This document shows, piece after piece, positions 1-64,000 of a stretch of 64,000 nt of DNA (positions are counted from its first letter, which is position 1; every line of letters starts with the position of its first letter). Where the stretch lies: the NCBI GenBank assembly GCA_965217115.1, contig OZ244239.1, forward strand, positions 800,001 through 864,000, in the 5' to 3' direction. The notes below the pieces were generated by a model, which was given only the letters and a program-made list of their open reading frames with translations, made no database searches and had not been told where the DNA came from. The position numbers and the translations under genes were made by a program. Source of the DNA: Bdellovibrionales bacterium. GTDB taxonomy: Bacteria; Bdellovibrionota; Bdellovibrionia; Bdellovibrionales; CAYMLA01.

Positions 1-1942
1 CAGGCCTAAAACCCGATTCATAAACAGTTAACAGCTTCTCTGGAATTTCCAATAGAAATCTCGAAGCAACAGACGGACTCATCTTACCAAATCTTTTACG
101 CTGACATGAACGTGTTATAATAAGTCTCTTCATAGCCCTCGTCACGCCCACATAGAAAAGTCTTCTCTCCTCATCGATATCTCCCCCTAAACGCCTGTGG
201 GGAATAATATCCTCTTCAACTCCGACCATAAAGACAACTGGGTACTCCAATCCCTTACAAGCATGGAAAGTTAAAAGCTGCACCTCAGATTTAGCCTCTG
301 AATTTCCGTCCTCTATTTTATCTCGCAACTCCATGCTATCAATAAACTTTCTCACAGCCCGAATATCTTTGCCTTCCTTCTCGATATAGTTTTCTGCAAC
401 ACGGGAGAAAATCTCAATCATATTCCATTTTTTTTCTCCCATTGATGAGCCTTTGCTGTTTTGAAATACAAATTGGTAATAACCAAAATCTCTCATGATC
501 TGAATCACCTCATCGGCAATACTCTCTCTGGCATTTAACAACCTCTCTGGTATTTTCTTCAAGCCTTCCAATAGTGTTTCAATATTCTCACCAGCTCTGG
601 AATCCACCCCTGCCTCTCTCCATTTTTTTGTCGCTGCAAAGAAAGTCAGTTTCTGAGCTTGAGCCAATAGCTCTATTTTGCCAATACTCACATCTCCGAC
701 TCCACGGGCTGGAGTGTTTAATATTCGACGGAAAGCCACTTCATGGGGGGCGGTACCACAACGCAAATACGCCAGAATATCCTTAATCTCACGACGGTCA
801 AAAAAAGCTGTGCCTCCCGACAATGAATAGGGAACCGAGTGATGCCGTAACCCTCCCTCTAACAAACCTCCCTGACCATTAGAACGATACAAAACAGCCA
901 TATCTCGATAATCATAACCCTTCTTATAAAAATACAGAATCTGCTGAACAATTTGTTCTGACTCCATCTCTTCATTCTCATACACGAAAACTTCAGGCTT
1001 TTCCCCTTTTTCCATATTAGGATCTGGGCGCAAAACCTTATCATGCCTCTTTGTGTTTTTTTGAATCACACTATTGGCTACATTCAAAATCGTCGGCACC
1101 GAACGATAGTTCCTCTCCAAACGCACAACCTTGCATTTATCAAAAAGCCGAGGGAAGTTGAGAATATTATTTATCTCTGCCCCTCTCCAACCATAAATAG
1201 ACTGATCATCATCACCCACGACAGTGATGTTCATATGGGACATCGTGAGTTTTTTGATCAATTTCATCTGCACACGATTTGTATCCTGAAACTCATCCAC
1301 CATCACCTGCTTAAATCGCCTCTGGCATTCCTCTAAAACTTCAGGATGACTCGCAAATATCTCAAGAGGCTTTAAGAGAAGCCCGTCAAAGTCCACCACT
1401 CCTAAAGCTCGCAAGCGAGAAATGTAACGGGGCAAAATAACTTCGGCAGCCTCTGCATACTCGTCTGCCACCCCCTCCAAGACTCGTCCCAGGGCCCGAA
1501 GATCCCCCATAATTAAAAGTAATTTGTCTATATCGAAATCTTGCTTTGCGTAATGTTTAAAATTCTTAAGAACATCTTTTACCACGGCTTGAGCATCAGA
1601 AGAGTCAATCACACCAAAGTACTTAGGCAGTTCAGCTTGTTTATGATATTTTCGCAATAATTGTAAACCAAAGGAATGAAAAGTTCCTGCCCAAATACTC
1701 TGAGCCGAATCACCTATTTTTTTTTGAACTCGCTCTTTGATCTCTCTGGCCGCTTTATTGGTAAAGGTCAATAGGCATATCTCTTTAGGGCTAACAGCTC
1801 CTTCGGCGATCAACCGACCTGTGCGTGCGACAAGAACTGTGGTCTTTCCAGAACCTGCTCCTGCAAGAATCAATAACGGACCCTCATTATGCTCCATCGC
1901 TTCTCTTTGCTCAGGATTCATACTCTCTTCCCAAATTGACAC
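1..1942 (-). CDS. ATP-dependent DNA helicase, UvrD/Rep/PcrA family (3' end runs off window)
   Basis: Not in the ORF track; translated by hand from GTG at 1942: MSIWEESMNPEQREAMEHNEGPLLILAGAGSGKTT... with motifs TFTNKAA, GTFHSFG, VDEFQD, VGDDDQSIY, TFHACKGLEYP, EERRLFYVGVTRA. Confidence 0.93.
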   Translation of the reverse strand, partial: MSIWEESMNPEQREAMEHNEGPLLILAGAGSGKTTVLVARTGRLIAEGAVSPKEICLLTFTNKAAREIKERVQKKIGDSAQSIWAGTFHSFGLQLLRKYHKQAELPKYFGVIDSSDAQAVVKDVLKNFKHYAKQDFDIDKLLLIMGDLRALGRVLEGVADEYAEAAEVILPRYISRLRALGVVDFDGLLLKPLEIFASHPEVLEECQRRFKQVMVDEFQDTNRVQMKLIKKLTMSHMNITVVGDDDQSIYGWRGAEINNILNFPRLFDKCKVVRLERNYRSVPTILNVANSVIQKNTKRHDKVLRPDPNMEKGEKPEVFVYENEEMESEQIVQQILYFYKKGYDYRDMAVLYRSNGQGGLLEGGLRHHSVPYSLSGGTAFFDRREIKDILAYLRCGTAPHEVAFRRILNTPARGVGDVSIGKIELLAQAQKLTFFAATKKWREAGVDSRAGENIETLLEGLKKIPERLLNARESIADEVIQIMRDFGYYQFVFQNSKGSSMGEKKWNMIEIFSRVAENYIEKEGKDIRAVRKFIDSMELRDKIEDGNSEAKSEVQLLTFHACKGLEYPVVFMVGVEEDIIPHRRLGGDIDEERRLFYVGVTRAMKRLIITRSCQRKRFGKMSPSVASRFLLEIPEKLLTVYESGFRP

Positions 1943-1966
1943 GGCTAACACCTTATTTTCTATGTA

Positions 1967-2764
1967 TTAAAGAATAGAAAAACTCACCTTAACAGCAAGT
2001 CCTAAAAGTAAACTCCCCAAAATCCAACAACGGGTCTGTGGACATAGTTTCTCTTGATACTTCACCCCTAACGTCCCCGTTAAATAAGACCCACAGACAA
2101 TACCTAACATCGCGTCCAAGTGAACACTTCCCCAAGTTGGCCAGCTCACTGGCTCCCCCACTGTGTAACCTAAAACTCCTAACAAAGATGTTAAAATCAT
2201 CGCTCCATTGACGGTCGGTGAAATGTTTTTTTCCTCTAACACTCCAGCACTTAAAAGCAAAGGAGACATCACCGATCCCCCACCCAAACCTGTAAACCCA
2301 GAGACAGCTCCTGACAAGCTTCCAACAAAACCAGAAAAAATCTTTCCAGGTTTTTTGACACCCGTTTGCTCTGGCACTTTATAGCGACCAGTGTAACGAC
2401 TATAACCTCCTAAGAGAGTTCGCACCGACGCCAACAATAAGACCAACACTAAAGCTCCATACAAAACGTCTTCAGAAAAATAAGCTGTGGCTCTTGCTGC
2501 TATATAGGCTGTTATCCCTGAACTTATTCCCAATAAAAGAGAATGACTAAACATCACTGATTTTTTTCTAGAAAAACGCAGGGTATTTATACTCACAACA
2601 AGAAAAACGGAGCACAAGCTTGTCGCAATAACTTCCCGTGCAGACAATCCTGGGACAAAAACGGGGAGCAAGGGAACGATAATAATTCCGCCTCCTAGAC
2701 CCAAAAAGCTGGAAATAATCCCAACCACTAAACCTAATCCACATCCGATAATTAAAATTTCCAC
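1967..2764 (-). CDS. sulfite exporter TauE/SafE family membrane protein
   Basis: Two repeated GLGGG motifs in a hydrophobic multi-TM protein. Confidence 0.85.
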   Translation of the reverse strand: MEILIIGCGLGLVVGIISSFLGLGGGIIIVPLLPVFVPGLSAREVIATSLCSVFLVVSINTLRFSRKKSVMFSHSLLLGISSGITAYIAARATAYFSEDVLYGALVLVLLLASVRTLLGGYSRYTGRYKVPEQTGVKKPGKIFSGFVGSLSGAVSGFTGLGGGSVMSPLLLSAGVLEEKNISPTVNGAMILTSLLGVLGYTVGEPVSWPTWGSVHLDAMLGIVCGSYLTGTLGVKYQEKLCPQTRCWILGSLLLGLAVKVSFSIL

Positions 2765-2789
2765 GGCTTATCTATTCATACGACAAATG

Positions 2790-3200
2790 CTAAAGACGAT
2801 TATGAACAAGGTTCTTAAATGATTCAGGAAACATCACCTCTATACTGTTGGCGCTCTTCTCTGTCACAAGTCCCAAACCAAATTTAGGATGGTTAATAAC
2901 TGTATCCACTTTAAAAGACCCTTTCATACTATAGGATTCAGTTTTTGTGCTCTCTGCTTTGTCCATCAATTGCTGATAAGAGTCTTCGTGACTCACCTTT
3001 TTAGTGACTTTACGCTTTGTTACCGCTTTTTTCTTGGTCGTCGTTAATTTAAAGGTCTTCTTACCTCCACAAACTTCACATTCAATTTTAGCTGCAATTT
3101 CAGACGAGTGGCTCAAAACCTTGTGATAACGTTCGACTTCACATTTTTTACAATCTGTATAAAAGCTACTGGCGACCTCAGGTAATTTTGTTAATTTCAC
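2790..3200 (-). CDS. conserved hypothetical protein, CxxC..CxxC zinc ribbon plus C-terminal HPKFGLG motif
   Basis: CKKC...CEVC, Lys-rich linker, HPKFGLGLV; GAGGAG RBS upstream. Confidence 0.75.
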   Translation of the reverse strand: MKLTKLPEVASSFYTDCKKCEVERYHKVLSHSSEIAAKIECEVCGGKKTFKLTTTKKKAVTKRKVTKKVSHEDSYQQLMDKAESTKTESYSMKGSFKVDTVINHPKFGLGLVTEKSANSIEVMFPESFKNLVHNRL

Positions 3201-3268
3201 TTCAACTCCTCAGCTATAATCTATAGGGAATTCATACGTTAACACTATACCGCCAAGAAGCTCTATTC

Positions 3269-4156
3269 TCAACGTTCCTTTTGCTTATAAATAGTTAACG
3301 GAGCGTCAAGAGACTTCTCGCCAATCTCCTTAGCTCTAAGGAAAAAAGGGCCTTCTTTTCTCTCCAAAAGTCTTTGAAATTCATTAAGACTTTTGTCAGT
3401 TTTTGGGTCTACAAGCAGCTCTGTTCTATCAAAATACTTTTCAAAGCGCTCATTGCCCGTCTTCATAAAATAATACTCCCAACAACCTGCATCTACAACA
3501 GAGCGATAGGTAAAGGTATGGGCATAGGAATGCACTGGTGTATAGGCCGTTAGTATCTCAAACCAACCATAACGGCTATGGAGCTTAATTGCTGGACTTT
3601 TCCACTGCGTCACTCCCACGCAAGTCTGTACATTGGCATACCACAAACCAAATGCCTTTGTTAAAAAGCCTAACCCCGGCAGCTTATCTTCTTGGTCCAA
3701 CATCGAATTTATTGAACACAGGTTATGGGCGACCCACTCGCCTTCACCAATGGAGGGAATCAAGATAAATAACGACAAAGGAACCCATTCTCCATCCTTA
3801 GCCTGCAAAAGACGCTTTTTTATGTTTTCAGGCAAACTCCCGTAACGGGCAGCAAACCCCGTCACAAACCCTGGAACCAAGGCACAATCGTAGAACACCC
3901 AACGTGGCATCGCCATAGACGACGGGCCAAAAGCTGTATTCTCCAAATGATATATGTGCTCTGAAAATTTCACATCTTTAGCGCGGAAGGGGTCCAAGAA
4001 AATAGGATCGAAATTAAACCAAGATAATTTATGAACACTTCCTGGACGCACAATTTGATGCTCTTCCCGAATATAAACATAGGGCCGTATTTCTAATGTC
4101 TCTAACCAAGCTGCTCTCTCTTGAAACACGGTGATATTCCCTAAATAACTCCTCAC
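3269..4156 (-). CDS. hypothetical protein
   Basis: 295-aa ORF with globular composition, co-oriented with neighbours. Confidence 0.7.
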   Translation of the reverse strand: MRSYLGNITVFQERAAWLETLEIRPYVYIREEHQIVRPGSVHKLSWFNFDPIFLDPFRAKDVKFSEHIYHLENTAFGPSSMAMPRWVFYDCALVPGFVTGFAARYGSLPENIKKRLLQAKDGEWVPLSLFILIPSIGEGEWVAHNLCSINSMLDQEDKLPGLGFLTKAFGLWYANVQTCVGVTQWKSPAIKLHSRYGWFEILTAYTPVHSYAHTFTYRSVVDAGCWEYYFMKTGNERFEKYFDRTELLVDPKTDKSLNEFQRLLERKEGPFFLRAKEIGEKSLDAPLTIYKQKER

Positions 4157-4307
4157 TCAACTCTGATTGGGCGAGGACGTTTCTACTCATCAAGCATCTC
4201 TGCCATTTAATATTAGCAACTAATATATTAAAAGCAAAAAAAATGTCAATACCGTTTCTCTAGATATTCCCTACATGCCTGCAAGAAATAAAAGCGATCT
4301 TTAAACC

Positions 4308-5129
4308 CTAAGTCCAATCAAATAAATCAAACGACAACTGATAAGTCTTCTTAGGGGGAGCTTCTCGAGAGATTTTTTCAACCTTTTTTATGAAGGAGCT
4401 AAACTCGTCTTTTATGATATCAAAAGTTTTTTCATCAGCTACGAATGTCGTCATAAATGATTTCTTTCGTTTTTCAGAAATTTTCCCTAAAAAAGTGAGA
4501 GTGAGTTGCTTGAGGTTCAACTGGTGTGCTCTCATTAATTGATTGTCATCCCTGAAGTACAATCTTGGTGTATTAACCTTTTTTATGTTGAATTTACCCT
4601 CACCTCTTTGGATAAAGCCAATTTTCTCAATTTTATTCAGAATAGCATCCAATTGGTCCACCTCTAACCCCAAAATGGGAAGGAGTTTGCGAGGGTCCTT
4701 CTTGTATAAGAGTATACTCAGCGAGGAAAGTACAATTGTCGCATAGGGATCTAACATAAAATCTGTTTCGTAGAGAAAATTAGATTCAAGCTTCCCCCTC
4801 TCTTCGGTCTCGGCGAACTCCTGATTTAAAATGGCAGCTATTTGCTGGGAGGCTTCCTCCTTTCTTAATCTACTTGTCGATCCCTCTAATATTCTTAAAT
4901 TCATTAATAATTGAATTTTTAATTCTGGGAATTCCAGATAGTGTAGAGCTTCAAAAAGTATATCTTCTTTTAAATGCTCATCTTCAGAATTGAGGATTCG
5001 GGAGAGATAGGTGTATTGAATTTGCAGATGCTGGGCCAATTTTTTCAATGTAATAGGATGGCGCAATCGTTTTTTCAAATGATTGAGGCGTGTTTTTACT
5101 TCACTCTTGTAGTTCATCTGACTAGACAT
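4308..5129 (-). CDS. TIGR02147/DUF4423-like HTH protein
   Basis: N-terminal HTH (LKKLAQHLQIQYTYLSRILN), C-terminal TFVAD...IKDEFSSF...YQLSFDLF pattern. Confidence 0.7.
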   Translation of the reverse strand: MSSQMNYKSEVKTRLNHLKKRLRHPITLKKLAQHLQIQYTYLSRILNSEDEHLKEDILFEALHYLEFPELKIQLLMNLRILEGSTSRLRKEEASQQIAAILNQEFAETEERGKLESNFLYETDFMLDPYATIVLSSLSILLYKKDPRKLLPILGLEVDQLDAILNKIEKIGFIQRGEGKFNIKKVNTPRLYFRDDNQLMRAHQLNLKQLTLTFLGKISEKRKKSFMTTFVADEKTFDIIKDEFSSFIKKVEKISREAPPKKTYQLSFDLFDWT

Positions 5130-5241
5130 ATTATGATAATCTATAACTAAATAGCTGTTTTTGCAAATATTGGAAATATTCTTTTACGATAATTTATAAG
5201 ATTCTTCCTTCAAGAACTTAACCACGGAAAAGGAGAAGACA

Positions 5242-5742
5242 ATGAACAAACTAATTTTAACCCTTATTTTAGCCGCCACATCGAGTGCTTTTGCAGAGAG
5301 AGGAGAACGTATTTTTGGGCTTCAGTTTCAACAACCAGCCAAGAGCAAAGTCTACGTATCCAAGGGAAAAACCTGTTCCCAGCGTTTTAGTGGTGTTTAC
5401 AGAGGACAGTGCACTGGAGAAGCCAGAGAACGCACCCTTGAAATCCAACAGGAAGGATGCAGCTCGATCAGCATTGACGGGGAGCGTCGTCTCATTGGAA
5501 GTATTAACTCCAAGACGAAAATATCCAATGAACAGGTCATAAGTTCCATCGAAAGCATTCGGTGGAATGACGCAGGAGATGAGCTTGAAATCAACTATTT
5601 TGCTCAGCAAAAATTCAATGGTGGTATATTGCCTTTAATGATGGTCGCTAGTATATCATTAAACCCTAGTGGCAATGTGCTTTCCATTGGAGGAAGAAAT
5701 CCTTTTGGCGAAATCTTCGAATGTACATATATCAAAAATTAA
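5242..5742 (+). CDS. secreted hypothetical protein
   Basis: AGGAG RBS, signal peptide MNKLILTLILAATSSAFA, four Cys. Confidence 0.8.
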   Translation: MNKLILTLILAATSSAFAERGERIFGLQFQQPAKSKVYVSKGKTCSQRFSGVYRGQCTGEARERTLEIQQEGCSSISIDGERRLIGSINSKTKISNEQVISSIESIRWNDAGDELEINYFAQQKFNGGILPLMMVASISLNPSGNVLSIGGRNPFGEIFECTYIKN

Positions 5743-5753
5743 CATCGAACGAA

Positions 5754-5785
5754 AGGCTGTGCCGTCCTTAAAGACGGCCAGCGCC
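5754..5785 (+). terminator. GC-rich stem-loop between the two secreted genes
   Basis: GCCGTC-cttaaa-GACGGC core with extendable stem; no clear U-tract. Confidence 0.35.
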
Positions 5786-5804
5786 TAATCTAATTGAGGT
5801 TATA

Positions 5805-6935
5805 ATGTTTAAACTATTCTTAGGAAGCCTATTCCTTTTATTTTCCACTTCAGCACTCGCAAGTAATGGTTGGGTCGCATCTGGTGGAGATCTTATTGAA
5901 GACGCAATGAACCCTTGGTGGATTCAAAATAAAAAAGAGCTCAAGTATTGTATTCGTATTGACTCTAAATCGACTTCTGCCACTAAAAAAGATATCAATT
6001 TTATTACATCCAGAGTTCTTCAAAACTGGCTGAATGAATGGAGTTATTTTTTTAACAACAGAGATAGCTCTTTTGAAATAGGAAGTCAGACATTAATAAA
6101 AGTTGAATGCAGCCAAGAGAATGATCTCGCTTTTTATTTTGGTTGGAATTCTTTAAGCTTAGACAAAAAAAACTATATCCGCCAATCGAGAAACCCTAAA
6201 TCGATAATAGGTCTTGCTGTTCGCACTCACTATGACAGAAAAAAATTAATAGGAAAAGGGTTTATCTTTGTTGGTTCCGATACAGGGCCTGATAAATTTA
6301 CACAGAAAGGATTATACCCACAACCTTGGAGACACAAGGCTCTGCTCACCTCTGTGCTTGCCCATGAACTTGCCCATGTGTTTGGACTTAAACACTCTGA
6401 TCTTTTTCACGGCCTTATGGGTGCGGGTTTTTTGACCATGCTTCTTAAGAAAAAATCTGTGGAGTATATGAAAGTCTTTGGAACTCTAAATGAGTATCAA
6501 GATTTTCCATATTTTAGCGAAAATAAATCTTATAAACTCAAATCTGGTCGGGTGAAAAATGTTTTTGGCAAAGTTAACGTTAAAAACCTCAAAATAGTTC
6601 CCCATCCCCATGATCCATACCGTTTTTCTCTGTATGAAGAGTCTTCTGGTTACGACCTGTTGACCCATACATTAGAACTTACCTCATTGCATAGAACGAT
6701 TCCTTTGGGAGGGTTTTCATTGTATCTAACAGACCAACAGGTCGTTTTCCCCAAGGAAGAGGGGGTGATCCTTATTCCATTGAATTTTTCAGATGAGGGC
6801 CAGGCCATTGTTAAATCAGTTTCTGGTGGAACTCGGAAAAATGTCTATTTAAAGAAAAATTTCGATTCAATCACCTTGCTTAACTATGAAAACGGAAATT
6901 ACCATAAAATTGTCTTTTCCAATCAAAAGCCCTAA
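5805..6935 (+). CDS. secreted zinc metalloprotease (metzincin-type)
   Basis: Signal peptide; HELAHVFGLKH = HExxHxxGxxH followed by GLM Met-turn candidate. Confidence 0.8.
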   Translation: MFKLFLGSLFLLFSTSALASNGWVASGGDLIEDAMNPWWIQNKKELKYCIRIDSKSTSATKKDINFITSRVLQNWLNEWSYFFNNRDSSFEIGSQTLIKVECSQENDLAFYFGWNSLSLDKKNYIRQSRNPKSIIGLAVRTHYDRKKLIGKGFIFVGSDTGPDKFTQKGLYPQPWRHKALLTSVLAHELAHVFGLKHSDLFHGLMGAGFLTMLLKKKSVEYMKVFGTLNEYQDFPYFSENKSYKLKSGRVKNVFGKVNVKNLKIVPHPHDPYRFSLYEESSGYDLLTHTLELTSLHRTIPLGGFSLYLTDQQVVFPKEEGVILIPLNFSDEGQAIVKSVSGGTRKNVYLKKNFDSITLLNYENGNYHKIVFSNQKP

Positions 6936-6945
6936 CTCTCTATGA

Positions 6946-7290
6946 GATTCTTTATGACAAACAATAGTGGAGTCAGTTTTTTTCTGATGACCTTTTTTTT
7001 CTAGAGTCTCTCCCAAAAGAATCCAGCCCTTTTCTTGCTCAAATATTCGTTTGTCACCTTCCATTGCAGAGAAATGCAATGGAAGTCGCCAAGCCAAACT
7101 CGCCGAAAAGAACTGGATTCTTTTGGGAGAGACTCTAGAAAAAAATGCCCTATTCAATCAATGAGTTAATGGATCTCTTTCTATGACTGACCTCCATGTA
7201 TAACAACGCTGTTATCCATGGATAGTTTTAGAAAGAGAGCCCTCAAGATGGGTCTCTTGGGAACAGCTCCACTATTTATCACAAAGAACT
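6946..7290 (+). mobile_element. MITE-like element copy 1 (345 bp)
   Basis: Imperfect terminal inverted repeats GATTCTTTATGACAAACAATAGTGGAG ... CTCCACTATTTATCACAAAGAACT; 8-bp direct repeat CTCTATGA at 6938-6945 and 7291-7298; three homologous copies elsewhere in the window. Confidence 0.88.
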
Positions 7291-7319
7291 CTCTATGAGA
7301 TGGAAAAGCAGCATTGTGG

Positions 7320-7335
7320 AGGCATAGAGATTGCT
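7320..7335 (+). promoter_or_regulatory. putative sigma-54 (-24/-12) promoter
   Basis: aGGCATAGAGATTGCt = GG-N10-GC with TTGC, 13 bp before the first ATG of the next ORF. Confidence 0.5.
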
Positions 7336-7347
7336 TTAAATTAGGTC

Positions 7348-8166
7348 ATGATGACCTACATGGTAGCTAAAAGCCGGTACAGGCTGATTTTATTGATCAT
7401 AATCTTGACAGGTGTCACCTCTAATTTGGCACTTGCTGATAACTCATGTCGCTATTTGTTTGCTAATGATGGGAATCTCTCAAGGGCAAATCTCTCAAAT
7501 CGAGAATTGCTGGAGAGAATAGAGAGAATTGTTATTCTTGAGATTAATGGTATAAAGAAAGCCTGTAGTGATATTACAAAAATGTATCCACCAGAAAATC
7601 ACATCTATGTCGGCATAGGCCGTAGCCCAAGCCCTTTTATGGCTTTTTTTCGAGCAAGTGGCTATCAAAACCTTTTCAATCTTCCATTGTCTTTAGTGCT
7701 TCGTCAAACCCTCAAGCCGAAAATTAAGTTTAACCTCTACAAGCATTTTGATCAGTTTTTACCAACACCATCTGAAATCGGAAGTAGGTCACTCCTCTTA
7801 CTGGACTACGTCGTAACTGGAGATTCTTTGTTGGCGGCAAGAGAGTACATTGTGGATTACTATAGAGATCAGGGTGTGAATATTTCGATTCAAATTCTTC
7901 CTATTACAAACTCAAGATTTCTTGTTACAAATGATCAAATCGCCAAAGTAAAGAAAGTCATTATTTCAGAATATATGATAAAAAACAACTTACTAGAGCA
8001 GGCGTATGATAACCTTAGTGAATATAGACGTTACAGGATACATAGTTCTAAAAATCAAAAGAATCTTCACGAAAACCCCAACCCTTATTATCATTATCTA
8101 GTTCAAAGGTTTTCTGAAAAAATTCAGTCAATAGAGACGAAAAAAGAAAACCCTAGGGGAGAGTGA
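7348..8166 (+). CDS. signal-peptide protein with phosphoribosyltransferase-like motif
   Basis: Hydrophobic N-terminus ending ALA-D; IYVGIGRSP and LLLLDYVVTGDSL resemble a PRTase core/PRPP loop. Confidence 0.6.
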   Translation: MMTYMVAKSRYRLILLIIILTGVTSNLALADNSCRYLFANDGNLSRANLSNRELLERIERIVILEINGIKKACSDITKMYPPENHIYVGIGRSPSPFMAFFRASGYQNLFNLPLSLVLRQTLKPKIKFNLYKHFDQFLPTPSEIGSRSLLLLDYVVTGDSLLAAREYIVDYYRDQGVNISIQILPITNSRFLVTNDQIAKVKKVIISEYMIKNNLLEQAYDNLSEYRRYRIHSSKNQKNLHENPNPYYHYLVQRFSEKIQSIETKKENPRGE

Positions 8167-8442
8167 AAAATCTTCTTCTCTCTTAAGCCTATACCAACAA
8201 TGAATATCAATGGGCTTAAAGGATTACAGGAGGTCTTTAGCTCTCTTGGTTTTATTATTTCCATGGTTCCTTACAATCCATCTTGGAGAAAGCAAAGGCT
8301 CTCTTGCAAGAGTTCAAGAAACAGTTTTCAAAGAGATTTCCGACAGAGGTCTCTAGGTTAGGCACCTGCTGCCCTCTTAACCTACTGAAATCACTAGCCT
8401 CTGAAATTCGGTTCCCAGAGGGAGGCAAAGCTTGAACTTTTA

Positions 8443-8474
8443 TTGCAATAAGTATCCCTTTGTGGGATACTTAT
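8443..8474 (+). promoter_or_regulatory. sigma-70-like promoter overlapped by palindromic operator
   Basis: TTGCAA-17-GATACT; perfect 11-bp inverted repeat ATAAGTATCCC-tttgt-GGGATACTTAT at 8448-8474. Confidence 0.65.
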
Positions 8475-8501
8475 GTCTTAGAACCCTATAGGGAAGATGC
8501 C

Positions 8502-8819
8502 ATGAGCACAAAAAAAAATAAAACTCTAGCCAAAGAGGCTATCAGAAAAGTAACAGGACATATCTCGTTCGGTGATATGCTCTGCTCCCATAGAATTAAT
8601 CAAGATATCAGCCAAGTTCAAATGGCGGATAACTTAGGAATCTCCAAGCAAATGCTTTGTAACATCGAAAAAGGACGGAAATTAGTCAGTGTTGAGCGAG
8701 CAGCCTTATTTGCTAAAAAACTAAAAATGCCACCTAAAGTCTTTGCCAAGTACGCACTACAAGATCAACTTATAAGAGCTGGCTTAAAAGGTGAAGTCTC
8801 AATCAACGACGTCGCTTAA
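8502..8819 (+). CDS. XRE-family HTH protein, HigA antitoxin-like
   Basis: SQVQMADNLGISKQMLCNIEKGRK HTH; ATG 8502 preferred over TTG 8460 because the promoter/operator overlaps the latter. Confidence 0.8.
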   Translation: MSTKKNKTLAKEAIRKVTGHISFGDMLCSHRINQDISQVQMADNLGISKQMLCNIEKGRKLVSVERAALFAKKLKMPPKVFAKYALQDQLIRAGLKGEVSINDVA

Positions 8820-8833
8820 ACTCTATTTAACCG

Positions 8834-8920
8834 TGGTGCCTCGAGCGAGAATCGAACTCGCACTCTCATGAAAGAACTGGATTTTGAATCCAACGCGTCT
8901 ACCAATTCCGCCACCGAGGC
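8834..8920 (-). tRNA. tRNA-Leu(CAA), second copy with 3 substitutions
   Basis: 87-nt cloverleaf ending CCA; differs from the 13102-13188 copy by three C>T changes (two give G.U pairs, one lies in the variable loop). Confidence 0.85.
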
Positions 8921-8964
8921 ATTTATGTGGATGCATTATTTCTTTTTCTTTACAGCTTTCTTCT
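8834..8964. repeat. direct repeat of tRNA-Leu plus topA 3' tail (matches 13102-13232)
   Basis: Colinear at offset 4268; includes spacer, topA stop codon and KKAVKKKK* codons. Confidence 0.9.
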
Positions 8965-9178
8965 ATTTACAAATAAGTAATTACAACTCGACTAGATTTA
9001 TCATCTATAGTTTTTCTTGATACTTCATACTTTCTATTTTCAAGTTCCTCTTTACATGGAATACTGTCTTCTTTAAATGAAACCCATAATCCACCTATTG
9101 ATTTATTTTCTAGTTTTTCTTCACATAGTTTTAGAAATTTGTTTGAGCCCCCCCCACTATTTATGTAGAAATAACTTT

Positions 9179-9976
9179 CTATGTTTTTAGATGTTCTCCT
9201 TTTTTAGTATCATATATACAACACTCGCTTTTGTGTTCACTACATATCTTATATCGTTTTTCTTTATGACCTAATAATAACTTCTTGAGAGAATCACCAT
9301 TATAGGTGGGATTAAATAACGTTACAAACTGATTCCATGGCTTATTATCTTCATGGGTGATCCCCTGTACAATTTTTTCTATCTCAGTATCGCTAAAAAT
9401 AGAAATTTTTGTAATCATCTCGTTGAAGCGTTCTGTAACGGCATCATAATTATGACAATTGCCGTAATTATCCTTATTACAGAAATTCGTAATTACTTGT
9501 TGTCTTTCTTGATATTTCTCAAAAATAGACGCCTTCTTTCCTTTATCTGAAATTAGCTTGATGAGTTGCTCTTCTTTCCCTTTGTTTTTTTTATCTTTGA
9601 TAGCTTGTTCAATGCTGCCGAAACCTTCTGGGTCTGTTTCATCAGCACTATAATACAATATGGGAACTCCTTTACCCAAGGCAAAACCAACTTCCTGATT
9701 AGTATATATGCCCCCATAGAAATTACTTGTGAGATACGCAATGAATATATCCATCGTTCCAAGAGACTTAAGAATTTTATCCCTCCATATTTCTGTTGGT
9801 TTAATATTTTCATGTGCTACAAATGTTGAAACGTTTAAAGTATCTAACTGATGGGCAAGTTGAATAACACCACCTCTGTCGCCATCTCGATGTGATATAA
9901 ACACCTTTAGCTCAATCTGTTTATCACCCCAAATATCACTAACATCCTCAGGCTCTATTAATATCACTCTATGCAC
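9179..9976 (-). CDS. TIR-domain protein
   Basis: KVFISH...TFVAHENIKPTEIWRDKILKSLGTMDIFIAYLTSNF...YTNQEVGFALGKGVPIL: bacterial TIR signature with the catalytic Glu position intact. Confidence 0.88.
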   Translation of the reverse strand: MHRVILIEPEDVSDIWGDKQIELKVFISHRDGDRGGVIQLAHQLDTLNVSTFVAHENIKPTEIWRDKILKSLGTMDIFIAYLTSNFYGGIYTNQEVGFALGKGVPILYYSADETDPEGFGSIEQAIKDKKNKGKEEQLIKLISDKGKKASIFEKYQERQQVITNFCNKDNYGNCHNYDAVTERFNEMITKISIFSDTEIEKIVQGITHEDNKPWNQFVTLFNPTYNGDSLKKLLLGHKEKRYKICSEHKSECCIYDTKKGEHLKT

Positions 9977-10401
9977 TCCTAAATTTTGAATAATATGTTT
10001 TATGGCTTGAAGACTAGAATCATTGACTCCATACTCATTTAACTATACTAATTGTATAAGTTCTTCAAGAATTTTTTTAACTAAACGATTATCTTCTATA
10101 CTTATAAAAGTTCTAAATTTTTCACTCCTTAGCATAGAAGCCTCTGAACCATATTTTTTATCAAAATAAAAAAAGTCTAATATGGTTTTTTATTAATTAA
10201 ATTAAGAGAATTCAAAAAAAACACCTCACTTAAAAATGGTTATAATAATGTTTTTGGAAAAACCTTTACTCCTTTTATTCTACACTCCTCAATGATATCA
10301 GTATCTTCATAATTACTGATCACGAGCACGCAATGGTCTGACGAACCTGAAGTTTTACTACCAATACATAAGCTCCACTCAGACCGCAAGTAATTCAAGA
10401 T

Positions 10402-10737
10402 TTGACTGTAAAATTTTTGGAGCTGGAGATTCTCTCCTCTACCTCGGATATTGAGTTAAAGCCTATTATTGAGTTCGATAATACCAAGGCTGCTCTTAAT
10501 TGGTTTGAGAATACAGATACTCCAGTGGCTAATATTATTTTCTTTGCTGACAATGATCTTGGAGAAAGGCAAATGACAGGGCTAGAGCTGATTAAGAGAC
10601 TTGGGATTGGTGTCTTGAGTTATCTTGTGACTGACAGTTATTTTATTGACTGTGTATATAATGATTGTTTGGATAATGGGGTTAGACTTATTCCTAAGCA
10701 ATATATAAATGAATCTAAATTTACAGTTCTAGGCTGA
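10402..10737 (+). pseudogene. truncated receiver (REC)-like domain fragment
   Basis: FFADNDLG..MTGLELIKRL...LVT...IPK matches the C-terminal part of a receiver domain; the N-terminal acidic strand and a good start are missing. Confidence 0.55.
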
Positions 10738-10742
10738 TGTAA

Positions 10743-12461
10743 ATGAAAATTGACGAAATCAGGATAAAAAATTTTAGATCAATAAAAGATGTCAAAATAT
10801 CTATTAAAGACTATACAGCCTTAGTTGGTAAAAATAATGTTGGTAAATCAAACATCCTAAGAGCTTTAAATTCTTTCTTTAATTTTGAATTAGAAAAAGA
10901 CTCTTTTCTTAGAGGAGACCATTATTATTGCAACAAAACAACACCACGAATTGAAATTATTTTTGACAGTGAAGAAAGAACATCCATTCTTCAGAGTATT
11001 ACTACTAATAATAAAATTACAATATCCTTTAAATTCTTACGTAAATATAAAGAGGCTGAATATCTATATAAGAAAGGGAAACAATTTGAGGACTTACTTG
11101 GACAGAAAAAAGTTGCCTTCTTCGAAGCATTTCACTTTGTTTTAATTCCTACTCCTAGAGACCACCAAAAAATTCACGAATTAGAAAATGGCATATTAAA
11201 GAAAATTATTTTAAAAGTTTTACAAAAAAAACAAAAGAATAACTTAAAAAAGCATAGTGACGAGATCAAAAATAAATTTAGACAAATATTTCATGACGTA
11301 GAATCTTTCATTAAATCAAGTTCTTTAATGAATTTAAATTCTAAATTAGATTTTTATAATAACGTAAATATTAGAGATTTTTTATCAGATCAAATAAAGG
11401 TTAATATTGTAGAAAAAGGGAAGACCTTATTACCTAAGGACTGTGGAACAGGAATTCAAAGCCTTTTGTTAATAACGCTTTATAAATACCATGCTGATCT
11501 AAGTGACTCTAATTATTTAATGGCTATTGAGGAGCCTGAAGTAAATTTACACCCACAAGCTCAATTAAATTTGATGACTAATTTAAGATCTCTAATAGAG
11601 GGTAAATGTATACAAATAATTGTTACTACCCATTCACCTCATATTATTGATTCTCTAGAGCATACAAACATTACTTTGTGTCAAAAGTCAAAAAAATCAC
11701 AGAAAATCACAACTGAATGTTATCAACTAGGCTCTGACTATTGGGAGAGAAATAAGCTAATACGAATCAAAAATGATAGTTTTTTTAAGTATAAAAATAG
11801 CGATTTTTTCTTTGCTGACAGAGTTATAGTTTGCGAAGGAATATCTGACTCTGAGGTACTAAAATTTTTAGCAAATCAATCTGGACTAAATCTTTCACTA
11901 AAGGGAATTACAATTTTAACTCTCGGTGGAAAGAATAATTTAAACTATCCACTTTCTCTTGTAAAAGAACTAAAAATCCCATATCTAATCATATTGGATA
12001 AAGATTTTTTTCTTCCTTACAGAGACGAAAATAAATTACAGAAAAGTAGAAATAAAAAGTTTTTCCCTTTGTATGCTCCTGAATTTCACAAAAATAAACT
12101 ATTTCTTATTAAGAAATTAATACCTAATCTTCAGGACAGAGAAAAACTTAAAAAGCTTCTCATATCTAATCACAGTCAAGCCATGACTTTATTACAGAGA
12201 TATTCTATCGTATCGTTTAAATGGAGCCTTGAAGTGGATTTAGTTAATTCCTCTTCTGCTCGGAAAGAGTATCTAGCGCAGTTTAAAATTAAAGATGGCA
12301 CTAACGAATATGAAGAACTTTTAGAAAAAAGGCTCTCTTCTAATAAGGATTGTGAAAAAACAATCTCCGTAATTAAAAAAATTGAGCACTCTAATCTACC
12401 AAATAGCTACAAGAGAATAAAAAAGATTTTCTCACAATACAAAAAATATAATAATTATTAA
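10743..12461 (+). CDS. OLD-family ATP-dependent nuclease (ABC-type ATPase + TOPRIM)
   Basis: IKNFRSI, Walker A GKNNVGKS, signature CGTGIQS, Walker B AIEEPE, TTHSP H-loop, TOPRIM CEGISD and LDKD. Confidence 0.9.
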   Translation: MKIDEIRIKNFRSIKDVKISIKDYTALVGKNNVGKSNILRALNSFFNFELEKDSFLRGDHYYCNKTTPRIEIIFDSEERTSILQSITTNNKITISFKFLRKYKEAEYLYKKGKQFEDLLGQKKVAFFEAFHFVLIPTPRDHQKIHELENGILKKIILKVLQKKQKNNLKKHSDEIKNKFRQIFHDVESFIKSSSLMNLNSKLDFYNNVNIRDFLSDQIKVNIVEKGKTLLPKDCGTGIQSLLLITLYKYHADLSDSNYLMAIEEPEVNLHPQAQLNLMTNLRSLIEGKCIQIIVTTHSPHIIDSLEHTNITLCQKSKKSQKITTECYQLGSDYWERNKLIRIKNDSFFKYKNSDFFFADRVIVCEGISDSEVLKFLANQSGLNLSLKGITILTLGGKNNLNYPLSLVKELKIPYLIILDKDFFLPYRDENKLQKSRNKKFFPLYAPEFHKNKLFLIKKLIPNLQDREKLKKLLISNHSQAMTLLQRYSIVSFKWSLEVDLVNSSSARKEYLAQFKIKDGTNEYEELLEKRLSSNKDCEKTISVIKKIEHSNLPNSYKRIKKIFSQYKKYNNY

Positions 12462-12741
12462 AAAACTTCTGTTCTGCCACTGAAACACCGCCAATTCATG
12501 GGACAAAATCTTTTCAATCATTATAAATACTTAGAAAAACCGTCGTTTCACTCATGGGACGATTCCCCTCTCTAAAATACACAACCATTTAAAAAGCCTC
12601 AATGATTTCAAGTGTCCGACTTTTGGCATTGCTTTAGCGATAGTCAGTCATTGTTAGGGACTTGTCACAGAAGAAAAATGGTTCTAAAAACCCCTGTGAA
12701 TATCCCATAAACTCGCCATCGTATGGGGCGAGGATTTAACT

Positions 12742-13069
12742 GGTTCTTTGTGATAAATAGTGGAACTGTTCCCAAGAGACCCATCTTGAGGGCTCTCTTT
12801 CTAAAACTATCCATGGATAACAGCGTTGTTATACATGGAGGTCAGTCATAGAAAGAGATCCATTGACCCATTGATTGAATACGTCCTTTTTTTCTAGAGT
12901 CTCTCCCAAAAGAATCCAGTTCTTTTCGGCGAGTTCGGCTTGGCGACTTCCATTGCACTTTTCTGCAATGGAAGGTGACAAACGGATGTTTGAGCAAGAA
13001 AAGGGCTGAATTCTTTTGGGAGAGACTCTAGAAAAAAACAGGCTCCACTATTATTTATCATAAAGAATC
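12742..13069 (-). mobile_element. MITE-like element copy 2 (328 bp, inverted)
   Basis: GGTTCTTTGTGATAAATAGTGG ... CCACTATTATTTATCATAAAGAATC; 8-bp direct repeat ATTTAACT at 12734-12741 and 13070-13077. Confidence 0.9.
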
Positions 13070-13101
13070 ATTTAACTCTGGAGGCGAGGGGATTTTAAAT
13101 C

Positions 13102-13188
13102 TGGTGCCTCGGGCGAGAATCGAACTCGCACTCTCGTGAAAGAACTGGATTTTGAATCCAGCGCGTCTACCAATTCCGCCACCGAGGC
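13102..13188 (-). tRNA. tRNA-Leu(CAA)
   Basis: GCCTCGGTGGCGGAATTGGTAGACGCG CTGGA-TTCAAAA-TCCAG, long variable arm, GTTCGA, CCA. Confidence 0.96.
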
Positions 13189-13203
13189 ATCTCTGTGGAT
13201 GCA

Positions 13204-15885
13204 TTATTTCTTTTTCTTTACAGTCTTTTTCTTTACAGTCTTTTTCTTTACAGTTTTCTTCTTTACGGTTTTCTTCTTTACAGCTTTTTTCTTTACAGTT
13301 TTTTTCTTTACGGCTTTTTTCTTTGCAGCGCTTTTTTTGACGCCACCCTTTTCTTCCAACCATTTAACAGCCATTTCCAGTGTTGTCTCATCAGGAGTCA
13401 CTTTCTCCGGCAATGAAGCATTCACCTTGCCACATTTAACATAAGCTCCGTAGGGGCCGTTCATGATATTTACCAATTCATCATTGTCAGGATGCTTACC
13501 CAACTCCTTCAAGGGGGCCGCTCGACCACGGCCCTTTTTAGGTTGGGATAATTTCTCCATCGCATTCTCAAACGTTACCTCAAAAAGATTCTCATTTTTT
13601 GTAACAGAACGAAAGTCTCCATCATGAACAACAAAAGGGCCAAAACGGCCAATACCCACACGCACTGGCTTCCCCGTTTCAGGGTGGTCTCCCAAACTTC
13701 GCGGTAAATGCACCAAAAACTGGGCCTGCTCTGGTGTGATTTCATCCACATTCACACTCGGTGGAATCGCCGTTCTCTTTGGTTTAGCTCCGTCCCCCGC
13801 CGCTTCACCCAACTGCACATAGGGCCCATAACGACCACTGAGAACATAAATAGGTAAATTCGTTTCAGCGTCTTCACAAAAAGCATCGGCCCCATTTATT
13901 TTCTGCTCAATCCACTTGAGTGCCAATTCTGGTTTCACTTCTGCAGGGGGGTGAATATCTGGAATCGATGCACAAACTTCCTCACCCTCTATTTTTGTAC
14001 AAATGTAAGCACCATAGCGACCCACACGCACACTGAATTTTTCTAAGCCTGCCAATTTAATCTCCCGCGCTTCCACGGGATCAATTTTACTCTCCTGATT
14101 TTCAATCGTCGTCTTCAATCCGTCGTCACCAAAATAAATTTTATCAAGATATTTCTTAGATTCTAACTTTCCTGTAGCGACTTCATCTAGTGCTTCTTCC
14201 ATACTCGAAGTGAATTTCAAATCTACATAACGACTCAAGTAATCTGTCATTAATTTACTCACAACAAGGGCCGTGAACGTAGGAACTAAAGCGTTCCCCG
14301 TCTTACGCACATACCCTCGATCCATAACCGTACCAATAATACTCGCGTAAGTTGAAGGGCGACCTATGCCCTCCTTCTCCATCGTTTGAACCAAACTCGC
14401 TTCTGTGTATCGAGCGGGCGGTTTGGTCTCATGCTCCTTGCTCTCGGTTTTTTTGCAATCAATCACATCTCTCTTTTTTAACTGAGGTAAACGAACTTCT
14501 CGATTCTGCAAACCCGCCTCTGGATCATCATGACCCTCAACATAAGCTCGCAAAAAACCAGGGAATTCAATGGTCATACCCGAGGATGCAAAAACCGCTT
14601 TCTCCACCTGAATGCGAACACTCACCTGCTTCTGTCTGGCATCAGCCATTTGACTGGCCACTGTTCTCTTCCATATCAAATCATAAAGTTTAAACTGCAT
14701 CCCATCTAGACCTGTCTCATCTGGAGAAACAAAATTTTCCCCCGCTGGACGAATGGCTTCATGGGCCTCTTGAGCCCCCTTGGCCTTCTTCTTGTGATAA
14801 GTTCTCGGCTCACTAGGTAAATAATCTTTGCCATATTTTTTCTCAATACAATATCTTGCCGCAGTTATGGCCTGAGTGGAAAGAAACGTCGAATCCGTTC
14901 TCATGTAAGTGATCAAACCATTTTCATAAAGCTTCTGAGCCGCACGCATAGTGTCGCGAGACCCTAAACCTAATTTCCTATTGGCCTCCTGTTGCAAAGT
15001 CGACGTAATAAATGGAGCCATTGGCCGCCTCGTCACAGGTTTCTCTTCCACAGACGTCACTAACCAATCTTGAGTTTTAACATCACTTTCAATTTTTTTT
15101 ACTTTACTGCCGTCTAATAAGAGAACGTCTTTACCTTTAAGCAACTGCCCTGTGGTCCCATCAAAATCCTTACCCACAGCTATTTTCTTATCCTGATAAC
15201 TCATTAAACGACTTTCAAAATTAATACCGCTTTTTTCTAATTGAGCCGTTAGCCCCCAGTACTTAGATCTCTTAAAACGAATGCGTTCATGCTCTTTTTC
15301 AGAAATCAAACAAACTGCCACCGATTGCACTCGCCCCGCCGACAAACCATAGGCCACCTTCTTCCATATCAACGGTGACAAAGTATAACCCACAAGGCGA
15401 TCCAAGACACGGCGAGCTTCCTGCGCGCGAACAAGATTCAAATCAATCTCACGGCCATGACTCAAAGCATGCTCGATAGCCTCCTTAGTGATCTCATGGA
15501 ACACCATCCTCTTAACTGGCACTTTAGGCTTAAGGACCTCAAGCAAATGCCAGCTAATACTCTCTCCCTCTCTATCATCATCGGTCGCGAGAATCAGTTC
15601 ATCTGCTTGCGATAGTTTTTCCCTTAAAACTTTAACAATTTTCGCCTTATTTTTGGGGATACAATAGATAGGTTCAAATTCCTTCTCCACATTAACACCC
15701 AGTGTGGCCCATTTCTCTTTTTTGTATTTTACAGGAATGTCCTTAGCTGATTGTGGGAGGTCCCGCACGTGACCCATACAAGAGTCCACAACAAAGTTCT
15801 TGCTTCCCAAGAATTTGCGAATCGTTTTTGCCTTTGTCGGGGATTCGACAATAACAAATGTTTTTCCACCTAGTGCTTTAGCCAT
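13204..15885 (-). CDS. topA: DNA topoisomerase I
   Basis: VIVESPTKAKTI, ATDDDREGE, SAGRVQS, LITYMRTDS, AQEAHEAIRP; C-terminal GRYGPY repeats and Lys-rich tail. Confidence 0.97.
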   Translation of the reverse strand: MAKALGGKTFVIVESPTKAKTIRKFLGSKNFVVDSCMGHVRDLPQSAKDIPVKYKKEKWATLGVNVEKEFEPIYCIPKNKAKIVKVLREKLSQADELILATDDDREGESISWHLLEVLKPKVPVKRMVFHEITKEAIEHALSHGREIDLNLVRAQEARRVLDRLVGYTLSPLIWKKVAYGLSAGRVQSVAVCLISEKEHERIRFKRSKYWGLTAQLEKSGINFESRLMSYQDKKIAVGKDFDGTTGQLLKGKDVLLLDGSKVKKIESDVKTQDWLVTSVEEKPVTRRPMAPFITSTLQQEANRKLGLGSRDTMRAAQKLYENGLITYMRTDSTFLSTQAITAARYCIEKKYGKDYLPSEPRTYHKKKAKGAQEAHEAIRPAGENFVSPDETGLDGMQFKLYDLIWKRTVASQMADARQKQVSVRIQVEKAVFASSGMTIEFPGFLRAYVEGHDDPEAGLQNREVRLPQLKKRDVIDCKKTESKEHETKPPARYTEASLVQTMEKEGIGRPSTYASIIGTVMDRGYVRKTGNALVPTFTALVVSKLMTDYLSRYVDLKFTSSMEEALDEVATGKLESKKYLDKIYFGDDGLKTTIENQESKIDPVEAREIKLAGLEKFSVRVGRYGAYICTKIEGEEVCASIPDIHPPAEVKPELALKWIEQKINGADAFCEDAETNLPIYVLSGRYGPYVQLGEAAGDGAKPKRTAIPPSVNVDEITPEQAQFLVHLPRSLGDHPETGKPVRVGIGRFGPFVVHDGDFRSVTKNENLFEVTFENAMEKLSQPKKGRGRAAPLKELGKHPDNDELVNIMNGPYGAYVKCGKVNASLPEKVTPDETTLEMAVKWLEEKGGVKKSAAKKKAVKKKTVKKKAVKKKTVKKKTVKKKTVKKKTVKKKK
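13207..13338 (-). repeat. 15-bp tandem repeat encoding KKK(T/A)V in the topA tail
   Basis: About seven units of TTTACAGTCTTTTTC-like 15-mers. Confidence 0.9.
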
Positions 15886-16097
15886 ATAAAATTCCTATAG
15901 AGTTCGTCGCTATTTCATATTTGAAACTTAAGAGGACTCAAATCAAGGTCCCGTTATAACTCGTTGCGCAATTTCTGCTGCCTTTGCATTTGTCTCTTCC
16001 GGTGTTATTTTTCATACAGCATCTTATACTTATCTCATTTGATTTTTCAAGCTTTCTAAGTTAATCCCGTTATAACAATAAGACTTGGTGGATTATT

Positions 16098-16868
16098 TTG
16101 TCACAAGAAAAAATAAGCTTTATCCTAACAGACATTGACGACACCCTCACTGACGATGGGCAACTCGGCCCTGAGGCCTACAGTGCCCTATGGGCTTTGC
16201 AAAAAAACTGTATTAAAGTCATACCTATCACAGGACGACCCGCTGGTTGGTGCGAAATGATCGCTCGCATCTGGCCCGTCGATGCTGTTGTCGGAGAAAA
16301 TGGTGCTTTCTATTTTCGTTACAATCAAGAAACTAAAAAAATGACTCGCTATTTCGCCATCGATGAAGAGACAAGAACTCAATATCAAAAAAAGCTTCAA
16401 ACTCTTAAAAAAGAGATTCTCACAGAAATCCCAAAAGCTGCTATCGCCTCTGATCAATTCTGTCGTCTTTTTGATCTAGCCATTGATTTCTGTGAAGATA
16501 TTCCATCCCTATCTGAGCAAGAGATTCACCGTATTATAGAAATATTTAAAAACCATAAAGCTCAGGTTAAAGTGAGCTCTATTCATCTTAATGGTTGGTT
16601 TGGAGATTATAATAAACTCACCACAACTCTCAAATTATTAGAGCAAGAGTTCTCTATCTCCTCAGAAGATGCAAAAAAGAACTGCGCCTTTACTGGCGAT
16701 TCTCCAAACGATGAGCCTATGTTTGAGTTTTTTCCCCACTCCTACGCCGTCGCCAATATTCGACAATTTCTTCCACAAATAAAACATCCACCAAAGCATA
16801 TCAGTCAAAACAACGGTGGCCTAGGCTTTGTTGAAATCATGGAAGATATGTTTAGTTTTCTCCGGTAA
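16098..16868 (+). CDS. HAD-superfamily (IIB-like) hydrolase
   Basis: DIDDTLT, TGRP, GDSPNDEPMF motifs. Confidence 0.88.
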   Translation: MSQEKISFILTDIDDTLTDDGQLGPEAYSALWALQKNCIKVIPITGRPAGWCEMIARIWPVDAVVGENGAFYFRYNQETKKMTRYFAIDEETRTQYQKKLQTLKKEILTEIPKAAIASDQFCRLFDLAIDFCEDIPSLSEQEIHRIIEIFKNHKAQVKVSSIHLNGWFGDYNKLTTTLKLLEQEFSISSEDAKKNCAFTGDSPNDEPMFEFFPHSYAVANIRQFLPQIKHPPKHISQNNGGLGFVEIMEDMFSFLR

Positions 16869-16921
16869 TGCCCTGAATAACCTGCCCCTAAAGGGGTTTA
16901 CACCTAAAATCGAGGGCTTCT

Positions 16922-19336
16922 CTATTTTTTAATATTAAGATCACCCAATGCTGCAGCAAAAGGATTGTTAAAACCTTGCTTTTTTCTGGGTGGAGAGCTC
17001 GATGTTTTTTTATGTGGCCTCTGTTGTCTTTTTTCGTTTGGTCTTTTTGCGTTTGGTCTTGCATTTGCACTTGTTCTTTCATTTGCGCTTTTCTTTGCAA
17101 CGGTTTTCCGTGGAGGTCTCTTCTTAGAAGGAGCCGTATCTCTATTTAGTGTTTTATCCCCTCCAATCTTCATTGAGAGAGATATTTGTTTCTTGTCCTG
17201 ATCTATTTTTAAAACCTTCACCTTTACCTGATCGCCTGGGTTCACAATTTTCCGCGTATCGGTAACATAAGTATTCGCCATTTCTGACAAATGCACCAAA
17301 CCATCCTGATGAACGCCGATATCTACAAAAGCGCCAAAGTTAGTGACATTGGTGACAATTCCCGGGCAAATCATATCTTGTTTTAAATCCTTCACCCCAT
17401 AGATGTCCTCTCGAAACTGAAAAATCTTAAACGGATCACGAGGATCTCGTCCTGGTTTTTCCAACTCCTCCATAATATCAACAAAAGTGTACTCACCAAT
17501 AAGCTCCACCCATTTTGTTCTCTCATCGAGTAACTTCTTAGCGCCATCCCCCATCAAACCAGTCACGGGTATGCCCGTGTTTTTTGCCATTTCCCTCACA
17601 GCAGCATAACGTTCTGGGTGTATTCCCGTACGATCTAAAACATTCTCACTCTCTGTCACACGCAAAAAACCAGCACTTTGCTCAAAAACTTTATCACTCA
17701 AACGATCAACGCTTTTTAATCCTTCTCTCTCCTTAAACAAACCATTCTTAACTCGATGATCAACAATGTTTTTTGCCAACACGGGGCCTATTCCCGAAAC
17801 ATAGGAGAGAAGAGATGCCGAAGCCGTATTCACATCCACACCAACCACATTCACACAAGACTCAACCTCTGCCTGTAAACCTTTTTTCAAATGACTCTGA
17901 TTCACATCGTGCTGATACTGCCCCACACCAATGCTCTTAGGTTCAATTTTCACCAACTCCGCCAAAGGGTCCTGCAAACGACGGGCAATGGAAATTGCGC
18001 CGCGAACAGTTAAATCTAAATCAGGAAACTCTTCACGGGCCACATCCGAAGCTGAGTAAACACTGGCCCCAGACTCATTCACCAAAACAATAGGCACATT
18101 TACCTCTAACTCTTTGACAACTTTACGCAAAAAAGCCTCTGTCTCTCGACCCGCTGTTCCATTGCCCACGGCAATGGCATCTAAAGCAATTTGTTGACTC
18201 AAATTTTTCAATAACTTCTTAACACTCTCTTCCGCGTCCTTGCCTTGAATGTGTAACACCGTGTGGGAAATAAACTCTCCACCCTTATTCACCAAAGCCA
18301 CTTTACAGCCTGTTCGTAAACCAGGATCAACCCCTAAAATGCACTTCGCTCCAAAAGGTGATGCCAGTAAAAGTTTACGCACATTCTCAGTGAACACCCC
18401 AATCGCATGGTCATCGGCCGTCTCTTTTAAAATTCGATGGACTTCATTGGAAATAGACGGATACACATGGTTCGTAAAAGCCACCTGAGCGCATTTTTTT
18501 AAAAACTCAGCCGCTGGAGTGTTGGCCACCTCTAAAACAAACTTTTCAAATTTATTATGAATTTCCTCTTCTCTACCCTTAACTAAAACAGTCAGTTCAC
18601 TCTCCTGCCAACCACGCCTCATCGCCAAGTACCTATAGGACGCTTTGGCTTTAAGAAGATTTACCACAGTGTCTTCAAAATCTGCATACACCTCATACTT
18701 AGATTTCTCTTTAAATTTCTTACCCTTCTTCGAGAGAATTTTACCATTCTTGAAATAATCATCCCTCACAAACTGACGCAATTCAGGATCATTATAAATA
18801 CGCTCAACCAAAATATCCTGCGCTCCCTTAAGAGCTAGATCATATGTAACAATCGCTTTTTCACTGTTAAGAAATTCCTTCGCCTTAACTTCTAAATTAA
18901 CTCCACTTGATGAGTTCGAATCAGACGTTGCTCTGCCTAAAGCCCAAATCCACTGGGCCAAAGGCTCAAGACCAGCCTCTTTGGCCAAAGTCGCCTTTGT
19001 TTTTTTCTTTTTCTTAAACGGTCGATAAATCTCATCTAATTCCACTAAATCCATGGATTGAGACAATTGCTTTTTTAGAGATTCCGTTAACTCGCCCTGT
19101 TTTTCTATCTCTTCTAAGATAAAATTCTTACGCTTAACCACTTCATCATAATTATCACGGGCATCCAATACCGCACGAATTTGAACTTCATCTAGATTAC
19201 CTGTTTTTTCTTTACGATAACGGGCAATAAAAGGAACCGTCCCTCCCTCGCCAGCCAGAGTGATCACAGCCTGAGCCGATTTCCATGGTACATTTTTTGT
19301 TTTTTCTGCCAGATAATTTTCTAATGAAAAAGACAT
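16922..19336 (-). CDS. tex: Tex family RNA-binding transcriptional accessory protein
   Basis: TVPFIARYRKEKTG, GVDPGLRTGCK, ESGASVYSAS, SIGVGQYQHD, C-terminal S1 domain. Confidence 0.95.
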   Translation of the reverse strand: MSFSLENYLAEKTKNVPWKSAQAVITLAGEGGTVPFIARYRKEKTGNLDEVQIRAVLDARDNYDEVVKRKNFILEEIEKQGELTESLKKQLSQSMDLVELDEIYRPFKKKKKTKATLAKEAGLEPLAQWIWALGRATSDSNSSSGVNLEVKAKEFLNSEKAIVTYDLALKGAQDILVERIYNDPELRQFVRDDYFKNGKILSKKGKKFKEKSKYEVYADFEDTVVNLLKAKASYRYLAMRRGWQESELTVLVKGREEEIHNKFEKFVLEVANTPAAEFLKKCAQVAFTNHVYPSISNEVHRILKETADDHAIGVFTENVRKLLLASPFGAKCILGVDPGLRTGCKVALVNKGGEFISHTVLHIQGKDAEESVKKLLKNLSQQIALDAIAVGNGTAGRETEAFLRKVVKELEVNVPIVLVNESGASVYSASDVAREEFPDLDLTVRGAISIARRLQDPLAELVKIEPKSIGVGQYQHDVNQSHLKKGLQAEVESCVNVVGVDVNTASASLLSYVSGIGPVLAKNIVDHRVKNGLFKEREGLKSVDRLSDKVFEQSAGFLRVTESENVLDRTGIHPERYAAVREMAKNTGIPVTGLMGDGAKKLLDERTKWVELIGEYTFVDIMEELEKPGRDPRDPFKIFQFREDIYGVKDLKQDMICPGIVTNVTNFGAFVDIGVHQDGLVHLSEMANTYVTDTRKIVNPGDQVKVKVLKIDQDKKQISLSMKIGGDKTLNRDTAPSKKRPPRKTVAKKSANERTSANARPNAKRPNEKRQQRPHKKTSSSPPRKKQGFNNPFAAALGDLNIKK

Positions 19337-19346
19337 ACTTAAAAAC

Positions 19347-19565
19347 TCACTTGTGACGATACATAATTAAACCATGGGTTGGATCGTAGGGAGATACTCC
19401 TACAGTTACCTTATCGCCCACAACAACACGAATATTAAATCGTCTCATTTTTCCACAGAGCTTTGCCGAGACTTCCACCTCATTTTCCAACATGATTTTA
19501 TAAATACCACCAGCGCCCACGTCTGTTACTTTGCCTTCTAATTGAGCTAGATCGTCTTTTGCCAT
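19347..19565 (-). CDS. infA: translation initiation factor IF-1
   Basis: MAKDD...GKMRRFNIRVVVGDKVTV..SPYD. Confidence 0.96.
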   Translation of the reverse strand: MAKDDLAQLEGKVTDVGAGGIYKIMLENEVEVSAKLCGKMRRFNIRVVVGDKVTVGVSPYDPTHGLIMYRHK

Positions 19566-19615
19566 ATACTAACTGTTCTCCCTTTGTAAGCTCTCCATAG
19601 TAATTAAATTCAGCC

Positions 19616-20875
19616 CTAAACGGCAAATGTTTTTTTACCACTTTTATAGACAGAAGTAACAGGCATTTGACCCACACGATAAAAAAGTTCTGTCCAATCC
19701 CCCTCAAGAGCCACTAAATCAGCTTCTCTGCCAATTTCCACCGAGCCCAGCTGCCCCTCTAACCCCAGAGCATAGGCCCCATTAAGAGTGTAAGCTGCTA
19801 AAATTTCAGGCAAAGTCATCTTCATTTCCAAACGAGCTAAAACCCCAATGAGGGCCAAATCTTGTGTAGGGCTACTACCTGGGTTGTAATCAGTGGCCAG
19901 AGCCACCCTTGCACCTGTGTCAATTAACTCCCTCGCCCTGGGATAAGGGCAACCAATGTAAAAATCTGCTCCAGGCAAAAGAACGCAAGTCGTCTCACTT
20001 TCAGAAATCTTAACAATATCCTTATCTGACAACTCATTGACATGATCCACCGAGCGCGCACCATACTCTAAAGCCAATAAAGTCGCCCCCGTACGACTGA
20101 GCTGATCAGCATGCACAGTGGTGTCCCAGCCCATCTCTTTAGCTCTGTGCAAATACCGACGGGCCTGCTCTAAATCAAAATAACCCTGTTCAACAAAAAT
20201 ATCTCCCCGACAAGCCAAATTTCTCTTCTCAATAGCGGGAAATATCTTATCTAATAAATGATCCATATAGGACTCTGCCGTCTCAAATTCAGGGGGAACA
20301 CTGTGCGCGCCCAAAAAAGTCGGCACAATTCTAGCTTTTTTTAAAGCCCTCGCCACCTCTAACATCTTAATCTCACCAGACTTATTCAGAGCATAACCAC
20401 TTTTCACTTCGAGCGTCGTCACTCCCTGACGAACAAAATCATCCACTGCCCTCTGTGATTTTACAATAAGGTCATCCAGCGAAGCGCGACGGGTTTTCTT
20501 AACCGTAGAGAGAATCCCTCCACCCCTATTGGCAATTTCTTGATAACTCACACCACGATTGCGCATTTCAAATTCATCACTTCTATCGCCTGCAAACACC
20601 AAGTGAGTGTGACTCTCCACAAAAGCAGGCAACAAAGTTCGACCATCAAAGTTTTTCTCTTTGACGTTCTTTTCTTTTGCATAAGCCTTAGGTAAACGAC
20701 TCTGAGGACCAACCCACTCGATTTGTCCATCGCCAATGGCGATAGCTGCATTTTTTATACAAGACAAATCTTCCTCTTGCACATGACAACCTTTTTTCTC
20801 AGCCGCCCCTTTCATGGTCAAGAGATGGCCAATGCCATTCCAAATCTGTAACTGCCTCTTCTTTTTCACTGTCAT
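19616..20875 (-). CDS. hutI: imidazolonepropionase
   Basis: SHTHLVFAGDR, GVTTLEVKSGY, FLGAH, HADQL, ATDYNPGSSP; start moved to ATG 20875 to avoid overlap with gpmA. Confidence 0.93.
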   Translation of the reverse strand: MTVKKKRQLQIWNGIGHLLTMKGAAEKKGCHVQEEDLSCIKNAAIAIGDGQIEWVGPQSRLPKAYAKEKNVKEKNFDGRTLLPAFVESHTHLVFAGDRSDEFEMRNRGVSYQEIANRGGGILSTVKKTRRASLDDLIVKSQRAVDDFVRQGVTTLEVKSGYALNKSGEIKMLEVARALKKARIVPTFLGAHSVPPEFETAESYMDHLLDKIFPAIEKRNLACRGDIFVEQGYFDLEQARRYLHRAKEMGWDTTVHADQLSRTGATLLALEYGARSVDHVNELSDKDIVKISESETTCVLLPGADFYIGCPYPRARELIDTGARVALATDYNPGSSPTQDLALIGVLARLEMKMTLPEILAAYTLNGAYALGLEGQLGSVEIGREADLVALEGDWTELFYRVGQMPVTSVYKSGKKTFAV

Positions 20876-20882
20876 TATAATG

Positions 20883-21626
20883 CTATGCCTTTCCCTGATT
20901 GGCCACTTCACCCATGGCTTGAGAAATCTTTTCTTGATCACCCAAATAATAAGACCTCATCGGTTTTAGGTCTTTGTCTAATTCATAAACCAAGGGAATT
21001 CCCGTAGGCACGTTCACCCTCATAATTTCTTCCTCAGATTTATCATCGAGATACTGAATAAGGGCCCGCAAAGAATTTCCGTGGGCCACTACTAAAATGT
21101 TTTTACCCTCTTTAATATTTTTCTCGATGTTTTCGCTCCATAAAGGCAAGAATCTCTTTGCCGTGTCCGCCAATGCCTCACATCCAGGAGTCTCCTCCGC
21201 CGTCAACGATTGATAGCATTTATCATTGCAAGGGTGTCTTAAATCTTCCCTGGATAATTCAGGGGGAGGAGTCGAGTAGCTACGACGCCAGATATGCACC
21301 TGTTCATCCCCGTGTTTCTGTGCGGTTTCTGCCTTATTTAACCCCTGCAAACCTCCGTAATGCCGCTCGTTGAGTCGCCAACTACGATGAACCGGAATCC
21401 ACATAAGGTCCATTTTCTCTAAAACATACCAGAGCGTTCGAATAGCTCTTTTTAAAACTGAAGTATAGGCCATATCAAAATCAAAGCCGCTCTCTTGGAG
21501 GAGTTCCCCTGCATTTTGTGCCTCAACCTCTCCCTGTTTAGAGAGCGGAACATCCTTCCAACCTGTGAATCGATTTTCTTTGTTCCAAGTGCTCTGACCA
21601 TGTCTAAGTAAAACTAATTTATACAT
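20883..21626 (-). CDS. gpmA: 2,3-bisphosphoglycerate-dependent phosphoglycerate mutase
   Basis: [32 protein letters not shown]; start at MYKLVL. Confidence 0.96.
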
Positions 21627-21819
21627 AATACTCACCTGTTTAATGACAACGAAGTTCCACGGACACACATACCGCGATCAGTTGAGAAATGACACGAATA
21701 ACAAAATGTGGCATGTCGCATTAATTAATAATAAACCTGTAAAATCCTTCATGTTTCCCCTATTGCCAAATAGAATGTACTCATTAAAACACACAGTGCT
21801 TCAAGAACAGGAGAAGATT

Positions 21820-24549
21820 TTGGACCCGCTCACACACATTCAACGGAATAATCTCAATTATATCGAAGATCTTTATCAGCAGTACAAAACTTCCCCCGAA
21901 TCTATAGAGCGTGACTGGAGAATTTTTTTTGAAGGCTTTGATTTTTCCAAACCCGTAGATAATCACTCACAGGAAAAAGTATCAGGAAAAGAAGTCAATG
22001 TTTACAACCTTATTCAAGATTACCGCAATCACGGACACTTTGAAGCCAATCTCGATCCTTTAAAGTTACAAAAAAAAACCTCGGGCCACTTATCGTTAAA
22101 AAAACATGGCCTCTCGAATGAAGATCTTGAATCGAAATTTCAAATTGGCTCGATTTTAGGAACCAATAAAAAACTCCAACTCAAAGAAATTATAAATCTT
22201 CTAAAAACAAATTATTGTGGGACTCTATCAGTTCAATGTGCTGAAGCTCTCCCTGATATTCGCAATTGGTTTAATGCTGAATTTGAAGAGGGTCGAATTG
22301 TTTTTTCTAAAGAAGAGAAAAAAAATATCTTTCTACAAATCAATCGCACCGAATCTCTAGAAAAATTTATTCACACACGTTATGTAGGTATGAAACGTTT
22401 TTCCATCGAAGGAAGTGATGCTCTTATTCCCATGCTTGAATGGCTTGTCCCAAAATCAACGTCTCTAGGAAACGAAGAGATCGTCATCGGTATGGCCCAT
22501 CGTGGCCGCATTAACGTTCTTGCTAATTTTATGGAAAAAGGTCTAAATCTTATACTGGCCGATTTTGATGGGATTAGTAACTCCAAGGAAGAAATTGCAG
22601 GTTATGATGGAGATGTTAAATATCATCTAGGATATTCTACTAACAAAAATACATTGAATGGACCCTGTCATATCTCCCTCGCTTTTAACCCTAGCCACCT
22701 GGAGTGTGTCAATCCCGTGGTTTGTGGTATGACCCGTGCCAAACAACGCACACGCAAAGATGCACAAGACAGAAAAAAAGTCATCCCCCTTCTTATTCAT
22801 GGAGATGCCGCCTTCGCAGGACAAGGGGTTGTTGCCGAAACATTCCAAATGTCACAACTCAAAGGATACACCGTTGGCGGAACCATTCATATTATCATCG
22901 ACAACCAAGTGGGATTCACCGCCACACCTGATAACACTCGAAGTTCTGCCTATGCTTCAGATATTTCTAAAATTCTTCACACCCCCGTTCTTCACGTTAA
23001 TGGAGATGATGCTGAGGCCTGTGTGAAAGCCATGGATATTGCCGTGCGTTTTAGACAAGAATTTAAAAAAGACATCGTCATCAACCTTGTCTGTTACAGA
23101 CGCTTTGGTCACAACGAAGGGGATGAACCCTCATTTACTTCTCCACTAATGTATCAAGTGATCAAAAAACATCCCACCCTGCGTGAAATTTATGGAAAAC
23201 TTTTAATTAGCGAAAATATTATCGATCAAGAACACTATGAATCTTTATTCAATAAAGACATCGATGATTTGCAAAGGATTCTTGAGAATATTCGTAAAAA
23301 CCCTCCAGTTACTTCCCCTTTGGCCTTTGACGGTCTATGGAAAAACCTACGTCGCAGCCAAGCAAAAGACTTTACAACGGTCACTGATACGACTTGCGAT
23401 ATAAAAACCCTAGAGGCTGTAGGAAAAGTTCTCAGCGAGATTCCTCCCGATTTCACACCTCTCCCAAAACTAAAAAAAATCGTCGCACAGAGAAGAAAAA
23501 TGATGGACAGTGGTGTCGTCGATTGGGGTCTAGCTGAACTTCTTTGTTATGGCTCTCTCATTAAAGAAGGTGTTTCGGTAAGACTCTCTGGACAAGATTC
23601 TATACGTGGAACCTTTTCCCATCGTCACAGTGGTTATTACGACACTAAAACAGGAGAGCTACACGTTCCTCTCAAAACCCTTTCTGAAAATAGTGAATTC
23701 TGTGTTTACGACAGCTATCTCTCTGAAATGGCTGTTCTCGGTTTTGAATATGGAAACTCCATTTCAGACCCTGGATTTTTACATATATGGGAAGCGCAAT
23801 TTGGAGACTTTGCCAATGGTGCGCAAATTATTATTGATCAGTTTATCTCCAGTGGTGAAGCTAAATGGCAACGAATGACAGGATTAGTTCTTCTTCTCCC
23901 CCACGGTTATGAGGGCCAGGGCCCCGAACACTCAAGTGCTCGTTTGGAGCGTTTTTTACAGCTCTTTGCCCAAGACAATATGCAAGTTTGCAACCTCACA
24001 ACACCTGCTCAGATTTTTCATGTTCTCAGACGGCAGGTAAAAAGAGATTTCCGTAAACCTCTGATTATTATGTCACCTAAATCTCTATTGAGACATCCCC
24101 GCGTGATTTCTCCCCTTTCAGGCTTGGCAGAGGGACGTTTTTTTGAAGTTCTCGGCGATGAAAATATCAAGGGAAATCAAGTGGAAACCGTTGTTCTTTG
24201 CTCTGGAAAAATTTATTATGAACTGCTTGAGGAGCAAGAGACACGCAAAACCTCTAAAACAGCGATTATGCGATTAGAACAAATATCTCCTTTTCCTAAA
24301 AAACAACTTATGGAAGAATTAACAAAATTTAAAAACTTAAAGCGAATTATCTGGGCTCAGGAGGAACCTAAAAACATGGGAGCTTATTTCTTTATTGATC
24401 CACATATAAAAGGCATGATGGATGAATTTGAGATCAAAAAGGTCGATTTTGTTTATCGAGGTCGACTGGACCGAGCTAGCCCTGCCACGGGCTCCCCAAA
24501 AGTGCATCGAACAGAACAGTGTGAAATTGTCAAAGCTTGTTTCCAATGA
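21820..24549 (+). CDS. sucA: 2-oxoglutarate dehydrogenase E1
   Basis: [45 protein letters not shown] start at 21820 inferred from AGGAG RBS. Confidence 0.95.
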
Positions 24550-24592
24550 TAGTCTTTATAGGAACAACATAACTTATATAAAGGGTTTGAAC

Positions 24593-25798
24593 GTGAAAAT
24601 TGAAGTTAATGTCCCAGCAGTTGGAGAGTCTATTAATGAAGCAACCATTGGTGAATGGCTAAAACAAGATGGTGCTTACGTCGAACAAAACGAAGTTATC
24701 GTCTCACTCGAAACCGATAAAGCCACCGTGGAAATTATTGCTGAACAATCAGGTGTTATGACAGCCAAGGTGGCTGAAGGTGATGATGTCCTCATCGGAG
24801 CGCTTATTGCTGAAATTGACACCTCAGCGAAGAAACCAGCTAATGTAGAAATAGAGAAGGCCACCTCAGCAAAAAGTGCCAGTTCAAACGACTCTTCAGC
24901 CCATCCCGAATTGCAGAAACACTTAAGTCCATCGGTTTCACAAGTTGTTGCACAAAAAGGACTCGATCCGAGGGCCATTCAAGGCTCAGGACGCGGTGGA
25001 CGCATCACTAAAGGTGACGCTTTAAATACTTCAAAAAACAATACGACGGAAACATCTGCCAGTGCACCCGACTTACCAGTGGCCTCTCTCTCTAAACAAG
25101 GACAATCCGAAAGAGTGAAAATGACTCGCATTCGCCAAAAAATAGCTGAACGCCTTGTCGAAGCCCAACACACAGCCGCCATTCTCACCACCTTTAACGA
25201 AGTGGACATGTCTGCTTTAATTAAGCTACGTTCAGAATACAAAGAAGATTTTGAAAAGAAACACGGTGTTCGCCTAGGGTTTATGGGCTTTTTTATTAAA
25301 GCAGCGATCGAGGCTCTCAAAGCCTACCCTACTGTGAATGCACAAATTGATGGCACTGACATTATTTATAATCATTTCTACAATGTCGGTGTTGCAGTTG
25401 GCACTCCCAAAGGACTTGTTGTTCCTGTTGTTAAAGATGCCGACCAGATGTCCATCGCAGAAATAGAATCAGCCATCCGGCACTATGCTCTTAAAGCAAG
25501 GGATGGGAAAATCTCTATTGATGACCTTTCAGAAGGGACTTTCACCGTTTCCAACGGAGGAGTTTACGGGTCGATGATGTCGACACCAATTTTAAACCCT
25601 CCACAGAGCGGTATTTTAGGAATGCATAAAACCCAGGAACGTCCTGTCGCTGTAAACGGTCAAATAGAAATACGCCCTATGATGTACTTGGCTTTATCCT
25701 ACGACCATAGAATTATTGACGGCAAAGAGTCTGTGAGTTTTCTCGTGCGCTTAAAAGAATGTTTAGAAGACCCTAGTCGTATTCTACTGAATATTTAG
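24593..25798 (+). CDS. sucB: dihydrolipoamide succinyltransferase E2
   Basis: Lipoyl motif [29 protein letters not shown] start inferred. Confidence 0.95.
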
Positions 25799-25897
25799 AG
25801 AATATGACACATCGTTATTCAACGTGTTTTACAAGGAATAGCGACAATGGTACATGGTTTATAAGAGAGATTAAACTATTTTTAAGAGGATATTATT

Positions 25898-27304
25898 TTG
25901 AATAAAAATTTCGACCTCATTGTTGTTGGTGCTGGACCTGCTGGTTATACGGGAGCCATCCGCGCTGCCCAGCTAGGTATGACAGTCGCTATTATAGAAA
26001 AAGAGAGGACTCTCGGTGGAACTTGTCTTAACGTAGGCTGTATTCCATCAAAAGCTCTGCTTGATTCCAGTGAACTTTTCTCGCAAGCACAGCATGACTT
26101 TTCCGAACATGGTATCGAAACCAAGGGCATTAAACTCAATCTCCCCTCGATGATGAAGCGCAAAGAAAAAGTTGTTCACGAACTCACTCAAGGTATTGAG
26201 TTTCTTATGAAAAAAAATAAAATCACTGTTTTTAAAGGCGTTGGGACTCTAACAAGTGCCAATGCAGTTCAAGTACAGGACATCGATAAACAGACAACCA
26301 CTTTAAATGGTAAAAATATTTTACTCGCCACAGGCAGTCTCCCTGTAGAACTTCCGTTTATGAAGTTTGATAGGGAAAATATTATCTCATCCACTGAAGC
26401 CTTGTCTCTTAATAGCGTCCCAGAACATCTCATCGTTGTCGGAGGAGGAGTTATTGGTTTAGAGCTAGGCTCTGTCTGGTTACGTCTTGGAGCTAAAGTC
26501 ACTATTCTTGAATTCGCTGATAATATATGTGCTGGAATGGATCAAGGCATTGCCAAGAAAATGAAATCTATTCTGTCTAAACAGGGTATGGAGTTTCTGC
26601 TAAAAACAAAAGTCACTGGAGCCGCAGTAAAAAACAATCGGGTTTCTGTCAAATTTGAATCTCTCAAGTCTGGGGAGACAGGCTCCATAAAGGGAAGCCA
26701 AGTCTTGGTTGCTGTTGGACGGAGGGCCTACAGCCAAGAGTTGGGCTTGGATAACATTGGGGTTCAAGTTAACAAGCAAGGGAAGATCATCACAGATCAT
26801 CAATGGCAAACTTCTGTTCCTAATATATACGCTGTCGGCGATGTCATTGACGGTCCCATGCTAGCCCATAAAGCCGAAGAAGAAGCCGTCGCAGTTGCAG
26901 AGAATCTCAGTGGCCAACATGGACATGTCAATTATGAAACAGTTCCCGGGGTTATTTACACCTGGCCAGAAGTGGCTAGCGTGGGAGCAACAGAGGAGCA
27001 ATTAAAAGAAAATAACACTGCCTATAACTCTGGAAGTTTTCCCTTTTCAGCCAACGGCCGGGCTAAAGCACATGGCTTTACAGAAGGATTGGTGAAAATA
27101 CTCGCCGACAAGACAACCGATCGCATTTTAGGAGTGCATATCATCGGTCCCAGAGCGTCCGATATTATTTCTGAAGCTGTTATTGCAATGGAGTTTGGTG
27201 GAAGCAGTGAAGATCTAGCTAGATCCTTCCACGCCCACCCCACATTTTCAGAGGCTATTCGAGAAGCCGCCTTAGCTGTAGACAAGAGAGTCCGCCAATC
27301 ATAA
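25898..27304 (+). CDS. lpdA: dihydrolipoamide dehydrogenase
   Basis: GAGPAGY, GGTCLNVGCIPSK, MLAHKA, HAHPTFSE. Confidence 0.96.
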   Translation: MNKNFDLIVVGAGPAGYTGAIRAAQLGMTVAIIEKERTLGGTCLNVGCIPSKALLDSSELFSQAQHDFSEHGIETKGIKLNLPSMMKRKEKVVHELTQGIEFLMKKNKITVFKGVGTLTSANAVQVQDIDKQTTTLNGKNILLATGSLPVELPFMKFDRENIISSTEALSLNSVPEHLIVVGGGVIGLELGSVWLRLGAKVTILEFADNICAGMDQGIAKKMKSILSKQGMEFLLKTKVTGAAVKNNRVSVKFESLKSGETGSIKGSQVLVAVGRRAYSQELGLDNIGVQVNKQGKIITDHQWQTSVPNIYAVGDVIDGPMLAHKAEEEAVAVAENLSGQHGHVNYETVPGVIYTWPEVASVGATEEQLKENNTAYNSGSFPFSANGRAKAHGFTEGLVKILADKTTDRILGVHIIGPRASDIISEAVIAMEFGGSSEDLARSFHAHPTFSEAIREAALAVDKRVRQS

Positions 27305-27316
27305 TAAATAGATTAA

Positions 27317-27595
27317 TTATAATTCAAACTGAAGAGCTAAGCGCAGTTCTTTTTCTCTCTCAGTCATCAAGAGATTGAAGACTTCTTTTTTATCCAAAGA
27401 GAGTAAATCAATAATCTTCAACAACATGACCATTGGAGGAGCGGCCAAGCCCCTTTCCCAGTTAGACACAAATTGAGGAGAGCTATAACCTAAAGACTTA
27501 GCCACCTTTCCCTGGGACAAGCCCACTGTTAAACGTTTTTCTTTTAAGAATTGACCAAACTTAACATGTATTGGATTTCTGTCTTGTCTCTTCAT
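27317..27595 (-). CDS. XRE-family HTH regulator
   Basis: LSQGKVAKSLGYSSPQFVSNWERG. Confidence 0.85.
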   Translation of the reverse strand: MKRQDRNPIHVKFGQFLKEKRLTVGLSQGKVAKSLGYSSPQFVSNWERGLAAPPMVMLLKIIDLLSLDKKEVFNLLMTEREKELRLALQFEL

Positions 27596-27960
27596 CTTTA
27601 AACAACCTCTTCAATTAATAATTGTTCTAGTTTACCCCATTAGAATGTCGAAGATACCAAACCTTCAATAAAAAAACCATGACTTTGTGACAATTAATTT
27701 AATTTACAAATAAAATATGTTCTCGAAATTACGACACCACCTAAAAGCTGTCCTTAAGATTGCTCACTGAACTATTAGCTTAGCTAGCTAAAGATGACTC
27801 TAGGGATTGCTTGCTATTCTAATCTGTAAAAATTACATCTTCCTGTAAAGATTACTCGGTAATTAAGAATGTACTTTATAAAAAGTTCTTATGAAGTTAT
27901 AAAGGGCATCAATGGAATTAAACGATTAATTAACTTTAATAACCAAAAAAGGAGACGATT

Positions 27961-28515
27961 ATGTCTAAAGGAAAAACAATTGCCGTATTAGCGGCGACAA
28001 TGATTGCAAGCACAACATGGGCCGGTTGGTTCGCATATAGTATCGACACAGGAGTTAATAGCCTAGGTGGTTCTTCTGAATCAACTCTTAATTTTCTTCA
28101 AGCGGTACCAGGGGTTAATGTTGTCGTTTCTGACGACGTTTGGGCTCTTTCTGAAGGTTCTTCACAGTCTGTAATTGGATGTTTTCAAAATGAGAAAAAA
28201 TTCTGTGCAAAAGTTGTAGCCACTGTAGATGGTGTTGTAGTAGTCATCTCTGGTCCTATTGAAGCGACTTTAAAATTCGCTGGAAGGAATGCTAAGGCTC
28301 TTGCAGAAAAACTTGCTGGCGCAACCACATTTGTTGTTAAAGCTACAGGTGATATCGTTTTTACAACTATTGCCGCTGGTGGTAATGTTATTCAATACAC
28401 TGTAAAGGGTAAAATTGACGATGCTGTAGATGCAGTTCTTAGCTACCCTCAAGATGTTTTTGAGGCTGGTACTCAATCTGGTATGCACTACGAAAGTTTA
28501 ATAACGGATTGGTAG
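27961..28515 (+). CDS. secreted hypothetical protein
   Basis: AGGAG RBS, signal peptide, own terminator. Confidence 0.8.
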   Translation: MSKGKTIAVLAATMIASTTWAGWFAYSIDTGVNSLGGSSESTLNFLQAVPGVNVVVSDDVWALSEGSSQSVIGCFQNEKKFCAKVVATVDGVVVVISGPIEATLKFAGRNAKALAEKLAGATTFVVKATGDIVFTTIAAGGNVIQYTVKGKIDDAVDAVLSYPQDVFEAGTQSGMHYESLITDW

Positions 28516-28534
28516 AATAAAACCTTAAAAATTT

Positions 28535-28572
28535 AAAATGGGAGCCCATGAAAATGGCTCCCATTTTTTTTA
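28535..28572 (+). terminator. intrinsic terminator
   Basis: AAAATGGGAGCC-catgaaaat-GGCTCCCATTTT followed by T-tract. Confidence 0.85.
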
Positions 28573-28693
28573 TTCTCTCTTCAGACCTCTATCATCCCCT
28601 TAAGAAATCAATTTTTATTTTTCCCGTGATTTTTAGTTTTTTCTTCCAGTACTGCTCCCATTCATTGGTTGAGGTCATTCTCTTGATCATAAT

Positions 28694-28934
28694 GAGTCTT
28701 TATGACAAACAATAGTGGAGCTGGTTTTTTTCTAGAGTCTCTCCCAAAAGAATCCAGCCCTTTTCTTGCTCAAACATCTGTTTGTCACCTTCCATTGCAA
28801 GGAAATGCAATGGAAGTCGCCAAGCCAAACTCGCCGAAAAGAACTGGATTCTTTTGAGAGAGACTCTAGAAAAAAAGGTCGTATTCAATCAATGGGTCTC
28901 TTGGGAATAGTTCCACTATTTATCACAAAGAACC
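28694..28934 (+). mobile_element. MITE-like element copy 3 (241 bp, internally shortened)
   Basis: Same ends and 138-bp core; lacks the middle hairpin modules; no target duplication visible. Confidence 0.85.
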
Positions 28935-29116
28935 TTTTAAAAACTCTAAACTGACAATCTACGCAGGGGGGTAGACACCTCAAAAACTCTCAGGCATCGA
29001 TAAATTGATGTCTGAGCTGTTTTTTCGATGGCATAGAATATGTACTCTAGAACCTTAGAAATTAACGGTATCAGTCAGATTTAGGAGAATCGGTCTCCCA
29101 AGGAAATAGAACGATA
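28935..29116 (+). repeat. ~180-bp leader repeat A (matches 45369-45550)
   Basis: About 8-9 differences over ~180 bp by manual alignment; contains hairpins and TGGCATAGAATATGT. Confidence 0.9.
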
Positions 29117-43947: not shown

Positions 43948-44406
43948 TCACTTATGGGTAAATCTCCTCACAGTCTCTATATGTTCAGGGAAGATTTTTG
44001 ACAATTCACGAAAACTACCTCCCGTGAAGTCAGAAAAATCAAACCCTGGAGACACCGTACAGCCCAGAAAAGCATAGTCACCATCTCCTATTAGCCTCGT
44101 TCCCTGCCATATATTCTTCTCAACAATCACCTGGGGCACACAGTCTTCTCCCAAGTCAGCGCCAAGAATAACCCTCTTCAAACTCCCTTCACTATCTATT
44201 TGAACCATCTCCACGGGATCCCCTGCATAAAAATGAAAGATTTCGGTGGATGTCACCATATGCAAACCCGAAAATTCCTCTGGAGTGATTAGATAATAGA
44301 TACAAGTCGAATATGAACGCTCTCCAGATAAATGGGGCAATTCATCCACTGAAAATTTCCCTGAATCACGATAAGTCTCTCGATAATACCCCCCCTCTTC
44401 AGGCAA
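43948..44406 (-). CDS. cupin (DUF985/Cupin_5-like) protein
   Basis: PEEGGYYRETY, TCIYYL, EIFHFYAGDP, GCTVSPGFDF; frame stays open upstream so the real start is probably ~44450. Confidence 0.85.
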   Translation of the reverse strand: MPEEGGYYRETYRDSGKFSVDELPHLSGERSYSTCIYYLITPEEFSGLHMVTSTEIFHFYAGDPVEMVQIDSEGSLKRVILGADLGEDCVPQVIVEKNIWQGTRLIGDGDYAFLGCTVSPGFDFSDFTGGSFRELSKIFPEHIETVRRFTHK

Positions 44407-44567
44407 GAGTTTAAGAGAAAACTTCTTAATTACTTCCTCTGCTGTCAGAACAACCCCCCATTGTATTAAATCCTAATTCTAAATTACCAATCCGACAGTC
44501 ACTCACAAAAAGTGCGAATATTCAAATTATTGTCCTGGAAGAACTTAAAAAAAACCACCCATCTCTT

Positions 44568-44870
44568 ATGGAGCCTAGAGTCAAAAACCCGTCACTCATC
44601 CCGATTGGTGGAGCGTGGAGAAAAAGGACTGTCTGCCCAGTAAATAGCTGCTTTGAATATAAAAGAGGCCGTGATAGTGAGTTGATTCTAAATAAAACTG
44701 AGTTACGTGCCTGCCGGCTCGTGGCTCAATTAAGGGAGAGGGGTTTTACATTTAAGGTGGCTGGTGGGGGTGATTTTACCCCGTTTCTGCGTACACCAGT
44801 CTCTCTAAATTTATTCATAATAAACATCTCGGTCTGGGTGGCCGCAAAGATATATTCCTTTGCCCATTAA
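44568..44870 (+). pseudogene. possible serine-recombinase fragment
   Basis: FEYK...LILNKTELRACRLVAQLRERGFTF resembles the start of a recombinase domain; flanks look non-coding. Confidence 0.3.
44601..44613. repeat. att-like 13-bp direct repeat of the tRNA-Ala 3' end (matches 46515-46527)
   Basis: CCGATTGGTGGAG at both positions. Confidence 0.6.
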
Positions 44871-44895
44871 AGTAAGATGCCTCCTCAATAAACTA

Positions 44896-45358
44896 GGCTC
44901 TTTATGACAAACAATAGTGGAGCCAGTTTTTTTCTGATGAGCTGTTTTTTTCTAGAGTCTCTCCCAAAAGAATCCAGCCCTTTTCTTGCTCAAACAGTCG
45001 TTTGTCACCTTCCATTGCAGAGAAATGCAATGGAAGTCGCCAAGCCAAACTCGCCGAAAAGAACTGGATTCTTTTGGGAGAGACTCTAGAAAAAAAGGCC
45101 GTATTCAATCAATGGGTCAATGGATCTCTAGTGTAATATCAAAGGGAATTGTACAAAAGAAAGACTGGGAAGGCCAAAGTGTTGGTTTAGAAATAGGTCA
45201 TTTCTTCTGGACAAATTCCCTTGAAAGTTTAAAACGAATAATAATAAACCTGGACTGACCTCCATGTATAACAACGCTGTTATCCATGGATAGTTTTAGA
45301 AAGAGAGCCCTTAAGATGAGTCTCTTGGGAACAGTTCCACTATTTATCACAAAGAACC
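44896..45358 (+). mobile_element. MITE-like element copy 4 (463 bp, longest)
   Basis: GGCTCTTTATGACAAACAATAGTGG ... CCACTATTTATCACAAAGAACC; extra ~123-bp module; no target duplication visible. Confidence 0.87.
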
Positions 45359-45368
45359 GAAAAACCTC

Positions 45369-45550
45369 TTTTTAAAACTCTAAACTGACAATCTACGCAG
45401 GAGGTTAGACACCTCAAAAACTCTCAGGCATCGATAAATTGATGTCTGAACTGTTTTTTCGATGGCATGGAATATGTATTCTAGAACCTTGGAAATTAAC
45501 GGTATCAGCCAGATTTAGGAGAATTGGTCTCCCAAGGAAATAGAACGATA
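45369..45550 (+). repeat. ~180-bp leader repeat B (matches 28935-29116)
   Basis: Direct alignment with repeat A. Confidence 0.9.
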
Positions 45551-45597
45551 TCAACAAAAACCCATAATTAAACTGAGCCTTGCTCAAAGGATGTAAA

Positions 45598-45981
45598 ATG
45601 AAAAAAATAATGCTTATAATAGGTTTGTTAAGCTTTTTCTCTGTTGGAGTCAGTTTTGCGAATCACTCAAATAACCATACAGCCCCTCAACAAAAAGAAA
45701 ACCTTAAGAGACTAAAAAGATTGGAAAAAAAATTAGAAAAACTGAGCTACAGAGTTACTGATTTAGAAGATAACTCTCGATCTTCCCAAAACCCTAAGGC
45801 TATTCTCTATTGCGTATGCACTTTTGAAAAAGTAATCAGGGCTTCGGGACTAACAGTATTTTATGCTGACGGTAGCTCATCAGTTGTTGCTTTGGGAGTT
45901 GGGGGTAATTACAGATCTACCCAAGAAGATTGCGAAGGAAGATTGCGAGCAAGTATACCCGCCTGTTCATTAAAGAAATAG
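45598..45981 (+). CDS. secreted hypothetical protein with coiled coil and Cys-containing C-terminal domain
   Basis: AAGGA RBS, MKKIMLIIGLL...SFA signal peptide, heptad segment LKRLEKKLEKLSYRVTDLE. Confidence 0.75.
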   Translation: MKKIMLIIGLLSFFSVGVSFANHSNNHTAPQQKENLKRLKRLEKKLEKLSYRVTDLEDNSRSSQNPKAILYCVCTFEKVIRASGLTVFYADGSSSVVALGVGGNYRSTQEDCEGRLRASIPACSLKK

Positions 45982-46519
45982 AACCTTAGAGATTATAACA
46001 TGTACCAAAACTAGTTTTTGCTTTTGCGACAACGGCTCTGCTAATACTGGCGAACATCGTTTTCATGATCTTTATAGGTTTTTGTAAATACATGTTCGCC
46101 AGTGTTTTCCGCTTACAAAATATAAAAATTGCACTGGCTATTGACGGACATTTTAAGTAATCCGAGTTGTAAGAATTGCCATTTTAATAAAGTTATAGCT
46201 ATTTATGACGAGTGTGTGCTGTAAAGAGTACGGAGAGAAATTAATTGGAAAATCAGTAATGGTACAAAATATCAGATTTTAACGGAGACTTTGAAAAACT
46301 CACTCAGTATAAATAAAAAAATAGTTATGAAAAATATTGTAACTAGACTGTTCGTTGATCGTCATGGAGGCTCTATTGAGTGCCATGGAATGACGCGAAC
46401 TCCCAAATTTGACCTTCATAGAGAGGTCTTGGAATCTCACTTAGGCCCGAAAATATTGGAGCCTTTAGAAAATAGTCGCGATAAACTCAGTCGGTTAGAA
46501 ATTCGTGGCTTAAGCCGAT

Positions 46520-46595
<76 letters not shown>

Positions 46596-46724
46596 ACAAA
46601 AGATAAACGGTAATCTCTATTATTCAAGACTTCTGGTCAAGCAAGAAAAAAGGCTGACCAAATACAAATCGAAGGGCTGCTATTTAATTTTTTATTGAAA
46701 ATACAAGAACACACACACAATGAA

Positions 46725-47264
46725 CTAGGCGGAAGCAGATGATACGAATGTACAAAGACGGTCCAGCCACTTCTTTTCCTGATCAATGTCAAAGCCCGCC
46801 GTCTCCGCACCACGTAAAACAGCAACGAAAACTCTTTTCAAAGTATCCACCTCATCCCCGCTATCATCTCCCTCCAGAGATTCTTCAATAGCCTCAAAAA
46901 CACTTAAAACATCAGGAGTTGTTACCACCTTAGGCAGGCGATCCATATCCACACCACAATCTTGATTCGGCTTAAAACCCACCAACACATCCGTTAACAA
47001 AATTTTCCTATCTTCTTTGAAGTTCACCTGTAAGAAAGAGTTTCCCTCTCCATCTGTTCTCTCCAAAATTTCATCAATATCTTCAAGTTTAAATAAAATT
47101 GATTTTCGGTCTATTTTCTGCTCTATCCTTATCGAACTCTCAAAAGCCCCCTTAATAACCAGACCCTTTGAACTCTCAACAAAATCCAACACCTGCTTGA
47201 GCATTTTCCCTGACTCTCTCTGGCCTGCTGAATTATTCAAATATGACCTCCCCTCAAAAAACAT
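46725..47264 (-). CDS. conserved hypothetical protein
   Basis: 179-aa ORF (FLQVNF, LVGFKP, LPKVVTTPD), upstream of tRNA-Ala. Confidence 0.7.
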   Translation of the reverse strand: MFFEGRSYLNNSAGQRESGKMLKQVLDFVESSKGLVIKGAFESSIRIEQKIDRKSILFKLEDIDEILERTDGEGNSFLQVNFKEDRKILLTDVLVGFKPNQDCGVDMDRLPKVVTTPDVLSVFEAIEESLEGDDSGDEVDTLKRVFVAVLRGAETAGFDIDQEKKWLDRLCTFVSSASA

Positions 47265-47502
47265 CTACAAAGTACACATCGTCCAACACAACCACGCACT
47301 TAACAGAATTTAAGATGAAAGCCTAAAACTAGCGTTTCGACCATTTATTAAGAAATAAGGTTAAGTCACAGAAGAAATAGCCGCCTAGCAGCAGATCATT
47401 AAGAATGTCCCAACTTGAGATTATCTCCAATTCATTATATGGTCACAAAATCATAATAGCCTGGCCTAAGAAAGGGTCGCCAAAAGTAAGAGGTTAAAGC
47501 CC

Positions 47503-47823
47503 ATGTTAATAACAAGATGGCAAGCTCCACAGCTTCCCACAGTGACACAAATCAAAATAATCTTCAAAACAGAAGACCTCGAAGCCCAGCAAGAAGAGTA
47601 TCTCCCAGGAGAAGAGGTTCGTGAGCATCGCCACTCCTTTGATGAAGTCCGCATGGTCGTCGCAGGATCACTAGCCATAAACGTCTCCGGAAACCAACTT
47701 ATTCTACACGCTGGAGATAAAATAGAAATTCCCTCCAATACCAAGCACTCTACAAAAAACAATGATCCTGAAAAGAGCTGCACTTGTATCTATGCCAGAC
47801 GCCCATTTAAAATACACACTTAG
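47503..47823 (+). CDS. cupin domain protein
   Basis: EHRHSFDEVRMVVAG...GDKIEIPSNTKH. Confidence 0.85.
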   Translation: MLITRWQAPQLPTVTQIKIIFKTEDLEAQQEEYLPGEEVREHRHSFDEVRMVVAGSLAINVSGNQLILHAGDKIEIPSNTKHSTKNNDPEKSCTCIYARRPFKIHT

Positions 47824-47952
47824 ACCACCAGCTAAACTACAGCTAAACCACACAAAAAATCTAAAACCCCTGGATTAATGGACCTGCAAAGACTATCATT
47901 GTAAGTATAATAACGCAGCACTTGATAACTCTACCCAGATAAAGGTTCGACC

Positions 47953-48591
47953 ATGAGAAACACCCCAACACAGACAGTCTCCCACACGGTTCAAATCAAG
48001 AAAATAGCCAATTCCTTCAACCCGTTTATTTTATCCCTACTCTGTCTCAGCTTTTTAGGTTGCTCGACAGAACTCGACCCTGATGTCAGTGCTGTCAATC
48101 TCCAACTTTCCCCTAGGACGATTATTGTTTCTGAAGCGGATACAAGACAAAAAGACGGTGTCGATGAAAATGGAAACATCATATGGAAAGACCTTAAAGG
48201 TCCATGGTTTCAATTTCGTTTTAGAGTGATTAATGACTCTCAAAAACAGCTCATCATAACAAATATGATCGTCAGAGCAAGTACCTTCAAAAATGGTCAG
48301 AAGACGGAAGGTTCTCTTTCCATTGATGCCACAGCCATTGATGAATCAAAAATCGGCTTTGATTATGATGGTGATGGTGAAACAGCTGGCGATGTTCTCA
48401 ATTTTCTCTTTAATCTCCCCCGTAAAGACACAAAGACTTTTCCCCTTAGCTTCTTCTTTGATAGTCTCCCAGAATCTGATGACCTCTCTTATAATCTGAC
48501 AATCACCGCACGGGGGCACTTTGGAACAGAGACAAGCCCCGAAAAAGCTTTTCGCAAGGAATTTCTCTTTAGTGCCTCATCTGGGCTGTAG
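47953..48591 (+). CDS. hypothetical lipoprotein
   Basis: Hydrophobic stretch ending in lipobox FLG-C. Confidence 0.7.
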   Translation: MRNTPTQTVSHTVQIKKIANSFNPFILSLLCLSFLGCSTELDPDVSAVNLQLSPRTIIVSEADTRQKDGVDENGNIIWKDLKGPWFQFRFRVINDSQKQLIITNMIVRASTFKNGQKTEGSLSIDATAIDESKIGFDYDGDGETAGDVLNFLFNLPRKDTKTFPLSFFFDSLPESDDLSYNLTITARGHFGTETSPEKAFRKEFLFSASSGL

Positions 48592-48629
48592 GTTTTTCAT
48601 AATCATAAAAGAGTCTTCTTTAAAAATGA

Positions 48630-50945
48630 TCACAATTCCTCGATATCGCCTTTGTCACTCCCAGACAAAAGTTCCCGTGGAGCTGTAGAGAGGTCTTTTT
48701 CATTCACGATTCTCGGAGTTAGAAATAATAGCAGCTCCGTCTTTTCCTTTCTTTTTGAATTAGCTCTAAACAATCTCCCTAAAAAGGGGATGTCCTTCAA
48801 GATGGGAACTCCCGTCTCTCCCACAATTGTATCATTCTGGTAAATTCCAGCGAAAACAGCCGTCTGACCATTGCGAACCATGACATTTGCCTTGGCATTA
48901 CGACTATTAATGGGAGTCGCCGTACTGGTTCCTGCAGTTATTGTCGCTCCTGGAAACTCCCTCGTTAAATCGACGCTCAATAAAATAGAATTATCCGCTG
49001 TAATATGGGGTTCCACATCCAAGCTCAACTGCGCAGAGGAGAATGCAATACTAGAGGAGACCGTGCCATCCTGACTTTTTGTTGAACTAATATTTGGCAC
49101 TTGAGCCGTTTGTTTAATGCTCGCCTTTTTGTTATTTAAAGTTAAGACACTCGGAGAAGACAAAACCCGAATATTATCATTTTGTTCATTCAACGCTAGA
49201 GCTGCATTTATATTCCCAAATAAATCATACTTTCCCACGCTCAAACCAAGAGATAAAGCTCCTCCCCCGGCCTGACCTTTAAGAACATCTAAGCTAGGTT
49301 GCATATTAATGGGTGAGCCCGATGAACTCGATGTACCAATTTGACCTATACCACCGCCAAAACCCCAGCTAACCCCTATGGATTTAATAAACGTCTCTCT
49401 AGCTTCAATGATTTTACCTTCAATCAAGACTTGCTGGGGAGGAGTGTCCAATGCCTTAACCAAAATCTTGATTTTTTTATTTAAATCCTCCGTTGCTGTC
49501 ACAATCAAAGAACTCGTGCGTTCATCACTGATCACGCTTCCTCTCTCTCCGTTTTTCATTTTACTTTTAAAGAGATCACCTATCTTCTTAGACAAATTCT
49601 CCACTTCAGCATAGCTCACAGGAATCACACTCACCTTGAGGGGAGCCAGTTTTCTCTGACTCTCTAGAAGGTCCTGCGCACTTTTGATCTCTTTTCTCAA
49701 AGCTGCCGCTTTTGCAATACGCAGTATATTTCCCGAACGGACATAGGCTAGTCCTTTTGTTTTCATCACCATCACCAAGGCTTGATCCCAGGGGATATCA
49801 CGCAATTTAATACTGATTTTTCCACTCACATCATCTGAAATAACAAGGTTAATACCACTCTCCTCAGCAATAATCCCAATGACTTCACGTATGTCCATCT
49901 CCTTTGACTGTAAAGAAATCTTCTTGCCATAAAACTTCGTGTTACTAGCTAAAAATTGATCTAAATTTGACGCAGGTAAAATTTTATTTTGTGAAAAAGA
50001 ATCCTCTCCCCCTTTACTATCTGCAACATCATTTCCCAGGGCAGACGCCTCTTCTGAAGAAGAAATAGACGACGGCACCTCTGCCGTAGGCTGGGAGATA
50101 ATAAATAAAGAATTCCCCTCCTGAACCACCTGAGGTATAGAAGCCCCTTCAATTAATTGAATAACGATTCTTGCCGTATCAGAACCCTTTTTCTGATATG
50201 CCTGAATAGCACCAATACTCCCCCCAAACTGACTCGTGTTGAAAGGTCTTTTCAAACGGCGAGGAAGCCTCGTGCCCGCCACCTCAATAACCAGTTGGTT
50301 TGTCTCTTCATTCACCCTTGTTTGATAGGCTGCCATTTCTAAAGTTTCGATCACAACAGCACCTTCACCCATTTGTGATTTATACTCGATATTCTTAACA
50401 GAATTATTAACCGCAGAGACCACAGTCTCTGGCTCTGTCTCAAAAACCTCGGCCTCTGGCTCTGTCTCAAAAACCTCTGGCTCTGCTTCAGAAATCTCGG
50501 CCTCTGGCTGCTCTGCTTCAGAAATCTCGGCCTCTGGCACTTCCTGAACGATTTTTTGCGAAGAAACTTCATCCTGTTGAACGACACTCTCTGGAGTTGC
50601 TTCAAAAGATTCAGGCTCTTCTTCAAGGTTTTTCTCTTGTGCTATTTCTTCTGGTTCAGTCTTAGAAAATTCCTCTTCAAAATCACTTTGCTCTTCAGCA
50701 TCTTCACTTTGACTCGCTTCAACTTTTTCACCCGATAATTCAGCAATTTCATTTTCTACGTCCTCCTCTACATCATCCCTATTAGAGAGTTCTTCCTCAT
50801 TTTCTTCAAACCCCTCGTCAAAACTACCTTCTTTTTCAAGAGTTTCCTCTGTATCGCCAACAAAGTTTTCCTCGGGAAGAGAAGAGCAAGACACTAACCC
50901 AGCAACTAAAAAAATAAAAAAACAACCTCTTAACAATTCGCCCAT
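48630..50945 (-). CDS. pilQ: type IV pilus secretin
   Basis: Lipoprotein signal, AMIN-like domain, IPWDQAL, QVLIEGKIIE, GVPILKDIPFLGRLF, ELLLFLTPRI. Confidence 0.95.
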   Translation of the reverse strand: MGELLRGCFFIFLVAGLVSCSSLPEENFVGDTEETLEKEGSFDEGFEENEEELSNRDDVEEDVENEIAELSGEKVEASQSEDAEEQSDFEEEFSKTEPEEIAQEKNLEEEPESFEATPESVVQQDEVSSQKIVQEVPEAEISEAEQPEAEISEAEPEVFETEPEAEVFETEPETVVSAVNNSVKNIEYKSQMGEGAVVIETLEMAAYQTRVNEETNQLVIEVAGTRLPRRLKRPFNTSQFGGSIGAIQAYQKKGSDTARIVIQLIEGASIPQVVQEGNSLFIISQPTAEVPSSISSSEEASALGNDVADSKGGEDSFSQNKILPASNLDQFLASNTKFYGKKISLQSKEMDIREVIGIIAEESGINLVISDDVSGKISIKLRDIPWDQALVMVMKTKGLAYVRSGNILRIAKAAALRKEIKSAQDLLESQRKLAPLKVSVIPVSYAEVENLSKKIGDLFKSKMKNGERGSVISDERTSSLIVTATEDLNKKIKILVKALDTPPQQVLIEGKIIEARETFIKSIGVSWGFGGGIGQIGTSSSSGSPINMQPSLDVLKGQAGGGALSLGLSVGKYDLFGNINAALALNEQNDNIRVLSSPSVLTLNNKKASIKQTAQVPNISSTKSQDGTVSSSIAFSSAQLSLDVEPHITADNSILLSVDLTREFPGATITAGTSTATPINSRNAKANVMVRNGQTAVFAGIYQNDTIVGETGVPILKDIPFLGRLFRANSKRKEKTELLLFLTPRIVNEKDLSTAPRELLSGSDKGDIEEL
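50427..50538 (-). repeat. imperfect tandem repeats in the pilQ acidic linker
   Basis: PEAEISEAE x2 and EVFETEPE x2, duplicated at DNA level. Confidence 0.85.
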
Positions 50946-50969
50946 ATGATCCCCCTACTCTCTTTCTAT

Positions 50970-51620
50970 TTATCTATCCAAAAACAAAGTTTTCGTATTA
51001 TAAGATGTTTTTCCATCCTCATCTACAAGTTTTTCCACAACAACCATTTCTCCCTCTCTTACAAATGCGACATAACCGTTGTTGTTACCAACTTTACTAT
51101 TTTTTTTAACAGTATGAGTTTTACCTTTAGGATCCAAAAGCATCACCTTTGGCTTTTTTACATTCCAAATCATTCCCACTATTTTTAATTCATTTAAGCT
51201 AAATTTTTGTAATTCTTCTAATTCTAGTGTTCTTACCTCTTCTCCCGCTGTCGTTTCAATCTCCACCTCTCCCGCAAAAAAAGGCTTAAACGGGTCTCGT
51301 AATCCCGATGGGTCATAACTAAACTCCCCCTCCTGCTCAAATTCAAGATTGTTATCTTGAACAGCACTTAAAGAGTTTTTCCGTGAAGGCTCTAACTTTG
51401 ACTGTTCCTTTGGTTTAGACTTTGGTGTTTTCTCTAAAATCTGTGATTTTATCTCAGGTTTTCCAGCATTGTTTTTCACATCTCTGACTTGTTGAGTTGG
51501 TACAAACTCCTGAGATTGAGCTGGTTTCATAAACGCAGATGTTAAATAAGAGGCTGCCAATACTCCTACGCTACCGACGAGGACATAAGACAAGTAGAGC
51601 CATAAACGATGTAATATCAT
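50970..51620 (-). CDS. pilP: type IV pilus assembly protein
   Basis: YDPSGLRDPFKPF, LQKFSLNELKIVGMIW, VGNNNG; operon position. Confidence 0.9.
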   Translation of the reverse strand: MILHRLWLYLSYVLVGSVGVLAASYLTSAFMKPAQSQEFVPTQQVRDVKNNAGKPEIKSQILEKTPKSKPKEQSKLEPSRKNSLSAVQDNNLEFEQEGEFSYDPSGLRDPFKPFFAGEVEIETTAGEEVRTLELEELQKFSLNELKIVGMIWNVKKPKVMLLDPKGKTHTVKKNSKVGNNNGYVAFVREGEMVVVEKLVDEDGKTSYNTKTLFLDR

Positions 51621-52228
51621 TTTTTCTCCTCTCCCGGTTCCACCTTCTGCTCTTTCAATTCCATGTAACGATAAGCTGTTAAAGAGCCTTTAAGAGTTAA
51701 CTTCAAACCCTGACCCTTTCTTTTTAATAAATTCATTTCAATATTACCCGCTCTTATAATACGAGGAAACTTAGAGATATACGTTAAAAAAAACAGCAAA
51801 TTTCTAAACTTTCCTTCCAATGTAATTCTAATCTTCAACTCTTCATAAAGTTTTTTAGCCTCCTTAGAGGCAGGGGTCAAAGCAATCAATTTAACTCCAG
51901 CCGCCTTAGCTATCATATCTACTGACTTTAAAATCTTTGACTGATTCAAATCATAGGGAAGTTTCTTCAAAGAGAGTTCAAACTCTTCACCCAATTTAAC
52001 GATTTCCTCACGTAGAACTCTTTGAACCTCCTTTAATTTTTTTATTTTATTACCAACAGCATTTTCTTTGACCATTGCATCTTTGACTTGAGCCGTTCGC
52101 CGTTCCAAGGCGTCCCCATCATCATATAATGTTCCCCAATAAACTCCTGCCAAAAACAAACCCACAAGAAACACCTTACCTAAAGACATCTGAACTAAAT
52201 CATCAATGAGCTCTTCAATGTCATTCAC
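51617..52228 (-). CDS. pilO: type IV pilus assembly protein
   Basis: TM, coiled coil, LP.....IL..V, PRII, TAYRY; operon position. Confidence 0.88.
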   Translation of the reverse strand: MNDIEELIDDLVQMSLGKVFLVGLFLAGVYWGTLYDDGDALERRTAQVKDAMVKENAVGNKIKKLKEVQRVLREEIVKLGEEFELSLKKLPYDLNQSKILKSVDMIAKAAGVKLIALTPASKEAKKLYEELKIRITLEGKFRNLLFFLTYISKFPRIIRAGNIEMNLLKRKGQGLKLTLKGSLTAYRYMELKEQKVEPGEEKK

Positions 52229-52845
52229 TCAAAATCCCCCATAAGAAAAGAAATTTCAAAACTTTTAATCTTACCTCTCTTTATTTTTTTCTCCATAGAT
52301 TTTCTCAATTTCACATCTTCAAAATAAATACTCTGCTCTAAATCATTAATCAATTGATTCACATAGCTATCGCTAACTGCATATCCCGATAATGTCACAG
52401 CTGATTCCTTGATCAATAACTTAGTTAGCCAAACCTTATTAGAAAGAATCCTCTGTAAAGCGTCCATCGTTTTAACTTCTCTCAAGCGCCATTTAGACAA
52501 ACTACTAATAACGTCAATCTGATTTTGCAGATGGTTCTTTTCTTTCTCAAAGCTCTCTAATTCAGAGATCAATGTCTGCTCTCTTACACTTCTTTTCTTT
52601 AACTTTTTTAGCTCCTGTTGATTCTTTAACAATACTTTCTCTTTTTTAGAAATATTATTGTACTCATACACAGAAAGCATTCCTGGGAAAAACAATAGCA
52701 ATAAAAATTTACCTACAGCCTTTTTCTTATCCTCAGTATCAATTGAAGGAATTTCAGCAGCAGATCCTTCATCCAAAAATTCTTCTTTCAGAGCCGTCCC
52801 TGAAGCCTTGGCTCGAACCCCTTCTAAAAGATCAATCCGAATCAT
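52225..52845 (-). CDS. pilN: type IV pilus assembly protein
   Basis: MIRIDLL N-terminal motif, VWLTKL, LSGYA. Confidence 0.9.
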   Translation of the reverse strand: MIRIDLLEGVRAKASGTALKEEFLDEGSAAEIPSIDTEDKKKAVGKFLLLLFFPGMLSVYEYNNISKKEKVLLKNQQELKKLKKRSVREQTLISELESFEKEKNHLQNQIDVISSLSKWRLREVKTMDALQRILSNKVWLTKLLIKESAVTLSGYAVSDSYVNQLINDLEQSIYFEDVKLRKSMEKKIKRGKIKSFEISFLMGDFE

Positions 52846-53909
52846 AAATCACCTGCACTACGCAAGGCCAATCCTATAGACACACTTGCAAACGGCTCGA
52901 TTTGATCCAAATAGGCTTTACTTAAACTTTTACCACCTTTTATGAGCCCTTTCAGGGGAGAAAAAGCCTCTCCCTCAACCCCTGTCATTAATATAATTTG
53001 ATCGGTCAATCCAGGAGTTAAAGACCCCCCGCCTGTGAAATACAGTCTTGAAATCTTCTCTCCAACTTCTGTCGCATGGAAAAATTCAAAACTACTTTGA
53101 ATTTCCTCTGCTATCATTTCATTAGTTGCGCTAATAACAGGATGAATTTCATCAGGAACAGCTTCCCCAGAAGATATACTTAATTTGAGTGATTCCGCTT
53201 CCTCCATACTCAGGCCCATGTCTTTATGGATTTCAGAAGTATAATTTTCTCCACCCACAGCTATATCTCGACAAAAAATAACATCACCATCTTTTATCAC
53301 CACAAAACTCGTCACACTGGCACCAATATTAATCAACGCCAACGTTTCCGAATTAATACCAAAATTCATTTCAAAACAGTTCGCCAGTGCAAAGCCATTT
53401 AAATCAACAGTTTTGCACTTATATCCCGCTTCGCTCACTACCTCTGCATACTGAAGAACTAAATCTTTCTTAGCCGCGATCAGCAAAACATCCATAGTAT
53501 CTCCACTCTGGTTTTTTTTTTCTAAGATATGGTGAGACAAACTAATATCATTGATATCAAAGGGTATGTATTGTTCGGCCTCCCAACGAATTTGTTCAGC
53601 AATTAATTTTCCATCCATCTGGGGAATACTGATTTTTTTTACTATCACGGCTGTACCCCACATACCCGTGGCGACATTCTTAGATCTGACTTTAGCTTCG
53701 CTAAAAAGAGATTTTATAACTTGAGAAATTCCAGTTAAATTAAGGATTTCCCCTCCTGAAATACTAGAAGGGGGCATCGACATCATAGAAAAACGAGTCA
53801 ACGTCGTGCCTTTACGAGTTATTTTCACTTGAGCGAGTTTCAAAGAACTCGTTCCTATATCCAAGCCTATAAGCTGTTTAGAAGCAAAAAACATGGCCAT
53901 CCTGTTCAA
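52842..53909 (-). CDS. pilM: type IV pilus assembly protein
   Basis: IGLDIGTSSLK, EAEQYIPF, INIGAS, TGGGS, IGLALR; start may be at a downstream ATG. Confidence 0.94.
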   Translation of the reverse strand: MNRMAMFFASKQLIGLDIGTSSLKLAQVKITRKGTTLTRFSMMSMPPSSISGGEILNLTGISQVIKSLFSEAKVRSKNVATGMWGTAVIVKKISIPQMDGKLIAEQIRWEAEQYIPFDINDISLSHHILEKKNQSGDTMDVLLIAAKKDLVLQYAEVVSEAGYKCKTVDLNGFALANCFEMNFGINSETLALINIGASVTSFVVIKDGDVIFCRDIAVGGENYTSEIHKDMGLSMEEAESLKLSISSGEAVPDEIHPVISATNEMIAEEIQSSFEFFHATEVGEKISRLYFTGGGSLTPGLTDQIILMTGVEGEAFSPLKGLIKGGKSLSKAYLDQIEPFASVSIGLALRSAGDL

Positions 53910-53958
53910 TCACGCTGTCGTAAAAAATCTGCCCTCAAAAGCAAGGACACTCCGTCCC

Positions 53959-53989
53959 ATTATAGCTTCTACCATAGTCTTGTTGTCAA
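53959..53989 (-). promoter_or_regulatory. sigma-70-type promoter for pilM operon
   Basis: Perfect TTGACA and TATAAT hexamers, but with a 19-bp spacer. Confidence 0.5.
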
Positions 53990-54043
53990 ACCAAAGGCTA
54001 GGAACCCATGAAAGAGATGGGGATCGATATCTACGGAAAGGGA

Positions 54044-54829
54044 CTAAAGTCCAGGAATAAAAAAACCCACATAAATGTTTCCCCAGTATTTTCCACCAAG
54101 CAAGTACAGCAAAGCTGCTAATGCTAAGTAAGGCCCAAAAGGAATGGCTTTTTTCAAGCCCTCAGAGCTTCTCAAAGACCACAGCAACCCAACGACACTG
54201 CCTATTACACTGGAAACTAAAATAACAAAGGGAATCGCTTTCCAGCCAAGAATAGCCCCAATCCAAGCCAGAAGCTTAATATCTCCTCCTCCCATTCCCT
54301 CCTGCTTACGCAAAAGCCAATACACATAGGCTATAGCCCATAGGAAACCACCACCCAACAGAACACCCCAAACAGCATCAAAAAAGACTCGTTCAGGATT
54401 TAAAAAAGCCCCCACCAATCCAATAACAATTCCACTCAAAGTTAGCTTATCAGGTAAAATCATCTGATCTAAATCAATTGTACTCGCCACGACCAAAGCA
54501 AAAGCAAAATAATAATATTCAAGTAAAATCCAGCTCAGGCCAACCCTTTCATAAATTAGCCAAAACAACAACGCCGTCACTAGCTCCACCAGCGGATACC
54601 GCCAGGAAATCCTCACCTGACATGAACGGCACTTTCCCCTCAAAAGAAGCCAAGAAAAGACAGGGATATTATCAAACCAAGAAATCATTTTTTGACATTT
54701 ATAACAATAGCTACGAGGGCGAATAAAGCTCATCCCTTTAGGCAAGCGCAAAATAACAACGTTCGCAAAACTACCCATCAAAGCACCCAAGATTACAACG
54801 TAAAAACTCCACACATCTTGAACACCCAT
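54044..54829 (-). CDS. pilD: prepilin peptidase/N-methyltransferase
   Basis: GSFANVVILRLP, RSYCYKC, IDLD..ILPD, GMGGGDIKL, IPFGPYL. Confidence 0.95.
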   Translation of the reverse strand: MGVQDVWSFYVVILGALMGSFANVVILRLPKGMSFIRPRSYCYKCQKMISWFDNIPVFSWLLLRGKCRSCQVRISWRYPLVELVTALLFWLIYERVGLSWILLEYYYFAFALVVASTIDLDQMILPDKLTLSGIVIGLVGAFLNPERVFFDAVWGVLLGGGFLWAIAYVYWLLRKQEGMGGGDIKLLAWIGAILGWKAIPFVILVSSVIGSVVGLLWSLRSSEGLKKAIPFGPYLALAALLYLLGGKYWGNIYVGFFIPGL

Positions 54830-54911
54830 TTTTTCTCCATTGGAAAAGACAATTTAAACAATAATAAGCCTCCTAAACGTTATCTTAAAATTTTTTCAGG
54901 AGTTTAGATCG

Positions 54912-55679
54912 TTAAATAATATCTTTCTTTTTCATCATAAAATTCAATAGACTTAATAAAATAATAGTCCAACCCATACAATGTAAAGCCGCGGGAAAGA
55001 ATAACCCCTCAGGGATTTTTCCTGTGTACAAATACCCCCGCCAATTAAACATTTCCAAGTTTGGTAACAACCAAGAAACTATCTTTGCAAAATTAATAAA
55101 AACAATATTACCGCTCTTCTGAGCGAAAAAAAACAAGCTATCCAACCAATGCCCCAAAAGGAAAACCCCCACACAAACTGCCATAGAGGAAACTCCTTGC
55201 AACGCCATCCCTAAAAATAATGACAATGACAACAAAACACTACTCTCAAAGATTATTCCAGCATAAACCTGAAACCAAACTTTGATATCTGCTTCATTCA
55301 TTTCCCATAAAATTAAATATAAAATAACAAGCCCAAGAAAAGCAAAAATTACGTTTAACAGCAAACATCCTAAAAATTTTCCTAGGAAATAATCTGTCCT
55401 AGACAATGGCTTGCTAAGGAGAGACATCACAGATTTATTCTCAATTTCTTTACGAACAAGAGAAATGCTCAAAAGAACACTTAAAACAACAAGAACTATC
55501 TGAATTGCCGTCAAACCAAAATCTAAAACAACCCTGTAATGATCTCCAAAAGTTAAATTTCCCAAAATTAAGCTCATGAAAAATATCAACACAGCAAAAA
55601 CAATCAAGACCAAAAACACTCGACTACGCACCAGCTCACGAAAAGTATTAAACGCAATAACCCACTGCTGCCTATTCAT
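54912..55679 (-). CDS. ABC transporter permease (PilI-like)
   Basis: IAFNTFRELVR, EIENKS...LLSKPLSR..YFLGKF; pil cluster position. Confidence 0.85.
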   Translation of the reverse strand: MNRQQWVIAFNTFRELVRSRVFLVLIVFAVLIFFMSLILGNLTFGDHYRVVLDFGLTAIQIVLVVLSVLLSISLVRKEIENKSVMSLLSKPLSRTDYFLGKFLGCLLLNVIFAFLGLVILYLILWEMNEADIKVWFQVYAGIIFESSVLLSLSLFLGMALQGVSSMAVCVGVFLLGHWLDSLFFFAQKSGNIVFINFAKIVSWLLPNLEMFNWRGYLYTGKIPEGLFFPAALHCMGWTIILLSLLNFMMKKKDII

Positions 55680-56539
55680 AGTTGACTCACCGCTTCTTCC
55701 AGGGTGACCCGACAACTCTTAATCTCTAAAATGGAGAGGCCTTCTCCACGTAAACGGTCAATTTCTTCCTGCAAATCTTTTTGCACAACTGATTTCATTA
55801 GCCTCTCTCCGCTTTGGTCACAGTAAAACACTTGAATCATTTGACTCTCTGCGTGAAGTAAGTTTTCCATCATCCCATTATAAACAACTCTTCCCTCTTT
55901 CAGACACACCAGAGAGTCACATAATTCTTCAGCATCATGCAAAAGATGACTTGAAAAAAACACTGTCGTGCCATCACAAGCTATGTCTCGGATCAGTTTT
56001 TTTACAAGGAAACGTCCATCTGGATCAAGTCCAGACATAGGTTCATCTAAAATCAAAAGTTTTGGCCTAATCATCAGAGCCTGACCAATACCAATCCTCT
56101 GTAACATTCCCTTTGAGTAGGCCCTCAATCTTTTACCACCTTCAACTGCCAAGCCCACTTGCTTCAAAACGATTTGCCTACGCTCTTCTAATTCATTTCC
56201 AGACAGCCCCATCAAACGGCCATGGAATCCTAGAAATTCATTTCCCGTCAAAAATTCGTGGAAATACGGTCTCTCAGGTAAAAAACCAATACTCTTTCGC
56301 ACTTCCTTAGAGGAAACATTTTGGGAAAAAAATTCCATCTCTCCATGATCTGGAAAAACGACCTGCAGAAGACACTTCAAAACCGTCGTCTTACCAGCTC
56401 CATTTGCACCGATAAAACCAGCTACACTTCCTGAAGAGACAGTGAAATTTACATCCGTTAAGACTTTTTTGTTTTTAAGAAAAAAACCCACTTTAAAAGA
56501 TTTACTTAAATTCTTTACAGAAATAGCTTCATTAGACAT
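55676..56539 (-). CDS. ABC transporter ATP-binding protein (PilH-like)
   Basis: GANGAGKT, YSKGM, ILDEPMSGLDP, SSH. Confidence 0.9.
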   Translation of the reverse strand: MSNEAISVKNLSKSFKVGFFLKNKKVLTDVNFTVSSGSVAGFIGANGAGKTTVLKCLLQVVFPDHGEMEFFSQNVSSKEVRKSIGFLPERPYFHEFLTGNEFLGFHGRLMGLSGNELEERRQIVLKQVGLAVEGGKRLRAYSKGMLQRIGIGQALMIRPKLLILDEPMSGLDPDGRFLVKKLIRDIACDGTTVFFSSHLLHDAEELCDSLVCLKEGRVVYNGMMENLLHAESQMIQVFYCDQSGERLMKSVVQKDLQEEIDRLRGEGLSILEIKSCRVTLEEAVSQL

Positions 56540-56698
56540 AGCACAACTATGATACACACAAAATTTAGACTTTATCAATAGTCTAAATCCATTTTTCTTC
56601 CATTTTTTCTCCGGCGATTTCACAGGGTTTACTCCATGCAATACCGAACCTTAGCTCCCCAGATACACAAGAGATTCTATTGAGCCCTATCTGCTACT

Positions 56699-59413
56699 CT
56701 ATTTAAAACGGCGAAGATTGGCTCTCAAAGCCTCGACTTTTGCATTGTGTTGCTCTAATAATTTCTTATCAGCAGCCACTAACTCTTTTGGGGCGTTAGC
56801 TACAAATCGTTCATTGGAAAGTTTTTTTTCCAAAACTCCAATGTCCTTTTCTGTTCTTTCAATGTTTTTTTCAATGCGCTTAATCTCTTCATCAAAATCA
56901 ACTAACCCCTCAAGAGGCACAGCCACCGTCACACGATCTTTACCAATAGCAACAGTAGACATTGCGCATTTCTTCAACTCCTCTCTCTGGCTAATTTTAT
57001 AACTTCGCAAGCCAGCTAATCTTATAATAGACACTCTGTTCTCATCCAGAATCTTTTGACCATGACTCGTCTCAGTCATGAAAATCCCTTCAATTTTGTC
57101 ACTTGGCTTAATACGGTTCTCTCCGCGAATATTCCGCAAGGCCAAAATTACCTCTTTGACTAGATCCACATTAACAGCCTCCTTCTCGCACCCTAAACTC
57201 AGTAATTTTTGATCATTTTGAAGATTGGGGTAATCATCGATAATAATCGCTTCGCCTCGAACAGGGAGCTTAGAATAGATTTCCTCTGTTATAAACGGAG
57301 CGAAGGGGTGTAACAACCGCAAAATACGATTCAACGTGTGGATCAACACAAATTGAGTTGCATTTTTTTCGGCACTGTTTTCTTCTCTGTAAATAATAGG
57401 TTTAATAAATTCCAGATACCAATCACAAAAGTCATACCAAGTAAAGCTGTACAACGCAGAAGCCGCATCAGAAAAATTCATTTCCGTGAGACTCTTATGA
57501 ACTCTGTTTTCCACATCCGCTAATTTTTTTAAAATCCATTTATCATAAGAAGATAAACCACTTCGAGACGGTTCGTCTTCGTTCGATATCTTAAACCCAT
57601 CCAAAGCCTTCAAAGCAAAACGACTCGCATTCCAAATTTTATTCATAAAATTACGATATCCCTCCAGCCTCTGTTCTGAAAACTTCAAATCACGTCCACC
57701 AGAAATAGATGCCATCAATGTATAGCGTAAAGCGTCTGCTCCATGGTTATCTATCACCTTTAGAGGGTCCACTGCATTACCCACAGATTTAGACATCTTC
57801 TTTCCTTGGGAATCGCGAATCAAACCGTGAATGTAAACTGTCTTAAAAGGAATCTCACCCTTAAACTCCAACCCTGCCATAACCATTCTTGCCACCCAAA
57901 AAAAGATAATATCATGCCCTGTTACCAAGATATCTGTTGGGTAAAAAGTTTTTTGAGTCTCCGTTTCCTCTGGCCAACCCATCGTACTAAAAGGCCATAA
58001 GGCCGAACTAAACCATGTGTCCAAAACGTCTTGATCTTGTTTTAAATCACTCCCACCACACTCTTCACACTCACTCGGGTCATTTTCTTTCACCATTAAA
58101 TGCTCGCAACTTTGACAGTAGAATGCTGGTATACGATGACCCCACCACAGCTGACGAGAAATGCACCAATCTTGAATGTTATTCATCCAATGCAAATAGG
58201 TTTTTGTCCAAGATTCTGGTTCAAAACGAAGTGTCCCACTTTCCACCACGTTTTTTGCTGGCTTAGCCAAATTATTTGTCTTCACAAACCATTGTTCTGA
58301 TAGATATGGCTCAACCACCGCACCACTACGGTCACAATGACCTACAGAGGTTTTATAAGGTTCAACTTTCTCAAGAAAATTTTTATTCTCTAAATCTTTA
58401 ACAATTTGCTTACGCGCCTCCTGAACCTTTAACCCTTGGTAGGACCCTGCCCTATCATTTAAAGTTCCATTTTTTTCTAAAATATTAATCAATTCTAAAT
58501 CATGCCTCAATCCCACTTCATAATCATTGAAATCGTGGGCTGGGGTGATTTTAACAACTCCAGAACCAAAATCTTTATCTACATACCTATCAGCAATCAC
58601 TGGTATTAAACGGTCTACCAAAGGGAGGCGTACCTTCTTACCGACAAAGCCCTTGTAGCGCTCATCCTCGGGATGAACACAAACAGCTGAATCTCCCAAC
58701 AACGTCTCGGGACGCGTTGTTGCCACAGTTAAGTATTCAACACCAGCGCCAACTCCCTCTTCTTTTACTAACGGATACTGAATGTGCCAGAGGTTTCCGT
58801 TGATTTCTTTATGGATAACTTCTAAATCAGAAATCGCTGATTCTAAAGGAGGAGACCAGCTCACCAAACGCTGTCCTTTATAGATGAGTTTCTTATCATA
58901 CAAAGTTGTAAATACTTTTCGAACTGCCTTAGACACCTCGTCATCCAAAGTGAAAGTCTCTCGATCCCAATCACACGAGTTCCCCAAACGCCGCATCTGT
59001 TGAGTGATTTTTCCACCGGACTCTTTTTTCCACTTCCAAACCTTTTCAACAAATTTTTCGCGGCCCAAATCATGACGAGTCTTTTTCTCATCCTTACTTA
59101 AAGCCTTCTCCACGACCACCTGAGTGGCAATGCCCGCATGATCAGTCCCTGGCAACCAAAGAGCATTAAATCCTGACATTCTCTTCCAACGAATTAAAAC
59201 ATCCTGAATCGTATGATCTAAAGCATGACCTAAGTGAAGAGCTCCTGTTACGTTAGGCGGGGGTAAAATGATACTGTAAGGTGGTTTGCTCGACACATTC
59301 TCAGCCTTGAAATAACCACTCTTTTCCCACCAATCATATATACGCTCTTCAACTTCCTGAGGGTCATAACGATCAGATAATTGAACTTGTTCTTCTCCTA
59401 ATGTTTTAGACAT
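56699..59413 (-). CDS. valS: valyl-tRNA synthetase
   Basis: PPPNVTGALHLGH, WCISRQLWWGHRIP, KMSKS, C-terminal coiled coil. Confidence 0.97.
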   Translation of the reverse strand: MSKTLGEEQVQLSDRYDPQEVEERIYDWWEKSGYFKAENVSSKPPYSIILPPPNVTGALHLGHALDHTIQDVLIRWKRMSGFNALWLPGTDHAGIATQVVVEKALSKDEKKTRHDLGREKFVEKVWKWKKESGGKITQQMRRLGNSCDWDRETFTLDDEVSKAVRKVFTTLYDKKLIYKGQRLVSWSPPLESAISDLEVIHKEINGNLWHIQYPLVKEEGVGAGVEYLTVATTRPETLLGDSAVCVHPEDERYKGFVGKKVRLPLVDRLIPVIADRYVDKDFGSGVVKITPAHDFNDYEVGLRHDLELINILEKNGTLNDRAGSYQGLKVQEARKQIVKDLENKNFLEKVEPYKTSVGHCDRSGAVVEPYLSEQWFVKTNNLAKPAKNVVESGTLRFEPESWTKTYLHWMNNIQDWCISRQLWWGHRIPAFYCQSCEHLMVKENDPSECEECGGSDLKQDQDVLDTWFSSALWPFSTMGWPEETETQKTFYPTDILVTGHDIIFFWVARMVMAGLEFKGEIPFKTVYIHGLIRDSQGKKMSKSVGNAVDPLKVIDNHGADALRYTLMASISGGRDLKFSEQRLEGYRNFMNKIWNASRFALKALDGFKISNEDEPSRSGLSSYDKWILKKLADVENRVHKSLTEMNFSDAASALYSFTWYDFCDWYLEFIKPIIYREENSAEKNATQFVLIHTLNRILRLLHPFAPFITEEIYSKLPVRGEAIIIDDYPNLQNDQKLLSLGCEKEAVNVDLVKEVILALRNIRGENRIKPSDKIEGIFMTETSHGQKILDENRVSIIRLAGLRSYKISQREELKKCAMSTVAIGKDRVTVAVPLEGLVDFDEEIKRIEKNIERTEKDIGVLEKKLSNERFVANAPKELVAADKKLLEQHNAKVEALRANLRRFK

Positions 59414-59804
59414 TCTGGATCTCCTCAACAAGTCCTCGATAGCCACCCTCAATCACACAGACATTAAGATAGCCATTTTTATAAAGATTTTTCGCTATTT
59501 CTGTTGAATCTCTACCATCTTCACAAAGAAGCACAATTGGTTGCTCTTTTGTTTGCCTCTCTTCTTTTAACTCTAATAGCACCTTTTTCATTTCTATGGG
59601 TTTTGCGCTTTGTAAAAGAAGTTCCGCCTGAGAGAGAGTGTCTCTCTTAACCTCTCTTGTATCAAAAAAGACAAACGGGACCCTGTTCTCCAACAAATTC
59701 TTCAATTGCCATAAATCAATATAATCTATGTTTTGAGACTCTTTAACAAAAAACACCAAACACTCTCCATAGTTTAGTTTATCAAGACACTGATTTCTTC
59801 CCAT
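59406..59804 (-). CDS. rhodanese-like domain protein
   Basis: FFDTRE, IVLLCEDG, NVCVIEGG; start uncertain. Confidence 0.8.
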   Translation of the reverse strand: MGRNQCLDKLNYGECLVFFVKESQNIDYIDLWQLKNLLENRVPFVFFDTREVKRDTLSQAELLLQSAKPIEMKKVLLELKEERQTKEQPIVLLCEDGRDSTEIAKNLYKNGYLNVCVIEGGYRGLVEEIQNV

Positions 59805-61026
59805 TCTCTGGTAGTTGAGAATAATACCTCATAATAATTAAAACCGCCACAAGAGAAATCAATCCCGCTATCCAAAAAGGACTGGACATTCCCCAATATC
59901 CGTAAAAGAAACCACCTAACGCTGGACCTATAATGCGCGCCAAAGCCGAGGCACTTTGCGCCACTCCCATCACCTCTCCCTGTTCCTCTGCACCAGCCAT
60001 AAGACTGATGCTTCCCATCAACGACGGATGCATCATCCCATTACCTACACTTAACACAGTTACGACTATAGCTAAAATAGTTATACTTGATGACCAACCA
60101 ATCATCATCAATCCAAAGCCCATCATAACAAGGCCCACAGAGAGAAAAAATCTCTCCCCAAAACGATGTAAGTGCTTTCTCACTAAATATCCCTGAACAA
60201 AAACCATGATTAGCCCCACATAGGCAAACCCAAAACTAGCCTCCTTAAGCCCCCAAGAAAATTTATCTTTTACATATAAAAATAACGAGGCCTCCATGTG
60301 AGCCATCGCAAGGGTTGCTAAGAAAAACACTCCAATCAAGTGACTCAATACTGGTCGCTGACCATATCGCTTCCATTTTTCCCAGCGACTCAACTTAGTC
60401 TGAAACTTAGCCTTCTCTCTCATATTTACACTCAAACTCTCTTTTAAAATCTTACAACCCAAAAAGAAATTCAAGAAACACAAACCAGCAATCCACAAAG
60501 CTGAAAACCCCATACCAAAGGGAGGTTCTGAAGAAATACTTTGCCCCCACACCCCTAAAATACCACTTAAAAAAGGCCCCACCACAAATCCTAAACCAAA
60601 AGCGACACCTATCAATGCCATTCCCTTTGACCTTTTTTCTTTAGGTGTAATATCAGATATATAGGCCGATGCTGTCGCTATACTAGCACCAAATAACCCC
60701 GCCAACACACGAGCTAAATACAAAACCCAAAGATCACGAGCGAAAGCAAAAATGACATACGAAAGTCCTTCCCCCAGAAGACAAATAAGTATAATTCGTC
60801 TACGCCCAAAGACATCACTCATTCTTCCCCAAAAAGGAGCAAAAAGAAATTGCATCAATGCAAAAACAGACATCAAGTATCCCACTTGAGCAGGGCTTGC
60901 ATCAAACTCTGTTGCCAAATAAGGCCCCAAAGGAATCATCATCCCAAAACCGACAAGATACAAAAACACTGTTAAAAAGATGATGCCTAACTGAGAATTG
61001 TAAGAACTCTTTTCCATAACACCCAC
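59782..61026 (-). CDS. MFS transporter (TetA/DHA1-like)
   Basis: GRMSDVFGRR motif A, AFGLGFVVGP motif C, 12 TMs. Confidence 0.9.
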   Translation of the reverse strand: MGVMEKSSYNSQLGIIFLTVFLYLVGFGMMIPLGPYLATEFDASPAQVGYLMSVFALMQFLFAPFWGRMSDVFGRRRIILICLLGEGLSYVIFAFARDLWVLYLARVLAGLFGASIATASAYISDITPKEKRSKGMALIGVAFGLGFVVGPFLSGILGVWGQSISSEPPFGMGFSALWIAGLCFLNFFLGCKILKESLSVNMREKAKFQTKLSRWEKWKRYGQRPVLSHLIGVFFLATLAMAHMEASLFLYVKDKFSWGLKEASFGFAYVGLIMVFVQGYLVRKHLHRFGERFFLSVGLVMMGFGLMMIGWSSSITILAIVVTVLSVGNGMMHPSLMGSISLMAGAEEQGEVMGVAQSASALARIIGPALGGFFYGYWGMSSPFWIAGLISLVAVLIIMRYYSQLPENGKKSVS

Positions 61027-61156
61027 AAACTACAGAAAAGTTTCTGCCGAGTCATTCTTTTTTGCTGCGACAAAACTTCTTTTGCGATATCCTATCATTC
61101 AATATGCCTTAGAACAGGCGTTTTAGAAAAACTCTTTCTGAAAGGACCTATCAAAA

Positions 61157-62188
61157 ATGCTTCGCAATTTCTCTATCCATCTTTTTTGTCTGTTTTTGCC
61201 ATTCACGGCGGTTTCCATAGAAAAAAAATTCTATCTCAACCAAATAGACACTAGCCTCTTCATTAACTATTATGCCACAGACGCCAATTTCGATTTATCA
61301 GGAAATAATTCATATATTCTCCTTGATAATAACTCCTTTGAACATCTCTCAACTGGCCTCTTTTTACGCTGGGTCCCCAGCCCACAATGGGGATTATGGA
61401 CACAAATCACAGGCGCTCAAGCTACGAGCTATAATAATACCGACACAACCATAATAAGGACCAATCGTGGTCTAAAAGACATCTCCCTAGGAGGAGATAC
61501 TCTCCTCCTAGATAAACCCTTTCGTCTCATAGGTGATTTCTCCCTACTCTACCCATTACAAACAGTTAGCCTCAACCTTTCAGAAGAAGACAACGCCCTC
61601 ATTGGCGAAGGGGCCACTGAATTCATAGGAAAGCTCATTGCCCATCATTTTGTAACTAAAAGCCTACGGCTTTATGAATCCGTAGGTTTCCAATATCGTA
61701 ACGAACAGAGAGCCTCTCTTCTTCCTTGGCTCATTGGCTTTCAATATCAATGGAAGCGTCTTTCTATTGGCTTAAGTCTTTTAGGCTCTTTCTCGATTAT
61801 TAATGACTCCTCTCCAAGTGAAAAAAGAAAAGCCCTTACCGACAAAGTCAATGCAGGAAGTTTTAAATTCTTCTCCTCAGACCCTTCTATTGTCTCTTAC
61901 TCCCTTAACAGTTCTATAAAAATCAACAAAAGACTAAATCTCCAGGGAAGTTTCTATCAAGAACTCATTGGCTCTAATCACTCTAAAGGCTATGGGTTTA
62001 TAACCAGCCTACAATATTCTTATAAAACTAAAAATAACTCCAAAAACATAAAGGATGGATTCCTAAAAAAAGCCTCTAAACGATTCAAGAATAAAAAAAT
62101 AAAAGACGGAAAAATCCTCAAAGATTTTAAAGAAGATATGACTATAGAAGAAGATTACGATGACGATTTATTTAAAGACAATGAATGA
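61157..62188 (+). CDS. probable outer-membrane beta-barrel protein
   Basis: Signal peptide, alternating amphipathic strands, charged C-terminal tail. Confidence 0.6.
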   Translation: MLRNFSIHLFCLFLPFTAVSIEKKFYLNQIDTSLFINYYATDANFDLSGNNSYILLDNNSFEHLSTGLFLRWVPSPQWGLWTQITGAQATSYNNTDTTIIRTNRGLKDISLGGDTLLLDKPFRLIGDFSLLYPLQTVSLNLSEEDNALIGEGATEFIGKLIAHHFVTKSLRLYESVGFQYRNEQRASLLPWLIGFQYQWKRLSIGLSLLGSFSIINDSSPSEKRKALTDKVNAGSFKFFSSDPSIVSYSLNSSIKINKRLNLQGSFYQELIGSNHSKGYGFITSLQYSYKTKNNSKNIKDGFLKKASKRFKNKKIKDGKILKDFKEDMTIEEDYDDDLFKDNE

Positions 62189-62213
62189 TCTTCTGTTCAC
62201 AGAAGTCTCTAAA

Positions 62214-62714
62214 TTAAGCAGTGATCTCTTTCTTAGATGCCTTTTGATGATCTTCAGAGTCAGGTAAGAAATCTTTCATCTGATCTAATAAGGCCAAATG
62301 GGTGTGAATTCCAGTTCTGAGCTGGGCATCAAATTTAGAATAAACTTTTCTTAACTCACCAATTTCTTTATAATAACCACTCAAAGAGTCTTGAGCTTCT
62401 TTAATAATAAGTTCACTTCTCTTGTGAGCATCAGCAATCATCACTTGTGCTTTTTTCTTTGAATTTTCATTCATATTTTCGGCCACTTTCGTGGCTGTTG
62501 TGATTGTTTTTTTCAAGACTTCGTCTCTTTCTTTGTACTCCATAATCATAAGTTCTTTTTGACGAAGCTGTTCCTTTAGATGATTACGCTCACGAACAAC
62601 GTTCTCTAAAGATTCTGAAACTTCTTGCAAAAAATCATACACTTCTTGAGTATCATAACCACGAATTTTTTTAGTAAATGCTTTATGCAAAATATCTATG
62701 GGGGTCACTTTCAT
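62214..62714 (-). CDS. divIVA: DivIVA family protein
   Basis: MKVTPIDI..KAF.KKIRGYDTQEVYDFL, coiled coil; yggS-proC-divIVA order. Confidence 0.92.
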   Translation of the reverse strand: MKVTPIDILHKAFTKKIRGYDTQEVYDFLQEVSESLENVVRERNHLKEQLRQKELMIMEYKERDEVLKKTITTATKVAENMNENSKKKAQVMIADAHKRSELIIKEAQDSLSGYYKEIGELRKVYSKFDAQLRTGIHTHLALLDQMKDFLPDSEDHQKASKKEITA

Positions 62715-62844
62715 AATTCTCTCCAATCGAAGTTCTAGGATCTCACTCAATTATAGACAGAGATTTTTGACAAGGCCTTAGCCAAGATTCCAAACTAAAC
62801 AAAACTAGACTTTAATCTTGTTTGCCTCGGTGGATAAGTCATTA

Positions 62845-63666
62845 TCAAGCTCTCTTTGATAGGTCTTTTGCACGCAAAACAGCCTTTTCAAAAGAAATTC
62901 GCAAAATCCTCTCCAACTCTTGCTCACGCATAGAATTTAACCCTGCCTCCGTCACACCTTGCCTGGATGTAACATTCACGCGCAATTTTTCAAAAGAACT
63001 CTTTGGTGATTTTAAAGCTAACAACGAAGTTCCTAAAAAAGTCTGTATAACCATCTGATGGGCCACTTCTTCATCAATGCCGTAATCTACAATCCAGTCT
63101 TTCCAATATTTCATAAACTCAAACAAAAAACCTGTTCCGCTACTACAAGAAACAGTAAAACCATCAAAAGGCTCTCCCTCTTCCACATAAAAAGTTTTTC
63201 CCAATGCCCCTAATAACTGCTCCATCATATCAACTAAACTTTCATCTCTCTGCAAAGTACAAAATGCTAATGTTCCTTCACGAATAAGCGTCGGTGTATT
63301 AGGCATCACCCTAACTAGTCGACAATCAGGCAAGATTTTTTTTATACTTTGCAACGAAACTCCTGCAGCTAAGCTCACAACAATTTGATTTTTCACAAAA
63401 TCTCTAGCAATAGGATCTAAAATATCAAAAAATTCTTGTGACTTCACTGCAATAAAAACAATATCACATTGATCGACCACGTCTTGATTAGACGCTAAAG
63501 CATGAATTCCATAATCTTCAGCTACTTTTATTAACTTACCCTGAGAACGGTTGCTTGCGTATATTTTATCAGCCCTAATAAACCCTGACTCAACAAGCCC
63601 CTTAATCACAGCTTGCCCCATATTTCCCGTACCAATGAAACCAATTCTAAACGCTTTAACTATCAT
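62845..63666 (-). CDS. proC: pyrroline-5-carboxylate reductase
   Basis: IGFIGTGNMG, AVK, SLAAG, RVMPNTP, VTSRQGVT. Confidence 0.93.
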   Translation of the reverse strand: MIVKAFRIGFIGTGNMGQAVIKGLVESGFIRADKIYASNRSQGKLIKVAEDYGIHALASNQDVVDQCDIVFIAVKSQEFFDILDPIARDFVKNQIVVSLAAGVSLQSIKKILPDCRLVRVMPNTPTLIREGTLAFCTLQRDESLVDMMEQLLGALGKTFYVEEGEPFDGFTVSCSSGTGFLFEFMKYWKDWIVDYGIDEEVAHQMVIQTFLGTSLLALKSPKSSFEKLRVNVTSRQGVTEAGLNSMREQELERILRISFEKAVLRAKDLSKRA

Positions 63667-64000
63667 GTTTTGTCTATTCTCCTCATACCAAAAACACCTG
63701 TTCCAAGGCGAATCATGTTTGCTCCTTCTTCCAATGCCAACTCAAAATCACGACTCATACCCATTGATAAGATCACAGGACTTTGACAAAAGGCCTGCAC
63801 CTGTTCACCTAATTTTTTCATTTGACGGAAAAAATCTCTCTGTATTTTTTCACTCATTATATCAGGAAGAATACACATCAAACCACAAAATTGCACTCCC
63901 GTAGATTCTGACGCTCTCCTAACAAGTGGTAAAAGGTCTCTCACAAAAACCCCTCCTCTATTTTCTTCTTTTGCCAAGTTCACTTGTAATAGAATTTTTT
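63663..64000 (-). CDS. yggS: PLP-binding protein YggS (5' part outside window)
   Basis: QVNLAKE, GLM, LSMGMSRDFELALEEGANMIRLGTGVFG. Confidence 0.92.
   Translation of the reverse strand, partial: KILLQVNLAKEENRGGVFVRDLLPLVRRASESTGVQFCGLMCILPDIMSEKIQRDFFRQMKKLGEQVQAFCQSPVILSMGMSRDFELALEEGANMIRLGTGVFGMRRIDKT

What the first reader, a model, noticed from the sequence alone, without database searches (positions are those of the whole stretch)
9179..12461. Candidate non-canonical anti-phage locus: TIR protein plus stand-alone OLD nuclease in a tRNA island
Seen: the only intact-looking cargo of the island is a TIR gene with its catalytic Glu and a divergently transcribed ABC-ATPase-TOPRIM nuclease with intact motifs. 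Known: TIRs act as NADases or signal producers in Thoeris, CBASS, Pycsar and others; OLD nucleases act alone (P2 Old), with a UvrD helicase (Gabija) or with retrons. None of those partners (ThsA, cyclase, GajB, RT) is in the island. Inference: either a new TIR-OLD pairing or two independent single-gene defences collected at a hotspot. Divergent orientation with a REC relic between them leaves the second option open.
Basis: partly seen in the sequence, partly recalled or inferred. Interest (0 to 1): 0.75.

Follow-up and report, generated by a model that had tools for sequence, protein, structure and literature searches.

The report
Lone OLD nuclease beside gene relics
A small foreign DNA islet between two copies of a leucine tRNA gene holds one intact stand-alone OLD-type defence nuclease, while the neighbouring TIR gene and receiver-domain gene are truncated leftovers, so this is an ordinary decayed defence islet and not a new two-gene system.

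Summary
Both genes exist at the stated coordinates, but they are not equally intact. The OLD gene (10743-12461, +, 572 aa) is full length, with ABC-ATPase and TOPRIM motifs present. Its best matches are PADLOC 'Old' and the Class 1 OLD structure 6p74, and it has no helicase, RT or split partner, so it is Class 1 by gene context. The TIR ORF (9179-9976, -) keeps its TIR core and catalytic Glu95. However, it is the 3' two-thirds of a gene from a ~365-aa family (N-terminal domain, TIR, C-terminal domain). Remains of the N-terminal domain lie upstream in frame, cut by a TAG (10043-10045) and TAATAA (10190-10195). About 35 codons have no detectable counterpart. The 111-aa ORF abutting OLD is the receiver-like tail of a ~555-aa hybrid histidine kinase. 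One deletion between two divergent genes would explain both truncations.

Co-occurrence does not support a pairing:
- A true OLD lies within 10 kb in 2 of 57 TIR-family loci, and is never adjacent.
- 0 of 6 close OLD loci have a TIR neighbour.
- 1 of 80 broader OLD loci has an adjacent, unrelated TIR, and 3 plasmid relatives of that OLD lack one.

Verdict: a new member of a known kind, of low interest.

The parts
8826..8964 (-). Direct-repeat copy 1: tRNA-Leu(CAA) at 8834-8920 plus a fragment of about 35-44 nt of the topA 3' end (reads ..KKAVKKKK*). This is the left border of the islet.
   Evidence: ARAGORN; Rfam tRNA 55.7 bits; 139-nt repeat of 92% identity; pairwise alignment.
9179..9976 (-). 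Open 265-aa TIR ORF (262 aa if started at the second GTG, 9967, which has AGGAG 8 nt upstream). It holds a TIR domain (residues ~24-125) and the family C-terminal domain, and lacks the family's N-terminal domain. Catalytic-type Glu95 is at 9694-9692.
   Evidence: Pfam TIR_2 2.9e-9; alignment A1 invariant columns; motif coordinates. It departs from consensus at 7 of 40 conserved family columns, tied second-highest of 84 sequences, where the median is 1.
9977..10195 (-). Decayed 5' part of the same TIR-family gene. It holds N-terminal-domain homology in frame with the ORF, broken by TAG (10043-10045) and ended upstream by TAATAA (10190-10195). About 35 N-terminal codons have no counterpart.
   Evidence: Translation; tblastn of the paralogue, residues 36-307 to window 10189-9275, E 4e-45; codons checked.
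10402..10737 (+). A 111-aa ORF that is the receiver-like C-terminal tail of a ~555-aa hybrid histidine kinase. It keeps the D50, T77 and K99 positions but lacks strand 1 with its acidic pair. The same frame upstream (about 10285-10401) carries three stops. It ends 5 nt before the OLD start codon.
   Evidence: phmmer against 1.84 billion representatives: 69 hits; best non-self P0150, 557 aa, 44% identity, aligned to its residues 456-554. HATPase_c and HisKA in 9 of 10 homologues scanned. Alignment A4. + strand translation. No kinase remains upstream by tblastn.
10743..12461 (+). Intact OLD-family nuclease of 572 aa: an ABC ATPase (Walker A 10827-10850, signature 11442-11453, Walker B 11529-11540, H-loop 11625-11636) and a TOPRIM domain (CEG 11832-11840, DKD 11997-12005), followed by a conserved C-terminal region.
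   Evidence: Pfam; PADLOC Old 2e-50; PDB 6p74 1.3e-23. Homologues of 568-578 aa match full length at up to 45% identity. 43 invariant columns of A2 are all kept. Coordinates.
12880..13045 (.). Long-hairpin dispersed repeat (MITE-like), not part of any gene. It fills most of the non-coding gap between OLD and the second tRNA.
   Evidence: Inverted repeat of 41-nt arms, 93% complementary. 84 matches counting both strands (about 42 places) in the 2.17-Mb genome. Only sub-threshold microRNA-hairpin hits in Rfam.
13094..13232 (-). Direct-repeat copy 2: tRNA-Leu(CAA) at 13102-13188 next to the real 3' end of topA (13204-15885). This is the right border of the islet.

Best explanation
The 4.1-kb low-G+C segment between two tRNA-Leu(CAA) copies is a decayed, horizontally acquired defence islet, and only one gene in it is still whole.

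That gene encodes a stand-alone (Class 1 by gene context) OLD-family nuclease. By analogy with P2 Old and Vibrio cholerae Vc OLD, it most likely acts alone. The inferred mechanism is an ABC-ATPase-controlled TOPRIM nuclease that nicks or cuts DNA during phage infection and so blocks phage genome replication.

The TIR ORF and the 111-aa ORF are the 3' parts of two divergently transcribed genes: a ~365-aa TIR-family gene and a ~555-aa hybrid histidine kinase. Both lost their 5' ends, most simply through one deletion that removed the shared upstream region. The TIR remnant then gained a further stop codon.

Shown here: the gene anatomy, the truncations, the family assignments and the lack of conserved co-occurrence. 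Inferred: the deletion scenario, that the OLD gene is expressed, its nuclease mechanism and its role in defence.
For: OLD is intact and of the single-gene type.
- Pfam finds AAA_15, AAA_21 and OLD-like_TOPRIM.
- The best PADLOC model is 'Old' at 2e-50, ahead of AriA and GajA.
- The best PDB match is the Class 1 Thermus scotoductus OLD 6p74 at 1.3e-23, against GajA at 6.6e-14. P2 Old shares 27% identity, E 3e-6.
- All 43 invariant columns of a 25-sequence alignment are kept.
- No GajB, RT or second TIR remains were found in 8900-13200: tblastn gave nothing below E 0.39.
- Neighbours of the 6 close relatives vary (RT, restriction-modification, PurK, GmrSD, IS21, none), as expected for a gene that works alone.
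- The class definitions come from the introduction of PMC12392090. Its abstract and section headings report that Vc OLD is a nickase, blocks phage replication and needs its ATPase and nuclease sites.

The TIR gene is a relic.

The 111-aa ORF is a kinase tail.

No pairing is seen.
- 4 of 57 TIR-family loci have an ORF matching the OLD profile within 10 kb. Only 2 of these carry TOPRIM: L055, 1.7 kb away with SieB and another ORF between, and L057, more than 6 kb away.
- Among 167 flanking ORFs, the largest neighbour cluster has 4 members.

Foreign origin.
- The islet has 31.6% G+C against 39.6% for the genome.
- An OLD homologue at E <= 1e-30 was found in 1 of 401 genomes of the phylum, the window's own.
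- The TIR family was found in 1 of 41 relatives, again the window's own genome.
Against: - The TIR ORF stays open for 262-265 codons and keeps every invariant core residue. It also has an AGGAG 8 nt before its second GTG. A truncated product could therefore still be made and be active.
- NTD-less ORFs with no detectable upstream remnant occur in 3 of 57 family loci: L030, L039 and L049.
- No sigma-70-like site was found on the + strand between 9451 and 10989, so the OLD promoter is unidentified. It may have gone with the deleted kinase 5' end. The scan is crude: 12 sites found against 18.8 expected.
- The same genome has a second islet where the intact TIR paralogue and another OLD-like ABC ATPase lie 9.5 kb apart.
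- One metagenome contig (L104) has a TIR gene 35 nt downstream of an OLD gene.
Confidence: 0.72

Rival explanations
1. Two independent single-gene defences, both still working. The NTD-less TIR product (262 aa) is expressed and acts as an NAD+-consuming enzyme on its own, beside the stand-alone OLD nuclease.
For: - The ORF is open and all invariant TIR residues, including Glu95, are kept.
- An SD-like AGGAG lies 8 nt before the second GTG, and the protein collection holds a 262-aa product called from the window's own genome (longest contig 2,170,531 bases).
- The family has no conserved neighbour, so full-length members probably work alone.
- 3 of 57 loci have NTD-less ORFs.
Against: - The N-terminal domain is the rule in the family: 43 of 57 ORFs are 320 aa or more, and 36 of 38 motif starts lie at residue 90 or later.
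- Here that domain is visibly broken by stops.
- The remnant departs from consensus at 7 of 40 conserved columns, tied second-highest of 84 sequences against a median of 1. This fits relaxed constraint.
- A sensor-less TIR NADase would be expected to be either inert or toxic. This last point is inference.
Confidence: 0.12
2. The whole islet is dead cargo. The OLD gene lost its promoter with the deletion that removed the kinase 5' end, is silent, and is merely not yet decayed.
For: - The kinase-tail stop lies only 5 nt before the OLD start, which suggests former co-transcription.
- No promoter-like site was found on the + strand upstream of OLD within the relic region.
- Both neighbours are relics.
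- No integrase remains in the islet.
Against: - The OLD frame is open over 572 codons in a 28-30% G+C stretch where chance stops are frequent. It keeps all 43 invariant columns, and its length matches its homologues.
- The consensus promoter scan is weak evidence in an organism whose promoters are unknown.
Confidence: 0.11
3. A real, new TIR-OLD two-gene system. The short TIR protein senses or signals, and the OLD nuclease is its effector, or the reverse.
For: - The two genes lie in a divergent arrangement within about 770 nt.
- One contig (L104) has an OLD gene followed after 35 nt by a TIR gene.
- The same genome has a second islet that holds both the TIR paralogue and an OLD-like ATPase.
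Against: - The TIR gene is truncated and carries stops.
- The kinase relic lies between the two genes.
- 0 of 57 TIR-family loci have an adjacent OLD, and 0 of 6 close OLD loci have a TIR.
- The L104 TIR belongs to another subfamily (PADLOC PDC-S66, 6.9e-30). The 3 plasmid relatives of the L104 OLD that were inspected (37-42% identity) have no annotated TIR neighbour.
- In the second islet the two genes are 9.5 kb apart, with a complete Hachiman system between them.
- No fusion protein was found.
- The main text of a systematic TIR-system survey does not contain the words TOPRIM, OLD or ABC ATPase. Its supplements could not be seen.
Confidence: 0.04

Closest known systems
Class 1 OLD-family nucleases (P2 Old; Thermus scotoductus OLD, PDB 6p74; Vibrio cholerae Vc OLD)
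   Same: [quoted passage not shown]
- Best PADLOC model 'Old' and best PDB match 6p74.
- Catalytic motifs present.
   Different: - Only distantly related in sequence: 27% identity to P2 Old over residues 235-423, and the 6p74 match covers residues 219-438 only.
- It belongs to a clade of ~570-aa proteins with its own conserved C-terminal region (L496, E497, D499, K535). The nearest relative shares 45% identity.
- No NCBIfam model is reached above its cut-off.
- Activity was not tested.
Gabija (GajA + GajB; Class 2 OLD)
   Same: GajA models and structures match the ATPase-TOPRIM part: PADLOC GajA 2.6e-40 and PDB 8jq9 6.6e-14 over residues 1-422.
   Different: There is no UvrD-like gene downstream. 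The 632 nt after the stop are non-coding and hold a hairpin repeat, and tblastn with three GajB-like proteins found nothing below E 0.39.
Thoeris ThsB and other bacterial TIR proteins (AbTIR, PDB 7uwg / 8g83)
   Same: - TIR_2 domain with the conserved Glu.
- Weak matches to ThsB1 (2e-4), NCBIfam ThcB4 (28.9 bits against a cut-off of 220) and AbTIR (8e-5 with the family profile).
   Different: - No adjacent effector gene.
- Scores lie far below the family cut-offs.
- The gene belongs to a separate ~365-aa family (N-terminal domain, TIR, C-terminal domain) with no conserved neighbour, and it is truncated here.
Hybrid histidine kinases with a C-terminal receiver-like tail (~550 aa; HisKA + HATPase_c)
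   Same: The 111-aa ORF aligns to the last ~100 residues of these proteins at 44% identity, E 2.4e-19, and keeps the D, T and K positions.
   Different: The kinase part and receiver strand 1 are missing. Pfam Response_reg does not reach significance on the ORF itself; the only weak hit is cREC_REC at 0.13.

Membership tests
OLD-family nuclease, Class 1 | N-terminal ABC ATPase with Walker A, signature, Walker B and H-loop | tested here: met
   Pfam AAA_15 1.2e-38 and AAA_21 3.5e-17. GKNNVGKS 29-36, CGTG 234-237, EEPE 263-266, TTHS 295-298, all in invariant columns of A2.
OLD-family nuclease, Class 1 | C-terminal TOPRIM domain with a catalytic Glu and DxD, in the same polypeptide | tested here: met
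   Pfam OLD-like_TOPRIM 7.1e-16 over residues 356-421. E365 is nearly invariant; D419 and D421 are invariant.
OLD-family nuclease, Class 1 | Single-gene system: no adjacent UvrD-like helicase (Class 2), no RT or ncRNA (Class 3), not split into AriA and AriB (Class 4). Definition from the introduction of PMC12392090. | tested here: met
   The ORF list for the islet shows no such genes. tblastn with GajB-like and RT proteins found nothing below E 0.39. Rfam finds only the two tRNAs above threshold.
OLD-family nuclease, Class 1 | ATP-dependent or ATP-regulated DNA nicking or cleavage, and phage protection | not testable with these tools
   This needs biochemistry and phage challenge.
Gabija | GajB (UvrD-like helicase) encoded next to GajA | tested here: not met
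Thoeris (any type) | A TIR protein (ThsB) encoded next to a signal-responsive effector (ThsA, or ThsC to ThsL) | tested here: not met
   The islet holds no effector-like ORF. PADLOC ThsB1 reaches only 2e-4. The single SIR2_2 gene of the genome lies about 1.3 Mb away.
TIR-domain NADase or signal producer | TIR fold with the conserved catalytic Glu | tested here: met
   Pfam TIR_2 at 37.9 bits, above the 28-bit cut-off. Q94-E95 is invariant in 17 sequences and at frequency 1.0 in 84 sequences.
The ~365-aa TIR family (N-terminal domain, TIR, C-terminal domain) to which the ORF belongs | Full-length architecture with an N-terminal domain of ~120-145 aa | tested here: not met
   The N-terminal domain is absent from the ORF, and its remnant upstream is broken by stops.
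Response-regulator receiver (REC) domain | Complete (beta-alpha)5 unit with the acidic pair after strand 1, the phospho-acceptor Asp, and the Thr and Lys | tested here: not met
   The D50, T77 and K99 positions are present, but strand 1 with its 'DD' is absent from the ORF. Three stops lie in the upstream frame.

The most novel reading that the evidence does not exclude
The NTD-less TIR product and the OLD nuclease, possibly with the small receiver-tail protein that abuts OLD, form a working module that arose by domain loss. In that case it would be a TIR-linked OLD system outside Classes 1-4.
Probability: 0.04. Interest if true: 0.6.

Novelty: new member of a known kind. Interest (0 to 1): 0.18.

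Why it matters
Little turns on this locus itself. It adds a divergent stand-alone OLD nuclease (45% identity to its nearest relative) in a lineage where no close homologue was found in 400 other genomes of the phylum. It also shows how a defence islet decays.

It is a useful caution: an open TIR ORF with its catalytic Glu can still be a gene fragment.

Two side results may be worth more than the finding:
- The ~365-aa TIR family has variable N-terminal domains and no conserved partner, and no PADLOC or NCBIfam model reaches it at a convincing score. It looks like an uncharacterised single-gene defence candidate. An intact copy lies next to a complete Hachiman system in this genome.
- One metagenome contig carries a tight OLD-TIR gene pair that could be tested.

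Tried and rejected
- **RNA evidence.** No RNA holder was listed. The four runs laid are contigs from one sample and say nothing on expression.
- **Ancestral state of the site.** The left core gene and topA are unlinked in 12 order-level relatives. No tRNA follows topA in the 4 relatives checked. The original arrangement and the mode of insertion stay open.
- **Kinase remains upstream of the 111-aa ORF.** None was found by tblastn at E <= 1e-3.
- **A kinase-OLD pairing.** Kinase-like hits in OLD loci L072 and L139 lie 5.7 kb or more from the OLD gene.
- **Context of the closest relatives.** P0030, P0031 and the 67-aa relative P0151 of the 111-aa ORF sit on three different contigs. The look-up by encoding contig is closed, so their neighbours are unknown.
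- **Phage and plasmid records.** The TIR paralogue has no match in phages. OLD has no match in plasmids at 1e-20 and only distant partial matches in phages.
- **Fused TIR-OLD proteins.** One longer relative was found, without a TIR domain. The tool itself calls this weak evidence.
- **REC-like ORFs on the minus strand at 10240-10553.** No family match. They are read as antisense artefacts of the + strand relic.
- **Not run.** No complex prediction was run, because the report does not claim that the proteins bind. No structure prediction was run, because the sequence evidence sufficed.
Full report
**What is there**

The window lies in a 2.17-Mb single-contig genome. Two tRNA-Leu(CAA) genes, at 8834-8920 and 13102-13188 on the minus strand, are the only tRNA-Leu(CAA) genes among the genome's 37 tRNAs. 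Each sits inside a 139-nt direct repeat of 92% identity. The repeat runs past the 5' side of the tRNA into the last codons of topA, so copy 1 carries a topA 3' fragment.

The 4129 nt between the repeats have 31.6% G+C, against 39.6% for the genome (profile). The segment holds three ORFs of note:
- 9179-9976 on the minus strand, 265 aa;
- 10402-10737 on the plus strand, 111 aa;
- 10743-12461 on the plus strand, 572 aa.

There is no integrase. The 632 nt after the last ORF are non-coding. They hold a ~160-nt hairpin repeat with 84 matches counting both strands, about 42 places, in the genome.

**The OLD gene is intact**

- Pfam gives AAA_15 1.2e-38, AAA_21 3.5e-17, OLD-like_TOPRIM 7.1e-16 and DUF2813 1.3e-12.
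- The best PADLOC model is 'Old' at 2e-50, followed by AriA and many GajA models.
- 788 proteins match at E <= 1e-3 among 8000 scored candidates. The best share 44-45% identity over 98% of the query and are 568-570 aa long.
- In an alignment of 25 sequences, 43 columns are invariant. They include Walker A G29/K35, the signature, E264-P265-E266, H297, D419 and D421 (coordinates).
- The closest solved structure is the Class 1 Thermus scotoductus OLD 6p74 (1.3e-23). GajA follows at 6.6e-14.
- P2 Old matches at 27% identity over residues 235-423.
- No NCBIfam model is reached above its cut-off.

**The TIR gene is a fragment**

Pfam TIR_2 passes its cut-off (37.9 against 28 bits), and Q94-E95 in TNQEVG is invariant in the family. 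The family, however, is longer.
- 24 of 27 non-self homologues are 336-380 aa.
- 43 of 57 loci from species-representative genomes carry ORFs of 320 aa or more.
- The first TIR strand starts at a median residue 142, and at residue 90 or later in 36 of the 38 ORFs where the strict motif was found. It starts at residue 26 here.
- The genome's own paralogue (362 aa, 51% identical over the TIR) aligns from its residue 36 to window 10189. From there the alignment runs in frame through a TAG at 10043-10045 into the ORF (E 4e-45).
- TAATAA lies just upstream at 10190-10195, and the first ~35 codons have no counterpart.
- The remnant departs from consensus at 7 of 40 conserved family columns. That is tied second-highest of 84 non-identical sequences, where the median is 1 and the paralogue scores 2.

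Points that run against calling it dead:
- The ORF is open and its core residues are kept.
- An AGGAG lies 8 nt before the second GTG.
- 3 of 57 family loci have NTD-less ORFs with no detectable remnant upstream.

**The 111-aa ORF is a kinase tail**

phmmer against 1.84 billion representatives gave 69 hits. The best non-self hit, P0150 (557 aa, 44% identity, 2.4e-19), aligns at its residues 456-554. Of 10 homologues scanned, 9 carry HATPase_c and some also carry HisKA.

An alignment with 14 shorter relatives shows the receiver pattern: strand 1 with its acidic residues, then Asp, Thr and Lys. The window ORF keeps D50, T77 and K99 but lacks strand 1. The upstream frame has three stops. No kinase remains were found.

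So both genes that face away from each other lack their 5' ends, and the two homology regions end less than 220 nt apart (10189 and 10402). One deletion across a shared upstream region is the simplest account. This is inference.

**Do the two families travel together?**

From the TIR side (57 loci, 10-kb flanks where the contig allowed):
- 4 loci have an ORF matching the OLD profile.
- Only 2 of these carry TOPRIM. L055 is 1.7 kb away, with a SieB-like gene and another ORF between, inside a type I restriction cluster. L057 is more than 6 kb away.
- The other two are ATPases without TOPRIM.
- Among 167 flanking ORFs, the largest cluster has 4 members (HsdM). The neighbours range from housekeeping genes to restriction systems, Shedu, an RT and a phage tail gene.

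From the OLD side (80 metagenome loci):
- 6 are full-length close relatives at 31-37% identity. Their neighbours are an RT, restriction-modification genes, PurK, GmrSD, IS21 or nothing, so 0 of 6 have a TIR.
- Of the 74 more distant loci, I scanned 76 ORFs from 52 of them against Pfam (each at least 110 aa and within 400 nt of the OLD gene). Many sit in restriction-modification operons, and 3 have a UvrD gene downstream, which is the Gabija arrangement.
- One locus, L104, has a real TIR gene 35 nt downstream of a 579-aa OLD.
- That TIR belongs to another subfamily (PADLOC PDC-S66, 6.9e-30).
- Three plasmid relatives of the L104 OLD (37-42% identity) have no annotated TIR neighbour.

Other checks:
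- No TIR-OLD fusion appeared among longer relatives (weak evidence).
- The main text of a systematic survey of TIR systems (bioRxiv 10.64898/2025.12.03.692087, passages seen) never uses the words TOPRIM, OLD or ABC ATPase. Its supplements are closed.
- None listed a paper that describes a TIR-OLD system.

**Mechanism**

The introduction of PMC12392090 defines four OLD classes:
- Class 1: a single gene.
- Class 2: with GajB.
- Class 3: with a retron RT.
- Class 4: PARIS, split into two genes.

[quoted passage not shown] By gene context and motifs the window's protein fits Class 1, and I infer the same mode of action for it. Whether it is expressed is open. No promoter-like site was found directly upstream, and no RNA data exist.

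**Origin**

No OLD homologue at E <= 1e-30 was found in 400 other genomes of the phylum. The TIR family was found in none of 40 relatives. Together with the low G+C, this points to horizontal acquisition. How the segment came to lie between two full tRNA copies is not resolved.

**Verdict**

The pairing hypothesis is not supported. What remains is a divergent member of the stand-alone OLD nucleases beside two gene relics.

Noticed in passing
G000:C1:447000-463000 (locus L152), outside the window: A second defence islet lies next to tRNA-Leu(GAG) (447132-447218). It holds the intact 362-aa TIR paralogue, then a complete Hachiman system (PADLOC HamA1 1.5e-104; HamB1 E 0, 1268 bits). A 575-aa OLD-like ABC ATPase follows 9.5 kb further on (AriA 6.6e-32, Old 3e-28, no TOPRIM hit), with an unassigned 287-aa ORF after it.
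   Followed up: partly
Window 6994-7145 and 12880-13045; about 42 places in the genome: A ~160-nt dispersed hairpin repeat (41-nt arms, 93% complementary; copies 90-97% identical), MITE-like. It yields spurious ORFs such as 6867-7157(-). In Rfam it matches only plant microRNA hairpin models, below their thresholds.
   Followed up: partly
Loci L011-L067 and proteins P0002-P0028: The ~365-aa TIR family has interchangeable N-terminal domains (AbiJ_NTD3 in P0005, 1.3e-36; other types elsewhere) and a shared C-terminal domain that weakly matches the end of PADLOC PD-T7-3 (1.6e-5 in P0003). It has no conserved neighbour and often sits among restriction systems, Shedu or prophage genes. It looks like an uncharacterised stand-alone TIR defence candidate.
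   Followed up: partly
L104:1460-3944 (metagenome contig): A 579-aa OLD gene is followed after 35 nt, on the same strand, by a strong TIR_2 gene (5.5e-34) that runs off the contig end. This is a possible OLD-TIR operon. It was not seen next to the 3 plasmid relatives of this OLD that I inspected.
   Followed up: partly
L068:1-3074 (metagenome contig): One of the 6 close relatives of the window's OLD has a reverse-transcriptase gene (RVT_1, 6.6e-12) 213 nt upstream on the same strand. This clade may therefore also occur in a retron-like (Class 3) context.
   Followed up: no
Window 13204-13340 (3' end of topA): topA ends in a lysine-rich tail encoded by eight 15-nt tandem units (KKTVK repeats). 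Part of this tail is duplicated next to tRNA copy 1.
   Followed up: no
Window 8460-8819 (+): A 119-aa HTH_3 (XRE-type) gene lies directly beside tRNA copy 1 (Pfam 7e-8; PADLOC HTH_VI 1e-10). The 4.3-8.8 kb stretch to its left also has lowered G+C (36-39%) and ORFs with no family match, so it may be an older island.
   Followed up: partly
G000:C1:2130260-2130865 (-): The genome's only SIR2_2-domain gene (387-aa frame, 1.7e-14) lies 1.3 Mb from both TIR genes.
   Followed up: no
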